In this document: positions 1 through 64,000 of the stretch, one piece after another | How the letters are laid out: the number at the start of each line of letters is the position of its first letter | How positions within the stretch are numbered: the first letter of the stretch is position 1 | Source: Escherichia coli | Lineage (GTDB): Bacteria > Pseudomonadota > Gammaproteobacteria > Enterobacterales > Enterobacteriaceae | DNA: 64,000 bases | Reading direction: 5' to 3' (one strand) | NCBI RefSeq assembly: GCF_024700885.2 | Contig: NZ_CP117016.1 | Notes under the pieces: model-generated | Told to the model about the DNA's origin: nothing | Database searches by the model: none | Seen by the model: the letters and a program-made list of their open reading frames with translations, nothing else | Position numbers and translations under genes: made by a program

Positions 1-21364: not shown

Positions 21365-22360
21365 TCAGGTGGAACAACGGATCAACAGCGGGCAAGGGAT
21401 CCGCGTCACTCTTCCTCCTTCACGACCTTCAATAATATGCAATGCAGCTTCCCGCCCGATAATGTCATGTGGAAGCTGAATTGTGGTCAGCGGCGGTAAA
21501 AACAGATGCCCGACGCCAACCAGATTATCAAAGCCCATTACGGCGACATCCTGCGGGATACGTACCCCCTTCGCCAGGAGAACCTGATAAGCGACAAAGG
21601 CTGCGCGATCGTTACCACATATCAGAACATCAAAATCTGGTTTGCCAGATTTGAAGTGGTCATTGAGTAAACTTGCGAGATCGGTGTAGTGATCATCACC
21701 TGTTGCCATGTGAAATTGTTTCACCTCAGCCAGATCTCGTCCAGCATCACGCCAGGCCTGCTCAAATCCCTGCCGACGATACCCTGTTGCCAACGCACTT
21801 TCCGGTAGCCAGAAGCATAACGGTTGACGATAGCCCGCCGCGAGCAAATGCTGTGTTGATTCATATTGTGCAGTGTAATCATCAGGGATATAACTGGGTA
21901 ACGCTGGGTCATCCGCCACACAGTTCGCCAATACAATATTTTCACCATACAGAGACTCAGGCAGCGTGATATGTCGCAGCCCCATTGTAGTATAGATAAT
22001 GCCATCCGGACGGTGGGCAAGCAGCTGACGTGCCGCGCGGGCAGCGTCATCTTCAGAAAAAATATTGATTAAAAAACTATTCCAGCCGAACTCGCTGGCG
22101 GTTTGCTCAATGGCAAGCAGAATATCAACAGAGAAAGGAGTGGTAGCAGTGTCCTGCGCCAGCACGGCGAGAGTCGACGGCTTACGTCCTTGAGCGCGCA
22201 TCTTACGGGCGGAAAGATCAGGAACATAATTCAGGGTCTGGATTGCCTGCAATACGCGGTCACGCGTTGCAGGACGCACAGATTCTGCATTATGCATCAC
22301 CCGGGAGACTGTCATCATCGACACTCCCGCCAGGCGTGCGACATCCTTTAATGAAGCCAT
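21365..22360 (-). CDS. cscR: LacI-family transcriptional repressor of the csc genes
   Basis: 331 aa from MASLKDVARLAGVSMMTVSRV… (HTH then periplasmic-binding-like sugar domain); the longer track ORF (from 22558) adds an implausible N-terminal extension. Confidence 0.85.
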   Translation of the reverse strand: MASLKDVARLAGVSMMTVSRVMHNAESVRPATRDRVLQAIQTLNYVPDLSARKMRAQGRKPSTLAVLAQDTATTPFSVDILLAIEQTASEFGWNSFLINIFSEDDAARAARQLLAHRPDGIIYTTMGLRHITLPESLYGENIVLANCVADDPALPSYIPDDYTAQYESTQHLLAAGYRQPLCFWLPESALATGYRRQGFEQAWRDAGRDLAEVKQFHMATGDDHYTDLASLLNDHFKSGKPDFDVLICGNDRAAFVAYQVLLAKGVRIPQDVAVMGFDNLVGVGHLFLPPLTTIQLPHDIIGREAALHIIEGREGGRVTRIPCPLLIRCST

Positions 22361-22590
22361 ACCCAAGCCGTTTGCCGTAAAACGGGCACTGTAGCAGAAA
22401 CAGACGTCACTGGCGAGATCCAACGATATTCTCAACGCCCTATCACCCGACACGGCAATACAATAAAAAATAACAATAATTCCCGGACAATTGTGCCCAA
22501 TTCCGCCTCTGTTCTCGCCAACGAGTAACCATATAGGCAAGTAGGTAAAACATGCCAACTGGCATCGCCAACCTGGAGAAGAAAATATAA

Positions 22591-22821
22591 ATATGGATCA
22601 TTGTGCTGCCGCTGTATCCCGACATCAGCCCGGAAATTATTGCGATTGCTATCGGTTCAGGTGCGATTGGCTGCACGATCGTTACGGACTCGCTTTTCTG
22701 GCTGGTGAAGCAATATTGCGGCGCTACGCTCAATGAAACATTTAAATACTATACGACAGCGACATTTATCGCTTCAGTCGTCGCTCTGGCGGGCACATTC
22801 CTGCTGTCATTTATCATCTAA
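22591..22821 (+). pseudogene. dsdX: 3' remnant of D-serine transporter gene dsdX (GntP family), truncated by the csc insertion
   Basis: About 76 codons of hydrophobic GntP-like C-terminus (…IAIAIGSGAIGCTIVTDSLFWLVKQYCG…FLLSFII) with no N-terminal body, ending 17 bp before dsdA. Confidence 0.7.
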
Positions 22822-22838
22822 GCGCAAAGAGACGTACT

Positions 22839-24167
22839 ATGGAAAACGCTAAAATGAACTCGCTCATCGCCCAGTATCCGTTGGTAAAGGATCTGGTTGC
22901 TCTTAAAGAAACCACCTGGTTTAATCCTGGCACGACCTCATTGGCTGAAGGTTTACCTTATGTTGGCCTGACCGAACAGGATGTTCAGGACGCCCATGCG
23001 CGCTTATCCCGTTTTGCACCCTATCTGGCAAAAGCATTTCCTGAAACTGCTGCCACTGGGGGAATTATTGAATCAGAACTGGTTGCCATTCCGGCTATGC
23101 AAAAACGGCTGGAAAAGGAATATCAACAACCGATCAGCAGGCAACTGTTACTGAAAAAAGATAGCCATTTGCCCATTTCCGGCTCCATAAAAGCACGCGG
23201 CGGGATTTATGAAGTCCTGGCACATGCAGAAAAACTGGCTCTGGAAGCGGGGTTGCTGACGCCTGAAGATGACTACAGCAAACTGCTGTCTCCGGAGTTT
23301 AAACAGTTCTTTAGCCAATACAGCATTGCTGTGGGCTCAACCGGAAATCTGGGGTTATCAATCGGCATTATGAGCGCCCGCATTGGCTTTAAGGTGACAG
23401 TACATATGTCTGCTGATGCCCGAGCATGGAAAAAAGCGAAACTGCGCAGCCATGGCGTTACGGTCGTGGAATATGAGCAAGATTATGGTGTTGCAGTCGA
23501 GGAAGGACGTAAAGCAGCGCAGTCTGACCCGAACTGTTTCTTTATTGATGACGAGAATTCCCGCACGTTGTTCCTTGGGTATTCCGTCGCAGGCCAGCGT
23601 CTTAAAGCGCAATTTGCCGAGCAAGGTCGTATTGTCGATGCTGATAACCCTCTGTTTGTCTATCTGCCGTGTGGTGTTGGCGGTGGTCCTGGTGGCGTCG
23701 CATTCGGGCTTAAACTGGCATTTGGCGATCATGTTCACTGCTTTTTTGCCGAACCAACGCACTCCCCTTGTATGCTGTTAGGCGTCCATACAGGATTACA
23801 CGATCAGATTTCTGTTCAGGATATTGGTATCGACAACCTTACCGCAGCGGATGGCCTTGCAGTTGGTCGCGCATCAGGCTTTGTCGGGCGGGCAATGGAG
23901 CGTCTACTAGATGGCTTCTATACCCTTAGCGATCAAACCATGTATGACATGCTTGGCTGGCTGGCGCAGGAAGAAGGTATTCGTCTTGAACCTTCGGCAC
24001 TGGCGGGTATGGCCGGGCCTCAGCGCGTGTGCGCATCAGTAAGTTACCAACAGATGCACGGTTTCAGCGCAGAACAACTGCGTAATGCCACTCATCTGGT
24101 GTGGGCGACGGGAGGTGGAATGGTGCCGGAAGAAGAGATGGAGCAATATCTGGCAAAAGGCCGCTAA
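22839..24167 (+). CDS. dsdA: D-serine dehydratase (PLP-dependent)
   Basis: 442 aa ORF beginning [19 protein letters not shown]…, with PLP-lysine region (SGSIKARGG). Confidence 0.95.
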
Positions 24168-24275
24168 TTAATTTTCAATGCAGCATCGCCATCCTTTCCC
24201 TGGGTGAGCGATGCTGCCGATGGCGCAGGCTTAAGATTCTACCGTCTTACCTGCTATAGCTCTCTCTTTTTACCA

Positions 24276-25814
24276 TCACCCAACACCTTTCGCTGTAAAC
24301 GGCGGTTTCGCAAACCAAACCAATACCGTAAGTAAGATAAAAGCAATAGCCGCCATACGGAAAATCTCATTTGCAGAAATTGAAAGTGATTGCTGAGTTA
24401 TTTCATTATTAATTTCATTAAGAACCCCTGAAAGCGAACCATAGTATTTATCCATAATTTGTGACGATGAATTAAACACGGGGTTAAATTGATCGATGGT
24501 TGCTGTCAACTGACTATGGTGTAACGATTCGCGTCGTCCCCACAGCGTCATTGTCAACGACGTACCAACTGATCCTGACAAGGTACGAAAAAAATTACTC
24601 ATACTCGAGGCATTAGCAAATTTATTATCTGGCAAACCTGAAAACGAAATCGTTGTTAAGGGTAAAAAGAAACAGGCGACGGCGAATCCCTGAAAAAACT
24701 GTGGCAAAATGATGCCTGTAAAATCAATCGTTGGCATAAATGTCACAGAACGCCAGTAATAGCAAACCGCATACATCAAAAAACTAAATGTCACTAACAA
24801 CCGCATGTCTATTTTGTTGCCATAACGTCCTATCAAAGGTGAAATTAATAGTGGCATGATGCCGATGGGCGCATAAGCAAGTCCGGCCCATATCGCATTA
24901 TACCCCATCGTTTCCTGGAGTAACTGCGGCATAAGGACGATCGCCCCAGAGTAAAATAAATATGCGCATGTGATACTCACAATACCAATGGTGAAATTAC
25001 GGGACTTAAATAAACTGAGATCAAGAATCGGATTCTCTGAGGTCGACTCCCAAATGACTAAAGAAATCAGAGAAATAACTGACACTACTGTTAGTATTAT
25101 TATTGTACTCGAGTTGAACCAATCCAGATCGCGCCCTTTATCAAGCATTATCTGCAAGCCACCAACACCGAGCACTAACAGGGTCAGTCCTGGTAGATTC
25201 ATTTTGACCGGTGAAGTCTCAGTTTCTCTTCCTTTAAGTAAGGTTAAGCATAATGTCAGGACGATAATCCCCATTGGGACATTGATTAAAAATATCCAAC
25301 CCCAGCTAAAGTTATCGCAAATGTAGCCACCCAATATCGGCCCACATATCGGAGCGATAATTACGGTCATTGACCATAATGCCAGAGCAAATGTTCTTTT
25401 TTCTGGCGGATAATTCCTTAATAATAAACTCTGTGACAGTGGAATTAACGGCCCCGCCATTAATCCCTGAACGACTCTAAAAAATATCAGCACATCAAGA
25501 TTGGTCGATAAACTACACATTAAGGAAGACAGCGAAAAAAAAGTGACTGAAAGTAAAAATAACCTTAATTCGCCTATTCTTTGTGCCAGCCTGCCGGTAA
25601 CAGGGATCGCAATGGCATTTGCTACGCCAAACGAAGTGATAACCCAGGTGCCTTCGTCTGTTGATGCTCCCAGAAAGCCAGATATTGTCGGTATTGCGAC
25701 GTTAGAAATAGTGGAATCCAACATTTGCATAAACGTCGCTAATGACAATGCAATAGTAACGCACCATAACGTCCCACCGGTTAATGGTGCCGGAGTTGAT
25801 TTAGTGATTGCCAT
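24276..25814 (-). CDS. emrY: multidrug efflux MFS transporter (EmrB paralogue)
   Basis: 512 aa 14-TM MFS ORF; overlaps emrK by 1 bp; synteny with evgAS. Confidence 0.95.
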   Translation of the reverse strand: MAITKSTPAPLTGGTLWCVTIALSLATFMQMLDSTISNVAIPTISGFLGASTDEGTWVITSFGVANAIAIPVTGRLAQRIGELRLFLLSVTFFSLSSLMCSLSTNLDVLIFFRVVQGLMAGPLIPLSQSLLLRNYPPEKRTFALALWSMTVIIAPICGPILGGYICDNFSWGWIFLINVPMGIIVLTLCLTLLKGRETETSPVKMNLPGLTLLVLGVGGLQIMLDKGRDLDWFNSSTIIILTVVSVISLISLVIWESTSENPILDLSLFKSRNFTIGIVSITCAYLFYSGAIVLMPQLLQETMGYNAIWAGLAYAPIGIMPLLISPLIGRYGNKIDMRLLVTFSFLMYAVCYYWRSVTFMPTIDFTGIILPQFFQGFAVACFFLPLTTISFSGLPDNKFANASSMSNFFRTLSGSVGTSLTMTLWGRRESLHHSQLTATIDQFNPVFNSSSQIMDKYYGSLSGVLNEINNEITQQSLSISANEIFRMAAIAFILLTVLVWFAKPPFTAKGVG

Positions 25815-26977
25815 TAAAGTTGTCCATTATGCGAAATAATGTTGCTAATTTCTTTTTCTATCGGACTGGTATCGATAACTAAAGCCTTACTGGTATAAGC
25901 AGGCATGGACGTCACGGTTGAAGCCAGCTCAGGCATCTCGGCAATGTCTTCGTTCTTCGTATCAATAGTTGCTGTCATCGATAAACCAATACGTAAGGGA
26001 TGTTCCATGAGTTCTTTTGGATCAAGAGAAACTTCAACCGGTACACGCTGAACGATTTTGATCCAGTTCCCTGTCGCATTTTGTGCAGGTAATAAGGAGA
26101 ACGCATTGCCGGTTCCCATATTGATCCCTGTCACCCGACCATGAAACACAACATTTTCACCATAAAGATCGCTGATAATATTGACCGATTGACCAATCCG
26201 CACATCCGTGAGTTGTGTTTCTTTAAAGTTGGCATTAACCCACATTTGACGTGCCGGTACGACAGCCATTAACGATTGTCCGGGACTCACTGTTTCGCCG
26301 ACCTGAACGCTTCTCTGGGCAATATAGCCGGTAACAGGACTCTTAATATCCGTACGTTTAAGCGCTAACCAGGCTTCTTTGGTTGCATCCGCCGCTTCAA
26401 CGACTTGTGGCTGACGGTTTAATGGTGTGTTCATTACTAAAGCTTTATTCGCTTTATAAGCCTGGATAGCGGCATTCAATGCCGCTTTGCTACTTATTAA
26501 CGTATCTTTGGTATGCTCCAGCGTTTCTTTTGAAATAACCCCCTGCTTCGCTAAAGGTACACGACGGTTATAATCTTCTAAAGATTGTTGATACTGAATA
26601 CGAGCTGAAGCGACTTCGGCACTGTATTGTTTATCCTGTAAGTACAGTTTATTCGTTTGCCGAACAATATTTGCCAGATTATTTTTAGCTTTATTGAGTG
26701 CGATAGTGGCATCAGTTTTATCTAGTGAAACTAAAATGTCACCCTGTCGAACGTAGTTCGTATCTTTATGATTAACGACAGTGACACTACCTGAGACTTG
26801 TGCAGAAATTGGATCTGCATTCCCCGTGACATAGGCGTCATCTGTACTAATCATGTCTTCTAATTCCATTGACCAATAGGCATAGGCACCTGAAAACGCA
26901 ATAAATAAAACTACCGCCAATAAAGAAAAGTATTTTCTTCTGTTAGAATGTTTTTTATTTGAATTAATCTGTTCCAC
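25814..26977 (-). CDS. emrK: multidrug efflux membrane-fusion protein (EmrA paralogue)
   Basis: 387 aa ORF with single N-terminal TM, coiled-coil and beta-barrel MFP regions. Confidence 0.95.
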   Translation of the reverse strand: MEQINSNKKHSNRRKYFSLLAVVLFIAFSGAYAYWSMELEDMISTDDAYVTGNADPISAQVSGSVTVVNHKDTNYVRQGDILVSLDKTDATIALNKAKNNLANIVRQTNKLYLQDKQYSAEVASARIQYQQSLEDYNRRVPLAKQGVISKETLEHTKDTLISSKAALNAAIQAYKANKALVMNTPLNRQPQVVEAADATKEAWLALKRTDIKSPVTGYIAQRSVQVGETVSPGQSLMAVVPARQMWVNANFKETQLTDVRIGQSVNIISDLYGENVVFHGRVTGINMGTGNAFSLLPAQNATGNWIKIVQRVPVEVSLDPKELMEHPLRIGLSMTATIDTKNEDIAEMPELASTVTSMPAYTSKALVIDTSPIEKEISNIISHNGQL

Positions 26978-27150
26978 TATTATCTCTCATTTCGCATAGA
27001 TGAAATTTATGAATTGAATGAAAAGAGTATTCATTCTTCATATCAAACACAGTGCATGTGTTGCACATTATCCCAGGAACGTTGGAGGCCTAATTTAAAT
27101 GAGGTGCAAAAGAAACAACAGAGGACTAAACCGTGGCTTTTGCAATAAAA

Positions 27151-27168
27151 TTCTTACGCCTGTAGGAT
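27151..27168. promoter_or_regulatory. putative EvgA box in emrK-evgA intergenic region
   Basis: TTCTTACGCCTGTAGGAT is an imperfect inverted repeat matching my recollection of the EvgA consensus TTCPyTACA-N2-TGTAPuGAA. Confidence 0.4.
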
Positions 27169-27392
27169 TAGTGAGAAGACTTATAGTGCCAATGTGAAAC
27201 TATAAATCATCGGTACAATCCCTGATTTTATTGTTGACATTTCATTTATGCCGACTATTTATATGGTATACTTGTCGAATTATCTTAAAGGAAGCTCAAA
27301 TTTTCTTATTTTTATTGAGAAAGTGAGATGATGCCTTATGTCTGTATTACTACAGGGAGAAGGGAGATGCTTCATTGCAAAGGGAATAATCT

Positions 27393-28007
27393 ATGAACGC
27401 AATAATTATTGATGACCATCCTCTTGCTATCGCAGCTATTCGTAATTTATTGATCAAAAACGATATTGAAATCTTAGCAGAGTTGACTGAAGGCGGAAGT
27501 GCCGTTCAGCGGGTGGAAACACTTAAGCCTGATATCGTCATCATTGATGTCGATATCCCCGGAGTTAACGGTATCCAGGTGTTAGAAACGCTGAGGAAGC
27601 GCCAATATAGCGGAATTATTATTATCGTCTCCGCTAAAAATGACCATTTTTACGGGAAACATTGTGCTGATGCTGGCGCTAATGGTTTCGTGAGTAAAAA
27701 AGAAGGCATGAACAATATCATTGCGGCTATTGAAGCTGCAAAAAATGGCTACTGCTATTTCCCCTTCTCTCTCAACCGGTTTGTTGGAAGTTTAACGTCC
27801 GACCAGCAAAAACTCGACTCCTTATCGAAACAAGAAATTAGTGTCATGCGATATATTCTTGATGGCAAGGATAATAATGACATTGCTGAAAAAATGTTCA
27901 TCAGCAACAAAACTGTCAGCACGTATAAAAGTCGCCTGATGGAAAAATTAGAATGTAAATCACTGATGGATCTTTACACATTCGCACAACGTAACAAAAT
28001 CGGCTAA
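27393..28007 (+). CDS. evgA: two-component response regulator EvgA (NarL/FixJ family)
   Basis: 204 aa ORF with receiver domain (MNAIIIDDHPLA…) and LuxR-type HTH. Confidence 0.95.
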   Translation: MNAIIIDDHPLAIAAIRNLLIKNDIEILAELTEGGSAVQRVETLKPDIVIIDVDIPGVNGIQVLETLRKRQYSGIIIIVSAKNDHFYGKHCADAGANGFVSKKEGMNNIIAAIEAAKNGYCYFPFSLNRFVGSLTSDQQKLDSLSKQEISVMRYILDGKDNNDIAEKMFISNKTVSTYKSRLMEKLECKSLMDLYTFAQRNKIG

Positions 28008-28011
28008 CCAC

Positions 28012-31000
28012 ATGAAGTTTTTACCCTATATTTTTCTTCTCTGTTGTGGTCTTTGGTCGACCATAAGTTTCGCAGACGAAGATTACATCGAATATCGTGG
28101 CATCAGTAGTAACAACCGTGTCACGCTTGATCCACTACGTCTGAGCAACAAGGAATTACGTTGGTTAGCGAGCAAAAAAAATCTTGTGATTGCAGTACAC
28201 AAGTCCCAAACGGCTACTTTGTTGCATACCGATTCGCAGCAACGGGTTCGTGGTATTAATGCTGATTATTTAAATCTGTTAAAAAGAGCATTAAATATCA
28301 AATTAACACTACGGGAATACGCAGATCATCAAAAAGCAATGGACGCGCTGGAAGAAGGTGAAGTCGATATAGTGTTATCACATTTAGTTGCTTCGCCGCC
28401 TCTTAATGATGACATTGCTGCAACCAAACCGCTGATAATTACCTTTCCGGCGCTGGTCACCACCCTTCACGATTCAATGAGACCGCTTACCTCATCAAAA
28501 CCAGTAAATATTGCTCGGGTAGCAAATTACCCTCCAGACGAGGTAATTCATCAATCATTTCCAAAAGCAACAATTATCTCTTTTACAAATTTATATCAGG
28601 CATTAGCATCCATCTCAGCCGGACAGAATGATTACTTTATTGGTAGTAACATTATTACCAGCAGTATGATTTCCCGCTATTTCACTCACTCCTTAAATGT
28701 AGTGAAATATTATAACTCACCGCGTCAATATAATTTTTTCTTGACCAGAAAAGATTCAGTCGTTCTTAATGAAGTACTCAATCGATTTGTTGATGCTTTA
28801 ACAAATGAAGTTCGCTATGAAGTATCACAAAATTGGCTTGATACAGGAAACCTGGCCTTTCTGAACAAACCATTAGAACTCACTGAACATGAAAAACAGT
28901 GGATTAAGCAGCATCCCGATTTAAAGGTGCTGGAAAATCCTTACTCGCCACCCTATTCTATGACAGATGAAACTGGCTCAGTTCGGGGCGTGATGGGTGA
29001 TATTCTTAATATTATTACCTTGCAAACAGGTTTAAATTTTTCTCCGATCACCGTTTCACACAATATTCATGCGGGGACACAGCTTAACCCCGGTGGATGG
29101 GATATATTGCCCGCCGCTATTTATAGTGAAGATAGAGAAAATAATGTTTTATTTGCTGAAGCCTTCATAACAACGCCTTACGTTTTTGTCATGCAAAAAG
29201 CGCCTGACAGTGAACAAACATTAAAAAAAGGAATGAAAGTTGCCATTCCCTATTATTATGAGCTTCATTCGCAATTAAAAGAGATGTATCCGGAGGTAGA
29301 GTGGATAAAAGTCGATAACGCCAGCGCTGCATTTCACAAGGTCAAGGAAGGCGAACTTGATGCTCTGGTCGCGACACAGTTAAATTCACGTTACATGATC
29401 GACCATTACTATCCTAATGAACTTTATCATTTTCTTATTCCCGGCGTTCCGAATGCATCGCTTTCGTTCGCTTTTCCTCGCGGAGAACCGGAACTTAAGG
29501 ATATTATTAATAAAGCACTGAATGCAATTCCCCCAAGCGAAGTTCTGCGCCTGACGGAAAAATGGATTAAAATGCCCAATGTGACCATTGACACATGGGA
29601 CCTCTATAGCGAGCAATTTTATATTGTCACGACATTATCCGTTTTATTAGTTGGCAGTAGCCTTTTATGGGGATTCTACCTGTTACGCTCAGTTCGTCGT
29701 CGTAAAGTCATTCAGGGTGATTTAGAAAACCAAATATCATTCCGAAAAGCACTCTCGGATTCCTTACCGAATCCAACTTATGTTGTAAACTGGCAAGGTA
29801 ATGTCATTAGTCATAATAGTGCTTTTGAACATTATTTCACTGCGGATTACTACAAAAATGCAATGTTACCATTAGAAAACAGTGACTCACCCTTTAAAGA
29901 TGTTTTTTCTAATGCGCATGAAGTCACAGCAGAAACGAAAGAAAATCGAACAATATACACACAGGTATTTGAAATTGATAATGGCATCGAGAAAAGATGC
30001 ATTAATCACTGGCATACATTATGCAATCTGCCAGCCAGCGATCATGCTGTTTATATTTGTGGTTGGCAAGATATTACCGAGACGCGTGATTTAATTCATG
30101 CACTCGAAGTAGAGAGAAATAAAGCGATCAATGCAACTGTCGCAAAAAGCCAGTTTCTGGCAACAATGAGTCACGAAATAAGAACACCAATAAGCTCCAT
30201 TATGGGCTTCCTGGAACTTTTGTCGGGTTCTGGTCTTAGCAAGGAGCAACGGGTGGAGGCGATTTCACTTGCCTACGCCACCGGACAATCACTCCTCGGC
30301 TTAATTGGTGAAATCCTTGATGTCGACAAAATTGAGTCGGGTAACTATCAACTTCAACCACAATGGGTCGATATCCCTACTTTAGTCCAGAACACTTGTC
30401 ACTCTTTCGGTGCGATTGCTGCAAGCAAATCCATCGCATTAAGTTGCAGCAGTAAGTTTCCTGAACATTACCAGGTTAAGATCGACCCTCAGGCGTTTAA
30501 GCAGGTCTTATCTAATTTACTGAGCAATGCTCTCAAATTTACCACCGAGGGGGCAGTAAAAATTACGACCTCCCTGGGTGACATTGATGACAACCACGCT
30601 GTTATCAAAATGACGATTATGGATTCTGGAAGTGGATTATCGCAGGAAGAACAACAACAACTGTTTAAACGCTATAGCCAAACAAGTGCAGGTCGTCAGC
30701 AAACAGGTTCTGGTTTAGGCTTAATGATCTGCAAAGAATTAATTAAAAACATGCAGGGCGATTTGTCATTAGAAAGTCATCCAGGCATAGGAACGACATT
30801 TACGATCACAATCCCGGTAGAAATTACCCAACAAGTGGCGACTGTCGAGGCAAAAGCAGAACAACCTATGACACTCCCTGAAAAGTTGAGTATATTAATC
30901 GCGGATGATCATCCGACCAACAGGCTATTACTCAAACGCCAGCTAAACCTATTAGGATATGATGTTGATGAAGCCACTGATGGTGTGCAAGCGCTACACA

Positions 31001-31605
31001 AAGTCAGTATGCAACATTATGATCTGCTTATTACTGACGTTAATATGCCGAATATGGATGGTTTTGAGTTGACTCGCAAACTCCGTGAGCAAAATTCTTC
31101 CTTACCTATCTGGGGGCTTACAGCCAACGCACAGGCTAACGAACGTGAAAAAGGGTTAAATTGCGGCATGAACTTATGTTTGTTCAAACCGTTGACCCTG
31201 GATGTACTGAAAACACATTTAAGTCAGTTACACCAGGTTGCGCATATTGCACCTCAGTATCGCCACCTTGATATCGAGGCCCTGAAAAATAATACGGCGA
31301 ACGATCTACAACTGATGCAGGAGATTCTCATGACTTTCCAGCATGAAACGCATAAAGATCTACCCGCTGCGTTTCATGCACTAGAAGCTGGCGACAACAG
31401 AATTTTCCATCAGTGTATTCATCGCATCCACGGTGCGGCTAACATCCTGAATTTGCAAAAGTTGATTAATCTTAGCCATCAGTTAGAAATAACGCCCGTT
31501 TCAGATGACAGCAAGCCTGAAATTCTTAAGTTGCTGAACTCTGTTAAAGAACACATTGCAGAGTTAGACCAGGAGATTGCTGTTTTCTGTCAACAAAATG
31601 ACTAA
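28012..31605 (+). CDS. evgS: hybrid sensor histidine kinase EvgS
   Basis: 1197 aa ORF with signal peptide, tandem periplasmic solute-binding-like domains, TM, HisKA (…SHEIRTP…), HATPase, receiver and HPt domains. Confidence 0.95.
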   Translation: MKFLPYIFLLCCGLWSTISFADEDYIEYRGISSNNRVTLDPLRLSNKELRWLASKKNLVIAVHKSQTATLLHTDSQQRVRGINADYLNLLKRALNIKLTLREYADHQKAMDALEEGEVDIVLSHLVASPPLNDDIAATKPLIITFPALVTTLHDSMRPLTSSKPVNIARVANYPPDEVIHQSFPKATIISFTNLYQALASISAGQNDYFIGSNIITSSMISRYFTHSLNVVKYYNSPRQYNFFLTRKDSVVLNEVLNRFVDALTNEVRYEVSQNWLDTGNLAFLNKPLELTEHEKQWIKQHPDLKVLENPYSPPYSMTDETGSVRGVMGDILNIITLQTGLNFSPITVSHNIHAGTQLNPGGWDILPAAIYSEDRENNVLFAEAFITTPYVFVMQKAPDSEQTLKKGMKVAIPYYYELHSQLKEMYPEVEWIKVDNASAAFHKVKEGELDALVATQLNSRYMIDHYYPNELYHFLIPGVPNASLSFAFPRGEPELKDIINKALNAIPPSEVLRLTEKWIKMPNVTIDTWDLYSEQFYIVTTLSVLLVGSSLLWGFYLLRSVRRRKVIQGDLENQISFRKALSDSLPNPTYVVNWQGNVISHNSAFEHYFTADYYKNAMLPLENSDSPFKDVFSNAHEVTAETKENRTIYTQVFEIDNGIEKRCINHWHTLCNLPASDHAVYICGWQDITETRDLIHALEVERNKAINATVAKSQFLATMSHEIRTPISSIMGFLELLSGSGLSKEQRVEAISLAYATGQSLLGLIGEILDVDKIESGNYQLQPQWVDIPTLVQNTCHSFGAIAASKSIALSCSSKFPEHYQVKIDPQAFKQVLSNLLSNALKFTTEGAVKITTSLGDIDDNHAVIKMTIMDSGSGLSQEEQQQLFKRYSQTSAGRQQTGSGLGLMICKELIKNMQGDLSLESHPGIGTTFTITIPVEITQQVATVEAKAEQPMTLPEKLSILIADDHPTNRLLLKRQLNLLGYDVDEATDGVQALHKVSMQHYDLLITDVNMPNMDGFELTRKLREQNSSLPIWGLTANAQANEREKGLNCGMNLCLFKPLTLDVLKTHLSQLHQVAHIAPQYRHLDIEALKNNTANDLQLMQEILMTFQHETHKDLPAAFHALEAGDNRIFHQCIHRIHGAANILNLQKLINLSHQLEITPVSDDSKPEILKLLNSVKEHIAELDQEIAVFCQQND

Positions 31606-31611
31606 ATAGCG

Positions 31612-31638
31612 GCTCCCACAATATTCAAATGTGGGAGC
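31612..31638. terminator. hairpin between convergent evgS and yfdE (putative bidirectional terminator)
   Basis: GCTCCCACA-atattcaaa-TGTGGGAGC followed by TATTT, 7 bp after the evgS stop. Confidence 0.4.
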
Positions 31639-31660
31639 TATTTACCAGCACATCTTACAT

Positions 31661-32806
31661 TTATGATGAGAACTCCTGGCGAATTTGTTCCCCATGTTGG
31701 TCGAGCGTTGCCGCTCCCGGCATAACATGCGGGTCCGCGCAGCCGCTGATTTTTATCGGATTACCTGGCATCATTATTCCCCCGGCTTCAATCAACATAT
31801 TTCTCGCCTGAGTTTGTGGCAAATTAATGGCCTCAGCCACACTTAATAACGGCGCGACGGGCACACCAACTTCATGTATTTTGGCTAACCAAACTTCAGC
31901 TGCCTGCGTTTTTAACGTTCGCTCAATATATTGTTTAAGAATAGCCTGGTTTTGTACGCGTAAAATATTGCTGCTAAATCGGGGATCATTAACCAGTTCC
32001 GTAAGCTCCAGTGCCTGACATAACGCAGAAAAAAGCTTGTCATTACCACAACAAATAGTAATCGGCTTATCCTGAGTATCAAAAACATCAAAAGGTGCCA
32101 TGTAGGGATGGCGATTTCCCAGGCGTTGTGGTGACTTCCCTGTCGCAATATATGCCATCAGACCATGCTCCAGAAAACTCAGCGTGGCATCAAACATCGC
32201 TATATCGACATGCGCCCCTCTCTGGCTCTTTTCGCGGCCATAAAGTGCACTCACTATTCCGCTGAATAAATAGACACCGCCACATAAATCCGCAAGAGAG
32301 GTACCCACGCGCACTGGCGGAGCATCAGGGTACCCTGTTTCCATCATTATCCCGCTCATTGCCTGAATAATGGTATCGTAGGCAGGAGCATCTTTTAACG
32401 GACCGGTATGCCCGAAACCCGACGATGAAGCATATATGAGGCGCGGGTTGATTTCTTGTAACCTTTCCCATGAAAACCCCAGTTTTTCCATTGTACCTGG
32501 GCGAAAATTCTCAGCTAATACATCCGCTTGTTTAAGCATATTTATAAATATGCTTTTATCGTGATCATTCTTTAAATCAAGAACCACACTCTCTTTGCCA
32601 TGATTAATAAAACTGTAATAGAGTGACTGTCCATCCACATAGGGACCAAATGTGCGGGTATCATCACCATGACCTGGCGGCTCAACTTTAATTACCCTTG
32701 CGCCCATATTACAAAGAAGTTGAGTTCCGAAAGGCCCATTAAGGACATGCGTCATATCGATAACTAATAAGCCTTCAAACGGCCCTTTACATTCATTATT
32801 GGTCAT
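31661..32806 (-). CDS. yfdE: CoA-transferase family III protein
   Basis: 381 aa from MTNNECKGPFEGLLVIDMTHVLNGPF… (CaiB/BaiF family); track ORF starts 13 codons upstream. Confidence 0.9.
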   Translation of the reverse strand: MTNNECKGPFEGLLVIDMTHVLNGPFGTQLLCNMGARVIKVEPPGHGDDTRTFGPYVDGQSLYYSFINHGKESVVLDLKNDHDKSIFINMLKQADVLAENFRPGTMEKLGFSWERLQEINPRLIYASSSGFGHTGPLKDAPAYDTIIQAMSGIMMETGYPDAPPVRVGTSLADLCGGVYLFSGIVSALYGREKSQRGAHVDIAMFDATLSFLEHGLMAYIATGKSPQRLGNRHPYMAPFDVFDTQDKPITICCGNDKLFSALCQALELTELVNDPRFSSNILRVQNQAILKQYIERTLKTQAAEVWLAKIHEVGVPVAPLLSVAEAINLPQTQARNMLIEAGGIMMPGNPIKISGCADPHVMPGAATLDQHGEQIRQEFSS

Positions 32807-32879
32807 TTGCTTATACCTTGAAAAAAGCCGAAGGTGAAAAGACACTTCGGCATTTATGTAAAATCAATAACATGATTAA

Positions 32880-33824
32880 TTATGAAACCAGTCGACTGAC
32901 ATAAATCCACAAGGGAGCCGTGACGACAAAACCCAGTACGCTCACAGCCAATGACGCTGTACCAGTGCGGGTGTAGACATTAAACCGACTGGCAATAATG
33001 ATTCCGGAGAATGCCGGCGGTAAAGCGCCTGCCAGTACCATCATCTGCAAATGTTCGCTGTTCAAATGACATGCCATACCAACGAGAAGCAGCGCCAGTG
33101 GCATCAGAATCAGCTTCAGGAAGGTGTTATAAGCAATTTCGGCACTGAACTCGAATTTATGTGCAGCCAGAGTCAACCCCGCAGCGAATACCGCTACCCC
33201 TGAGTTAGCCTTCGCAATCAGATTAAAGGTTGGGTCCCATGCTGCCGGAATTTTTACCCCAACCAACACCAGGATCGTTGCCAGAACAGGTGCCCATACT
33301 ACTGGCTCCTTTGCCGCAGAAATTAATGCGCTCAGATTACTATTCTTCTTACCATCCGCTCCTGAGGAAGGATTCAGCAAATACAGACCAATAGGAATAG
33401 TAATTGCGTTAACAATAATAGAAATAATTGCTACCACTAAACCTGTTGATACGGAATCACCATAAATAGGGTCGAGAACTGCAAACCCCAGGAATCCGAT
33501 GGTAGGTGAGCCTGCAATTAATGCACATACTGCTGCTTCTGCATGGGTACGTTTAAAAAATTTGTAGCAACCAAACCAGGAGAAAAAGAAACATCCGACA
33601 ATAACCACAAGTGATACAAGGGTCAGGCGAGTGTCCGCAAAAATCATTTCCCTGTTTGCCCGGGTAATAGAAACAAATAGGGCCGCAGGAAGAGCGTAGT
33701 TTAATACCAGTTTATTAAATGCCCGAGCTTGATCTTCTGAAAAAGTTTCTCGTCTGCCGCTAAAATAACCCAACAGCATGATTACGATAATAGGCAATAA
33801 ATCGCCAATAAAAAATGTTAGCAT
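32880..33824 (-). CDS. yfdV: auxin-efflux-carrier family membrane transporter
   Basis: 314 aa polytopic membrane ORF; sits between yfdE and oxc as in K-12. Confidence 0.9.
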
Positions 33825-33892
33825 AATAGTATTTCCGATAAGGGTCCCCTCACCATCGATAATGAGTTGGCAAGAGGAGACGATGTCAGTAT

Positions 33893-35587
33893 TTAATTAC
33901 CAGCGACTTGTTTTGGGTTAAGTTTGGTAATATGGCCACTTTCAGTTCCTGCTGCAGGGTCGATGACCACATTAATAATGGTCGGTTTGCGCGACTGAAT
34001 ACCGGTAGTTAAAGCATGACGAAGTTCATCTGTCGTGGTGACGTTATAACCAACGCCACGAAACGCATCCATTAATTTGTCATACCTTGCATGGTGCAAT
34101 AGATCTGTTGGTGATGGTGCACCAGCGCCACTGAGATCAACACCGTCTCCTCTGTAGATGCCGCCATTATTAAAAATAACGATCGTCACCGGCAGGTTAT
34201 ATCGACAAATCGTTTCAATCTCCATCCCACTGAAACCAAAAGCACTATCACCTTCAATGGCGACAACCGGAGAACCAGAGGTCACGCTAGCACCGATGGC
34301 ATAGCCCATACCGATGCCCATGACACCCCAGGTGCCACAATCCAGACGACGACGTGGTTTATACATATCAATAATATTTCGTGCATTATCCAAGGTATTT
34401 GCCCCTTCATTAACTAAATAAATATCCTGGTTCTCACGCAATACATCGCGCACAGCACTCAATGCATTAAAGTAATTTAATGGTTGGGTATCTGTACTTA
34501 ACTTTTCATGCATTTTTTGCGCATTTTGCTGCTTGTGGATATTTAAAATATCGCGCCACACCAGCGGAGTCGTAAATGTGTTTTGTTTCAATTCTGCCAG
34601 CATACCTTGCATACTGGATGCAATATCGCCAACGACTGGCACAGCAATGGGGCGGTTGCTGTCAATTTCCTGCGGTTCAATATCCAGTTGAATAAACTGT
34701 GTATCTGCCGCCCATCCTTTTTTACCGTGCGCCAGTAACCAATTCAGTCGTGCACCAACAAGCATGACAACGTCAGCATTTGCCAGGGCAAACGAACGCG
34801 CAGCTGCCGCAGAAAGTGGATGCGTATCTTCCAGGATCCCTTTCGCCATAGACATTGGCAGGAATGGAATCTGGGCACTTTCAATAAATTCACGAAGCTG
34901 TTCATCAGCTTGTGAATACGCCGCGCCTTTGCCAAGGATAACTAATGGACGTTCAGCTTTTGCTAAAAGCGAAATTGCGCTAGTGACTGACTTCGGGCAT
35001 GGCAATAATGCTGGCGACGGATTTTCAACTTTAACAATCGTGGTTAACGCTTCGTCTTTTTCCATCGTCGCGGCCAGGACATTTGCTGGTAAATCAAGAT
35101 AAACTCCGCCAGGGCGACCCGATACTGAGACCCGGATAGCGCGTGCCAATGCAATGCCAAGATCCTGCGGCTGATTAACGCGGAATGCTGCTTTGGCATA
35201 CGGTTTTGCCGCATTCATTTGGTCCAGCTCTTCATAATCACCTTGCTGTAGGTCGACGATCGCGCGGTCGCTGGAGCCGCTAATCATGATCATCGGAAAA
35301 CCATTTACCGTTGCGTTGGCCAATGCGGTCAAACCATTGAGGAATCCTGGCGCAGACACTGTCAGGCAGATCCCCGGTTTTTGGGTAAGAAAACCGCTTG
35401 CCGCAGCGGCATAGCCTGCCGACTGCTCATGACGAAAACCAATATAACGAATGCCTTCCGCCTGGGCATGGCGCGCCATATCCGTCACAGGAATACCTAC
35501 AACACCATAAATAGTGTCAATATCATTCTGTTTTAATGCTTCAACGATGATATGCATACCATCTGTCATTTGAAGTTGATCTGACAT
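33893..35587 (-). CDS. oxc: oxalyl-CoA decarboxylase (ThDP-dependent)
   Basis: 564 aa ORF with ThDP-enzyme motifs (…GVVGIPVTD…, …[22 protein letters not shown]…). Confidence 0.95.
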
Positions 35588-35640
35588 GATTAATAACCTC
35601 GAAATTTTTATAAATTGGGAGCCAGAAGCCCCCGTTAATA

Positions 35641-36891
35641 TCAGATGGCGTGGTTTTGCTTCATTGCAGCAATTTCATCGTCGCTATAACCCAGCTCCTG
35701 CAATACAGCAGCGGTATGTTCACCTAATAGCGGCGCAGCTTTAATATCCGGCGTAAAGGCAGAGAATTTCATTGGACAACCAACTGTCAGATATTTTCCA
35801 CGCAACGGTTGTTCCACTTCGACGACACTGCCACTTTGGCGCAAAGAGGGATCAAGTGAAATTTCTTTCATACTTAAAACCGGTGCGCAAGGAATATCAA
35901 ACTGAGTCAAATAGGCCACCGCTTCATGTTTATCAATAGTGACAGTGTATTTTTCGATTTCAGCAAAAATATCGAAAATATGTGGCTGTCGGGCATGGGC
36001 TGTACTGTATGCCGGATCGGTAATCCAATCTGGTTTGCCGATGGCTTTACAGGTGTTTTCCCAGTTTTGCTCCTGAATAGTGAAATAAATATAGGCGTTA
36101 GGATCGGTTTCCCAGCCTTTACATTTCAGGATCCAGCCAGGCTGACCGCCACCACCCGCATTACCTCCGCGGGGAACTGCATCACCAAATGTGCCATTCG
36201 GATACTGCGGGTATTCTTCCAGATAACCCAATTTATCGAGACGCTGCTGGTCGCGTAATTTCACGCGGCAAAGGTTCAATACGGCATCCTGCATTGACAT
36301 GGTAACTCGTTGACCACGCCCCGTTTTTTCGCGATGCAGCAAAGCAGCAAGTAAACCGATCAGCAAATGCATTCCGGTGTTGCTGTCACCCAACGCTGCA
36401 GCGCTTACCAGCGGCGGGCCGTCCCAAAAACCTGTAGTGGATGCCGCACCACCCGCTGCCTGAGCAACGTTTTCATAGGCTTTTACATTCACATAAGGCG
36501 AACACTCATCAAACCCTTTGATCGAACCAAAAATCAAACGTGGATTGATTTCTTGAATATGCTCCCAGGTGAAGCCCATGTGATCAATGGCCCCTGGATG
36601 AAAGTTCTCGACTAAGATATCAGCTTCGCGGATCAGCTTTTCCATTACCTCTTTGCCTTCCGCTGTTTTGGTATTTAATTCAATAGAACGTTTGTTACTG
36701 TTAAGCATGGTGAAGTAAAGCGCATCGATATCAGGAATATCTCGCAGCTGGTGACGCGTTACGTCACCAACGCCGGGACGTTCAATTTTAATGACGTCAG
36801 CGCCAAACCAGGCCAGCATTTGAGTACAAGATGGGCCAGATTGCACACCGGTGAAATCGAGAACTTTAATTCCTTGAAGTGGAGTTGACAT
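35641..36891 (-). CDS. frc: formyl-CoA:oxalate CoA-transferase
   Basis: 416 aa ORF, family III CoA-transferase, beginning [20 protein letters not shown]…. Confidence 0.95.
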
Positions 36892-37142
36892 AGCAATACC
36901 TATTAGTTAATTAAATATATGTTAATTTAGCGTTTATTTAAGGCATAACGCCCTCTATAAATAATCCGCAAAATATCGTCGTAGCTGCACTCGATATTTT
37001 TAAATTCCTGTATCAAGTGCTGAAAATCATTTCATCGCCACTTCCAATTCCTTTCTGCATGGTAAGTAGTGAGGACGAAAAGAAGAATATGATAAATATT
37101 GGTTCGCGGTAATCAGAGAGAGCCGCGACATTTGTGATGTTA

Positions 37143-37160
37143 TTCTTACAACTGTAAGAA
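37143..37160. promoter_or_regulatory. putative EvgA box upstream of frc
   Basis: TTCTTACA-AC-TGTAAGAA, a perfect 8-bp inverted repeat with 2-bp spacer, about 250 bp upstream of the frc start. Confidence 0.4.
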
Positions 37161-37403
37161 GCGCCGGTGATTTACAAGTAAGGGTATGATTACGCCTTTT
37201 AAAGCGTACCATAAAACATAACATAATAAATGATTTGTGATGACACGGGATTATTGCGGTTTACTTTGAGGAAGATAAAATGCGAGTTTATAGAACCGCG
37301 AGCGCCAAATAATTTTATGACCACAACCTGTCGTATTGTGGTCATAAAAAATTGTCGGCTGGAGGGAGTTAAATCCTTTACCTCAATATACTGCCTGTCA
37401 GCG

Positions 37404-38036
37404 TTAGTTCACAAACAGTGCTTCGCTATCGACGATGATTCCATCTTCCGCACCTTTAAGCGCCAGGTTTGCCTCGTAGTATTGCTTTTTATCAAGCAGT
37501 TTCTGCGCATCAGCAAGTGCATTACGAGTCTGTTTGAGCGGCATCAGATATTGGTTTTCCATTACGCCAACACCGGCCAGGCGCAGCTCTTCCATTGCGC
37601 CCTTTTTATCCCCTTTCGCCATTTTTTCGTTGGCAATTTTTATCGCGGCTTCTTTTTCGGGTGTCGCTACATAACTCTCAGAAATTCCGACAGATGCATT
37701 AATGACAATATATTGGTCATCATTGACATTGGTCTTTTTACCTGGCTTAGCGAACTTTGCCCATTCGGTACTGTCATCTGACAACAAAGCTGAAGCTTCA
37801 TTGGTCAGTTCTTTTGCCTTTTCCGGATCGCCATGAAACAGAGCCAGGCGCGCTACCTGCACGTCACGCATCGCATATAAACCTTGTTCAGAGATACGCT
37901 CTGCTGCTGCCGTTTTCTGGGTTTGCTGAACTTGCTGAGTTTGCTGTTGTGCCGCTACCGGTGCATTATCAGCCGCCCATACAGTTGAAGATGCCAGAAT
38001 TGCTGTGACCATCGTAGCCATAATTAAACGTTTCAT
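37404..38036 (-). CDS. yfdX: periplasmic protein YfdX (EvgA-regulated in K-12)
   Basis: 210 aa ORF with signal peptide (…[14 protein letters not shown]), Ala/Gln/Lys-rich. Confidence 0.85.
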
Positions 38037-38171
38037 ACTTACCTCATTCTTTAACAGTTTTAGAAAACGCCGCCATCATATTGGGTGAGCATGAAATGAG
38101 AAATCAGAGAGCAACGGTCATTTTGAAAGGGTTATCTTACAGTTGTAGTTATTATCGCAAGAAGTATTTTA

Positions 38172-38189
38172 GTCTTACAATTGTAGGAA
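38172..38189. promoter_or_regulatory. putative EvgA box upstream of yfdX
   Basis: GTCTTACA-AT-TGTAGGAA inverted repeat about 135 bp upstream of the yfdX start. Confidence 0.35.
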
Positions 38190-38331
38190 TATGCTTCCTG
38201 TCGCAGAGAACTATTCTTATATACCACAAAGAGATGTCATTTATTATATCGATGTAAATACTGATTAATTAAATGTAAATACAGCCATAACATCGTAGGT
38301 TCTCAGTGAGCCATTCTCAGGATAACTTTCT

Positions 38332-38607
38332 ATGAAAGTAAACTTAATGCTTTTTAGCTTATTTTTATTGGTCTCTATTATGGCATGCAATGTTTTTGCA
38401 TTTTCCATTTCTGGTGGTGGAAGTGAGACGAGCTATAAAGAGACAGAAAAAACGTCAGTGATGACGACAACTCATTCTACAAAACTTCAGCCATCACAGG
38501 CGATTTTGTTTAAGATGAGAGAAGATGCGCTACCATTAAATCTCACAGAAGACATCACGCCCCCTTTTCCGACAAAGGCGAATTATCTTATTCATCCTGT
38601 GCGATAG
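38332..38607 (+). CDS. ypdI: small secreted/lipoprotein-like protein YpdI
   Basis: 91 aa ORF with hydrophobic signal sequence and Cys (…VSIMAC/NVFA…). Confidence 0.7.
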   Translation: MKVNLMLFSLFLLVSIMACNVFAFSISGGGSETSYKETEKTSVMTTTHSTKLQPSQAILFKMREDALPLNLTEDITPPFPTKANYLIHPVR

Positions 38608-38683
38608 CGTCTGTCACATGGCAGGTGAACAATCATATCTGTTGATGATGTGAGCACCTGCCCAAATGATCCATCCTGAACTA

Positions 38684-38926
38684 CTACCGCCTGCCATACC
38701 CCACCATAAAGCGAATCATCAAGCCACAAGCCGGGGCAAGAAACATAAATATCCCCGTCACTAGTTCATTACCGCCTGTTAACCACATGGTGAAGTAGTA
38801 AATGAGTGCAGCGAGGATCACCATGCCGAAGAAAGAAGAGACCGCCGAGACCACGTTCAGTACCTGACCGATGTATCCGCTTACGCAGACAATACACAGG
38901 GCGAGAAACATCCATAAATAAATCAT
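38684..38926 (-). CDS. yfdY: small inner-membrane protein YfdY
   Basis: 80 aa ORF with two or three TM helices. Confidence 0.7.
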   Translation of the reverse strand: MIYLWMFLALCIVCVSGYIGQVLNVVSAVSSFFGMVILAALIYYFTMWLTGGNELVTGIFMFLAPACGLMIRFMVGYGRR

Positions 38927-39278
38927 AGCTCAACCTCCTGCCGCGCTAAAAAACCTGTAACTTCAGTCACTTTAATAGTAAGACAATCCTTAACCTCTGG
39001 CAATTTTTGCTAAGCATCAATGAAAACAGCATGTTAAATGCAAGACTGTTGCGTACGGAAAAATATTTACTTTGCACGATTAATAATCAGTAGCTGAAAG
39101 CAGTCAGCCAGTGATAAAGTACAGATACCGCATTCATGCTCCTCGTGGTTATGTCCTGACTAGTCTTTACACTCTTTACAGGAACCATTGTCGTACATGA
39201 TGGCCCAACCAATTGAGTGTACCGCTGTCGACATGGAATCTTCTGCGATACAACAATTCGTATCTACAGAAGGTAACT

Positions 39279-40199
39279 ATGTTTCCACAATGCAAATTTT
39301 CCCGCGAGTTTCTACATCCTCGCTACTGGCTCACATGGTTTGGGCTTGGTGTACTCTGGCTTTGGGTACAGCTTCCTTATCCTGTTCTCTGCTTTCTCGG
39401 CACGCGTATTGGCGCAATAGCGCGACCATTCCTGAAACGGCGTGAATCTATCGCCCGTAAAAACCTGGAACTTTGTTTCCCACAGCATTCTGCGGAAGAA
39501 CGCGAGAAGATGATTGCCGAAAACTTTCGTTCACTCGGCATGGCGCTGGTAGAAACCGGCATGGCGTGGTTCTGGCCCGACAGTCGCGTACGTAAATGGT
39601 TTGATGTTGAAGGGTTGGATAACCTTAAACGCGCACAAATGCAAAATCGCGGCGTAATGGTTGTCGGCGTCCATTTTATGTCGCTGGAACTGGGCGGCCG
39701 CGTGATGGGACTGTGCCAACCAATGATGGCTACCTATCGTCCACATAATAATCAGCTGATGGAATGGGTGCAGACCCGTGGGCGCATGCGCTCTAACAAA
39801 GCGATGATCGGCAGAAATAATCTGCGCGGCATTGTCGGTGCACTGAAGAAAGGTGAAGCGGTATGGTTTGCTCCCGATCAGGATTATGGTCGTAAAGGCA
39901 GCTCCTTCGCGCCGTTCTTTGCGGTGGAAAATGTCGCCACAACCAATGGTACGTATGTCCTTTCACGTCTCTCTGGCGCAGCCATGTTAACCGTAACGAT
40001 GGTAAGAAAAGCGGATTACAGCGGATATCGTTTGTACATCACCCCAGAGATGGAAGGCTACCCGGCAGATGAAAATCAAGCCGCTGCCTATATGAACAAG
40101 ATTATCGAAAAAGAGATCATGCGCGCACCGGAGCAGTACCTCTGGATCCACCGTCGCTTTAAAACGCGCCCGGTGGGAGAATCGTCGCTATACATTTAA
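39279..40199 (+). CDS. lpxP: lipid A palmitoleoyltransferase (cold-induced late acyltransferase)
   Basis: 306 aa from MFPQCKFSREFLHPRYWLTW… (LpxL/LpxM/LpxP family); track ORF starts 22 codons upstream at 39213. Confidence 0.9.
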   Translation: MFPQCKFSREFLHPRYWLTWFGLGVLWLWVQLPYPVLCFLGTRIGAIARPFLKRRESIARKNLELCFPQHSAEEREKMIAENFRSLGMALVETGMAWFWPDSRVRKWFDVEGLDNLKRAQMQNRGVMVVGVHFMSLELGGRVMGLCQPMMATYRPHNNQLMEWVQTRGRMRSNKAMIGRNNLRGIVGALKKGEAVWFAPDQDYGRKGSSFAPFFAVENVATTNGTYVLSRLSGAAMLTVTMVRKADYSGYRLYITPEMEGYPADENQAAAYMNKIIEKEIMRAPEQYLWIHRRFKTRPVGESSLYI

Positions 40200-40554
40200 C
40201 AAACTGCTCTTACTCTTTCCCTCCTCAAATCAGCCATAATAACCTCATGGTTTTTATGGCTTTTTTCTTAAGGTTTTTTCCTTCGCTGAATCTCTAATTA
40301 TTACCGTCAGAAATTAAACTGTCGCCGATATGAGACACCTGTAAGTTACTAAAAGTAAATAAGAAAATGCCTCTTGTCTCGTTTCAGTTTTAGGCGTACA
40401 TTAGCGCCGTCTGGAGCAGTTTAGCTCAGAATTCTGGGGTGATGCCCACGGTAAAATACAGGACTTTTAAGGTCGTTTTGCCCGGTGTCAACTCACTGTA
40501 TCAGGTGTAATGAAGTCATTCAGGCGTAACAGTAATTACGCGGAGAGATGTAAA

Positions 40555-40626
40555 GTGAAATATTTCTTTATGGGCATTTCTTTTATGGTCATCGTTTGGG
40601 CCGGTACTTTTGCCCTGATGATCTAA
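40555..40626 (+). CDS. ypdK: 23-aa single-TM small membrane protein YpdK (GTG start)
   Basis: GTG-KYFFMGISFMVIVWAGTFALMI-stop, preceded by GGAGAG Shine-Dalgarno 7 nt upstream; matches my recollection of K-12 ypdK. Confidence 0.6.
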   Translation: MKYFFMGISFMVIVWAGTFALMI

Positions 40627-40690
40627 AAGCAAACTGTGCAATGAAAAACAGGAGCCATCAGGCTCCTGTTTGCATTTTTGAGGTCGGTGT

Positions 40691-41929
40691 TTATTCCGCG
40701 TTTTCGTGAATATGTTTGCTGCTGGCGGGTAGTAAACCATCGGCACGGAACATCGCTTTAATCCCACGAATCGCCTGACGAATACGGTCGCGGTTTTCAA
40801 TCAGTGCAAAGCGAACATGCGTGTCGCCGTAGTCGCCAAAGCCAATCCCCGGAGAGACACAGACCTTCGCTTCGTTCAGCAGCTTCTTGGCAAATTCCAG
40901 CGAGCCCATGGCAGCATACGGTTCCGGGATTTTCGCCCAGACATACATCGAAGCCTTCGGCATTTCGACCATCCAGCCCGCTTCATGCAGCCCTTTTACC
41001 AGTACATCACGGCGGCGTTTGTACTGTTCAGCAATGTCGCGCACGCACTGTTGATCGCCCTCCAGCGCCGCAATCGCTGCCACCTGCAACGGCGTAAAGG
41101 TGCCGTAATCGTGATAGCTTTTAATACGTGCCAGCGCGCTGACCAGCGTTTTGTTGCCAACCATAAAGCCGATACGCCAGCCCGCCATGTTGTAGCTTTT
41201 CGACAGCGTAAAGAACTCGACCGCCACATCGCGTGCACCCGGCACCTGCATGATTGACGGCGCTTTCCAGCCATCGTAGACGATATCGGCATAGGCCAGG
41301 TCATGGACCACCAGCACATCGTAGCGTTTCGCCAGCGCCACAACCTTCTCAAAGAATTCCAGCTCCACGCATTGCGCGGTTGGATTCGACGGGAAGCCGA
41401 GGATCATCATCTTCGGTTTCGGATAACTTTCGCGAATGGCGCGTTCCAGTTCGTTGAAGAAATCGACACCTTCCACCAGCGGCACTGAGCGTACCTGCGC
41501 CCCGGCAATCACCGCGCCGTAAATATGAATCGGGTAGCTTGGATTAGGCACCAGTACAGTGTCACCATGATCCAGCGTCGCCAGCATCAGATGCGCCAGT
41601 CCCTCTTTCGAACCAATGGTGACGATGGCTTCTGATTCCGGGTCGATCTCGACGTCGTAGCGATCCTGATACCAGCGGGAAATGGCGCGACGTAACCGCG
41701 GAATGCCGCGTGAAGTAGAGTAACCATGCGTGTCCGGTCGCTGGGCCACCGTACATAATTTTTCGACGATATGCGGCGGAGTCGCACCGTCCGGGTTACC
41801 CATACTGAAATCGATAATATCTTCGCCGCGCCGACGCGCAGCCATTTTCAGTTCAGCGGTAATATTAAAAACGTAGGGCGGGAGACGATCAATGCGCGTA
41901 AAGCGACGTTCAAGGCGAGTGTCAGCCAT
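40691..41929 (-). CDS. alaC: glutamate-pyruvate aminotransferase AlaC (PLP-dependent)
   Basis: 412 aa class I/II aminotransferase ORF beginning [21 protein letters not shown]…. Confidence 0.95.
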
Positions 41930-42305
41930 AATTTCCTCAGATTAACGTTAGCGCCCGGACCGTCCGAGCGACGCTGCCACGATGGTGGCTGTTTTGAAAA
42001 TAGCCTGATTAATTTCTGTCTGTCCAGCGTTTTAGAACATTTTTATCAATGGCTTTAAATGAGGAACTCCACTTCAAAAACAGGAAATTTATCTGCGCTA
42101 ACAAGAAAATTACCACTCATTTTATTAACATTATAATTTCAATAAATTTACCAAGCAGATGTGCATTATCAAGAGATGCATTGCTAATACACCATTTATC
42201 TTTCAATCCCCTTTTAAAATTGTGGTTTTTCCTCAAAAACGGCCTGCTGGTCATCAGCCTTCAGGTTACCTATCATAGAGGTTTAATCCTTATTCAGAGT
42301 CACCC

Positions 42306-44003
42306 GTGCACGAAATATTCAACATGCTGCTGGCGGTCTTCGATCGGGCAGCGTTAATGCTTATCTGCCTGTTCTTTCTCATCCGTATCCGCCTGTTTCG
42401 CGAACTGTTGCACAAGTCGGCACACTCACCGAAAGAGCTGCTCGCCGTTACCGCCATTTTCTCGCTGTTCGCCCTGTTCAGCACCTGGTCCGGCGTTCCC
42501 GTAGAAGGCTCGCTGGTGAACGTACGTATTATCGCGGTGATGTCAGGCGGGATTCTTTTTGGCCCGTGGGTAGGCATTATTACCGGCGTGATCGCAGGTA
42601 TTCACCGGTATTTAATTGATATCGGCGGCGTGACGGCGATCCCCTGCTTTATCACCAGCATTCTGGCGGGTTGTATATCGGGCTGGATCAACCTGAAAAT
42701 CCCCAAAGCACAGCGCTGGCGCGTCGGTATTCTCGGCGGCATGTTATGTGAAACGTTGACCATGATTCTGGTGATTGTCTGGGCACCAACTACCGCGTTG
42801 GGGATCGATATCGTCTCTAAAATCGGGATTCCAATGATCCTCGGTAGCGTCTGTATCGGCTTTATTGTGCTGCTGGTGCAAAGCGTTGAGGGCGAAAAAG
42901 AGGCCAGCGCCGCGCGGCAGGCCAAGCTGGCGCTGGATATCGCCAACAAAACGCTGCCGCTGTTTCGCCATGTCAATAGCGAGTCATTACGCAAAGTTTG
43001 TGAAATTATCCGCGATGATATTCATGCCGATGCGGTGGCGATTACCAATACCGATCATGTGCTGGCCTATGTTGGCGTGGGTGAACACAACTATCAGAAT
43101 GGCGATGACTTCATTAGCCCGACTACCCGACAGGCGATGAATTACGGAAAAATCATCATTAAAAACAATGATGAAGCCCACCGCACACCAGAGATTCATT
43201 CCATGCTGGTGATCCCATTGTGGGAGAAAGGCGTTGTGACCGGAACACTGAAAATTTACTACTGCCACGCGCATCAGATTACGTCATCATTACAGGAAAT
43301 GGCGGTCGGTCTGTCGCAAATCATCTCCACGCAACTGGAGGTTTCACGCGCCGAGCAGCTACGTGAAATGGCAAATAAGGCAGAGCTTCGCGCCCTGCAA
43401 AGCAAAATTAATCCCCATTTCCTGTTTAACGCTTTGAACGCTATTTCATCGTCGATCCGTCTGAATCCGGATACCGCTCGCCAGCTGATCTTTAATCTGT
43501 CGCGTTATCTACGCTATAACATTGAATTAAAAGACGATGAGCAAATCGATATCAAAAAAGAGCTGTATCAAATTAAAGACTATATTGCCATTGAGCAGGC
43601 CCGCTTTGGCGACAAGCTGACGGTTATCTATGATATTGATGAAGAGGTGAATTGCTGCATTCCCAGCCTGCTGATCCAACCGTTGGTGGAGAACGCCATT
43701 GTCCACGGTATTCAGCCTTGCAAAGGTAAAGGCGTTGTCACCATCAGCGTTGCAGAGTGCGGTAATCGGGTACGCATTGCGGTGCGGGATACCGGGCACG
43801 GCATCGATCCAAAAGTCATTGAGCGGGTCGAAGCGAACGAAATGCCGGGCAATAAAATTGGCCTGCTGAATGTCCATCATCGCGTGAAGTTATTGTATGG
43901 CGAGGGACTGCATATCCGCCGTCTGGAACCAGGAACGGAAATTGCGTTTTACATTCCTAACCAACGCACCCCTGTCGCCTCACAGGCTACGTTATTGCTT
44001 TGA
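42306..44003 (+). CDS. ypdA: LytS-type sensor histidine kinase (pyruvate-responsive YpdA)
   Basis: 565 aa, GTG start; 5TM-LytS N-terminal domain, GAF-like region and His_kinase/HATPase (…[11 protein letters not shown]…). Confidence 0.9.
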
Positions 44004-44017
44004 GCCGGAGTGATATT

Positions 44018-44752
44018 GTGAAAGTCATCATTGTTGAAGACGAATTCCTGGCACAACAGGAACTGAGCTGGCTAATTAAAGAGCACAGCCAGATGGAGAT
44101 TGTCGGCACCTTTGACGACGGTCTGGACGTGTTGAAGTTTTTGCAGCATAACCGCGTCGACGCCATTTTTCTGGATATCAATATTCCGTCGCTGGACGGT
44201 GTGTTGCTGGCGCAAAACATCAGCCAGTTCGCCCATAAACCGTTTATTGTGTTCATCACCGCGTGGAAAGAACATGCGGTAGAAGCGTTTGAACTGGAAG
44301 CGTTTGACTACATTCTCAAACCGTATCAGGAGTCACGCATTACCGGGATGCTGCAAAAACTGGAAGCGGCCTGGCAGCAACAGCAGACCAGCAGTACGCC
44401 TGCCACGACGGTAACGCGTGAGAATGACACCATTAATCTGGTGAAAGATGAGCGAATAATCGTCACGCCAATTAACGATATCTATTACGCCGAAGCGCAC
44501 GAGAAAATGACCTTTGTCTATACGCGGCGTGAATCCTACGTAATGCCGATGAACATTACCGAGTTTTGCAGCAAGCTGCCGCCATCGCATTTTTTCCGCT
44601 GCCATCGCTCATTTTGTGTCAATCTGAACAAAATCCGCGAGATCGAACCGTGGTTTAATAACACCTATATTCTGCGGCTGAAAGATCTGGATTTTGAAGT
44701 GCCAGTCAGCCGCAGCAAAGTTAAAGAATTCCGCCAGTTAATGCATCTTTAA
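44018..44752 (+). CDS. ypdB: LytTR-family response regulator YpdB
   Basis: 244 aa from GTG (MKVIIVEDEFLAQQ…), receiver plus LytTR DNA-binding domain; track ORF starts 6 codons upstream. Confidence 0.9.
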   Translation: MKVIIVEDEFLAQQELSWLIKEHSQMEIVGTFDDGLDVLKFLQHNRVDAIFLDINIPSLDGVLLAQNISQFAHKPFIVFITAWKEHAVEAFELEAFDYILKPYQESRITGMLQKLEAAWQQQQTSSTPATTVTRENDTINLVKDERIIVTPINDIYYAEAHEKMTFVYTRRESYVMPMNITEFCSKLPPSHFFRCHRSFCVNLNKIREIEPWFNNTYILRLKDLDFEVPVSRSKVKEFRQLMHL

Positions 44753-44764
44753 TCGGGAACTTTC

Positions 44765-45622
44765 ATGAAAGCACCAGGCTTGCCCGCCGATCAACAATTT
44801 TTCGCCGATCTGTTCAGCGGCCTGGTGCTTAACCCGCAACTACTGGGGCGCGTCTGGTTTGCCAGCCAGCCTGCCTCGTTACCGGTGGGCAGTTTATGTA
44901 TTGATTTTCCCCGTCTGGATATCGTGCTGCGCGGCGAATACGGCAATCTGCTGGAAGCAAAGCAGCAACGTATGGTTGAAGGAGAAATGCTGTTTATTCC
45001 AGCGCGCGCGGCTAATTTACCGATCAACAACAAACCGGTGATGCTGTTAAGCCTGGTGTTCGCACCGACCTGGCTTGGGTTATCGTTTTACGATAGCCGT
45101 ACCACGTCGTTGTTGCATCCTGCTCGCCAGATCCAACTTCCCAGCCTGCAACGCGGCGAAGGTGAAGCAATGCTTACTGCCCTCACCCATCTTAGCCGTT
45201 CGCCGCTGGAGCAGAATATCATTCAGCCGCTGGTGTTAAGTTTGCTGCATCTTTGCCGCAACGTGGTGAATATGCCGCCGGGTAATTCGCAGCCGCGCGG
45301 AGATTTTCTTTATCACAGCATTTGTAACTGGGTTCAGGATAATTATGCCCAGCCGCTCACCCGTGAGAGCGTGGCGCTGTTTTTTAATATCACGCCCAAT
45401 CATCTGTCAAAACTGTTTGCGCAGCATGGAACAATGCGTTTTATCGAATATGTGCGTTGGGTGCGAATGGCGAAGGCGAGGATGATTTTGCAGAAATATC
45501 ATCTGTCGATTCATGAAGTGGCGCAGCGTTGCGGCTTTCCGGACAGCGACTATTTTTGTCGCGTCTTCCGGCGTCAGTTTGGCCTGACGCCAGGAGAGTA
45601 CAGCGCCCGTTTTCAGGGCTAA
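44765..45622 (+). CDS. ypdC: AraC-family transcriptional regulator
   Basis: 285 aa ORF with C-terminal AraC HTH (…FIEYVRWVRMAKARMILQ…). Confidence 0.85.
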   Translation: MKAPGLPADQQFFADLFSGLVLNPQLLGRVWFASQPASLPVGSLCIDFPRLDIVLRGEYGNLLEAKQQRMVEGEMLFIPARAANLPINNKPVMLLSLVFAPTWLGLSFYDSRTTSLLHPARQIQLPSLQRGEGEAMLTALTHLSRSPLEQNIIQPLVLSLLHLCRNVVNMPPGNSQPRGDFLYHSICNWVQDNYAQPLTRESVALFFNITPNHLSKLFAQHGTMRFIEYVRWVRMAKARMILQKYHLSIHEVAQRCGFPDSDYFCRVFRRQFGLTPGEYSARFQG

Positions 45623-45624
45623 CG

Positions 45625-48120
45625 TCAGAAGGTTAATTCTGTTTCCAGCAGCGTCAGGATGCTTTGTGCATCTTGCGCGGCGAACAGCGACTGGCGGAAG
45701 TTTTTATTCACCAGTTTGCGCGCCAGCTGCGAGAAGACTTTCACATGGTTCATCCCTTCGTTAGCACCCAACGTCAGCATGATCACCAGTTCGACTTCGC
45801 CCATTTCTGACTGCCAGTCAACCGGTTTCACCAGCCGGGCAATGCTGATACTGGAATGACGGATCCACTGAGATTTGGTGTGCGGGATCGCTACGCCAAA
45901 ACCAACGCCGGTGGTAACAATCTCTTCCCGTTGCCAGACATCCTCTTCCAGCTCGAACGGATGTTCAGTGCGCCCGTTAACGCCGAGGTTACCGCACAGG
46001 AACTGGATCGCCTGCTCTTTATTGCTAAAGGCCTGATCAACGAAGATATTCTCCAGCGCCAGCAGCGGGCGAACGTCTTCTTCCGGCGTAAAGGCGGTGA
46101 GTAACGCTTCAATCTCCTGCGCGCTGCGACATTCACACGCCTGACGCGCCAGTTCCCGACACGCCTCGCTATCCAGTTGACGAAGCTGGCTTTTCACCGC
46201 CGGAATGCGCGGGCTACTCATACTCAGCTCATCCAAGCCCAGCCCAAGCAGTAGCGGCAGATAACGACTTTCACCGCCCAGTTCACCGCAAATACCTACC
46301 CATTTTCCGCGCTGATGCGCAGTGGTAATAATCTGCTGCAACATGCGCAGGAACGATGGCGTAATCGGGTTATACAGCGGCGATACGCGCGGGTTATTAC
46401 GATCGACCGCATACAGATACTGGGTCATATCGTTAGAACCGATACTGAAGAAATCGACCTCATCGCAGAAGTGGTCGATGATGTAGCACACCGACGGCAC
46501 TTCCACCATGATACCCAGCGTAATCGTCTCTGCATGACGCAGGCCATCGCGCTTAAGCTCAACGATCGCTTTTTGGATCTCGCCCTTCACCCATAAGATC
46601 TGATCGAGGCTGTGAACCATTGGGATCATCAACTGGGCGTTGCCGAAACTGGCGGCGCGCAAAATGGCCCGCAGTTGAGTGCGGAACAGGCCAGCAAATT
46701 CCGGGTAAATACGTACCGCGCGATAGCCGAGGAACGGGTTCTCTTCCTGGGGAATGTTGAGATAAGGAATGCTTTTATCGCCGCCGATGTCCATCGTGCG
46801 GAAGATAATCGGCTTGTCGCCCGCTGCCAGTAGCACCTGCTGGTAGGCTTCAAATTGCTCCTGCTCGTCCGGCGCGCTGTCGCGATCCATATAGAGCATT
46901 TCGGTACGGAACAGCCCGACGCCTTCCGCGCCGTTGGCAAACGCGCCAGGCGCTTCCAGAGCGGTGCCAATATTCGCCGCGATATCAATGCGCTTGTTAT
47001 CACGGGAATAGGCCAGCTGCGCGGCAGCCTGCGCCTGCTGCTGCTGACGTTTATCTGCCAGCGTCTGCGCAACCTGATAATAACCGCTCACCGCGTCATC
47101 AGGATTAATCGCCAGCACGCCGCACTGGGCGTCAAGCACTGCCGGTTGCCCGGCATAGCGCGCGATCGCATCCAGCGGCAAGCCACTTAGTACCGGGATC
47201 GCCGAGGCGCGGGCCAGAATCAGGGTATGCGAGGTGCGCCCGGTTTTCTCCAGAATCATGCCCGCAAGATTTTTTAAATCGAGGCTCAAAAACTGGCTTG
47301 GGGTTAAATCCTCGGCCACCAGAATAGTCGGTTTTTCCAGCACCAGATTGTTGCGCGGCTTCAGTTCCGGCCAGGTGATATGCAGCAACTGTTCGCTGAT
47401 ATCGCGAATGTCGCTGACCCGCTCGCGCAGATAATCGCTGGCAGAAGCAGATAGTTTGGCGCAAACCTGCTCCATATTGCTGATGATCGCCGCCCCCAGT
47501 CCCTGATGCTGTTCTGCCATAAGGCGACGGATATTGCCTGCAAATTCATCATCCTGAATCAGCGACAAATGGGCGCTGAGGATAGTTTTGCTTTCGCCGT
47601 CACGCTCGCGCAGTTGCTGGTTCAGTTGCTCGGCAAGCGTTGCCAGGCTGTGCTCCAGCCGGGTGGAGTCTTGCGCACTGGCCGGGATTGCCCGATAACT
47701 GTCGAGGCTGTCGCTCTGTAACAGGGTCAGCGTACCCACGCCGACGCCGCTTGCCAGCACATTGCCGTACAGTAAATCAGGATTCAGACGGCTTAATGAA
47801 CGCGGCAGCGGATGCGCCGTCAGTTCTACCTGCGTTGGCTGGACGCTGTCGCTGTCGATAAAGCGCACCTGGATGTACTCTTCCAGCACGCGCCGCGCCT
47901 GCTCTTCATCGCTGCCGCTAATGTTCAGGCTGCAACTGTCATTAAATAGGGTGCCGGTGCCAATCAGCGCCAGCGAGCTTTTCGCATCTGCCTTTGCGTT
48001 CTGGCGATGGTTGATGAAGGTGATTTCGCTTTGCCACTGGCTGCACTGTTCTTTAAGTTCCCACGCCGGACGAGCATGCAGACCGTTAGGCAGAGGACAG
48101 AGAAATTGAATCGTTAGCAT
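45625..48120 (-). CDS. fryA: multiphosphoryl transfer protein (HPr–Enzyme I–EIIA fusion) of fructose-like PTS
   Basis: 831 aa ORF containing HPr-like N-terminus, PEP-utilising Enzyme I core and EIIA-Fru-like C-terminus. Confidence 0.9.
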   Translation of the reverse strand: MLTIQFLCPLPNGLHARPAWELKEQCSQWQSEITFINHRQNAKADAKSSLALIGTGTLFNDSCSLNISGSDEEQARRVLEEYIQVRFIDSDSVQPTQVELTAHPLPRSLSRLNPDLLYGNVLASGVGVGTLTLLQSDSLDSYRAIPASAQDSTRLEHSLATLAEQLNQQLRERDGESKTILSAHLSLIQDDEFAGNIRRLMAEQHQGLGAAIISNMEQVCAKLSASASDYLRERVSDIRDISEQLLHITWPELKPRNNLVLEKPTILVAEDLTPSQFLSLDLKNLAGMILEKTGRTSHTLILARASAIPVLSGLPLDAIARYAGQPAVLDAQCGVLAINPDDAVSGYYQVAQTLADKRQQQQAQAAAQLAYSRDNKRIDIAANIGTALEAPGAFANGAEGVGLFRTEMLYMDRDSAPDEQEQFEAYQQVLLAAGDKPIIFRTMDIGGDKSIPYLNIPQEENPFLGYRAVRIYPEFAGLFRTQLRAILRAASFGNAQLMIPMVHSLDQILWVKGEIQKAIVELKRDGLRHAETITLGIMVEVPSVCYIIDHFCDEVDFFSIGSNDMTQYLYAVDRNNPRVSPLYNPITPSFLRMLQQIITTAHQRGKWVGICGELGGESRYLPLLLGLGLDELSMSSPRIPAVKSQLRQLDSEACRELARQACECRSAQEIEALLTAFTPEEDVRPLLALENIFVDQAFSNKEQAIQFLCGNLGVNGRTEHPFELEEDVWQREEIVTTGVGFGVAIPHTKSQWIRHSSISIARLVKPVDWQSEMGEVELVIMLTLGANEGMNHVKVFSQLARKLVNKNFRQSLFAAQDAQSILTLLETELTF

Positions 48121-48144
48121 AACCGCTCCGGGTTAATCAGGAGA

Positions 48145-49182
48145 TCATCTGAAATCCGTCAGTTGAACAACCGTCTCACGCGTAAGACGTTGAATAAGGG
48201 CAGATAAAAGTTGCTGCATCTGCAAAATGTCGCGACAATCGGCAATCGATGCCGCGCAATGTCCGTGGCGGGTGGCAGGCCCCATCACCACTGTGGGTAC
48301 GCCAGTGCCGGTTAAGTGCACCGCCCCACCGTCCGTGCCACCGTTGCTGAACATATCCGCCTGCAACGGCACGCCAATTTCTGCCGCCACGGTTTCAATC
48401 CACGCGGTAAGTTTTGGCGGCGCAATCAGCGATTTATCGCTTAACACCAGCATCGGGCCGTTACCAATCTGACGATGGTTAGCCGCGCCATAATCAAAGT
48501 TTTTCGCCCAGCAGGCGGTATCAAGCACAATGGCGACATCCGGCGACACCGCGCGGGTGGCAGTTTGCCCGCCGCGTAATCCCACCTCTTCGCTGGAGCT
48601 GGCCACCAGCCACACTTCCGCAGGCAGTTCGGCATCATGCAGCTCACGTAGTAACGTCACCAGCAGATAGCAACCGAGGCGGTCATCAAAGGCTTTCCCC
48701 ATCACTCGCTGGTGGGGTAGAACCTGAAAAGTGGTATCGAAGGTGACGCGATCGCCTGGACGAATTCCCGCCTGCATCACTTCGTCATACGAGCGCGCGC
48801 CAATGTCCACGCGCATGGCGCTAACATCATTCCCCTGCCGGTCGTCGTCAAGCAGGCCTGGAATTTTGCACTCTTCACGGGTGGTGATGCGCACCGGCTG
48901 CAGCTGGCGGGCAGCCATGCGCACATTGCCAACCGGCAGCACGTCAATAGCCCCTTCGCGGGAGATGCTGCGCACCATAAATCCCACTTCATCCATATGC
49001 GCACAGATCATCACCTTCGGACCTGTCGACTCATTGAGTCGGATCAGCACCGATCCCAGCCCATCAAATCGCACTTCTTTTTGCAGGCGATCCGCTTCTT
49101 CCAGCAGGATCTGCCGTACTTCCTGTTCCGAGGAGGCGATCGCATCTGCCTCGCTCAACGCTTTTAATAGCGATAAATCCAT
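48145..49182 (-). CDS. ypdE: M42-family aminopeptidase
   Basis: 345 aa ORF of the FrvX/YpdE aminopeptidase family; overlaps ypdF by 1 bp. Confidence 0.9.
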
Positions 49183-50267
49183 TATGCCTCTCCCGTGAGC
49201 AACACTGTTTTCGGCATGGCGTAGAGCACTTCTGCTCCTTGCGGGGTAACCAGCACAACATCTTCGATGCGCACGCCCCCTTGCCCTGGCAAATAAATCC
49301 CCGGCTCCACGGTCAGCAACATGCCTGGCTGTAGCGTCGTGGTGTCCCGCGGTGAAAAACGCGGATCTTCATGGACTTCAATGCCGATAGCGTGACCGGT
49401 GTTATGACCGAAATAGTCGCCATAACCTGCTTCTGTAATGACCCGGCGCGCGGCGTCGTCAACCTGCTGGCAGCGCACGCCGGGGCGAATTGCAGAGATT
49501 GCTGCGAGCTGTGCTTGCAGGACAATCTGATAGACGTTAAACAGCGGGTGGGATTCGGCACTTACCCCTTCGCCATTCACCAGCAAGGTGCGCGTCATAT
49601 CAGAGCAGTAGCCCTGATACAGCGCACCAAAATCAAGAGTGACAAACTCGCCCGCTGCAACAATCTTGTCGCTGGCTTTACCGTGCGGCAGCGCGCCACG
49701 CCAGCCGCTGGCGACAATGGTATCGAAAGAGGCTTTTTCTGCGCCCTGCTGGCGCATAAACCACTCCAGTTCAGCGGCTATCTCGCGCTCGCTCATCCCC
49801 GCCTGAATAAAGCGGCGAATATGCTCAGCACCGCGATCGGCAATCCCACAGGCGAGGCGGATTTTCTCCACCTCCTCTGGCGTTTTGATTTGCCGCAGCA
49901 CATCCGGCGTGGCGCTAACCAGTTTCGCATTGAGTTCAGACTGCCAGCGGTGCGCGGTTTCCCAACTCACCTGCTGGCCTTCAAAACCGAGCGTTTGCAA
50001 CTGCTCATCGGCAATGATTTGATTGACGATAGTGGTAAGCGTGTTCGTCGCGTCAAGCAAATGCAGCTGGTAGCCTTGCGTGCGGGCTTCTACATCCGCG
50101 TAGTAGCGCGAATCCACCAGAATGTGCGCACTTACACGGCTAATCACCACATAGCCTGATCCGGTGGAGATCCCCAGATGCGGCTGTTTGTTCTGCCGTG
50201 AGGAGAGAAGCACCGCATCCAGTTGTTGCGCCTTAAGCCAGTCGCGCAGCGAAGCGAGTAATGTCAT
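49182..50267 (-). CDS. ypdF: Xaa-Pro aminopeptidase (M24 family)
   Basis: 361 aa ORF with M24 'pita-bread' metal-binding signature (…[13 protein letters not shown]…). Confidence 0.9.
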
Positions 50268-50281
50268 CAGGATTGTCCTTC

Positions 50282-51529
50282 TTACAGGCTATCGATTAAC
50301 AATTTGCCTTTACGGAACATCATCAGACGCAGGAACACCACCATCAGCGCAGTAATGACTGCCCCCAGCGCGATCCCCGCCATGTAGACGCCGAGGTTAG
50401 TGACCAGTGGCCATGCCCAGATAGCGGATTCCGGGAACCATTGCACTGCGCCCAGCCAGACTGCAGCGGTTGAGCCGACAATCGCGCCAACCATATAGGA
50501 CGGAATGGCGGTGATGGGACTTTCCAGTGCAAACGGAATCGCACCTTCACTGATCCCCATAAAGGCAAGGAACATGGCGGTTTTACCCTGCGGATAAAGC
50601 TGAGCGTTGAACAGGCGTTTGCCGGTTAAACGACGGTCAATAATGGTCGCCAGACCCAGACCAATCGGCGGAATAACAATAGCGATGGAACGTGCGGTGA
50701 CCGGTAATACGTGGTCCGTGGTAAAGCTGAAGGCAACGAAACCTGCGGCTTTGTTGATCGGGCCACCAAGGTCGATTGCTGTCGCCGCGGCGATCCCCAT
50801 CGCATACATTAGCGCGCCCTTCTCACCTGCGGCAGTCAGCACGGCACGAATACCGCCGTTGATCCAGCCACCAAAGGGGGTGATGACGTAGTACATCGCC
50901 AGCATGACAAAAATGGCGGAAAGAATCGGTAGCAAAAATGTGGTTTTGAACGCTAACAGGAAATCCGGTAACTGGATTTTCTGGTTCATCCACTTCACAA
51001 GGTAACCCGCAACGATAGAAATAATCAGGGCACCAATGAAGGTGGACGGCACCGGCGAAGAGGTCGCCCATTGCATCGTGCTGGGATCGAAGTTCAGCAG
51101 TTGCGTCGGCTGGGTAGACATCAAGCCGCCGATAAAACCAGCCGGGAACGCCAGTTTGCCACCGATAGAGTTCGCCACAAATGCAGCAAACATCGGAATG
51201 GCGAAACCAAACAACACGCCGCCGAAGGATTGCGACAGCCAGGCAAATTTCAGTAAGGAAAGGTCGAAACCGGAGAATTTCCCGCTATTAAGAGCATCCA
51301 TGATGCCGATATCAGCAGGAATTTTAAGCCAGCTATAAGCAATCAGCTGGCTGAAAGCGAGGATCACACCACCCATAATTAAGGTCGGCACCATGCGTGA
51401 AATCCCTGACATCACATGCTGCGGGAGTTCACCCCAGAAGCTGCTTTTAGAGGCCTGCGGATTCTTAACTGCCGCTGCCGCACCGGATGCGCCAGGCACA
51501 ACGGTTGCACTGCGTTTTTTAATGGCCAT
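50282..51529 (-). CDS. fryC: PTS fructose-like EIIC permease component
   Basis: 415 aa polytopic membrane ORF, EIIC-Fru-like. Confidence 0.9.
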
Positions 51530-51550
51530 AACAATTATCCCTGTCGAATA

Positions 51551-51877
51551 TTACTGTTGTTCAGAGGCAATCATCTCTTCGATTTCTTTGATGATGCCCG
51601 CAGCGTTTTTAATTGCGTCCTGCAAAGTGATTTCATAAACGTCGCGTGATTCGAAACGTTCGTTATCTTCCGGGGTAACCGCCACGGAGTGGATGATGAT
51701 GGTCGCTTCGGCGATATCCTGCGCGGTCAGGCGATTCTGGATGCCGTCCGCGCCCTGAGTTTCAATTTTCACTTCATAGCCTGCTTCCACCGCCGCTTCT
51801 TCCAGCGCCTGGGCTGCCATAAAGGTGTGAGCCAGACCCATCGGGCAGGCACATAAAGCAATCAGTTTCTTACTCAT
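51551..51877 (-). CDS. fryB: PTS fructose-like EIIB component
   Basis: 108 aa from MSKKLIALCACPMGLAHTFMAA… (active-site Cys in CACPMG); track ORF starts 17 codons upstream. Confidence 0.85.
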   Translation of the reverse strand: MSKKLIALCACPMGLAHTFMAAQALEEAAVEAGYEVKIETQGADGIQNRLTAQDIAEATIIIHSVAVTPEDNERFESRDVYEITLQDAIKNAAGIIKEIEEMIASEQQ

Positions 51878-52096
51878 CGTTAATTCCTCGTTCAGTGATA
51901 GTTGACGAGTGAAATTATGAACGTGCAAAACAAATCGCCGTTACCAGACAAATAATGCATTTACTGGAGAATTAATCCCGCTGTACGGAAGTGTGACGCA
52001 GGTCGGCCTTGTGAGGAGGACACAAAGAAAAATTGAATTAACTGTATGATTTAAAAGATTATCGGGAGAGTTACCTCCCGATATAACAGGAAGGAT

Positions 52097-53062
52097 TTAC
52101 AGAATGTGACCTAAGGTCTGGCGTAAATGTGCACCGGAACCGAGAAGACCCGGATTGTCATGGACGATGAGATACACCGGAATATCATGGACATATTCTT
52201 TAAAGCGCCCTTTATCTTCAAATGCGGCACGGAAACCAGAGGCTTTGAAGAACTCAAGGAAGCGCGGCACGATACCACCCGCAATAAACACGCCGCCAAA
52301 TGTCCCGAGATTGAGCGCCAGATTGCCGCCAAAACGGCCCATAATGACGCAAAACAGCGACAACGCGCGGCGGCAATCGGTGCAGCTGTCAGCCAGCGCA
52401 CGTTCGGTAATATCTTTTGGCTTGAGATTTTCTGGCAGGCGGTTGTCGGCTTTCACAATCGCGCGATACAAATTCACCAGCCCAGGACCAGAAAGCACGC
52501 GCTCTGCCGAAACATGACCAATTTCTGCACGCAGTATTTCGAGGATAATGCCCTCTTCTTCACTATTCGGCGCAAAATCAACGTGACCGCCTTCGCCTGG
52601 CAAGCTTACCCAACGCTTATCGACATGGACCAGATGCGCAACCCCAAGCCCCGTTCCGGCACCGTAAACCGCAATAGGCTTACCTTCGACCGGTTCTGCG
52701 CCACCAAACTGAATCAGATGCTCTTTTTTCAGCATCGGGATCGCCATCGATACAGCGGTAAAATCGTTAATAATTTCCAGATGGCTAAAACCGAGATTCT
52801 TTTTCATTTCGGCAATTGAGAACGCCCAGGTATGGTTGGTCATTGCCACCCAGTCACCGGTAATTGGGCAAGCAATGGCAATACAGCCGTCTTTCACCTC
52901 GACCTTATGTTCTTCAAGATAAACGCGAATGACCGCTTCGAGGCTGGGGTAATCAAGCCCTGAATAGGTCTTAGCCTGCGAGATTTCACCACTGGCAATA
53001 TCACACAGAGCAAGACGTGCGTTGGTGCCGCCCACATCACCGACTAATGCATACTTTGTCAT
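52097..53062 (-). CDS. glk: glucokinase
   Basis: 321 aa ORF beginning [19 protein letters not shown]… (ROK-like glucokinase). Confidence 0.95.
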
Positions 53063-53265
53063 TCTTCAACTGCTCCGCTAAAGTCAAAATAATTCTTTCT
53101 CACACTGTAAATACCTGGGGGCATAACAACAACGCCGGAAAGGCAGGCTCCCTGTAAATATCGATCTGGGTCACACAATTACTTTATCGTTTCAGCACCA
53201 ATTGCAGCGATGCCTTTTTGCAAGCTGGGCAAACTAAGTATCTGACCCCGCATAAGGAATAGAAC

Positions 53266-54522
53266 ATGCTCCATCCGCGAGCCAGAACCATGTTGTTATT
53301 ATCGCTCCCCGCCGTGGCAATTGGGATTGCGTCCAGTCTTATTCTGATTGTGGTGATGAAAATCGCCTCGGTATTACAGAATTTGCTCTGGCAACGACTG
53401 CCGGGAACTCTGGGGATAGCTCAGGATTCACCTTTCTGGATCATCGCCATATTAACGCTAACAGGTATTGCGGTGGGGTTGGTTATCCGTTTCAGCCAGA
53501 GGCATGCTGGACCAGACCCCGCCTGTGAACCGCTGATCGGCGCACCGGTTCCGCCCTCTGCGCTACCTGGACTTATCGTAGCATTAATTCTCGGTCTTGC
53601 TGGCGGCGTCAGCCTGGGGCCGGAACATCCGATCATGACCGTCAATATCGCCCTTGCGGTTGCCATTGGCGCTCGTCTGTTACCGCGCGTCAACCGAATG
53701 GAGTGGACTATTTTAGCCTCTGCCGGCACCATCGGCGCGCTGTTTGGCACACCTGTTGCGGCGGCGTTGATATTTTCGCAAACCTTAAATGGCAGTAGTG
53801 AAGTTCCGCTATGGGATCGTCTTTTTGCGCCATTAATGGCGGCAGCAGCTGGTGCACTTACTACCGGATTATTTTTCCATCCCCATTTTTCACTGCCCAT
53901 TGCGCATTACGGACAAATGGAAATGACCGATATTCTCAGCGGTGCAATTGTCGCGGCGATTGCCATCGCAGCAGGGATGGTCGCCGTATGGTGCTTACCA
54001 CGGTTGCACGCGATGATGCATCAAATGAAAAATCCGGTGCTCGTGCTGGGTATTGGCGGATTTATTCTCGGTATTCTGGGGGTTATTGGTGGACCAGTTT
54101 CGCTGTTTAAAGGGCTGGATGAGATGCAGCAGATGGTGGCAAATCAGGCTTTCAGCACCAGCGATTACTTTTTGCTGGCGGTAATTAAACTTGCCGCCCT
54201 GGTCGTTGCTGCCGCCAGTGGCTTTCGCGGTGGGCGAATCTTCCCGGCAGTGTTTGTCGGCGTGGCATTAGGGTTGATGCTGCATGAGCACGTTCCCGCC
54301 GTTCCAGCAGCAATAACCGTTTCCTGCGCTATTCTCGGCATCGTGCTGGTGGTAACACGCGATGGCTGGTTAAGTCTTTTTATGGCGGCAGTCGTTGTAC
54401 CCAATACCACATTGCTACCGCTGCTCTGTATCGTCATGCTTCCGGCATGGCTGTTATTAGCAGGTAAGCCGATGATGATGGTCAATCGTCCGAAGCAACA
54501 GCCACCCCACGATAACGTTTAG
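53266..54522 (+). CDS. yfeO: ClC-like voltage-gated chloride channel family membrane protein
   Basis: 418 aa polytopic membrane ORF, Gly/Ala-rich helices. Confidence 0.85.
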
Positions 54523-54636
54523 CAAAAAATGCTCTCCTTTATGATTTAAGAGTTATGGCGATGATACGGGGCTTTACCTCCCCGTAATATTGCGTTAACA
54601 GGCCGCTGACGGCTTCGATCGTGAAGGAGAATAACA

Positions 54637-54963
54637 ATGTTCAGGTCACTGTTTCTGGCGGCCGCCCTGATGGCATTTACCCCGCTTGCGGCAAACGCAG
54701 GTGAAATCACCCTACTGCCATCAATCAAATTACAAATTGGCGATCGCGATCATTACGGTAATTACTGGGACGGTGGTCACTGGCGCGACCGTGACTACTG
54801 GCATCGCAATTATGAATGGCGTAAGAACCGCTGGTGGCGTCATGATAATGGCTACCATCGTGGCTGGGATAAGCGTAAAGCGTATGAGCGTGGCTATCGT
54901 GAAGGCTGGCGCGATCGTGACGATCATCGTGGAAAAGGCCGCGGACATGGACATCGCCATTAA
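54637..54963 (+). CDS. ypeC: secreted low-complexity His/Arg/Trp/Asp-rich protein (DUF2502)
   Basis: 108 aa ORF with signal peptide (…[11 protein letters not shown]) and repetitive [28 protein letters not shown]… composition. Confidence 0.75.
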
Positions 54964-55056
54964 ACACATTCGCCAATGGAGCACAATGCCTGATGCGACG
55001 CTAGTTGAACTGCACCCCAAATGTTGGACATAATCTGACATCTGAAGGTGCAGTTT

Positions 55057-55578
55057 ATGAAACATTCATTTGAAGTAAAACTTGCCGCTGTAAATCATTA
55101 CCTGGCCGGTCATGCAGGCATCATTTCTACGGCAAAACTCTTTCAACTTTCTCACACCAGCCTCTCACACTGGATTAATCTTTTTCTTCTTCACGGTCCT
55201 CGGGCACTGGATTGCAGACACAAGCGTAGCTATTCTCCTGAAGATAAACTTTGCGTGGTTCTTTATGCTCTCGGGCATTCTGAGTCTCTACCCCGGGTAG
55301 CTGCCCGGTTTAACATTCCCAGCCACAACACGGTTAAAAACTGGATAAAAGGCTACCGCAAATCTGGTAATGAGGCCTTTATCAGGCGCAGGAAGGAGAA
55401 AAGCATGACCCGTTCTGATGATACCCATGAAAACGAGGCAAACATGACGCCGGAAGAGATGAAGAATGAGCTGCGTTATCTTCGCGCAGAAAATGCATAT
55501 CTGAAAGCCATGCAGGAGCATCTCCTGGAAAAAAAGCGCCAGGAGCTGGAGAAAAAACGAAAGTCATCCGGAGCCTGA
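55057..55578 (+). CDS. IS3-family transposase OrfA (HTH / leucine-zipper part)
   Basis: 173 aa from MKHSFEVKLAAVNHY…; ends just after the A AAA AAG slippery heptamer (55530-55536). Confidence 0.85.
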   Translation: MKHSFEVKLAAVNHYLAGHAGIISTAKLFQLSHTSLSHWINLFLLHGPRALDCRHKRSYSPEDKLCVVLYALGHSESLPRVAARFNIPSHNTVKNWIKGYRKSGNEAFIRRRKEKSMTRSDDTHENEANMTPEEMKNELRYLRAENAYLKAMQEHLLEKKRQELEKKRKSSGA

Positions 55579-55682
55579 GGTGCGGACACTGCCAGCCTGA
55601 CCTGTTAAAGGCTGCAGGGCTGGCCAGAAGCACGCTGTACTACCAGCTGTCACTGCAGAAGGCTAAGGACAAGTATGCTGAT

Positions 55683-56438
<756 letters not shown>

Positions 56439-56540
56439 AGTGCGTCTTGTCAGGCCTACAAACCGTCTCTTTAACGCGTAGGGCGGATAAGGCGTTTTAC
56501 GCCGCATCCGCCAGTGATGCCTGGTACGACGCCAGTTGAA

Positions 56541-57788
<1,248 letters not shown>

Positions 57789-57791
57789 CTA

Positions 57792-57841
57792 AAACATAGC
57801 CTTTGCTATGTTTCATGCTATGCTAAACGATAATGATTATC
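57792..57841. promoter_or_regulatory. mntH promoter operators: MntR palindrome and Fur box
   Basis: AAACATAGC-CTTT-GCTATGTTT perfect inverted repeat (57792-57813), then GATAATGATTATC Fur-box-like sequence (57829-57841), 13-60 bp upstream of mntH. Confidence 0.6.
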
Positions 57842-58114
57842 AAATTCATTTAAATGGGTTGTGGTGATTTCTCTGATAGACCAGGATTATGACTACGAAA
57901 AGATTGATGACTTGAATGTTATGGTTATGTTTAATGTTAGCACATTTACATAACTTTCAGCTTTCATACACAACATAGCAGAAATGTATGACAGCTCACT
58001 ATTTTTGAAGCTTGTCACAGGACGTCATTATAGTGTGTGTCAGATCTCGTTTTCCTTAACCATGTTACATAGAATGTGCACGGAAATTTAACCTGCCTCA
58101 TATTTGGAGCAAAT

Positions 58115-64000: not shown

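Follow-up and report, generated by a model that had tools for sequence, protein, structure and literature searches.

Organization of the dsdA locus

The window, a stretch of 64,000 nucleotides of Escherichia coli DNA (contig NZ_CP117016.1), contains a dsdA gene for D-serine ammonia-lyase at 22839–24167 on the plus strand (442 aa, 1,329 nt), which was recognized by its open reading frame, tblastn, NCBIfam profiles and annotation. The gene is intact, as the initial annotation had held: its product matches K-12 DsdA with 98.6% identity across all 442 residues (tblastn), covers positions 1–431 of the 431 in the TIGR02035 equivalog profile with 806.6 bits against a cutoff of 368.25, and scores 773.9 bits against NF002823 (cutoff 246). 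Six substitutions distinguish it from the K-12 enzyme, namely G101R, L142P, D143E, Q261E, T417A and N435E. The reading frame has no internal stop and encodes the motif SGSIKARGG, whose lysine at residue 118 is the PLP-binding lysine (K118) of E. coli DsdA.

Directly upstream of dsdA lies a dsdX remnant of 219 nt at 22604–22821 on the same strand, consisting of the last 72 codons and the stop codon, with support from tblastn and blastn, the DsdX profile NF007395 and RefSeq. It corresponds to residues 374–445 of K-12 DsdX with 71 of 72 residues identical, and it covers positions 374–445 of 445 in NF007395 with 146 bits against a cutoff of 618. RefSeq classes the same sequence as a pseudogene of DsdX, "missing N-terminus". 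Judged by these matches, the remnant is a pseudogene fragment of a GntP-family permease and not a transporter. The initial annotation had counted about 76 C-terminal permease codons ahead of dsdA. The open frame does span 76 codons from stop to stop (22591–22818), but only 72 of them derive from dsdX, since the homology starts sharply at 22604 in the junction alignment. The recombination junction is therefore placed between 22603 and 22604, at codon 374 of dsdX. The possibility that the fragment is a chance open reading frame or a part of an unrelated gene was ruled out by the 71/72 identity to the DsdX C-terminus; the fragment aligns to DsdX itself, not to a complete unrelated gene.

The cause of the orphaning is the adjacent csc sucrose island, to which the initial annotation had drawn no connection; nor was a textbook polymorphism recognized there. 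The island measures 5,570 bp (17034–22603), extends from argW to codon 374 of dsdX, and holds cscB, cscK, cscA and cscR in canonical order between argW and the truncated dsdX. The left anchor of this variable region is argW, encoding tRNA-Arg(CCU), at 16959–17033 on the plus strand (ARAGORN, blastn, junction alignment and the RefSeq annotation of strain SW4848). Blastn and the junction alignment showed that K-12 homology stops exactly at the last base of argW (17033) and picks up again at 22604 inside dsdX. Neither K-12 nor a dsdCXA-type O145 genome has at this site a counterpart of the island's left end (17034–17474), which, following the annotation of SW4848, includes a DUF4942 gene fragment of 50 codons directly after argW (17243–17395).

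Next comes cscB, encoding the sucrose:H+ symporter, an oligosaccharide MFS transporter, at 17475–18722 on the minus strand (open reading frame, TIGR00882 with 594 bits, annotation). The fructokinase gene cscK follows at 18794–19708, also on the minus strand (open reading frame; NF006957 with 506 bits, above the cutoff of 450), and then cscA, encoding invertase (sucrose hydrolase), at 19924–21357 on the plus strand (open reading frame, TIGR01322 with 477 bits, annotation). The LacI-family repressor gene of the csc genes, cscR, occupies 21365–22360 on the minus strand, with an annotated start at 22360, LacI-family matches and the RefSeq name in addition to its open reading frame. It sits between cscA and dsdA and is convergent with cscA, the two stop codons being 7 bp apart, and cscA and dsdA share a strand. 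The region upstream of cscR (22361–22603) closes the island on the right; it is a spacer of 243 bp between cscR and the dsdX remnant, has no K-12 homology and should hold the cscR promoter. In EC20-72C-1, EJN001 and BH100N, this spacer shows 12-bp indels at ~22421 and ~22554.

What K-12 has in place of the island is the CPS-53 prophage, dsdC, the DsdC-dependent dsdC–dsdX promoter region and the initial 1,120 bp of dsdX, all of them replaced here. To the right of dsdA, the conserved flank begins with emrY at 24276–25814 on the minus strand (open reading frame, blastn, annotation), and K-12 synteny runs on through emrK and evgAS. No direct repeat of the argW 3' end bounds the island, its 11–20-mers occurring only once in the window; an attR-like integrase site at the right boundary was thus rejected, and this boundary is a deletion or recombination junction inside dsdX instead of an att site. 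Strain 1190 carries an identical cscR–dsdX'–dsdA junction (100% identity over 3.1 kb) with a CPS-53-like prophage (torI) upstream of csc. Because a prophage is present there where the window has argW, the argW side varies independently of the fixed right junction.

Two further features of the window were recorded at a distance from the locus. An IS3-family IS1397 transposase gene with a programmed frameshift, mapped from the SW4848 annotation, is located at ~55057–56405 (+) between mntH and ypeC. Compared with K-12, the yfdF-equivalent region (13452–14720) is interrupted, the blastn alignment breaking at 13820–13882; its annotation in SW4848 consists of a hypothetical protein and a partial pseudogene at 14538–14720.

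Absence of dsdC and its control region

According to the account of Norregaard-Madsen et al. (1995), DsdC acts from the divergent control region to activate dsdXA in K-12 and UPEC. When K-12 DsdC was compared with the window by tblastn, the best match had an E value of 0.54 over 33 aa. Strain SW4848 is separated from the window by 13 SNPs in 64 kb, and the genes annotated in its equivalent 64 kb include none of the LysR type. Moreover, the K-12 dsdC–dsdX intergenic region gave no blastn match in the window, positions 4385–16967 of the K-12 locus being unmatched. The window consequently holds no dsdCXA operon, as it has neither a divergent dsdC nor a dsdC–dsdX control region. The structural reading offered earlier, in which dsdA is orphaned, dsdX truncated and dsdC absent, is thus borne out by the alignments to the K-12 locus.

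A copy of dsdC elsewhere in the genome was sought with a chimeric query that joined the 2,604-bp cscA–cscR segment of the window to 2,273 bp of K-12 sequence reaching from dsdC across the missing dsdX portion. Each of the 26 chromosomes with 100% identity to the csc segment of the window, SW4848 included, showed a single place for this query, and therefore no dsdC or 5' part of dsdX exists elsewhere in those 26 chromosomes. Among 5,426 complete E. coli genomes, dsdC was found in 2,734, in up to two places per genome, and never on a plasmid. On these near-identical proxy chromosomes, the combination of a distant dsdC homologue with a DsdC box upstream of dsdA, against which the initial annotation had weighed its claim, was not encountered.

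Comparison with known dsd and csc loci

The replacement of dsdC and a part of dsdX by csc at the argW hotspot is documented (PMC4366372, PMC3032704, PMC13054288, PMC11251922), and the window is a csc-type allele of the argW–dsd variable region, an ordinary, well-documented and already known polymorphism of E. coli. The phenotype of this type was described by Alaeddinoglu and Charles in 1979, the csc/dsd locus of EC3132 and EDL933 was sequenced in the work outlined by Jahreis et al. (2002), and the arrangement was covered by the survey of Moritz and Welch (2006). Afterwards, Connolly et al. (2015, PMC4366372) examined the argW–dsd region of 1,591 genomes, and the csc/dsd allele was used as a PCR marker in 2026 (PMC13054288).

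The closest characterized counterpart is the cscBKAR–dsdX'–dsdA locus of O157:H7 EDL933/TUV93-0, which shares with the window the gene order, the 219-nt dsdX pseudogene and the intact 1,329-nt dsdA. O157:H7 Z570 aligns to window positions 21301–24400 as one piece with 98.3% identity, and it therefore has the same cscR/dsdX' junction. The nucleotide divergence between O157:H7 and the window is about 2%. The left flanks differ, since z3622 lies upstream of cscB in O157:H7 whereas argW and the short DUF4942 fragment take this position in the window. In addition, the host of the window belongs to a non-O157 lineage; among the genomes nearest to it are O166:H15 and isolates from lake water, chicken and humans.

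In E. coli W (ATCC 9637) and EC3132, compared here by description, the csc regulon (cscR, cscB, cscA, cscK) is likewise flanked by the variable argW region and a truncated dsdX, and the use of D-serine is lost (PMC3032704). The dsdX and dsdA genes of E. coli W are described as pseudogenes or silent beside cscR, and the csc regulon of EC3132 is also attributed to Bockmann et al. (1992). Unlike the window, E. coli W has a lambdoid prophage at argW (PMC3032704). The dsdCXA locus of K-12 and UPEC is collinear with the window in dsdA, the dsdX 3' end, the dsdX–dsdA spacer with its ribosome-binding site and emrYK–evgAS, at 97.5% identity, but its dsdC, divergent control region and DsdX residues 1–373 are missing from the window. 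In K-12, the CPS-53 prophage is located between argW and dsdC.

Prevalence and spread of the csc-type allele

Window positions 21300–24400 were used as the query for a prevalence survey in which a match spanning the junction defined the csc type. Of the 5,426 complete E. coli genomes, 2,660 were covered across the same csc/dsdX' junction, O157:H7 and O26:H11 among them. The remaining genomes match only from query position 1305 (window position 22604) onwards and have a full dsdX. Six csc-type genomes spanning the identity range were sampled, O157:H7 Z570, O26:H11 and BH100N among them, and in each the dsdX pseudogene measures 219 nt and dsdA is intact with 1,329 nt. Since 2,660 junction-bearing and 2,734 dsdC-bearing genomes together approximate the whole collection, the two alleles are nearly mutually exclusive.

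Some records combine the csc junction with a further dsd copy. A second place for dsdC/dsdX-5' was observed in a few csc-junction chromosomes (H75, H80, H86, H92 and H98; NZ_CP033884.1, NZ_CP027134.1, NZ_CP021879.1, NZ_CP021202.1 and NZ_CP058661.1), and BH100N (H15; NZ_CP025703.1) has a second dsdX–dsdA place besides its csc junction. The occasional retention of dsdC alongside csc has been reported previously (PMC11251922).

The nucleotide diversity of seven csc-type sequences was 0.004–0.014 from the junction to ~23050 and 0.03–0.04 deeper in dsdA. This gradient suggests hitch-hiking of the first ~450 bp with the island and breakpoints of recombination inside dsdA. The junction is identical everywhere, so these sequences are most simply explained if the junction arose once and then spread, with exchange of alleles, by homologous recombination in the shared flanks; a low diversity by the junction that rises inside dsdA is what would be expected from one origin and subsequent recombination.

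Conservation of the orphaned dsdA

The dsdA gene was intact in all seven csc-type genomes sampled. In a small sample of 12 genomes, pairwise Nei–Gojobori dN/dS of dsdA was 0.060 among the seven csc-type alleles and 0.048 among the five dsdCXA-type alleles, and the synonymous divergence between the two classes equalled that within them. Strain AVS0171 was left out of this comparison. Its dsdC, dsdX and dsdA (L014, NZ_CP124355.1, 330–4161) are all annotated as frameshifted pseudogenes, and these three adjacent frameshifts look more like an assembly error than biology.

A low dN/dS could be taken as a sign of ongoing selection on dsdA in the csc background, but this reading was rejected because the non-functional dsdX remnant is biased alike and because diversity rises away from the junction. 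The polymorphic codons of the remnant comprise five synonymous and one nonsynonymous, and the sole replacement (V/I) is polymorphic in intact dsdX genes too. These patterns suggest that the dsdA polymorphism was imported by recombination from dsd+ alleles and shaped in dsd+ backgrounds. Likewise, the persistence of an intact dsdA in csc-type genomes would be due to recombination with dsd+ alleles and not to selection in the csc background.

Expression of dsdA in the csc context

The expression of dsdA at the same junction has been studied experimentally in O157:H7, where the gene proved silent. Reporters carrying dsdA in its native context gave low but non-zero activities of 63–134 RFU (O'Boyle et al., PNAS 2020, PMC7486766), and wild-type EHEC O157:H7 accumulates D-serine and is inhibited by it without growing on it (PMC7486766). 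In variants that had become D-serine-tolerant spontaneously, deletions of 1,120 bp or 5,637 bp put dsdA under cscAp or z3622p (PMC7486766). After these fusions, dsdA expression rose 33-fold and D-serine was consumed, and CscR proved not to be a direct repressor of dsdA (PMC7486766). The initial annotation had proposed that dsdA is either silent, read through from another promoter or constitutive. The first of these agrees with the low reporter activity in O157:H7, while read-through and constitutive expression do not, dsdA being active there only after the cscAp or z3622p deletions.

By analogy with O157:H7 TUV93-0, whose region is ~98% identical, we infer that dsdA would be silent in the strain of the window as well. 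The csc island stands where dsdC, the divergent dsdC/dsdXA control region and dsdX codons 1–373 would otherwise be, and dsdA is retained together with the final 72 dsdX codons because both lie right of the crossover. With the activator and its target promoter both gone, dsdA would be silent or transcribed at a very low basal level, and the cell would be unable to catabolise D-serine though its DsdA enzyme would still be functional. That the enzyme itself is still functional is taken from the reactivated O157:H7 allele, for which D-serine consumption was shown. Considering the locus as a whole, we regard it as very probable that the window represents a csc-type allele with a silent but functional dsdA, which originated once and was spread by recombination.

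A rival reading holds that dsdA is weakly constitutive from a promoter inside the dsdX 3' remnant, so that basal D-serine detoxification keeps the gene under selection. The position proposed for this promoter (~22724) falls within the remnant, the wild-type-context reporters of O157:H7 are not at zero (PMC7486766), and an intact dsdA in seven of seven csc-type genomes with a dN/dS of 0.06 would fit a gene in use. On the other hand, sigma-70 consensus promoters numbered 0 on either strand in 21300–24400, against 3.8 expected by chance, and a relaxed scan of the plus strand yielded only 8/12 matches, none of them at about −115, so that no dsdA promoter was identified. EHEC, moreover, accumulates D-serine, is growth-inhibited by it and cannot grow on it. 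The low-ratio signature of dsdA is explained by polymorphism from dsd+ alleles, because the same low nonsynonymous-to-synonymous ratio is seen in the dead remnant. A weak promoter in the remnant is accordingly unlikely.

Still less probable is a sucrose-conditional read-through from the CscR-repressed cscA promoter, running antisense through cscR into dsdX'–dsdA. Its appeal lies in the shared strand of cscA and dsdA, the 7 bp between the cscA and cscR stop codons and the absence of a convincing predicted intrinsic terminator on the plus strand between cscA and dsdA (21357–22838), as well as in the findings that cscAp drives dsdA once cscR is deleted and that an isogenic cscR deletion gives D-serine tolerance (PMC7486766). 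However, the wild-type fragment from cscAp to dsdA had low activity in the reporter, and the authors of that study regarded the changed chromosomal context, not the loss of CscR alone, as the principal driver (PMC7486766). About 1.5 kb of untranslated RNA opposed to the convergent cscR would, in addition, be prone to Rho termination and transcriptional interference, and csc+ strains are consistently D-serine-negative in tests without sucrose (PMC11251922, PMC13054288). A weak hairpin without a proper T-run was noted at 22787–22806.

An activation of dsdA in trans by DsdC from elsewhere, for instance from an additional dsdCXA copy of the kind found in K1 strains, is by far the least probable of these readings and is largely refuted. 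Second copies do exist in the species, with dsdC in up to two places per genome, a second dsdC/dsdX-5' place in the few csc-type chromosomes listed above, a second dsdX–dsdA place in BH100N and dsdC at times kept with csc (PMC11251922). Yet all 26 chromosomes identical to the csc segment of the window have one place only, plasmids carry no dsdC, and the target of DsdC, the dsdC–dsdX intergenic promoter, is deleted in the window. The residual alternatives of a weak promoter or read-through would not change the classification of the locus as csc-type.

Biological significance

A sucrose-positive, D-serine-negative phenotype is reported for strains with the csc-type allele (PMC4366372, PMC11251922, PMC13054288, PMC3032704), and the strain of the window is predicted to be sucrose-positive, sensitive to D-serine and unable to use it. 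There is a slim chance that the orphaned dsdA is conditionally expressed, by read-through from cscA or from a weak promoter in the remnant, and couples D-serine detoxification to sucrose; if true, such sucrose-coupled expression would account for the survival of an intact dsdA in about half of the species. The arrangement described here is nothing new mechanistically, and the question of dsdA expression has already been answered experimentally in O157:H7 (PMC7486766). The csc/dsd swap at argW is a classic metabolic trade-off allele that sets sucrose use against D-serine tolerance and shows a correlation with both pathotype and niche: the csc allele is almost always the one found in LEE-positive intestinal pathogens, whereas dsdCXA is carried by UPEC and NMEC.

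Follow-up and report, generated by a model that had tools for sequence, protein, structure and literature searches.

The intergenic region between the convergent genes dsdA and emrY of Escherichia coli carries a stable, single-copy hairpin immediately after the dsdA stop codon. We propose, with moderate confidence, that this stem-loop determines where the dsdA (dsdXA) mRNA ends at steady state, through a combination of Rho-dependent termination, trimming and message stabilization. In strain K-12 an RNA 3′ end maps to the dsdA strand just beyond the stem, and Rho-sensitive read-through is reported nearby. Comparative analysis moreover identifies the hairpin as the terminal ∼14 codons of a yidF-like gene that was otherwise lost, retained beside dsdA in Escherichia, and the substitution pattern indicates that its stem has been selectively conserved in the absence of coding constraint.

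The element was analyzed within a 64-kb stretch of E. coli DNA (the window), of which a 241-nt region was searched and found identical to E. coli O157:H7 strain TR01. The window contains the csc sucrose island and a dsdX that is truncated, whereas dsdA is intact and is followed by emrY (Table 1), and both the list of open reading frames and the RefSeq annotation agree with a first-pass annotation of this DNA in placing dsdA and emrY in convergent orientation. Upstream, positions 21365 to 22838 show an O157-type rearrangement in which cscR, encoding a LacI-family regulator on the minus strand, abuts a 3′ fragment of dsdX; dsdA has thereby lost dsdC and its normal promoter context. In EHEC, dsdA is reported to be silent unless deletions bring the cscA or z3622 promoters near, and the O157:H7 gene has been described as intact and normally silent (PMC7486766). 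Use of the element is thus rare in the O157:H7 genome, and the hairpin is probably idle there unless dsdA becomes reactivated. A small-protein reading of the open reading frames between dsdA and emrY found no support; dsdA and emrY are absent from the O157 Sakai small-gene supplements, and a consensus promoter scan of positions 23500 to 25000 returned a single weak promoter-like site, located within emrY.

Table 1. Features of the dsdA-emrY region, in window coordinates
Feature	Position	Strand	Details	Basis
dsdA (D-serine ammonia-lyase / D-serine deaminase) CDS	22839-24167	+	stop TAA 24165-24167	ORF list and RefSeq annotation of identical O157:H7 record
Relic of yidF-like gene 3′ end	24175-24228	-	L R H R Q H R S P R E R M A M L H, then stop TGA (TCA on + at 24175-24177)	tblastn of E. 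coli YidF against the window
Core hairpin	24180-24217	+	arms 24180-24189 / 24208-24217, 10 perfect pairs; 12 nt past dsdA stop	
Equivalent of K-12 RNA 3′ end 2480585	24222	+		coordinates transferred via gap-free hairpin alignment
Second, weaker hairpin	24225-24254	+	GCAGG..UAAGAU / GUCUUA..CCUGC	fold of 108-nt region, allele alignments
C-rich, G-poor, pyrimidine-rich stretch	24225-24330	+	candidate Rho-utilization region for dsdA read-through; overlaps emrY 3′ end in antisense	
emrY CDS	24276-25814	-	stop TGA 24276-24278	ORF list and RefSeq annotation

Both direct reading of the sequence and a repeat finder recovered the 10-bp stem that the first-pass annotation had reported, its arms GCAGCATCGC and GCGATGCTGC being complementary at 10 of 10 positions and separated by 18 nt. 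On the plus strand the stem extends inward by five further pairs (24190-24194 with 24202-24206), leaving A24207 bulged and a 7-nt apical loop, and this GC-rich structure of 15 pairs with a short loop has the make-up of an intrinsic-terminator hairpin. Folding, which had been suggested as a check, gave −27.1 kcal/mol for the 46-nt hairpin on the plus strand (z = −5.67) and −23.0 kcal/mol on the minus strand (z = −4.35), with none of 200 shuffled sequences folding as well on either strand. A search for perfect inverted repeats (10 bp or longer, loop no larger than 20 nt) yielded 27 10-mer hits at nine loci in the 64-kb window compared with 1.16 ± 1.5 in dinucleotide shuffles, an expectation that makes such a repeat rare by chance. 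Perfect repeats of this size are thus ∼20-fold more common in the window than in shuffles, the hairpin being one of the nine sites. The other eight lie at 7281-7317, 13103-13131, 14861-14892, 31341-31379, 37313-37349, 40646-40671, 59327-59360 and 62934-62962; several of them, such as the one at 59327 (AAAAAAGCCGGGGA), have A-runs ahead of the stem and resemble ordinary terminators that are possibly bidirectional. The second hairpin in Table 1 is allele dependent, being well paired in O157 and having a broken outer stem in K-12.

A published 3′ end coincides with this structure. In the K-12 Term-seq data of Adams et al. (2021, eLife, PMC7815308; Supplementary file 1, sheet LB 0.4), an end is listed at NC_000913.3 position 2480585 on the plus strand, in the context GTTTCAACGCAGCATCGCAATCCTTTCCCTGGGTGAGCGATGCTGCCGATG / GCGCAGACTT, with the slash marking the end. 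The K-12 stem occupies 2480543 to 2480580, and the RNA end, in ...GCGAUGCUGCCGAUG, lies 5 nt past it. On the dsdA side, the 3′-end mapping that had been called for is therefore already available and places the end at the hairpin. The signal is weak, with an average count (1,243) near the lower end of the table, and was seen under one condition only and in K-12, not O157 (PMC7815308); we infer that what was mapped in K-12 also holds for the O157 allele. The end had been classified as “orphan” only on account of its distance from the dsdA stop codon, 55 nt, which exceeds the 50-nt limit for “primary” ends (PMC7815308).

The first-pass annotation had correctly noted that a clear U-tract is missing. 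The tail reads CGAUGGCG on the plus strand and AUUGAAAAUUAA on the minus strand, and where an intrinsic terminator has a U-tract of 7 to 8 nt, the first 8 nt after the stem contain 0 to 1 U on the plus strand and a scattered A/U mix on the minus strand. A consensus terminator scan of positions 23500 to 25000 likewise returned 0 terminator-like sites. Further downstream, Adams et al. (Supplementary file 2) list a Rho termination region at 2480768 on the plus strand, antisense to emrY (Rho score, 3.87; p = 3.9e-9; PMC7815308), where the ratio of downstream to upstream reads was 26/86 in untreated cells and 253/216 with bicyclomycin; the score is computed over 800-nt windows from low counts, and it neither locates the termination site nor ties the read-through to dsdA transcripts. 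This region lies ∼180 nt past the hairpin, at approximately position 24406 of the window. The intervening RNA includes the candidate Rho-utilization region (Table 1), in which C exceeds G by 13 to 16 per 60 nt, placing it in the top ∼2% of the window, and by up to 19 in K-12. On the minus strand, the RNA antisense to the dsdA 3′ end is C rich as well.

In the mechanism that we favor, RNA polymerase would mostly pass the hairpin because no U-tract follows it. Rho would then load on the C-rich RNA and terminate transcription within the antisense of the emrY 3′ end, and 3′-to-5′ exonucleases would trim the tail back until blocked by the hairpin, which would in this way stabilize the dsdA message. 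A close precedent exists in the Rho-dependent transcripts analyzed by Dar and Sorek (2018, NAR, PMC6061677), which have precise 3′ ends just past stable stem-loops lacking U-tracts, are protected from PNPase and RNase II and carry rut sites just downstream. The dsdA hairpin shares with these stem-loops its stability, the missing U-tract, a 3′ end a few nucleotides on, the C-rich stretch that comes next and, by the published Rho score, apparent bicyclomycin-sensitive read-through downstream; it differs from them in having a traceable origin inside the coding sequence of a neighboring gene. By this analogy, Rho termination and trimming, rather than weak intrinsic termination, would make the dsdA end, and the hairpin would stabilize the mRNA. 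The element is largely accounted for, most probably as one of the protective 3′ stem-loops already described for Rho-dependent mRNAs, with borderline terminator character, and is neither a REP nor a switch.

The main rival is a mixed form in which weak intrinsic termination occurs at the hairpin and Rho serves as a back-up; intermediates between intrinsic and Rho-dependent ends do exist (Dar and Sorek 2018, PMC6061677). A self-sufficient intrinsic terminator, possibly bidirectional, that releases RNA polymerase for both dsdA (plus strand) and emrY (minus strand) without Rho seems rather unlikely. Such a terminator would account for the GC-rich stem that is strong on both strands, for the mapped end 5 nt past it, for the position between convergent genes and for the UUUAUCAG or UUUAAUCAG that follows the homologous hairpins of yidF and Citrobacter on the plus strand. 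It is at odds, however, with the tails of the dsdA copy on both strands, with the negative consensus scan and with the ∼4-fold rise in downstream signal upon bicyclomycin treatment, and no minus-strand 3′ end has been reported: Adams et al. list none between 2480500 and 2480699 in K-12 (PMC7815308), where we assume that emrKY expression was probably too low under the conditions sampled. Of the earlier suggestion of a shared terminator, a terminator-type role at the plus-strand 3′ end thus stands on the K-12 Term-seq data, whereas the hairpin is probably not a self-sufficient intrinsic terminator, since it lacks a U-tract and Rho-dependent read-through is reported downstream. Like canonical intrinsic terminators, it is GC rich, has terminator-like size and energy, follows directly after a stop codon and has an adjacent 3′ end; unlike them, it has no 7- to 8-nt U-tract on either strand and no upstream A-tract. 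The bidirectional terminators of Ju et al. (2019) are said to lie between convergent genes, typically flanked by an A-tract and a U-tract. The dsdA hairpin is similarly symmetric, lies between convergent genes and folds on both strands, but it lacks both tracts, and its mapped end is on the plus strand only. emrY transcripts would cross the hairpin 58 nt past the emrY stop codon, and use of its predicted minus-strand fold (−23 kcal/mol) by emrY is possible.

A tblastn comparison of E. coli YidF with the window located the relic given in Table 1; weak similarity to YidF may continue to position 24261. The minus strand reads QHRSPRERMAMLH in O157 and QHRSPRERIAMLR in K-12, in each case followed by a stop codon in register, and in comparison with the intact C terminus, QHRSPMELM(A/T)MLR-stop, the relic is similar in frame and of equal length to the stop. 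The hairpin aligns without gaps to the yidF-like gene end, one arm corresponding to CAG-CAT-CGC (QHR) and the other to GCG-ATG-CTG (AML), two codon triplets that are mutually reverse complementary. When one genome per species was scanned for dsdA, 80 loci were recovered, and in 33 of these an intact convergent yidF-like gene adjoins dsdA (among others in Salmonella diarizonae, Pseudocitrobacter and most Citrobacter and Klebsiella); at least 30 genomes hold the intact gene at this position. It ends in ...MRDLIKQHRSPMELMAMLR-stop in Citrobacter and Klebsiella, and at the loci with an intact gene the sequence directly past dsdA is the 3′ end of a convergent gene that closes with ...HMRVMRDLIKQHRSPMELMAMLR-stop. 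We refer to the gene as yidF-like, since NCBIfam describes its product as a truncated anaerobic sulfatase maturase homologue and the products of the next genes resemble E. coli YidG, YidH and YidE (no NCBIfam match). Graded relics were also observed, comprising 24 codons with internal stops in Escherichia sp. E1V33 (E = 6e-4) and 19 codons in the atypical E. coli SCPM-O-B-8794. In its stem, the dsdA relic differs from the Citrobacter type at 0 of 20 positions and from E. coli yidF at 2 of 20. Being nearer to the Citrobacter type, it descends from a yidF-like gene that lay beside dsdA rather than from a duplicate of the resident yidF. The searchable library contained no literature linking yidF with dsdA or naming dsdA, emrY and a terminator together, and the TERMITe supplements contained no dsdA or emrY entry.

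The resident E. coli yidF, which is convergent with emrD, bears a homologous hairpin (GCAGCATCGT/ACGATGCTGC; NC_000913.3 3855119-3855156) in its last 14 codons, 12 nt past the emrD stop codon. The two copies share their arms, apart from a single C:G pair that has become U:A with compensation, and agree in the 18-nt spacing and in lying 12 nt from the convergent stop codon. They differ in that the yidF copy is still coding (QHR...TML) and is then followed by UUUAUCAG, whereas the dsdA copy is noncoding, its loop has diverged and the U's are gone. The Citrobacter homologues are likewise followed by UUUAUCAG or UUUAAUCAG on the plus strand. These UUUA(A)U-tailed relatives may be weak intrinsic terminators, and the yidF hairpin may be the emrD terminator. 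The tails suggest that the loss of the U's moved the E. coli relic toward Rho dependence. Adams et al. report no 3′ end at the yidF hairpin and list a minus-strand Rho region at 3854772, antisense to emrD (PMC7815308).

Conservation of the stem was assessed in ten noncoding relics (six Escherichia alleles, E. albertii and three Kluyvera; the sequences are not independent). Pairwise identity reached 95% in the stem arms, compared with 46% in the loop and 47 to 50% in the flanks, and only 4 of 20 stem columns were variable versus 44 of 47 others (Fisher p = 3e-9, from nonindependent sequences). Between O157 and K-12, the 108-nt intergenic region contains 16 differences, just one of which falls within 24180 to 24228; coding DNA differs by ∼1 to 2%. 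All sampled E. coli alleles fold at −20 to −27 kcal/mol (K-12, −23.9 kcal/mol). The flanks of the hairpin (24168-24179 and 24229-24275) differ by ∼25 to 30% between O157 and K-12, compared with ∼1 to 2% for the adjacent genes. Many of the downstream differences are T/C changes within a pyrimidine tract (CTCTCTCTTTTT versus CCCCCTCCTTTT), which would fit a constraint on pyrimidine content rather than on sequence.

The same structure is maintained where the gene is still intact. Across the 33 yidF-like genes of this kind, the mean folding energy of the last 54 nt is −20.5 kcal/mol, compared with −11.8 kcal/mol for other windows of the same genes, and the terminal window is the most stable one in 15 of the 33. 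Likewise, the last 14 codons of E. coli yidF share 83 to 88% DNA identity with Citrobacter and Salmonella (76% with one Citrobacter), while the remainder of the gene shares ∼40 to 70%. The embedded stem has decayed (∼−10 kcal/mol) in K. oxytoca and K. spallanzanii, where a canonical terminator, ATGGCGACGAAG...CTTTCGTCGCCATTTTTTT, separates dsdA from the yidF-like gene (loci L020, at ∼3850-3885, and L021). It has also decayed in Kluyvera sichuanensis, where the yidF-like gene is not adjacent to dsdA.

We regard it as improbable that the hairpin is a neutral yidF-like pseudogene leftover, palindromic only because the QHR and AML codons happen to be reverse complements, and without present function. 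In favor of such a leftover, the coding-sequence origin is clear, and covariation in a fixed register is weak: in 37 sequences, 81% of the cells were paired compared with 78.5% in shuffles, a value reached by 5 of 500 shuffles, and only two pairs changed on both sides. Uncompensated mismatches also occur in some alleles, as with G24188A (AR0055-type allele), which creates an A·C mismatch on the plus strand and is probably present in ∼14% of E. coli genomes. Since covariation is weak, support for selection comes from the conservation contrast and not from compensatory change. Some genera, Pseudocitrobacter among them, pair in a register shifted by 3 nt (sliding by +3 gives 62.8% paired), which partly explains the weak covariation, and we therefore relied on per-sequence folding relative to gene-body windows and on the contrast between stem and nonstem positions. 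Against a neutral leftover, the arms have stayed 95% identical in relics whose loop and flanks are only ∼46 to 50% identical, and an RNA 3′ end maps to the hairpin. Moreover, E. albertii and Kluyvera, which have different downstream genes, have a loop shortened by 9 nt and have nevertheless kept a perfect stem of 11 to 12 bp.

Across loci the hairpin lies 7 to 20 nt past the dsdA stop codon whichever gene comes next, be it emrY (E. coli), a gene for an MFS transporter (Kluyvera) or a yidF-like gene (Citrobacter, Klebsiella and other genera). In E. albertii and Escherichia sp. E1V33, emrKY-evgAS is missing from the dsdA locus and the hairpin is still found with dsdA, followed by genes that we take to be yfdY-lpxP. 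Given that the hairpin tracks dsdA despite its varied neighbors and that the sole mapped end is on the dsdA strand, we conclude that it belongs with dsdA. The whole ∼12-kb emrKY-evgAS-yfdE...ypdI block of E. coli is missing after the hairpin in E. albertii and E1V33 (loci L005 and L004, 3830-5700), and it must thus have been inserted or deleted right beside the hairpin. A second, divergent dsdA copy in E. coli strain S3, where dsdXA lies by an inovirus-type gene, is followed 7 nt past its stop codon by an unrelated hairpin, GCCACAUCG...UGAUGUGGC (−22.7 kcal/mol; locus L097, 1576-1613), which is also without a clear U-tract.

A role at the level of DNA, whether through protein binding to the palindrome, cruciform formation or recombination at a junction, appears very unlikely. 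It would be in line with the location of the locus at the right-hand border of the variable argW-dsdCXA island and with the conservation of the arm sequence itself and not only of its pairing. The left and right flank halves are, furthermore, mosaic among strains (for example, in “capsule mutant 18b”), which suggests old haplotypes and recombination. On the other hand, the element has no known binding motif or partner, the conserved hairpin occurs as well at emrD/yidF, which is not an island border, and the RNA 3′ end offers a simpler explanation.

The alternative pairing pointed out by the first-pass annotation, CGCCATC (24187-24193) with GATGGCG (24219-24225), is indeed present in the O157 allele, where it and the main stem are mutually exclusive. 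A regulatory switch, in which this pairing would compete with the main stem and modulate termination or stability, is nonetheless highly improbable. Only the O157, EC-10, caps18b and JCH8249 alleles form the alternative helix without mismatch, K-12 and Nissle having one mismatch and the AR0055 type two, and since most alleles thus lack a perfect helix, a function for it is unlikely. In addition, the predicted fold uses the main stem with a frequency of 0.92 (46-nt hairpin alone), and compared with Escherichia sp. E1V33, GATGGCG sits at what seems to be a deletion junction.

The proposal of a REP-like element did not hold up: although the hairpin, like REP/BIME elements, is an intergenic palindrome between convergent genes, a frequent REP site, a REP-like or other dispersed or mobile palindromic element is hardly credible, given that the sequence derives from yidF-like coding sequence, shows no REP consensus, is not mobile and is single copy. 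The 61-nt element was detected between dsdA and emrY in 5,397 of 5,426 complete E. coli genomes, with a median of one and a maximum of two places per genome even at E ≤ 10, and it occurs once in the 64-kb window, where no further copies were found with up to three mismatches. An Rfam scan (E ≤ 10) gave chance-level matches only, the sole one overlapping the hairpin being Ysr197, which scored 11.3 bits where the gathering score is 167. Sixteen plasmid records also matched the 61-nt query at E ≤ 10, probably as short partial matches. The NC_000913.3 annotation as used lists no REP or repeat_region even at the known lspA-fkpB REP, and its blank dsdA-emrY intergenic region therefore carries no weight. 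For REPs themselves, partly Rho-dependent termination and stabilization of mRNA have both been demonstrated (bioRxiv 10.64898/2026.03.23.713779).

Taken further, the comparison with yidF leads to a more tentative view, namely that the hairpin could be a portable RNA 3′-end module, retained by selection, that has outlived its host gene. It would have arisen within the last 14 codons of yidF, where it would restrict DNA and protein sequence alike, the QHR and AML codons having to stay reverse complements, and would have served the convergent emrD or dsdA; after loss of the yidF-like gene, it would have been kept in Escherichia and Kluyvera, acting bidirectionally at dsdA/emrY. If so, it would be a clean natural case of a coding sequence turned into a noncoding 3′-end element, and of RNA structure driving the unusual conservation of a protein C terminus.

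The mechanistic class is already known, and our results change no paradigm. What is new is the assignment of a K-12 “orphan” Term-seq end to dsdA, together with an explanation for a palindrome conserved in nearly all E. coli, which is the kept tail of a lost yidF-like gene and has its counterpart in the same structure conserved inside living yidF coding sequences. The locus offers a worked example of how a Rho-dependent gene gains a protective 3′ hairpin from the tail of a dying convergent gene, and it illustrates that, in a gene that otherwise evolves fast, an embedded RNA structure can cause the last 14 codons to be conserved best. The D-serine locus matters for the niche adaptation of UPEC and EHEC, and reactivation of dsdA in EHEC, whether engineered or natural, would be expected to yield transcripts ending at this element.

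Follow-up and report, generated by a model that had tools for sequence, protein, structure and literature searches.

The 18-bp inverted repeats that lie upstream of emrK, frc and yfdX in this Escherichia coli strain very probably serve as operators for EvgS/EvgA, a two-component system that senses acid. For this assignment, the K-12 literature supplies the evidence of EvgA binding and of expression that depends on EvgA. The boxes are already known, as they are described EvgA binding sites of E. coli, and they are identical to those of K-12. Therefore, they represent ordinary, well-known regulatory wiring.

Inverted repeats in the emrK–ypdI region

The stretch of DNA that we analysed (64 kb, hereafter the window) is a segment of the E. 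coli chromosome in which the genes follow the order emrKY-evgAS-yfdE-yfdV-oxc-frc-yfdX-ypdI. An exact-position check of the window located TTCTTACGCCTGTAGGAT at 27151–27168 (box 1), TTCTTACAACTGTAAGAA at 37143–37160 (box 2) and GTCTTACAATTGTAGGAA at 38172–38189 (box A, the third site), all read on the + strand; as features, the boxes carry no strand assignment. All three 8-2-8 inverted repeats proposed in a sequence-only reading of this DNA are thus present. Complementarity between the two arms extends to 5/8, 8/8 and 6/8 positions, respectively, which makes box 2 the sole perfect palindrome among the three. An additional box, ATCTTACAGTTGTAGTTA, which was absent from that list, is found at 38134–38151 (box B; arms 4/8). 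We assume the EvgA consensus to be TTCYTACA-N2-TGTARGAA with the half-site TTCYTACA, in keeping with a data-driven matrix; a text search of the literature for the consensus string returned nothing relevant. When compared with the pattern TTCYTACANNTGTARGAA, box 1 has two mismatches, box 2 none, box A one and box B three. The resemblance to an EvgA consensus that had been claimed for the three listed sites therefore holds for this presumed pattern, and the motif is common to unlinked promoters of EvgA targets.

The annotation agrees with the genes proposed for the three sites. Box 1 lies between the divergent genes emrK and evgA, at a distance of 173 nt upstream of emrK, its target being the emrK-emrY efflux operon (24276–26977, − strand). 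It also faces the divergent evgA, which begins 224 nt away, and reads ATCCTACAGGCGTAAGAA in the emrK direction. Box 2 lies 251 nt upstream of frc, ahead of the frc-oxc-yfdV-yfdE oxalate/acid-tolerance operon (31661–36891, − strand) and downstream of a terminator-like hairpin 3' of yfdX (37313–37349, − strand). This hairpin, with a 15-bp stem and a T run, is kept in four genomes and forms a boundary between yfdX and the frc promoter with its box 2. The third site occupies the yfdX-ypdI intergenic region, 135 nt upstream of yfdX (37404–38036, − strand) and 142 nt ahead of ypdI, which is transcribed divergently (38332–38607, + strand); box A is the distal and box B the yfdX-proximal element of this pair. 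No RNA family was detected by Rfam over positions 26900–38700.

EvgA binding has been described in K-12 at the promoters of emrKY, yfdX and frc (PMC3720670, PMC8174306, PMC8147483). The sites at emrKY/evgAS, frc (yfdW) and yfdX are attributed to Kato 2000, Masuda & Church 2003 and Itou 2009, as cited in PMC3720670, PMC8147483 and PMC8174306. EvgA control has been reported for emrKY (PMC8174306), for frc-oxc-yfdV-yfdE (PMC3720670, PMC4283999) and for yfdX (PMC3720670, PMC8147483). Inverted repeats bound by EvgA induce yfdX and yfdWUVE (PMC3720670), and in the K-12 literature frc is the most induced gene of evgS-constitutive mutants.

Recurrence of the motif and alternative origins

A weight matrix was trained on three sites outside the window only, namely those of the K-12 safA, ydeP and yegR promoters, unlinked EvgA targets that carry the motif 106–243 nt upstream. 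The K-12 hdeD-gadE intergenic region has no box at up to four mismatches, so gadE was unusable as a training site. When all positions of the 64-kb window were scored, box 2, box 1, box A and box B took ranks 1, 2, 3 and 4, respectively; all top four matches are thus confined to the three relevant intergenic regions. At a score of at least 14 bits, three sites were found against 0.37 expected. Counting matches with at most three mismatches gave a similar picture, with four in the whole window versus 0.67 expected, and none of 100 dinucleotide shuffles reached four.

These results bear directly on the idea that the boxes are functionless palindromes formed by chance. Box 1 and box A are indeed imperfect, and at a score of at least 12 the matrix expects 1.6 matches per shuffled window. 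Nevertheless, the shuffles, the top ranking in an independently trained matrix, and the fact that the spacers drift while the half-sites are kept (see below) together contradict a chance origin, which we consider extremely improbable. Slightly less remote, but still very improbable, is the proposal that the boxes are operators of another LuxR/NarL-family regulator, such as RcsB, GadE or NarL/NarP. The GerE helix-turn-helix is common to such regulators, which likewise read short inverted repeats, and a title cited in PMC8147483 reports yfdX as RcsB-regulated in Klebsiella. However, further copies of the motif occur specifically at unlinked promoters that EvgA induces, and the literature credits EvgA itself with binding at the emrKY, yfdX and frc promoters. 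Moreover, among the matches listed in a search for contigs with Frc, the enterobacteria were one Escherichia genome, Moellerella and Providencia; the latter two possess frc-oxc-yfdV, lack evgAS and show no box. Other LuxR-family regulators were rejected on these grounds: the motif shows specificity for EvgA targets and, among these matches, is absent where evgAS is absent.

Conservation of boxes and regulator

All four 18-mers are identical to those of K-12 MG1655 at the orthologous positions, and gene content, order and spacing also agree. On the K-12 chromosome, the four boxes occupy, in order, 2483513–2483530, 2493506–2493523, 2494500–2494517 and 2494538–2494555. Relative to K-12, the three intergenic regions carry 28 substitutions, none of which falls into a box, although this comparison alone is not significant (0/28 differences in 72 box bases versus 1.65 expected). 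A clearer pattern emerges from four Escherichia genomes, in which 227/1225 intergenic columns (18.5%) are variable: only 2/56 half-site columns vary as opposed to 4/8 spacer columns (hypergeometric P = 8e-4). From the alignment, the half-sites appear to be under purifying selection with the 2-bp spacer drifting. The core of box 1 is kept in the four genomes, and its single change, in L006, goes toward the consensus; in box 2 a spacer base alone varies. Across complete E. coli genomes, box-containing oligomers occur in 5397–5408 of 5426, the 36-mers of box 1 and box 2 being present in 5397/5426 and 5406/5426, respectively.

The regulator is equally well preserved. EvgA (27393–28007, + strand), annotated as a response regulator, is identical to K-12 EvgA at 204/204 residues (100%) and comprises the Pfam domains Response_reg and GerE/LuxR helix-turn-helix (GerE, E = 2.8e-22). 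A GerE-type regulator is therefore found together with inverted repeats with a 2-bp spacer, as is characteristic of NarL/LuxR-type operators. The hybrid sensor kinase EvgS (28012–31605, + strand) is annotated as such and intact, with 1197 amino acids, 29 substitutions relative to K-12 and the full Pfam set of SBP_bac_3, HisKA, HATPase_c, Response_reg and Hpt. With boxes identical to K-12, an unchanged EvgA, an intact EvgS and constrained half-sites, the earlier suggestion that the regulon wiring is conserved in this strain is well founded.

Promoter layout and the possible roles of boxes A and B

The boxes share a fixed arrangement with the sequences downstream of them. In all six promoters read toward their genes (emrK, frc, yfdX with box B, safA, ydeP and yegR), a CA is present at +9/10 from the box, a TCY at +26–28 and a −10-like hexamer near +53, versus CA or TCY in 0/6 of the opposite orientations. 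For emrK, the putative −10 element is TTAAAT (27093–27098, − strand), 53 nt downstream of box 1 and inside the block CTCATTTAAATTA, which is conserved in four genomes. For frc, TATCAT (37089–37094, − strand) is the candidate, 49 nt downstream of box 2; CATATT and TATTCT at +52/+54 are overlapping alternatives, and TATCAT lies in a conserved block. The presumed yfdX element, TATGAT (38075–38080, − strand), is located 54 nt downstream of box B and is invariant in four genomes, and the distance between the two is the same as at emrK, frc, safA, ydeP and yegR. A candidate −10 element for ypdI, TATTAT (38242–38247, + strand), is found 53 nt downstream of box A and is also kept in four genomes. In the emrK and frc regions, a generic sigma-70 scan yielded promoter-like sites no more often than in shuffled sequences; since enrichment was lacking in two of three regions, the start sites remain putative.

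The third site had been assigned to the yfdX promoter. It does lie upstream of yfdX, yet box B, not box A, holds the canonical yfdX position, and box A may instead, or also, serve ypdI. That box A mainly activates the divergent ypdI promoter while box B activates yfdX has, in our estimation, nearly an even chance of being correct. In the ypdI direction, TCTTA at +26–30 and TATTAT at +53–58 come after box A, an arrangement that matches the six reference promoters, and these ypdI-side elements are kept in four genomes. In the yfdX direction, by contrast, the layout features are missing altogether from box A and complete at box B, including TATGAT at +54. The centre-to-centre distance between boxes A and B is 38 bp, or about 3.6 helical turns, which places them on different faces of the helix. 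Furthermore, the PMC6892915 supplement lists ypdI as a member of the EvgA i-modulon, and PMC5811628 describes its co-induction with yfdX, yegR and ydeO. Several points argue against this division of labour. No CA is present at +9/10 when box A is read toward ypdI, and boxes A and B could cooperate on yfdX. In the i-modulon table, where the TF column of the ypdI row is misaligned, the motif match for ypdI is the sequence of box B, not box A (PMC6892915 supplement). Finally, chance alone would put a TCY at a given position with a probability of 1 in 32, so the support for linking box A to ypdI is modest.

Taken together, the layout allows a tentative proposal, which we judge to be somewhat less probable than the assignment of box A to ypdI alone: EvgA promoters may possess a rigid extended layout with BvgA-like downstream oligomerisation of EvgA, and yfdX (box B) and ypdI (box A) may be served by back-to-back promoters. 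The layout would consist of a primary box centred about 73–74 bp ahead of the start, an invariant CA 9–10 nt after the box and, next to the −35 region, a half-site-like TCYTA at exactly 42 bp, or four helical turns, past the distal half-site. It is the TCYTA at 42 bp within a fixed layout that suggests oligomerisation of the BvgA type. If the proposal is true, ypdI, a colanic-acid lipoprotein gene, would be a direct EvgA target.

Proposed mechanism and significance

According to the model that follows from the K-12 studies, mild acid would switch on the hybrid kinase EvgS, which would then phosphorylate EvgA, a NarL/LuxR-type response regulator. An EvgA dimer would bind each 18-bp 8-2-8 inverted repeat through the TTCYTACA half-sites and thereby turn on a weak downstream promoter of the sigma-70 type. 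Box 1 would drive emrKY from a region common to the autoregulated evgAS, box 2 would drive frc-oxc-yfdVE, and the box pair between yfdX and ypdI would drive yfdX and probably ypdI. Judging from sequence only, the start would lie about 73–74 bp downstream of the box centre, with a −10 hexamer about 53 nt past the box. The predicted starts are thereby placed near 27085 for emrK, 37077–37082 for frc and 38068 for yfdX (all − strand), and near 38254 for ypdI (+ strand).

In this strain, from a lineage of E. coli that is commensal or clinical, the EmrKY efflux pump, the operon for oxalate/formyl-CoA acid tolerance and yfdX remain wired to EvgAS as in K-12. Therefore, results on the control of acid and drug resistance in K-12 should be transferable to it. 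The significance of the analysis lies mainly in annotation; mildly useful additions are the second box of the yfdX region, the orientation argument that ties one box to ypdI, and the fixed box-promoter geometry.

Comparison with known systems

The closest known counterparts are the EvgA sites of K-12, with which the window shares the four 18-mers, the genes, their order and spacing, and the EvgA protein. Differences from K-12 consist of the 28 intergenic substitutions outside the boxes and the 29 amino-acid changes in EvgS. BvgA is the Bordetella orthologue of EvgA and recognises heptad inverted repeats; NarL sites have a 7-2-7 arrangement. The likeness to these systems presumably comprises a NarL/LuxR-type regulator, a dimer bound to inverted half-sites 2 bp apart, and a half-site resembling T-T-C-C/T-T-A. 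In addition, the TCYTA found in the window 42 bp past the distal half-site brings to mind secondary BvgA sites extending toward −35. The BvgA and NarL systems differ from the present one in organism, regulon and signal. The boxes of safA-ydeO, ydeP and yegR in K-12 have the 8-2-8 motif and the polarity in common with those of the window, as well as the CA at +9/10, the TCY at +26–28 and the −10-like hexamer near +53, whereas their loci lie outside the window and their spacers and outer bases differ. In both sets the half nearer the promoter reads TGTAAGAA or TGTAGGAA, and the outer two bases of the distal half are degenerate.

EvgA boxes in the emrK-ypdI region

The sequence-only reading had listed three 18-nt inverted repeats resembling EvgA boxes, and all three were found exactly at the positions given for them, i.e. 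in the emrK/evgA region (box 1, 27151-27168), upstream of frc (box 2, 37143-37160) and between yfdX and ypdI (box A, 38172-38189). The complementarity of their 8-nt arms amounts to 5/8, 8/8 and 6/8, respectively. A scan allowing up to three mismatches to TTCYTACANNTGTARGAA, taken as the EvgA consensus, gave four sites in 64 kb compared with 0.67 expected, and none of 100 shuffles contained four or more matches. The fourth site, ATCTTACAGTTGTAGTTA (box B, 38134-38151), is absent from the earlier list and lies 20 nt from box A. Three unlinked EvgA targets of K-12, safA, ydeP and yegR, have the same motif upstream. A symmetrised weight matrix built from these three K-12 sites only, and by design independent of that consensus, ranked the four boxes first to fourth among all window positions (20.7, 18.4, 15.6 and 13.1 bits). 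The next score in the whole window, 11.4 bits, falls inside coding sequence, and three sites reach at least 14 bits compared with 0.37 expected. The original observation is thereby confirmed, and the boxes are more than a chance occurrence.

Genomic context and regulator

A 13.5-kb query around the boxes matched 5425 of 5426 complete E. coli genomes and was 100% identical to strain MLI114, from whose record the window flanks outside the query differ at 0 and 5 positions. According to the annotation carried over from that record, emrY (24276-25814) and emrK (25814-26977) on the minus strand are followed by evgA (27393-28007) and evgS (28012-31605) on the plus strand, then by yfdE (31661-32806), yfdV (32880-33824), oxc (33893-35587), frc (35641-36891) and yfdX (37404-38036) on the minus strand and by ypdI (38332-38607, plus strand), next to which come yfdY and lpxP. 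The order from emrY to lpxP is that of K-12. The nine-codon leader ORF evgL (b4781 in K-12), which overlaps the evgA start codon, occupies the corresponding position (27367-27396, plus strand). Elsewhere in the window, a sucrose-utilisation cluster missing from K-12 (17475-22821; LacI-family regulator, cscA, kinase and MFS transporter) is inserted between tRNA-Arg and dsdA, with dsdX reduced to a fragment (22603-22821), and in the matching record the IS3-family element IS1397 (55057-56405) separates mntH from ypeC.

In mild acid, EvgS phosphorylates itself and passes the phosphate on to EvgA, which binds an inverted repeat as a dimer and activates transcription. EvgA of the window is identical to K-12 EvgA in 204 of 204 residues, with a Response_reg and a GerE domain; the full-length EvgS differs by 29 substitutions and retains all domains of the hybrid kinase. 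Direct observation covers the boxes, where they lie, how well they are conserved and that the regulator is intact.

Conservation of the boxes

All four boxes are identical at the orthologous positions of K-12 MG1655, and the 28 differences in the three intergenic regions all lie outside them. Since this comparison by itself is not significant for constraint (0 box changes versus 1.65 expected), the B2-type strain SF-173 and L006, a divergent Escherichia genome from the Frc scan (EvgS 90.6% identical), were added to the alignment. Among the four genomes, 227 of 1225 intergenic columns are variable, as are only 2 of 56 half-site core columns, one of which shifts the emrK box toward the consensus, and 4 of 8 spacer columns (hypergeometric P = 8e-4). 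A dimeric helix-turn-helix operator would be expected to show just this pattern, with the half-sites under constraint and the 2-bp spacer free to vary. In L006, the emrK/evgA box (19729-19746) reads TTCCTACAGGTGTAAGAA, two changes nearer to the consensus than ATCCTACAGGCGTAAGAA of E. coli.

Box-containing oligomers are present in 5397-5408 of the 5426 E. coli genomes. In one representative (SF-173) of the 91.7% identity class of the frc 36-mer, all three differences are in the flank and none in the box. In a few E. coli strains the double-box region between yfdX and ypdI is split into two pieces, and at least one of these strains has an annotated IS5-family transposase there; the control region of yfdX and ypdI would thus be naturally disrupted in them. 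Loci of Moellerella and Providencia (each around 10001-15600) contain frc-oxc-yfdV without evgAS, yfdX or an EvgA-type box. Therefore, the boxes travel with evgAS rather than with the oxalate genes, which are wired differently outside Escherichia. At both loci, a second frc-like CoA-transferase follows frc-oxc-yfdV.

Promoter layout

Six promoters were compared, namely emrK, frc, yfdX (box B) and K-12 safA, ydeP and yegR. Read toward the gene, each box has its better half on the promoter-proximal side (TGTAAGAA or TGTAGGAA) and shows degeneracy in the outer bases of its distal half. Common to all six are a CA at +9/10 counted from the box, TCY at +26-28 and a -10-like hexamer that begins near +53/54; in the opposite orientation, CA or TCY occurs at none of the six. 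A -10 hexamer at +53 places the predicted box centre near -73/-74. The -35 regions are poor, which would be expected of promoters that depend on an activator. A generic promoter scan was not enriched over shuffles in two of the three intergenic regions, so the start sites are predictions. Because frc/yfdX and safA/ydeP resemble pairs of paralogous promoters, the sample effectively comprises about four, and the argument for a fixed extended EvgA promoter layout is suggestive only. The frc and yfdX promoters have in common the decamer CTCTCTGATT (37111-37120 and 38102-38111, minus strand), exactly 22 nt downstream of the boxes, which suggests that the promoters are paralogues or have a further element in common; in the four genomes there is no change in the yfdX copy and only one, T to C in L006, in the frc copy.

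The assignment of box 1 to emrK agrees with this layout, which fits toward emrK and not toward evgA, with the qualification that the region is divergent and common to both genes. A terminator-like hairpin (37313-37349) between yfdX and box 2 is consistent with a separate frc promoter. The frc leader is long (about 190-250 nt) and includes a well conserved block (37013-37060, minus strand) with a 15-codon ORF, MQKGIGSGDEMIFST, lacking an obvious Shine-Dalgarno sequence; its 3' half is not conserved in L006, and Rfam gave no family match.

For yfdX, the earlier reading had picked a real box, A, but missed box B, whose spacing to the yfdX -10-like hexamer is the canonical one. Box A conforms to the layout in the ypdI direction only, with TCTTA (38215-38219) and TATTAT (38242-38247) conserved in all four genomes. 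A tentative model, slightly more doubtful than probable, is that box A serves ypdI and box B serves yfdX. ypdI has been assigned to the EvgA i-modulon, where its motif match is box B (PMC6892915), and it was induced together with yfdX, yegR and ydeO in a glutathione transcriptome (PMC5811628).

Comparison with the EvgA regulon of K-12

emrK, frc and yfdX belong, as had been claimed, to the EvgAS regulon of K-12. yfdX and yfdWUVE are induced via inverted repeats that EvgA binds (PMC3720670), and the emrKY promoter is bound directly (PMC8174306). In evgS-constitutive mutants frc showed the highest induction, emrKY and oxc were also induced, and the EvgA site was confined to known direct targets (PMC4283999). 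The i-modulon comprises emrK, emrY, frc, oxc, yfdE, yfdV, yfdX, ypdI, ydeP, ydeO and yegR (PMC6892915). For K-12, these reports therefore speak for the interpretation on two points, namely whether the EvgA motif might be a different one and whether frc and yfdX are expressed in an EvgA-dependent manner.

Every EvgA-box feature examined was found in the boxes, which are the K-12 EvgA sites, unchanged in sequence. With identical boxes, an identical EvgA and a full-length EvgS, the proposed conservation of EvgA wiring in this strain is supported. The finding is correct and already known from K-12; the one point of modest novelty is that EvgA promoters may share a fixed extended layout, with what this would imply for ypdI.

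What the first reader, a model, noticed from the sequence alone, without database searches (positions are those of the whole stretch)
40555..40626. GTG-initiated 23-codon single-TM micro-protein between lpxP and alaC
The frame GTG-KYFFMGISFMVIVWAGTFALMI-stop has a good Shine-Dalgarno sequence and is missed by ATG-only ORF calling. It matches my recollection of the K-12 small protein YpdK, and the overlapping 94-aa minus-strand track ORF is likely spurious.
Basis: partly seen in the sequence, partly recalled or inferred. Interest (0 to 1): 0.25.

Follow-up and report, generated by a model that had tools for sequence, protein, structure and literature searches.

The report
Known small membrane protein gene ypdK
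The 23-codon GTG-started frame is the already annotated E. coli gene ypdK, a tiny single-helix membrane protein of unknown function that is strongly conserved next to alaC across enterobacteria, so the finding is correct but not new.

Summary
Window 40555-40626 (+) is exactly ypdK (K-12 b4680, WP_010723117.1, "membrane protein YpdK"). RefSeq annotates it at these coordinates. It matches the curated NCBIfam equivalog NF033437 over its full length (57.5 bits, cutoff 30).

In 80 alaC-anchored Enterobacterales genomes, 75 carry the frame intact and convergent to alaC. The GTG start is invariant, a Shine-Dalgarno sequence is conserved, and variation is codon-periodic with eight invariant residues. 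The in-frame ATG extension (38 aa) and the 94-aa antisense ORF are not conserved.

Three things seen outside the stated coordinates look unreported in the papers I could search:
- ypdK has its own conserved promoter and a roughly 148-nt leader with covariation-supported helices. The leader has no Rfam match.
- A published tiling-array transcript starts at the predicted position.
- A published Salmonella FabR ChIP peak, dismissed because lpxP and alaC are convergent, was validated with primers that lie inside ypdK.

This suggests, but does not prove, that ypdK belongs to the FabR membrane-lipid regulon. The function of the protein remains unknown.

The parts
40555..40626 (+). ypdK coding sequence: GTG start, 23 codons, TAA stop. 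It encodes a single hydrophobic helix (GRAVY 1.73).
40542..40545 (+). Shine-Dalgarno core GGAG, 9 nt before the GTG. GCGGAG is invariant in the 40 aligned Enterobacteriaceae leaders; Erwiniaceae have AGAGGAG or close variants.
40374..40402 (+). Putative sigma-70 promoter: -35 TTGTCT (40374-79), 17-nt spacer, -10 TACATT (40397-402). It is conserved across Enterobacteriaceae; Erwiniaceae have TAAATT at the -10. It scores 8 of 12 against consensus, below the scan tool's threshold.
   Evidence: for conservation; a published tiling-array transcript starts 148 nt upstream of the GTG, about 40407. One search did not flag it.
40393..40400 (+). GGCGTACA, identical to the left half-site of the fabB FabR operator. 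It overlaps the -10. The right half of the palindrome is not matched.
   Evidence: (fabB, fabA and trhA/yqfA sites).
40320..40347 (+). Conserved upstream block: inverted repeat TGTC-N10-GACA, and ACAccTGTaagtT, which matches the published FabR 'core' motif ACAnnTGTnnnnT. An AT-rich tract follows.
40407..40554 (+). 5' leader of about 148 nt. Elements:
- 5' hairpin, 40410-30.
- Long-range helix, 40436-46 with 40484-94, enclosing a variable hairpin.
- Hairpin 40524-29 / 40536-41, abutting the SD.
- Possible closing helix, CGUC 40408-11 with GAUG 40547-50.
   Evidence: (no Rfam match).
40646..40681 (.). Intrinsic terminator shared by the convergent ypdK and alaC: an 11-bp stem flanked by an A-run and a T-run. 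It is conserved, with compensatory stem variants.
40510..40554 (+). In-frame ATG extension that would give a 38-aa ORF. It is restricted to Escherichia and is not the conserved start.
40516..40800 (-). 94-aa mechanical ORF antisense to ypdK. It is judged spurious.

Best explanation
**Shown**
- The feature is ypdK, a real and already annotated gene for a 23-residue protein that is essentially one transmembrane helix.
- It has a conserved promoter-like element about 150 nt upstream.
- It has a leader with conserved base-paired helices.
- It has a GGAG ribosome-binding site, an invariant GTG start and an invariant AAA second-codon lysine.
- It shares a hairpin terminator with the convergent alaC.

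**Inferred**
- The peptide inserts in the inner membrane, probably N-terminus-in because of Lys2.
- It probably acts by helix-helix contact with a larger membrane protein or complex, using two invariant motifs near the ends of the helix: K-Y-x-x-M-G-x-S and W-x-G-T-F-x-L-M.
- Its synthesis is probably held low and regulated in three ways: by the GTG start, by leader structure that can pair the 5' end with the ribosome-binding region, and possibly by the repressor FabR at the promoter.
- FabR control would place YpdK in membrane-lipid (unsaturated fatty acid) homeostasis.

**Confidence by part**
- Identity as ypdK: about 0.97.
- Small-membrane-protein modulator mode of action: about 0.5.
- FabR and leader control: about 0.3 each.
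For: **Identity**
- Exact coordinates are annotated as ypdK in 5422 of 5426 complete E. coli genomes.
- NF033437 equivalog match, 57.5 bits against a cutoff of 30, profile positions 1-23 of 23.
- Source names for four orthologue variants all read 'membrane protein YpdK'.

**Coding**
- 75 of 80 alaC-anchored species genomes carry the ORF, always GTG-started.
- M1, Y3, M6, G7, S9, G17, T18 and F19 are invariant while their third codon positions vary. Entropy by codon position is 0.57 / 0.19 / 1.13, and pN/pS is 0.28.
- The ORF is 100% identical in 4771 of 5423 E. coli records, against 301 of 5423 at >=99% for the surrounding 501 nt.

**Membrane helix**
- GRAVY is 1.73 and the only charged residue is K2.

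**Transcript**
- The conserved -35/-10 is shown.
- The array transcript 5' end lies 148 nt upstream of the GTG and is UV-induced by log2 1.06 (PMC3009722 supplement).

**Leader structure**
- 94.3% of cells are paired, against at most 47.5% when partners are slid.
- 10 pairs carry compensatory changes.
- 67 compensated cells are seen, against 21.4 +/- 4.7 in shuffles (0 of 500 reach the observed value).
- The 5' hairpin is present with different stems in every genus.
- An independent Erwiniaceae alignment again pairs the 5' end with the SD region.

**FabR**
- ChIP-chip and ChIP-qPCR show binding in the Salmonella ddg/yfdZ intergenic region (PMC4804515).
- The qPCR primers map to 40590-40608 and 40637-40658, inside ypdK.
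Against: - No function, partner or phenotype for YpdK was found in the searchable literature.
- No solved structure contains it.
- Conserved residues are not confined to one helical face: 877 of 5000 permutations reach the observed moment. A simple one-face packing model is therefore not supported.
- No full FabR palindrome lies near ypdK at up to 3 mismatches; only a half-site and a loose core motif are present. ChIP fragments were about 800 bp.
- The E. coli leader alone does not fold better than shuffles (z = -1.2).
- The closing helix shows almost no covariation and overlaps the 5' hairpin.
- Translation and membrane localisation were not tested here. They rest on Hemm et al. 2008 as cited by PMC3009722; the primary paper was not readable.
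Confidence: 0.9

Rival explanations
1. The conserved region is a non-coding RNA (an sRNA, or a 3'/5' element of neighbouring genes), and the short frame is not translated.
For: - The transcript has a long, structured, conserved leader.
- The full transcript folds well (z = -4.2).
- The ORF is tiny and starts with GTG.
Against: - Variation has strict three-base periodicity.
- Residues are invariant while their third codon positions vary.
- The frame is open in 77 of 77 copies.
- The SD sits at a fixed distance from the start.
- A curated protein family exists.
- The literature lists ypdK among experimentally presented small proteins.
- A dual-function RNA, both coding and regulatory, is not excluded.
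Confidence: 0.03
2. The real product is the 38-aa protein started at ATG 40510 (MKSFRRNSNYAERCKV-KYFF...).
For: The ATG is in frame and the extension is open in all three Escherichia loci.
Against: - Most other genera have a stop codon 1-2 codons upstream of the GTG.
- The family profile is 23 positions long and matches residues 17-38 of the long form.
- The AGGTG before the ATG is only about 2 nt away.
- The extension would be translated through the SD-adjacent hairpin.
Confidence: 0.04
3. The 94-aa minus-strand ORF (40516-40800) is the true gene, and the plus-strand frame is its shadow.
For: It is the longest mechanical ORF over the interval.
Against: - It has no Pfam or NCBIfam hit.
- It is not annotated in RefSeq.
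- It starts with TTG inside alaC, in another frame, and crosses the terminator hairpin.
- No antisense frame is conserved open: 33, 39 and 13 of 69.
Confidence: 0.01
4. The upstream conservation reflects only promoter and transcription-factor sites in DNA, including a second promoter at the TATAAT-like box (about 40497-40502, degenerate in E. coli), and not RNA structure.
For: - The TCTATAAT/TATACT box is conserved in many genera.
- The E. coli leader's fold energy is unremarkable.
- Promoter-proximal blocks are conserved over about 130 bp.
Against: - Compensatory changes in the long-range helix and the SD-adjacent hairpin are not explained by DNA sites: column pair 42/91 is AU 14, UG 13, UA 9; pair 44/89 is CG 30, UA 8; pair 133/149 is GC 28, AU 7.
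- Natural deletions remove the inner hairpin but keep the helix arms.
- The array transcript starts upstream of both arms.
Confidence: 0.15

Closest known systems
YpdK (E. coli K-12 b4680; NCBIfam NF033437; Hemm et al. 2008 small membrane proteins)
   Same: The sequence, coordinates, GTG start, length and neighbours are identical.
   Different: Nothing differs; this is the same gene. The literature I could search gives no function, promoter, leader or regulator for it.
Other enterobacterial single-helix small proteins that modulate larger membrane proteins (AcrZ-AcrB, MgtS-MgtA, MgrB-PhoQ, CydX-cytochrome bd; from general knowledge)
   Same: It is under 50 aa, has one hydrophobic helix, is chromosomally encoded with its own promoter, and is conserved in enterobacteria.
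   Different: No partner is known, and there is no sequence similarity. The conserved residues sit in two terminal motifs rather than on one helical face. YpdK is shorter than most of these proteins.
FabR regulon (fabA, fabB, trhA/yqfA)
   Same: FabR binds in vivo at this locus in Salmonella (PMC4804515). A GGCGTACA half-site identical to that of fabB overlaps the -10. Like TrhA, the product is a membrane protein.
   Different: The 18-bp palindrome found at fabA, fabB and trhA is not present. No expression data exist for a fabR mutant.
Structured 5' leaders that occlude the ribosome-binding site (RNA thermometers, translational riboregulators)
   Same: The helices are conserved. In two family-level alignments the predicted pairing joins the 5' end to the SD or spacer region.
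   Different: It matches no Rfam family. No ligand or signal is known, and the RBS-pairing helix has little covariation.

Membership tests
YpdK (NCBIfam NF033437 equivalog) | Full-length profile match above the curated cutoff | tested here: met
   57.5 bits against a cutoff of 30; residues 1-23 match profile positions 1-23 of 23.
YpdK (NCBIfam NF033437 equivalog) | Same locus as K-12 b4680 (between lpxP and alaC, convergent to alaC) | tested here: met
   The annotated coordinates coincide. The convergent arrangement with alaC holds in 75 of 80 species.
YpdK (NCBIfam NF033437 equivalog) | Protein-coding selection on the frame | tested here: met
   Codon-position entropy is 0.57 / 0.19 / 1.13, pN/pS is 0.28, and eight residues are invariant.
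YpdK (NCBIfam NF033437 equivalog) | Translated and membrane-located in vivo | not testable with these tools
   PMC3009722 cites Hemm et al. 2008 for this. The primary papers are not held.
FabR regulon | FabR occupancy in vivo | not testable with these tools
   Published ChIP-chip and ChIP-qPCR in S. Typhimurium; the amplicon maps to 40590-40658 of this window.
FabR regulon | 18-bp palindromic operator (AGCGTACAnGTGTnnGCT type) | tested here: not met
   No match at up to 3 mismatches near ypdK. Only the left half-site GGCGTACA and the loose ACAnnTGTnnnnT motif are present.
FabR regulon | De-repression in a fabR mutant | not tested
   No expression data were available. ypdK was not considered in PMC4804515.
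Cis-regulatory structured RNA leader | Conserved secondary structure with compensatory changes | tested here: met
Cis-regulatory structured RNA leader | Membership of a described RNA family | tested here: not met
   An Rfam 15 scan of 40100-40800 at E<=1 gave only two chance-level hits, to a plastid UTR and a snoRNA.
Cis-regulatory structured RNA leader | Structure controls translation or stability | not testable with these tools
   Requires reporter fusions and structure probing.

The most novel reading that the evidence does not exclude
ypdK is the unrecognised target behind the 'orphan' FabR ChIP peak between the convergent lpxP and alaC genes. Under this reading, YpdK is a FabR-controlled small membrane protein acting in unsaturated-fatty-acid and membrane homeostasis. 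Its translation is additionally gated by a conserved, so far undescribed, roughly 148-nt structured leader that pairs its 5' end with the ribosome-binding region.
Probability: 0.3. Interest if true: 0.5.

Novelty: already known. Interest (0 to 1): 0.15.

Why it matters
As a gene call it adds nothing. ypdK has been annotated since 2008 and is named automatically by NCBI's pipeline.

The value lies in the context. YpdK is one of many enterobacterial small membrane proteins with no known function. The conserved leader structure and the overlooked FabR occupancy give two concrete, cheap and testable handles on when it is made and in which pathway it acts. They would also explain a published ChIP peak that its authors dismissed as unlikely to have any regulatory function.

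Tried and rejected
- **Protein searches blocked by length.** The representative search, structure prediction and encoding-contig look-ups all need at least 30 aa, so they were not run. Synteny through alaC was used instead.
- **Database searches with no hit.** Pfam gave no family, the PDB sequence search gave no hit, and Rfam gave nothing real.
- **Primary papers not held.** Hemm 2008, Hemm 2010, Fontaine 2011 and the EcoSal small-proteome review could not be read.
- **Supplements with nothing.** The supplements of three small-protein papers either were not held as text or did not mention ypdK.
- **Literature searches for a link.** Searches for b4680 and for lpxP + alaC + small protein found nothing relevant. 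FabR + lpxP led only to a sigma-S ChIP peak that lies upstream of lpxP, not at ypdK.
- **Promoter scan.** The simple scan did not flag the conserved promoter, which scores 8 of 12.
- **One-face helix interface.** This hypothesis was tested and not supported.
- **Full FabR palindrome.** It was searched for and not found.
- **Motif search in the four negative loci.** A loose YpdK motif search in the four alaC loci where the region could be searched and no ypdK was found gave nothing.

Full report
**1. Observation**

Window 40555-40626 (+) reads GTG AAA TAT TTC TTT ATG GGC ... ATG ATC TAA. It translates to (M)KYFFMGISFMVIVWAGTFALMI. A GGAG core lies at 40542-45, 9 nt before the GTG.

lpxP (39279-40199, +) is 355 nt upstream. 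alaC (40691-41929, -) ends 64 nt downstream. The description is accurate.

One detail is inexact. In this window an in-frame ATG at 40510 gives a 38-aa ORF, so an ATG-only caller would report a longer version rather than nothing.

**2. Identity**

- A 501-nt query around the site is present in 5422 of 5426 complete E. coli genomes. The feature under it is annotated "ypdK: membrane protein YpdK".
- In two fetched records the CDS falls at locus 3356-3427, which is window 40555-40626 exactly. The protein is WP_010723117.1.
- In K-12 MG1655 it is b4680 / YP_002791250.1.
- The peptide matches NCBIfam equivalog NF033437 "YpdK" over 23 of 23 positions, at 57.5 bits against a cutoff of 30. There is no Pfam family.
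- PMC3009722 names ypdK as one of the 18 small membrane proteins presented by Hemm et al. 2008. The primary papers could not be read.

**3. Is it a real coding gene?**

Because 23 aa is too short for the protein search tools, I anchored on alaC. This fetched 80 species-representative Enterobacterales loci. Results:

- A collinear YpdK frame is present in 75 of them, convergent to alaC. Its stop is usually about 50-70 nt from the alaC stop.
- One of the five negative loci ends before the position where the frame would lie. The other four lack it: Erwinia endophytica, Symbiopectobacterium, Lonsdalea and a contig labelled Pseudomonas resinovorans.
- All 77 copies, including the two E. coli records, start with GTG. 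Each is preceded by GCGGAG in Enterobacteriaceae or AGAGGAG in Erwiniaceae.
- Across 69 distinct coding sequences, M1, Y3, M6, G7, S9, G17, T18 and F19 are invariant while their third codon positions vary freely.
- Mean entropy by codon position is 0.57 / 0.19 / 1.13, and pooled pN/pS is 0.28.
- Codon 2 is AAA in 66 of 69 and never AAG.
- Within E. coli the ORF is 100% identical in 4771 of 5423 records. Only 301 of 5423 reach >=99% over the surrounding 501 nt.
- In most genera other than Escherichia a stop codon lies 1-2 codons upstream of the GTG. This rules out the 38-aa form as the conserved product.

The antisense 94-aa ORF is spurious on five counts:

- It has no family hit.
- It is not annotated.
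- It begins inside alaC in a different frame.
- It crosses the terminator.
- It is not conserved: antisense frames are open in only 33, 39 and 13 of 69 sequences.

**4. Anatomy of the locus**

*Linkage.* lpxP is the upstream neighbour only in Escherichia, Citrobacter, Salmonella, Enterobacter and Lelliottia. The conserved linkage is with alaC.

*Terminator.* The hairpin at 40646-40671 is flanked by an A-run and a T-run. It is conserved with compensated stem variants. It serves both convergent genes.

*Promoter.*
- Upstream alignments reveal a conserved promoter-like element.
- It consists of -35 TTGTCT (40374-79), a 17-nt spacer and -10 TACATT (40397-402).
- The -10 is embedded in a nearly invariant block, GGCGTACATTAGCGCC.
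- About 130 bp of further conserved sequence lies upstream. It includes an inverted repeat and an AT-rich tract.

*Transcript start.* A published tiling-array transcript (PMC3009722, supplementary file 3) runs from 148 nt upstream of the ypdK start. That is window position about 40407, immediately after the -10. The transcript was UV-induced by log2 1.06.

**5. Leader structure**

Forty Enterobacteriaceae leaders were aligned (A1). RNAalifold predicted three helices:

- A long-range helix, window 40436-46 with 40484-94.
- A hairpin abutting the SD, 40524-29 with 36-41.
- A closing helix between the 5' end (CGUC, 40408-11) and the SD-start spacer (GAUG, 40547-50).

Counting pairs on this structure gave the following:

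| Measure | Observed | Control |
|---|---|---|
| Cells forming a standard pair | 94.3% | at most 47.5% with partners slid |
| Pairs with changes on both sides | 10 | 5.9 +/- 1.1 in shuffles |
| Cells with changes on both sides | 67 | 21.4 +/- 4.7 in shuffles (0 of 500 reach it) |

Further points:

- The 5' hairpin (40410-30) forms in every genus with different stem sequences.
- Natural deletions in one E. coli lineage and in Pseudocitrobacter remove the inner variable hairpin but keep the long-range arms.
- An independent alignment of 18 Erwiniaceae leaders again gives a covarying 5' hairpin, and pairs the 5' end (UCCU) with the SD (AGGA).
- Rfam has no match.

Caveats:

- The E. coli leader alone is not unusually stable (z = -1.2).
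- The closing helix barely covaries.
- The closing helix overlaps the 5' hairpin, so the two are alternatives.

**6. A possible regulator**

PMC4804515 (Hermans et al. 2016) reported in vivo FabR binding in S. Typhimurium by ChIP-chip and ChIP-qPCR. The site was the ddg (lpxP) / yfdZ (alaC) intergenic region. The authors judged FabR unlikely to have any regulatory function there because the two genes converge. They did not mention ypdK.

- Their qPCR primers map to window 40590-40608 (+) and 40637-40658 (-). Both lie inside the ypdK ORF and terminator, about 200 bp from the ypdK promoter.
- The known operators are fabA AGCGTACACGTGTTAGCT, fabB GGCGTACAAGTGTACGCT and trhA/yqfA AGCTAACAGGTGTTCACT.
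- The ypdK promoter carries the exact fabB left half-site GGCGTACA over its -10 (40393-400).
- The paper's loose core motif ACAnnTGTnnnnT occurs at 40335-47.
- No full palindrome is present at up to 3 mismatches.

FabR control is therefore a lead, not a result.

**7. The protein**

- GRAVY is 1.73 and the only charged side chain is Lys2.
- 15 of 40 distinct orthologues add one C-terminal residue: E in 9, K in 5 and A in 1.
- Conservation falls into two terminal motifs, K-Y-x-x-M-G-x-S and W-x-G-T-F-x-L-M, around a variable hydrophobic core.
- Conservation is not confined to one helical face: 877 of 5000 permutations reach the observed moment.
- No PDB chain resembles it.
- No function is given in the accessible literature.

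My best inference is a membrane-embedded modulator of a larger protein or complex, made at low and regulated levels.

**8. Verdict**

Interest in the finding as stated is low.

The conserved leader, the invariant GTG and the overlooked FabR occupancy are side observations worth a short experimental follow-up.

Noticed in passing
window 40407-40554 (+); alignments A1 and A2: The ypdK 5' leader of about 148 nt has covariation-supported helices conserved across Enterobacteriaceae. It has an analogous architecture in Erwiniaceae. Predicted pairing joins the 5' end to the ribosome-binding region. There is no Rfam match.
   Followed up: partly
window 40300-40420 and 40590-40658: A published Salmonella FabR ChIP peak, dismissed by its authors as unlikely to be regulatory, was validated with primers that lie inside ypdK. 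The ypdK promoter carries the fabB-type half-site GGCGTACA over its -10, but no full palindrome.
   Followed up: partly
window 40555-40560; loci L001-L082: The GTG start is invariant in all 77 copies. Codon 2 is AAA in 66 of 69 distinct sequences and never AAG. This points to nucleotide-level constraint on the initiation region.
   Followed up: partly
window 40548-40553: In Escherichia the SD-to-start spacer contains an out-of-frame ATG immediately followed by TAA (a start-stop). Other genera have GATGAAAC. The conserved GATG coincides with the predicted pairing to the leader's 5' CGUC.
   Followed up: no
window 40320-40372: A conserved inverted repeat (TGTCG-N8-CGACA in most genera) and an AT-rich tract lie upstream of the -35. 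They look like a possible second operator and an UP element.
   Followed up: no
L003 (E. coli SCPM-O-B-8794), L011 and L012 (Pseudocitrobacter): Natural deletions of about 30 nt remove the inner variable hairpin of the leader but retain both arms of the long-range helix.
   Followed up: partly
L041 (Buttiauxella brennerae), L082 (Serratia bockelmannii): ypdK is present but displaced from alaC, by about 1.6 kb and about 0.7 kb respectively. Something has presumably been inserted between the two genes.
   Followed up: no
L081 (contig labelled Pseudomonas resinovorans DSM 21078): An AlaC 91% identical to that of E. coli sits on a contig labelled Pseudomonas, with no ypdK downstream. This could be a highly conserved homologue, a transfer or a mislabelled contig.
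   Followed up: no
E. coli genome searches: One E. coli record carries a copy of the ypdK region on a plasmid, some genomes have up to three copies, and 4 of 5426 genomes have no match.
   Followed up: no
window 40439-40510 (+): A 23-codon GTG ORF (MMPTVKYRTFKVVLPGVNSLYQV) lies inside the leader, just after an SD-like GAGGTGAT block. The region is variable or deleted in other genera, so it is probably not coding.
   Followed up: no
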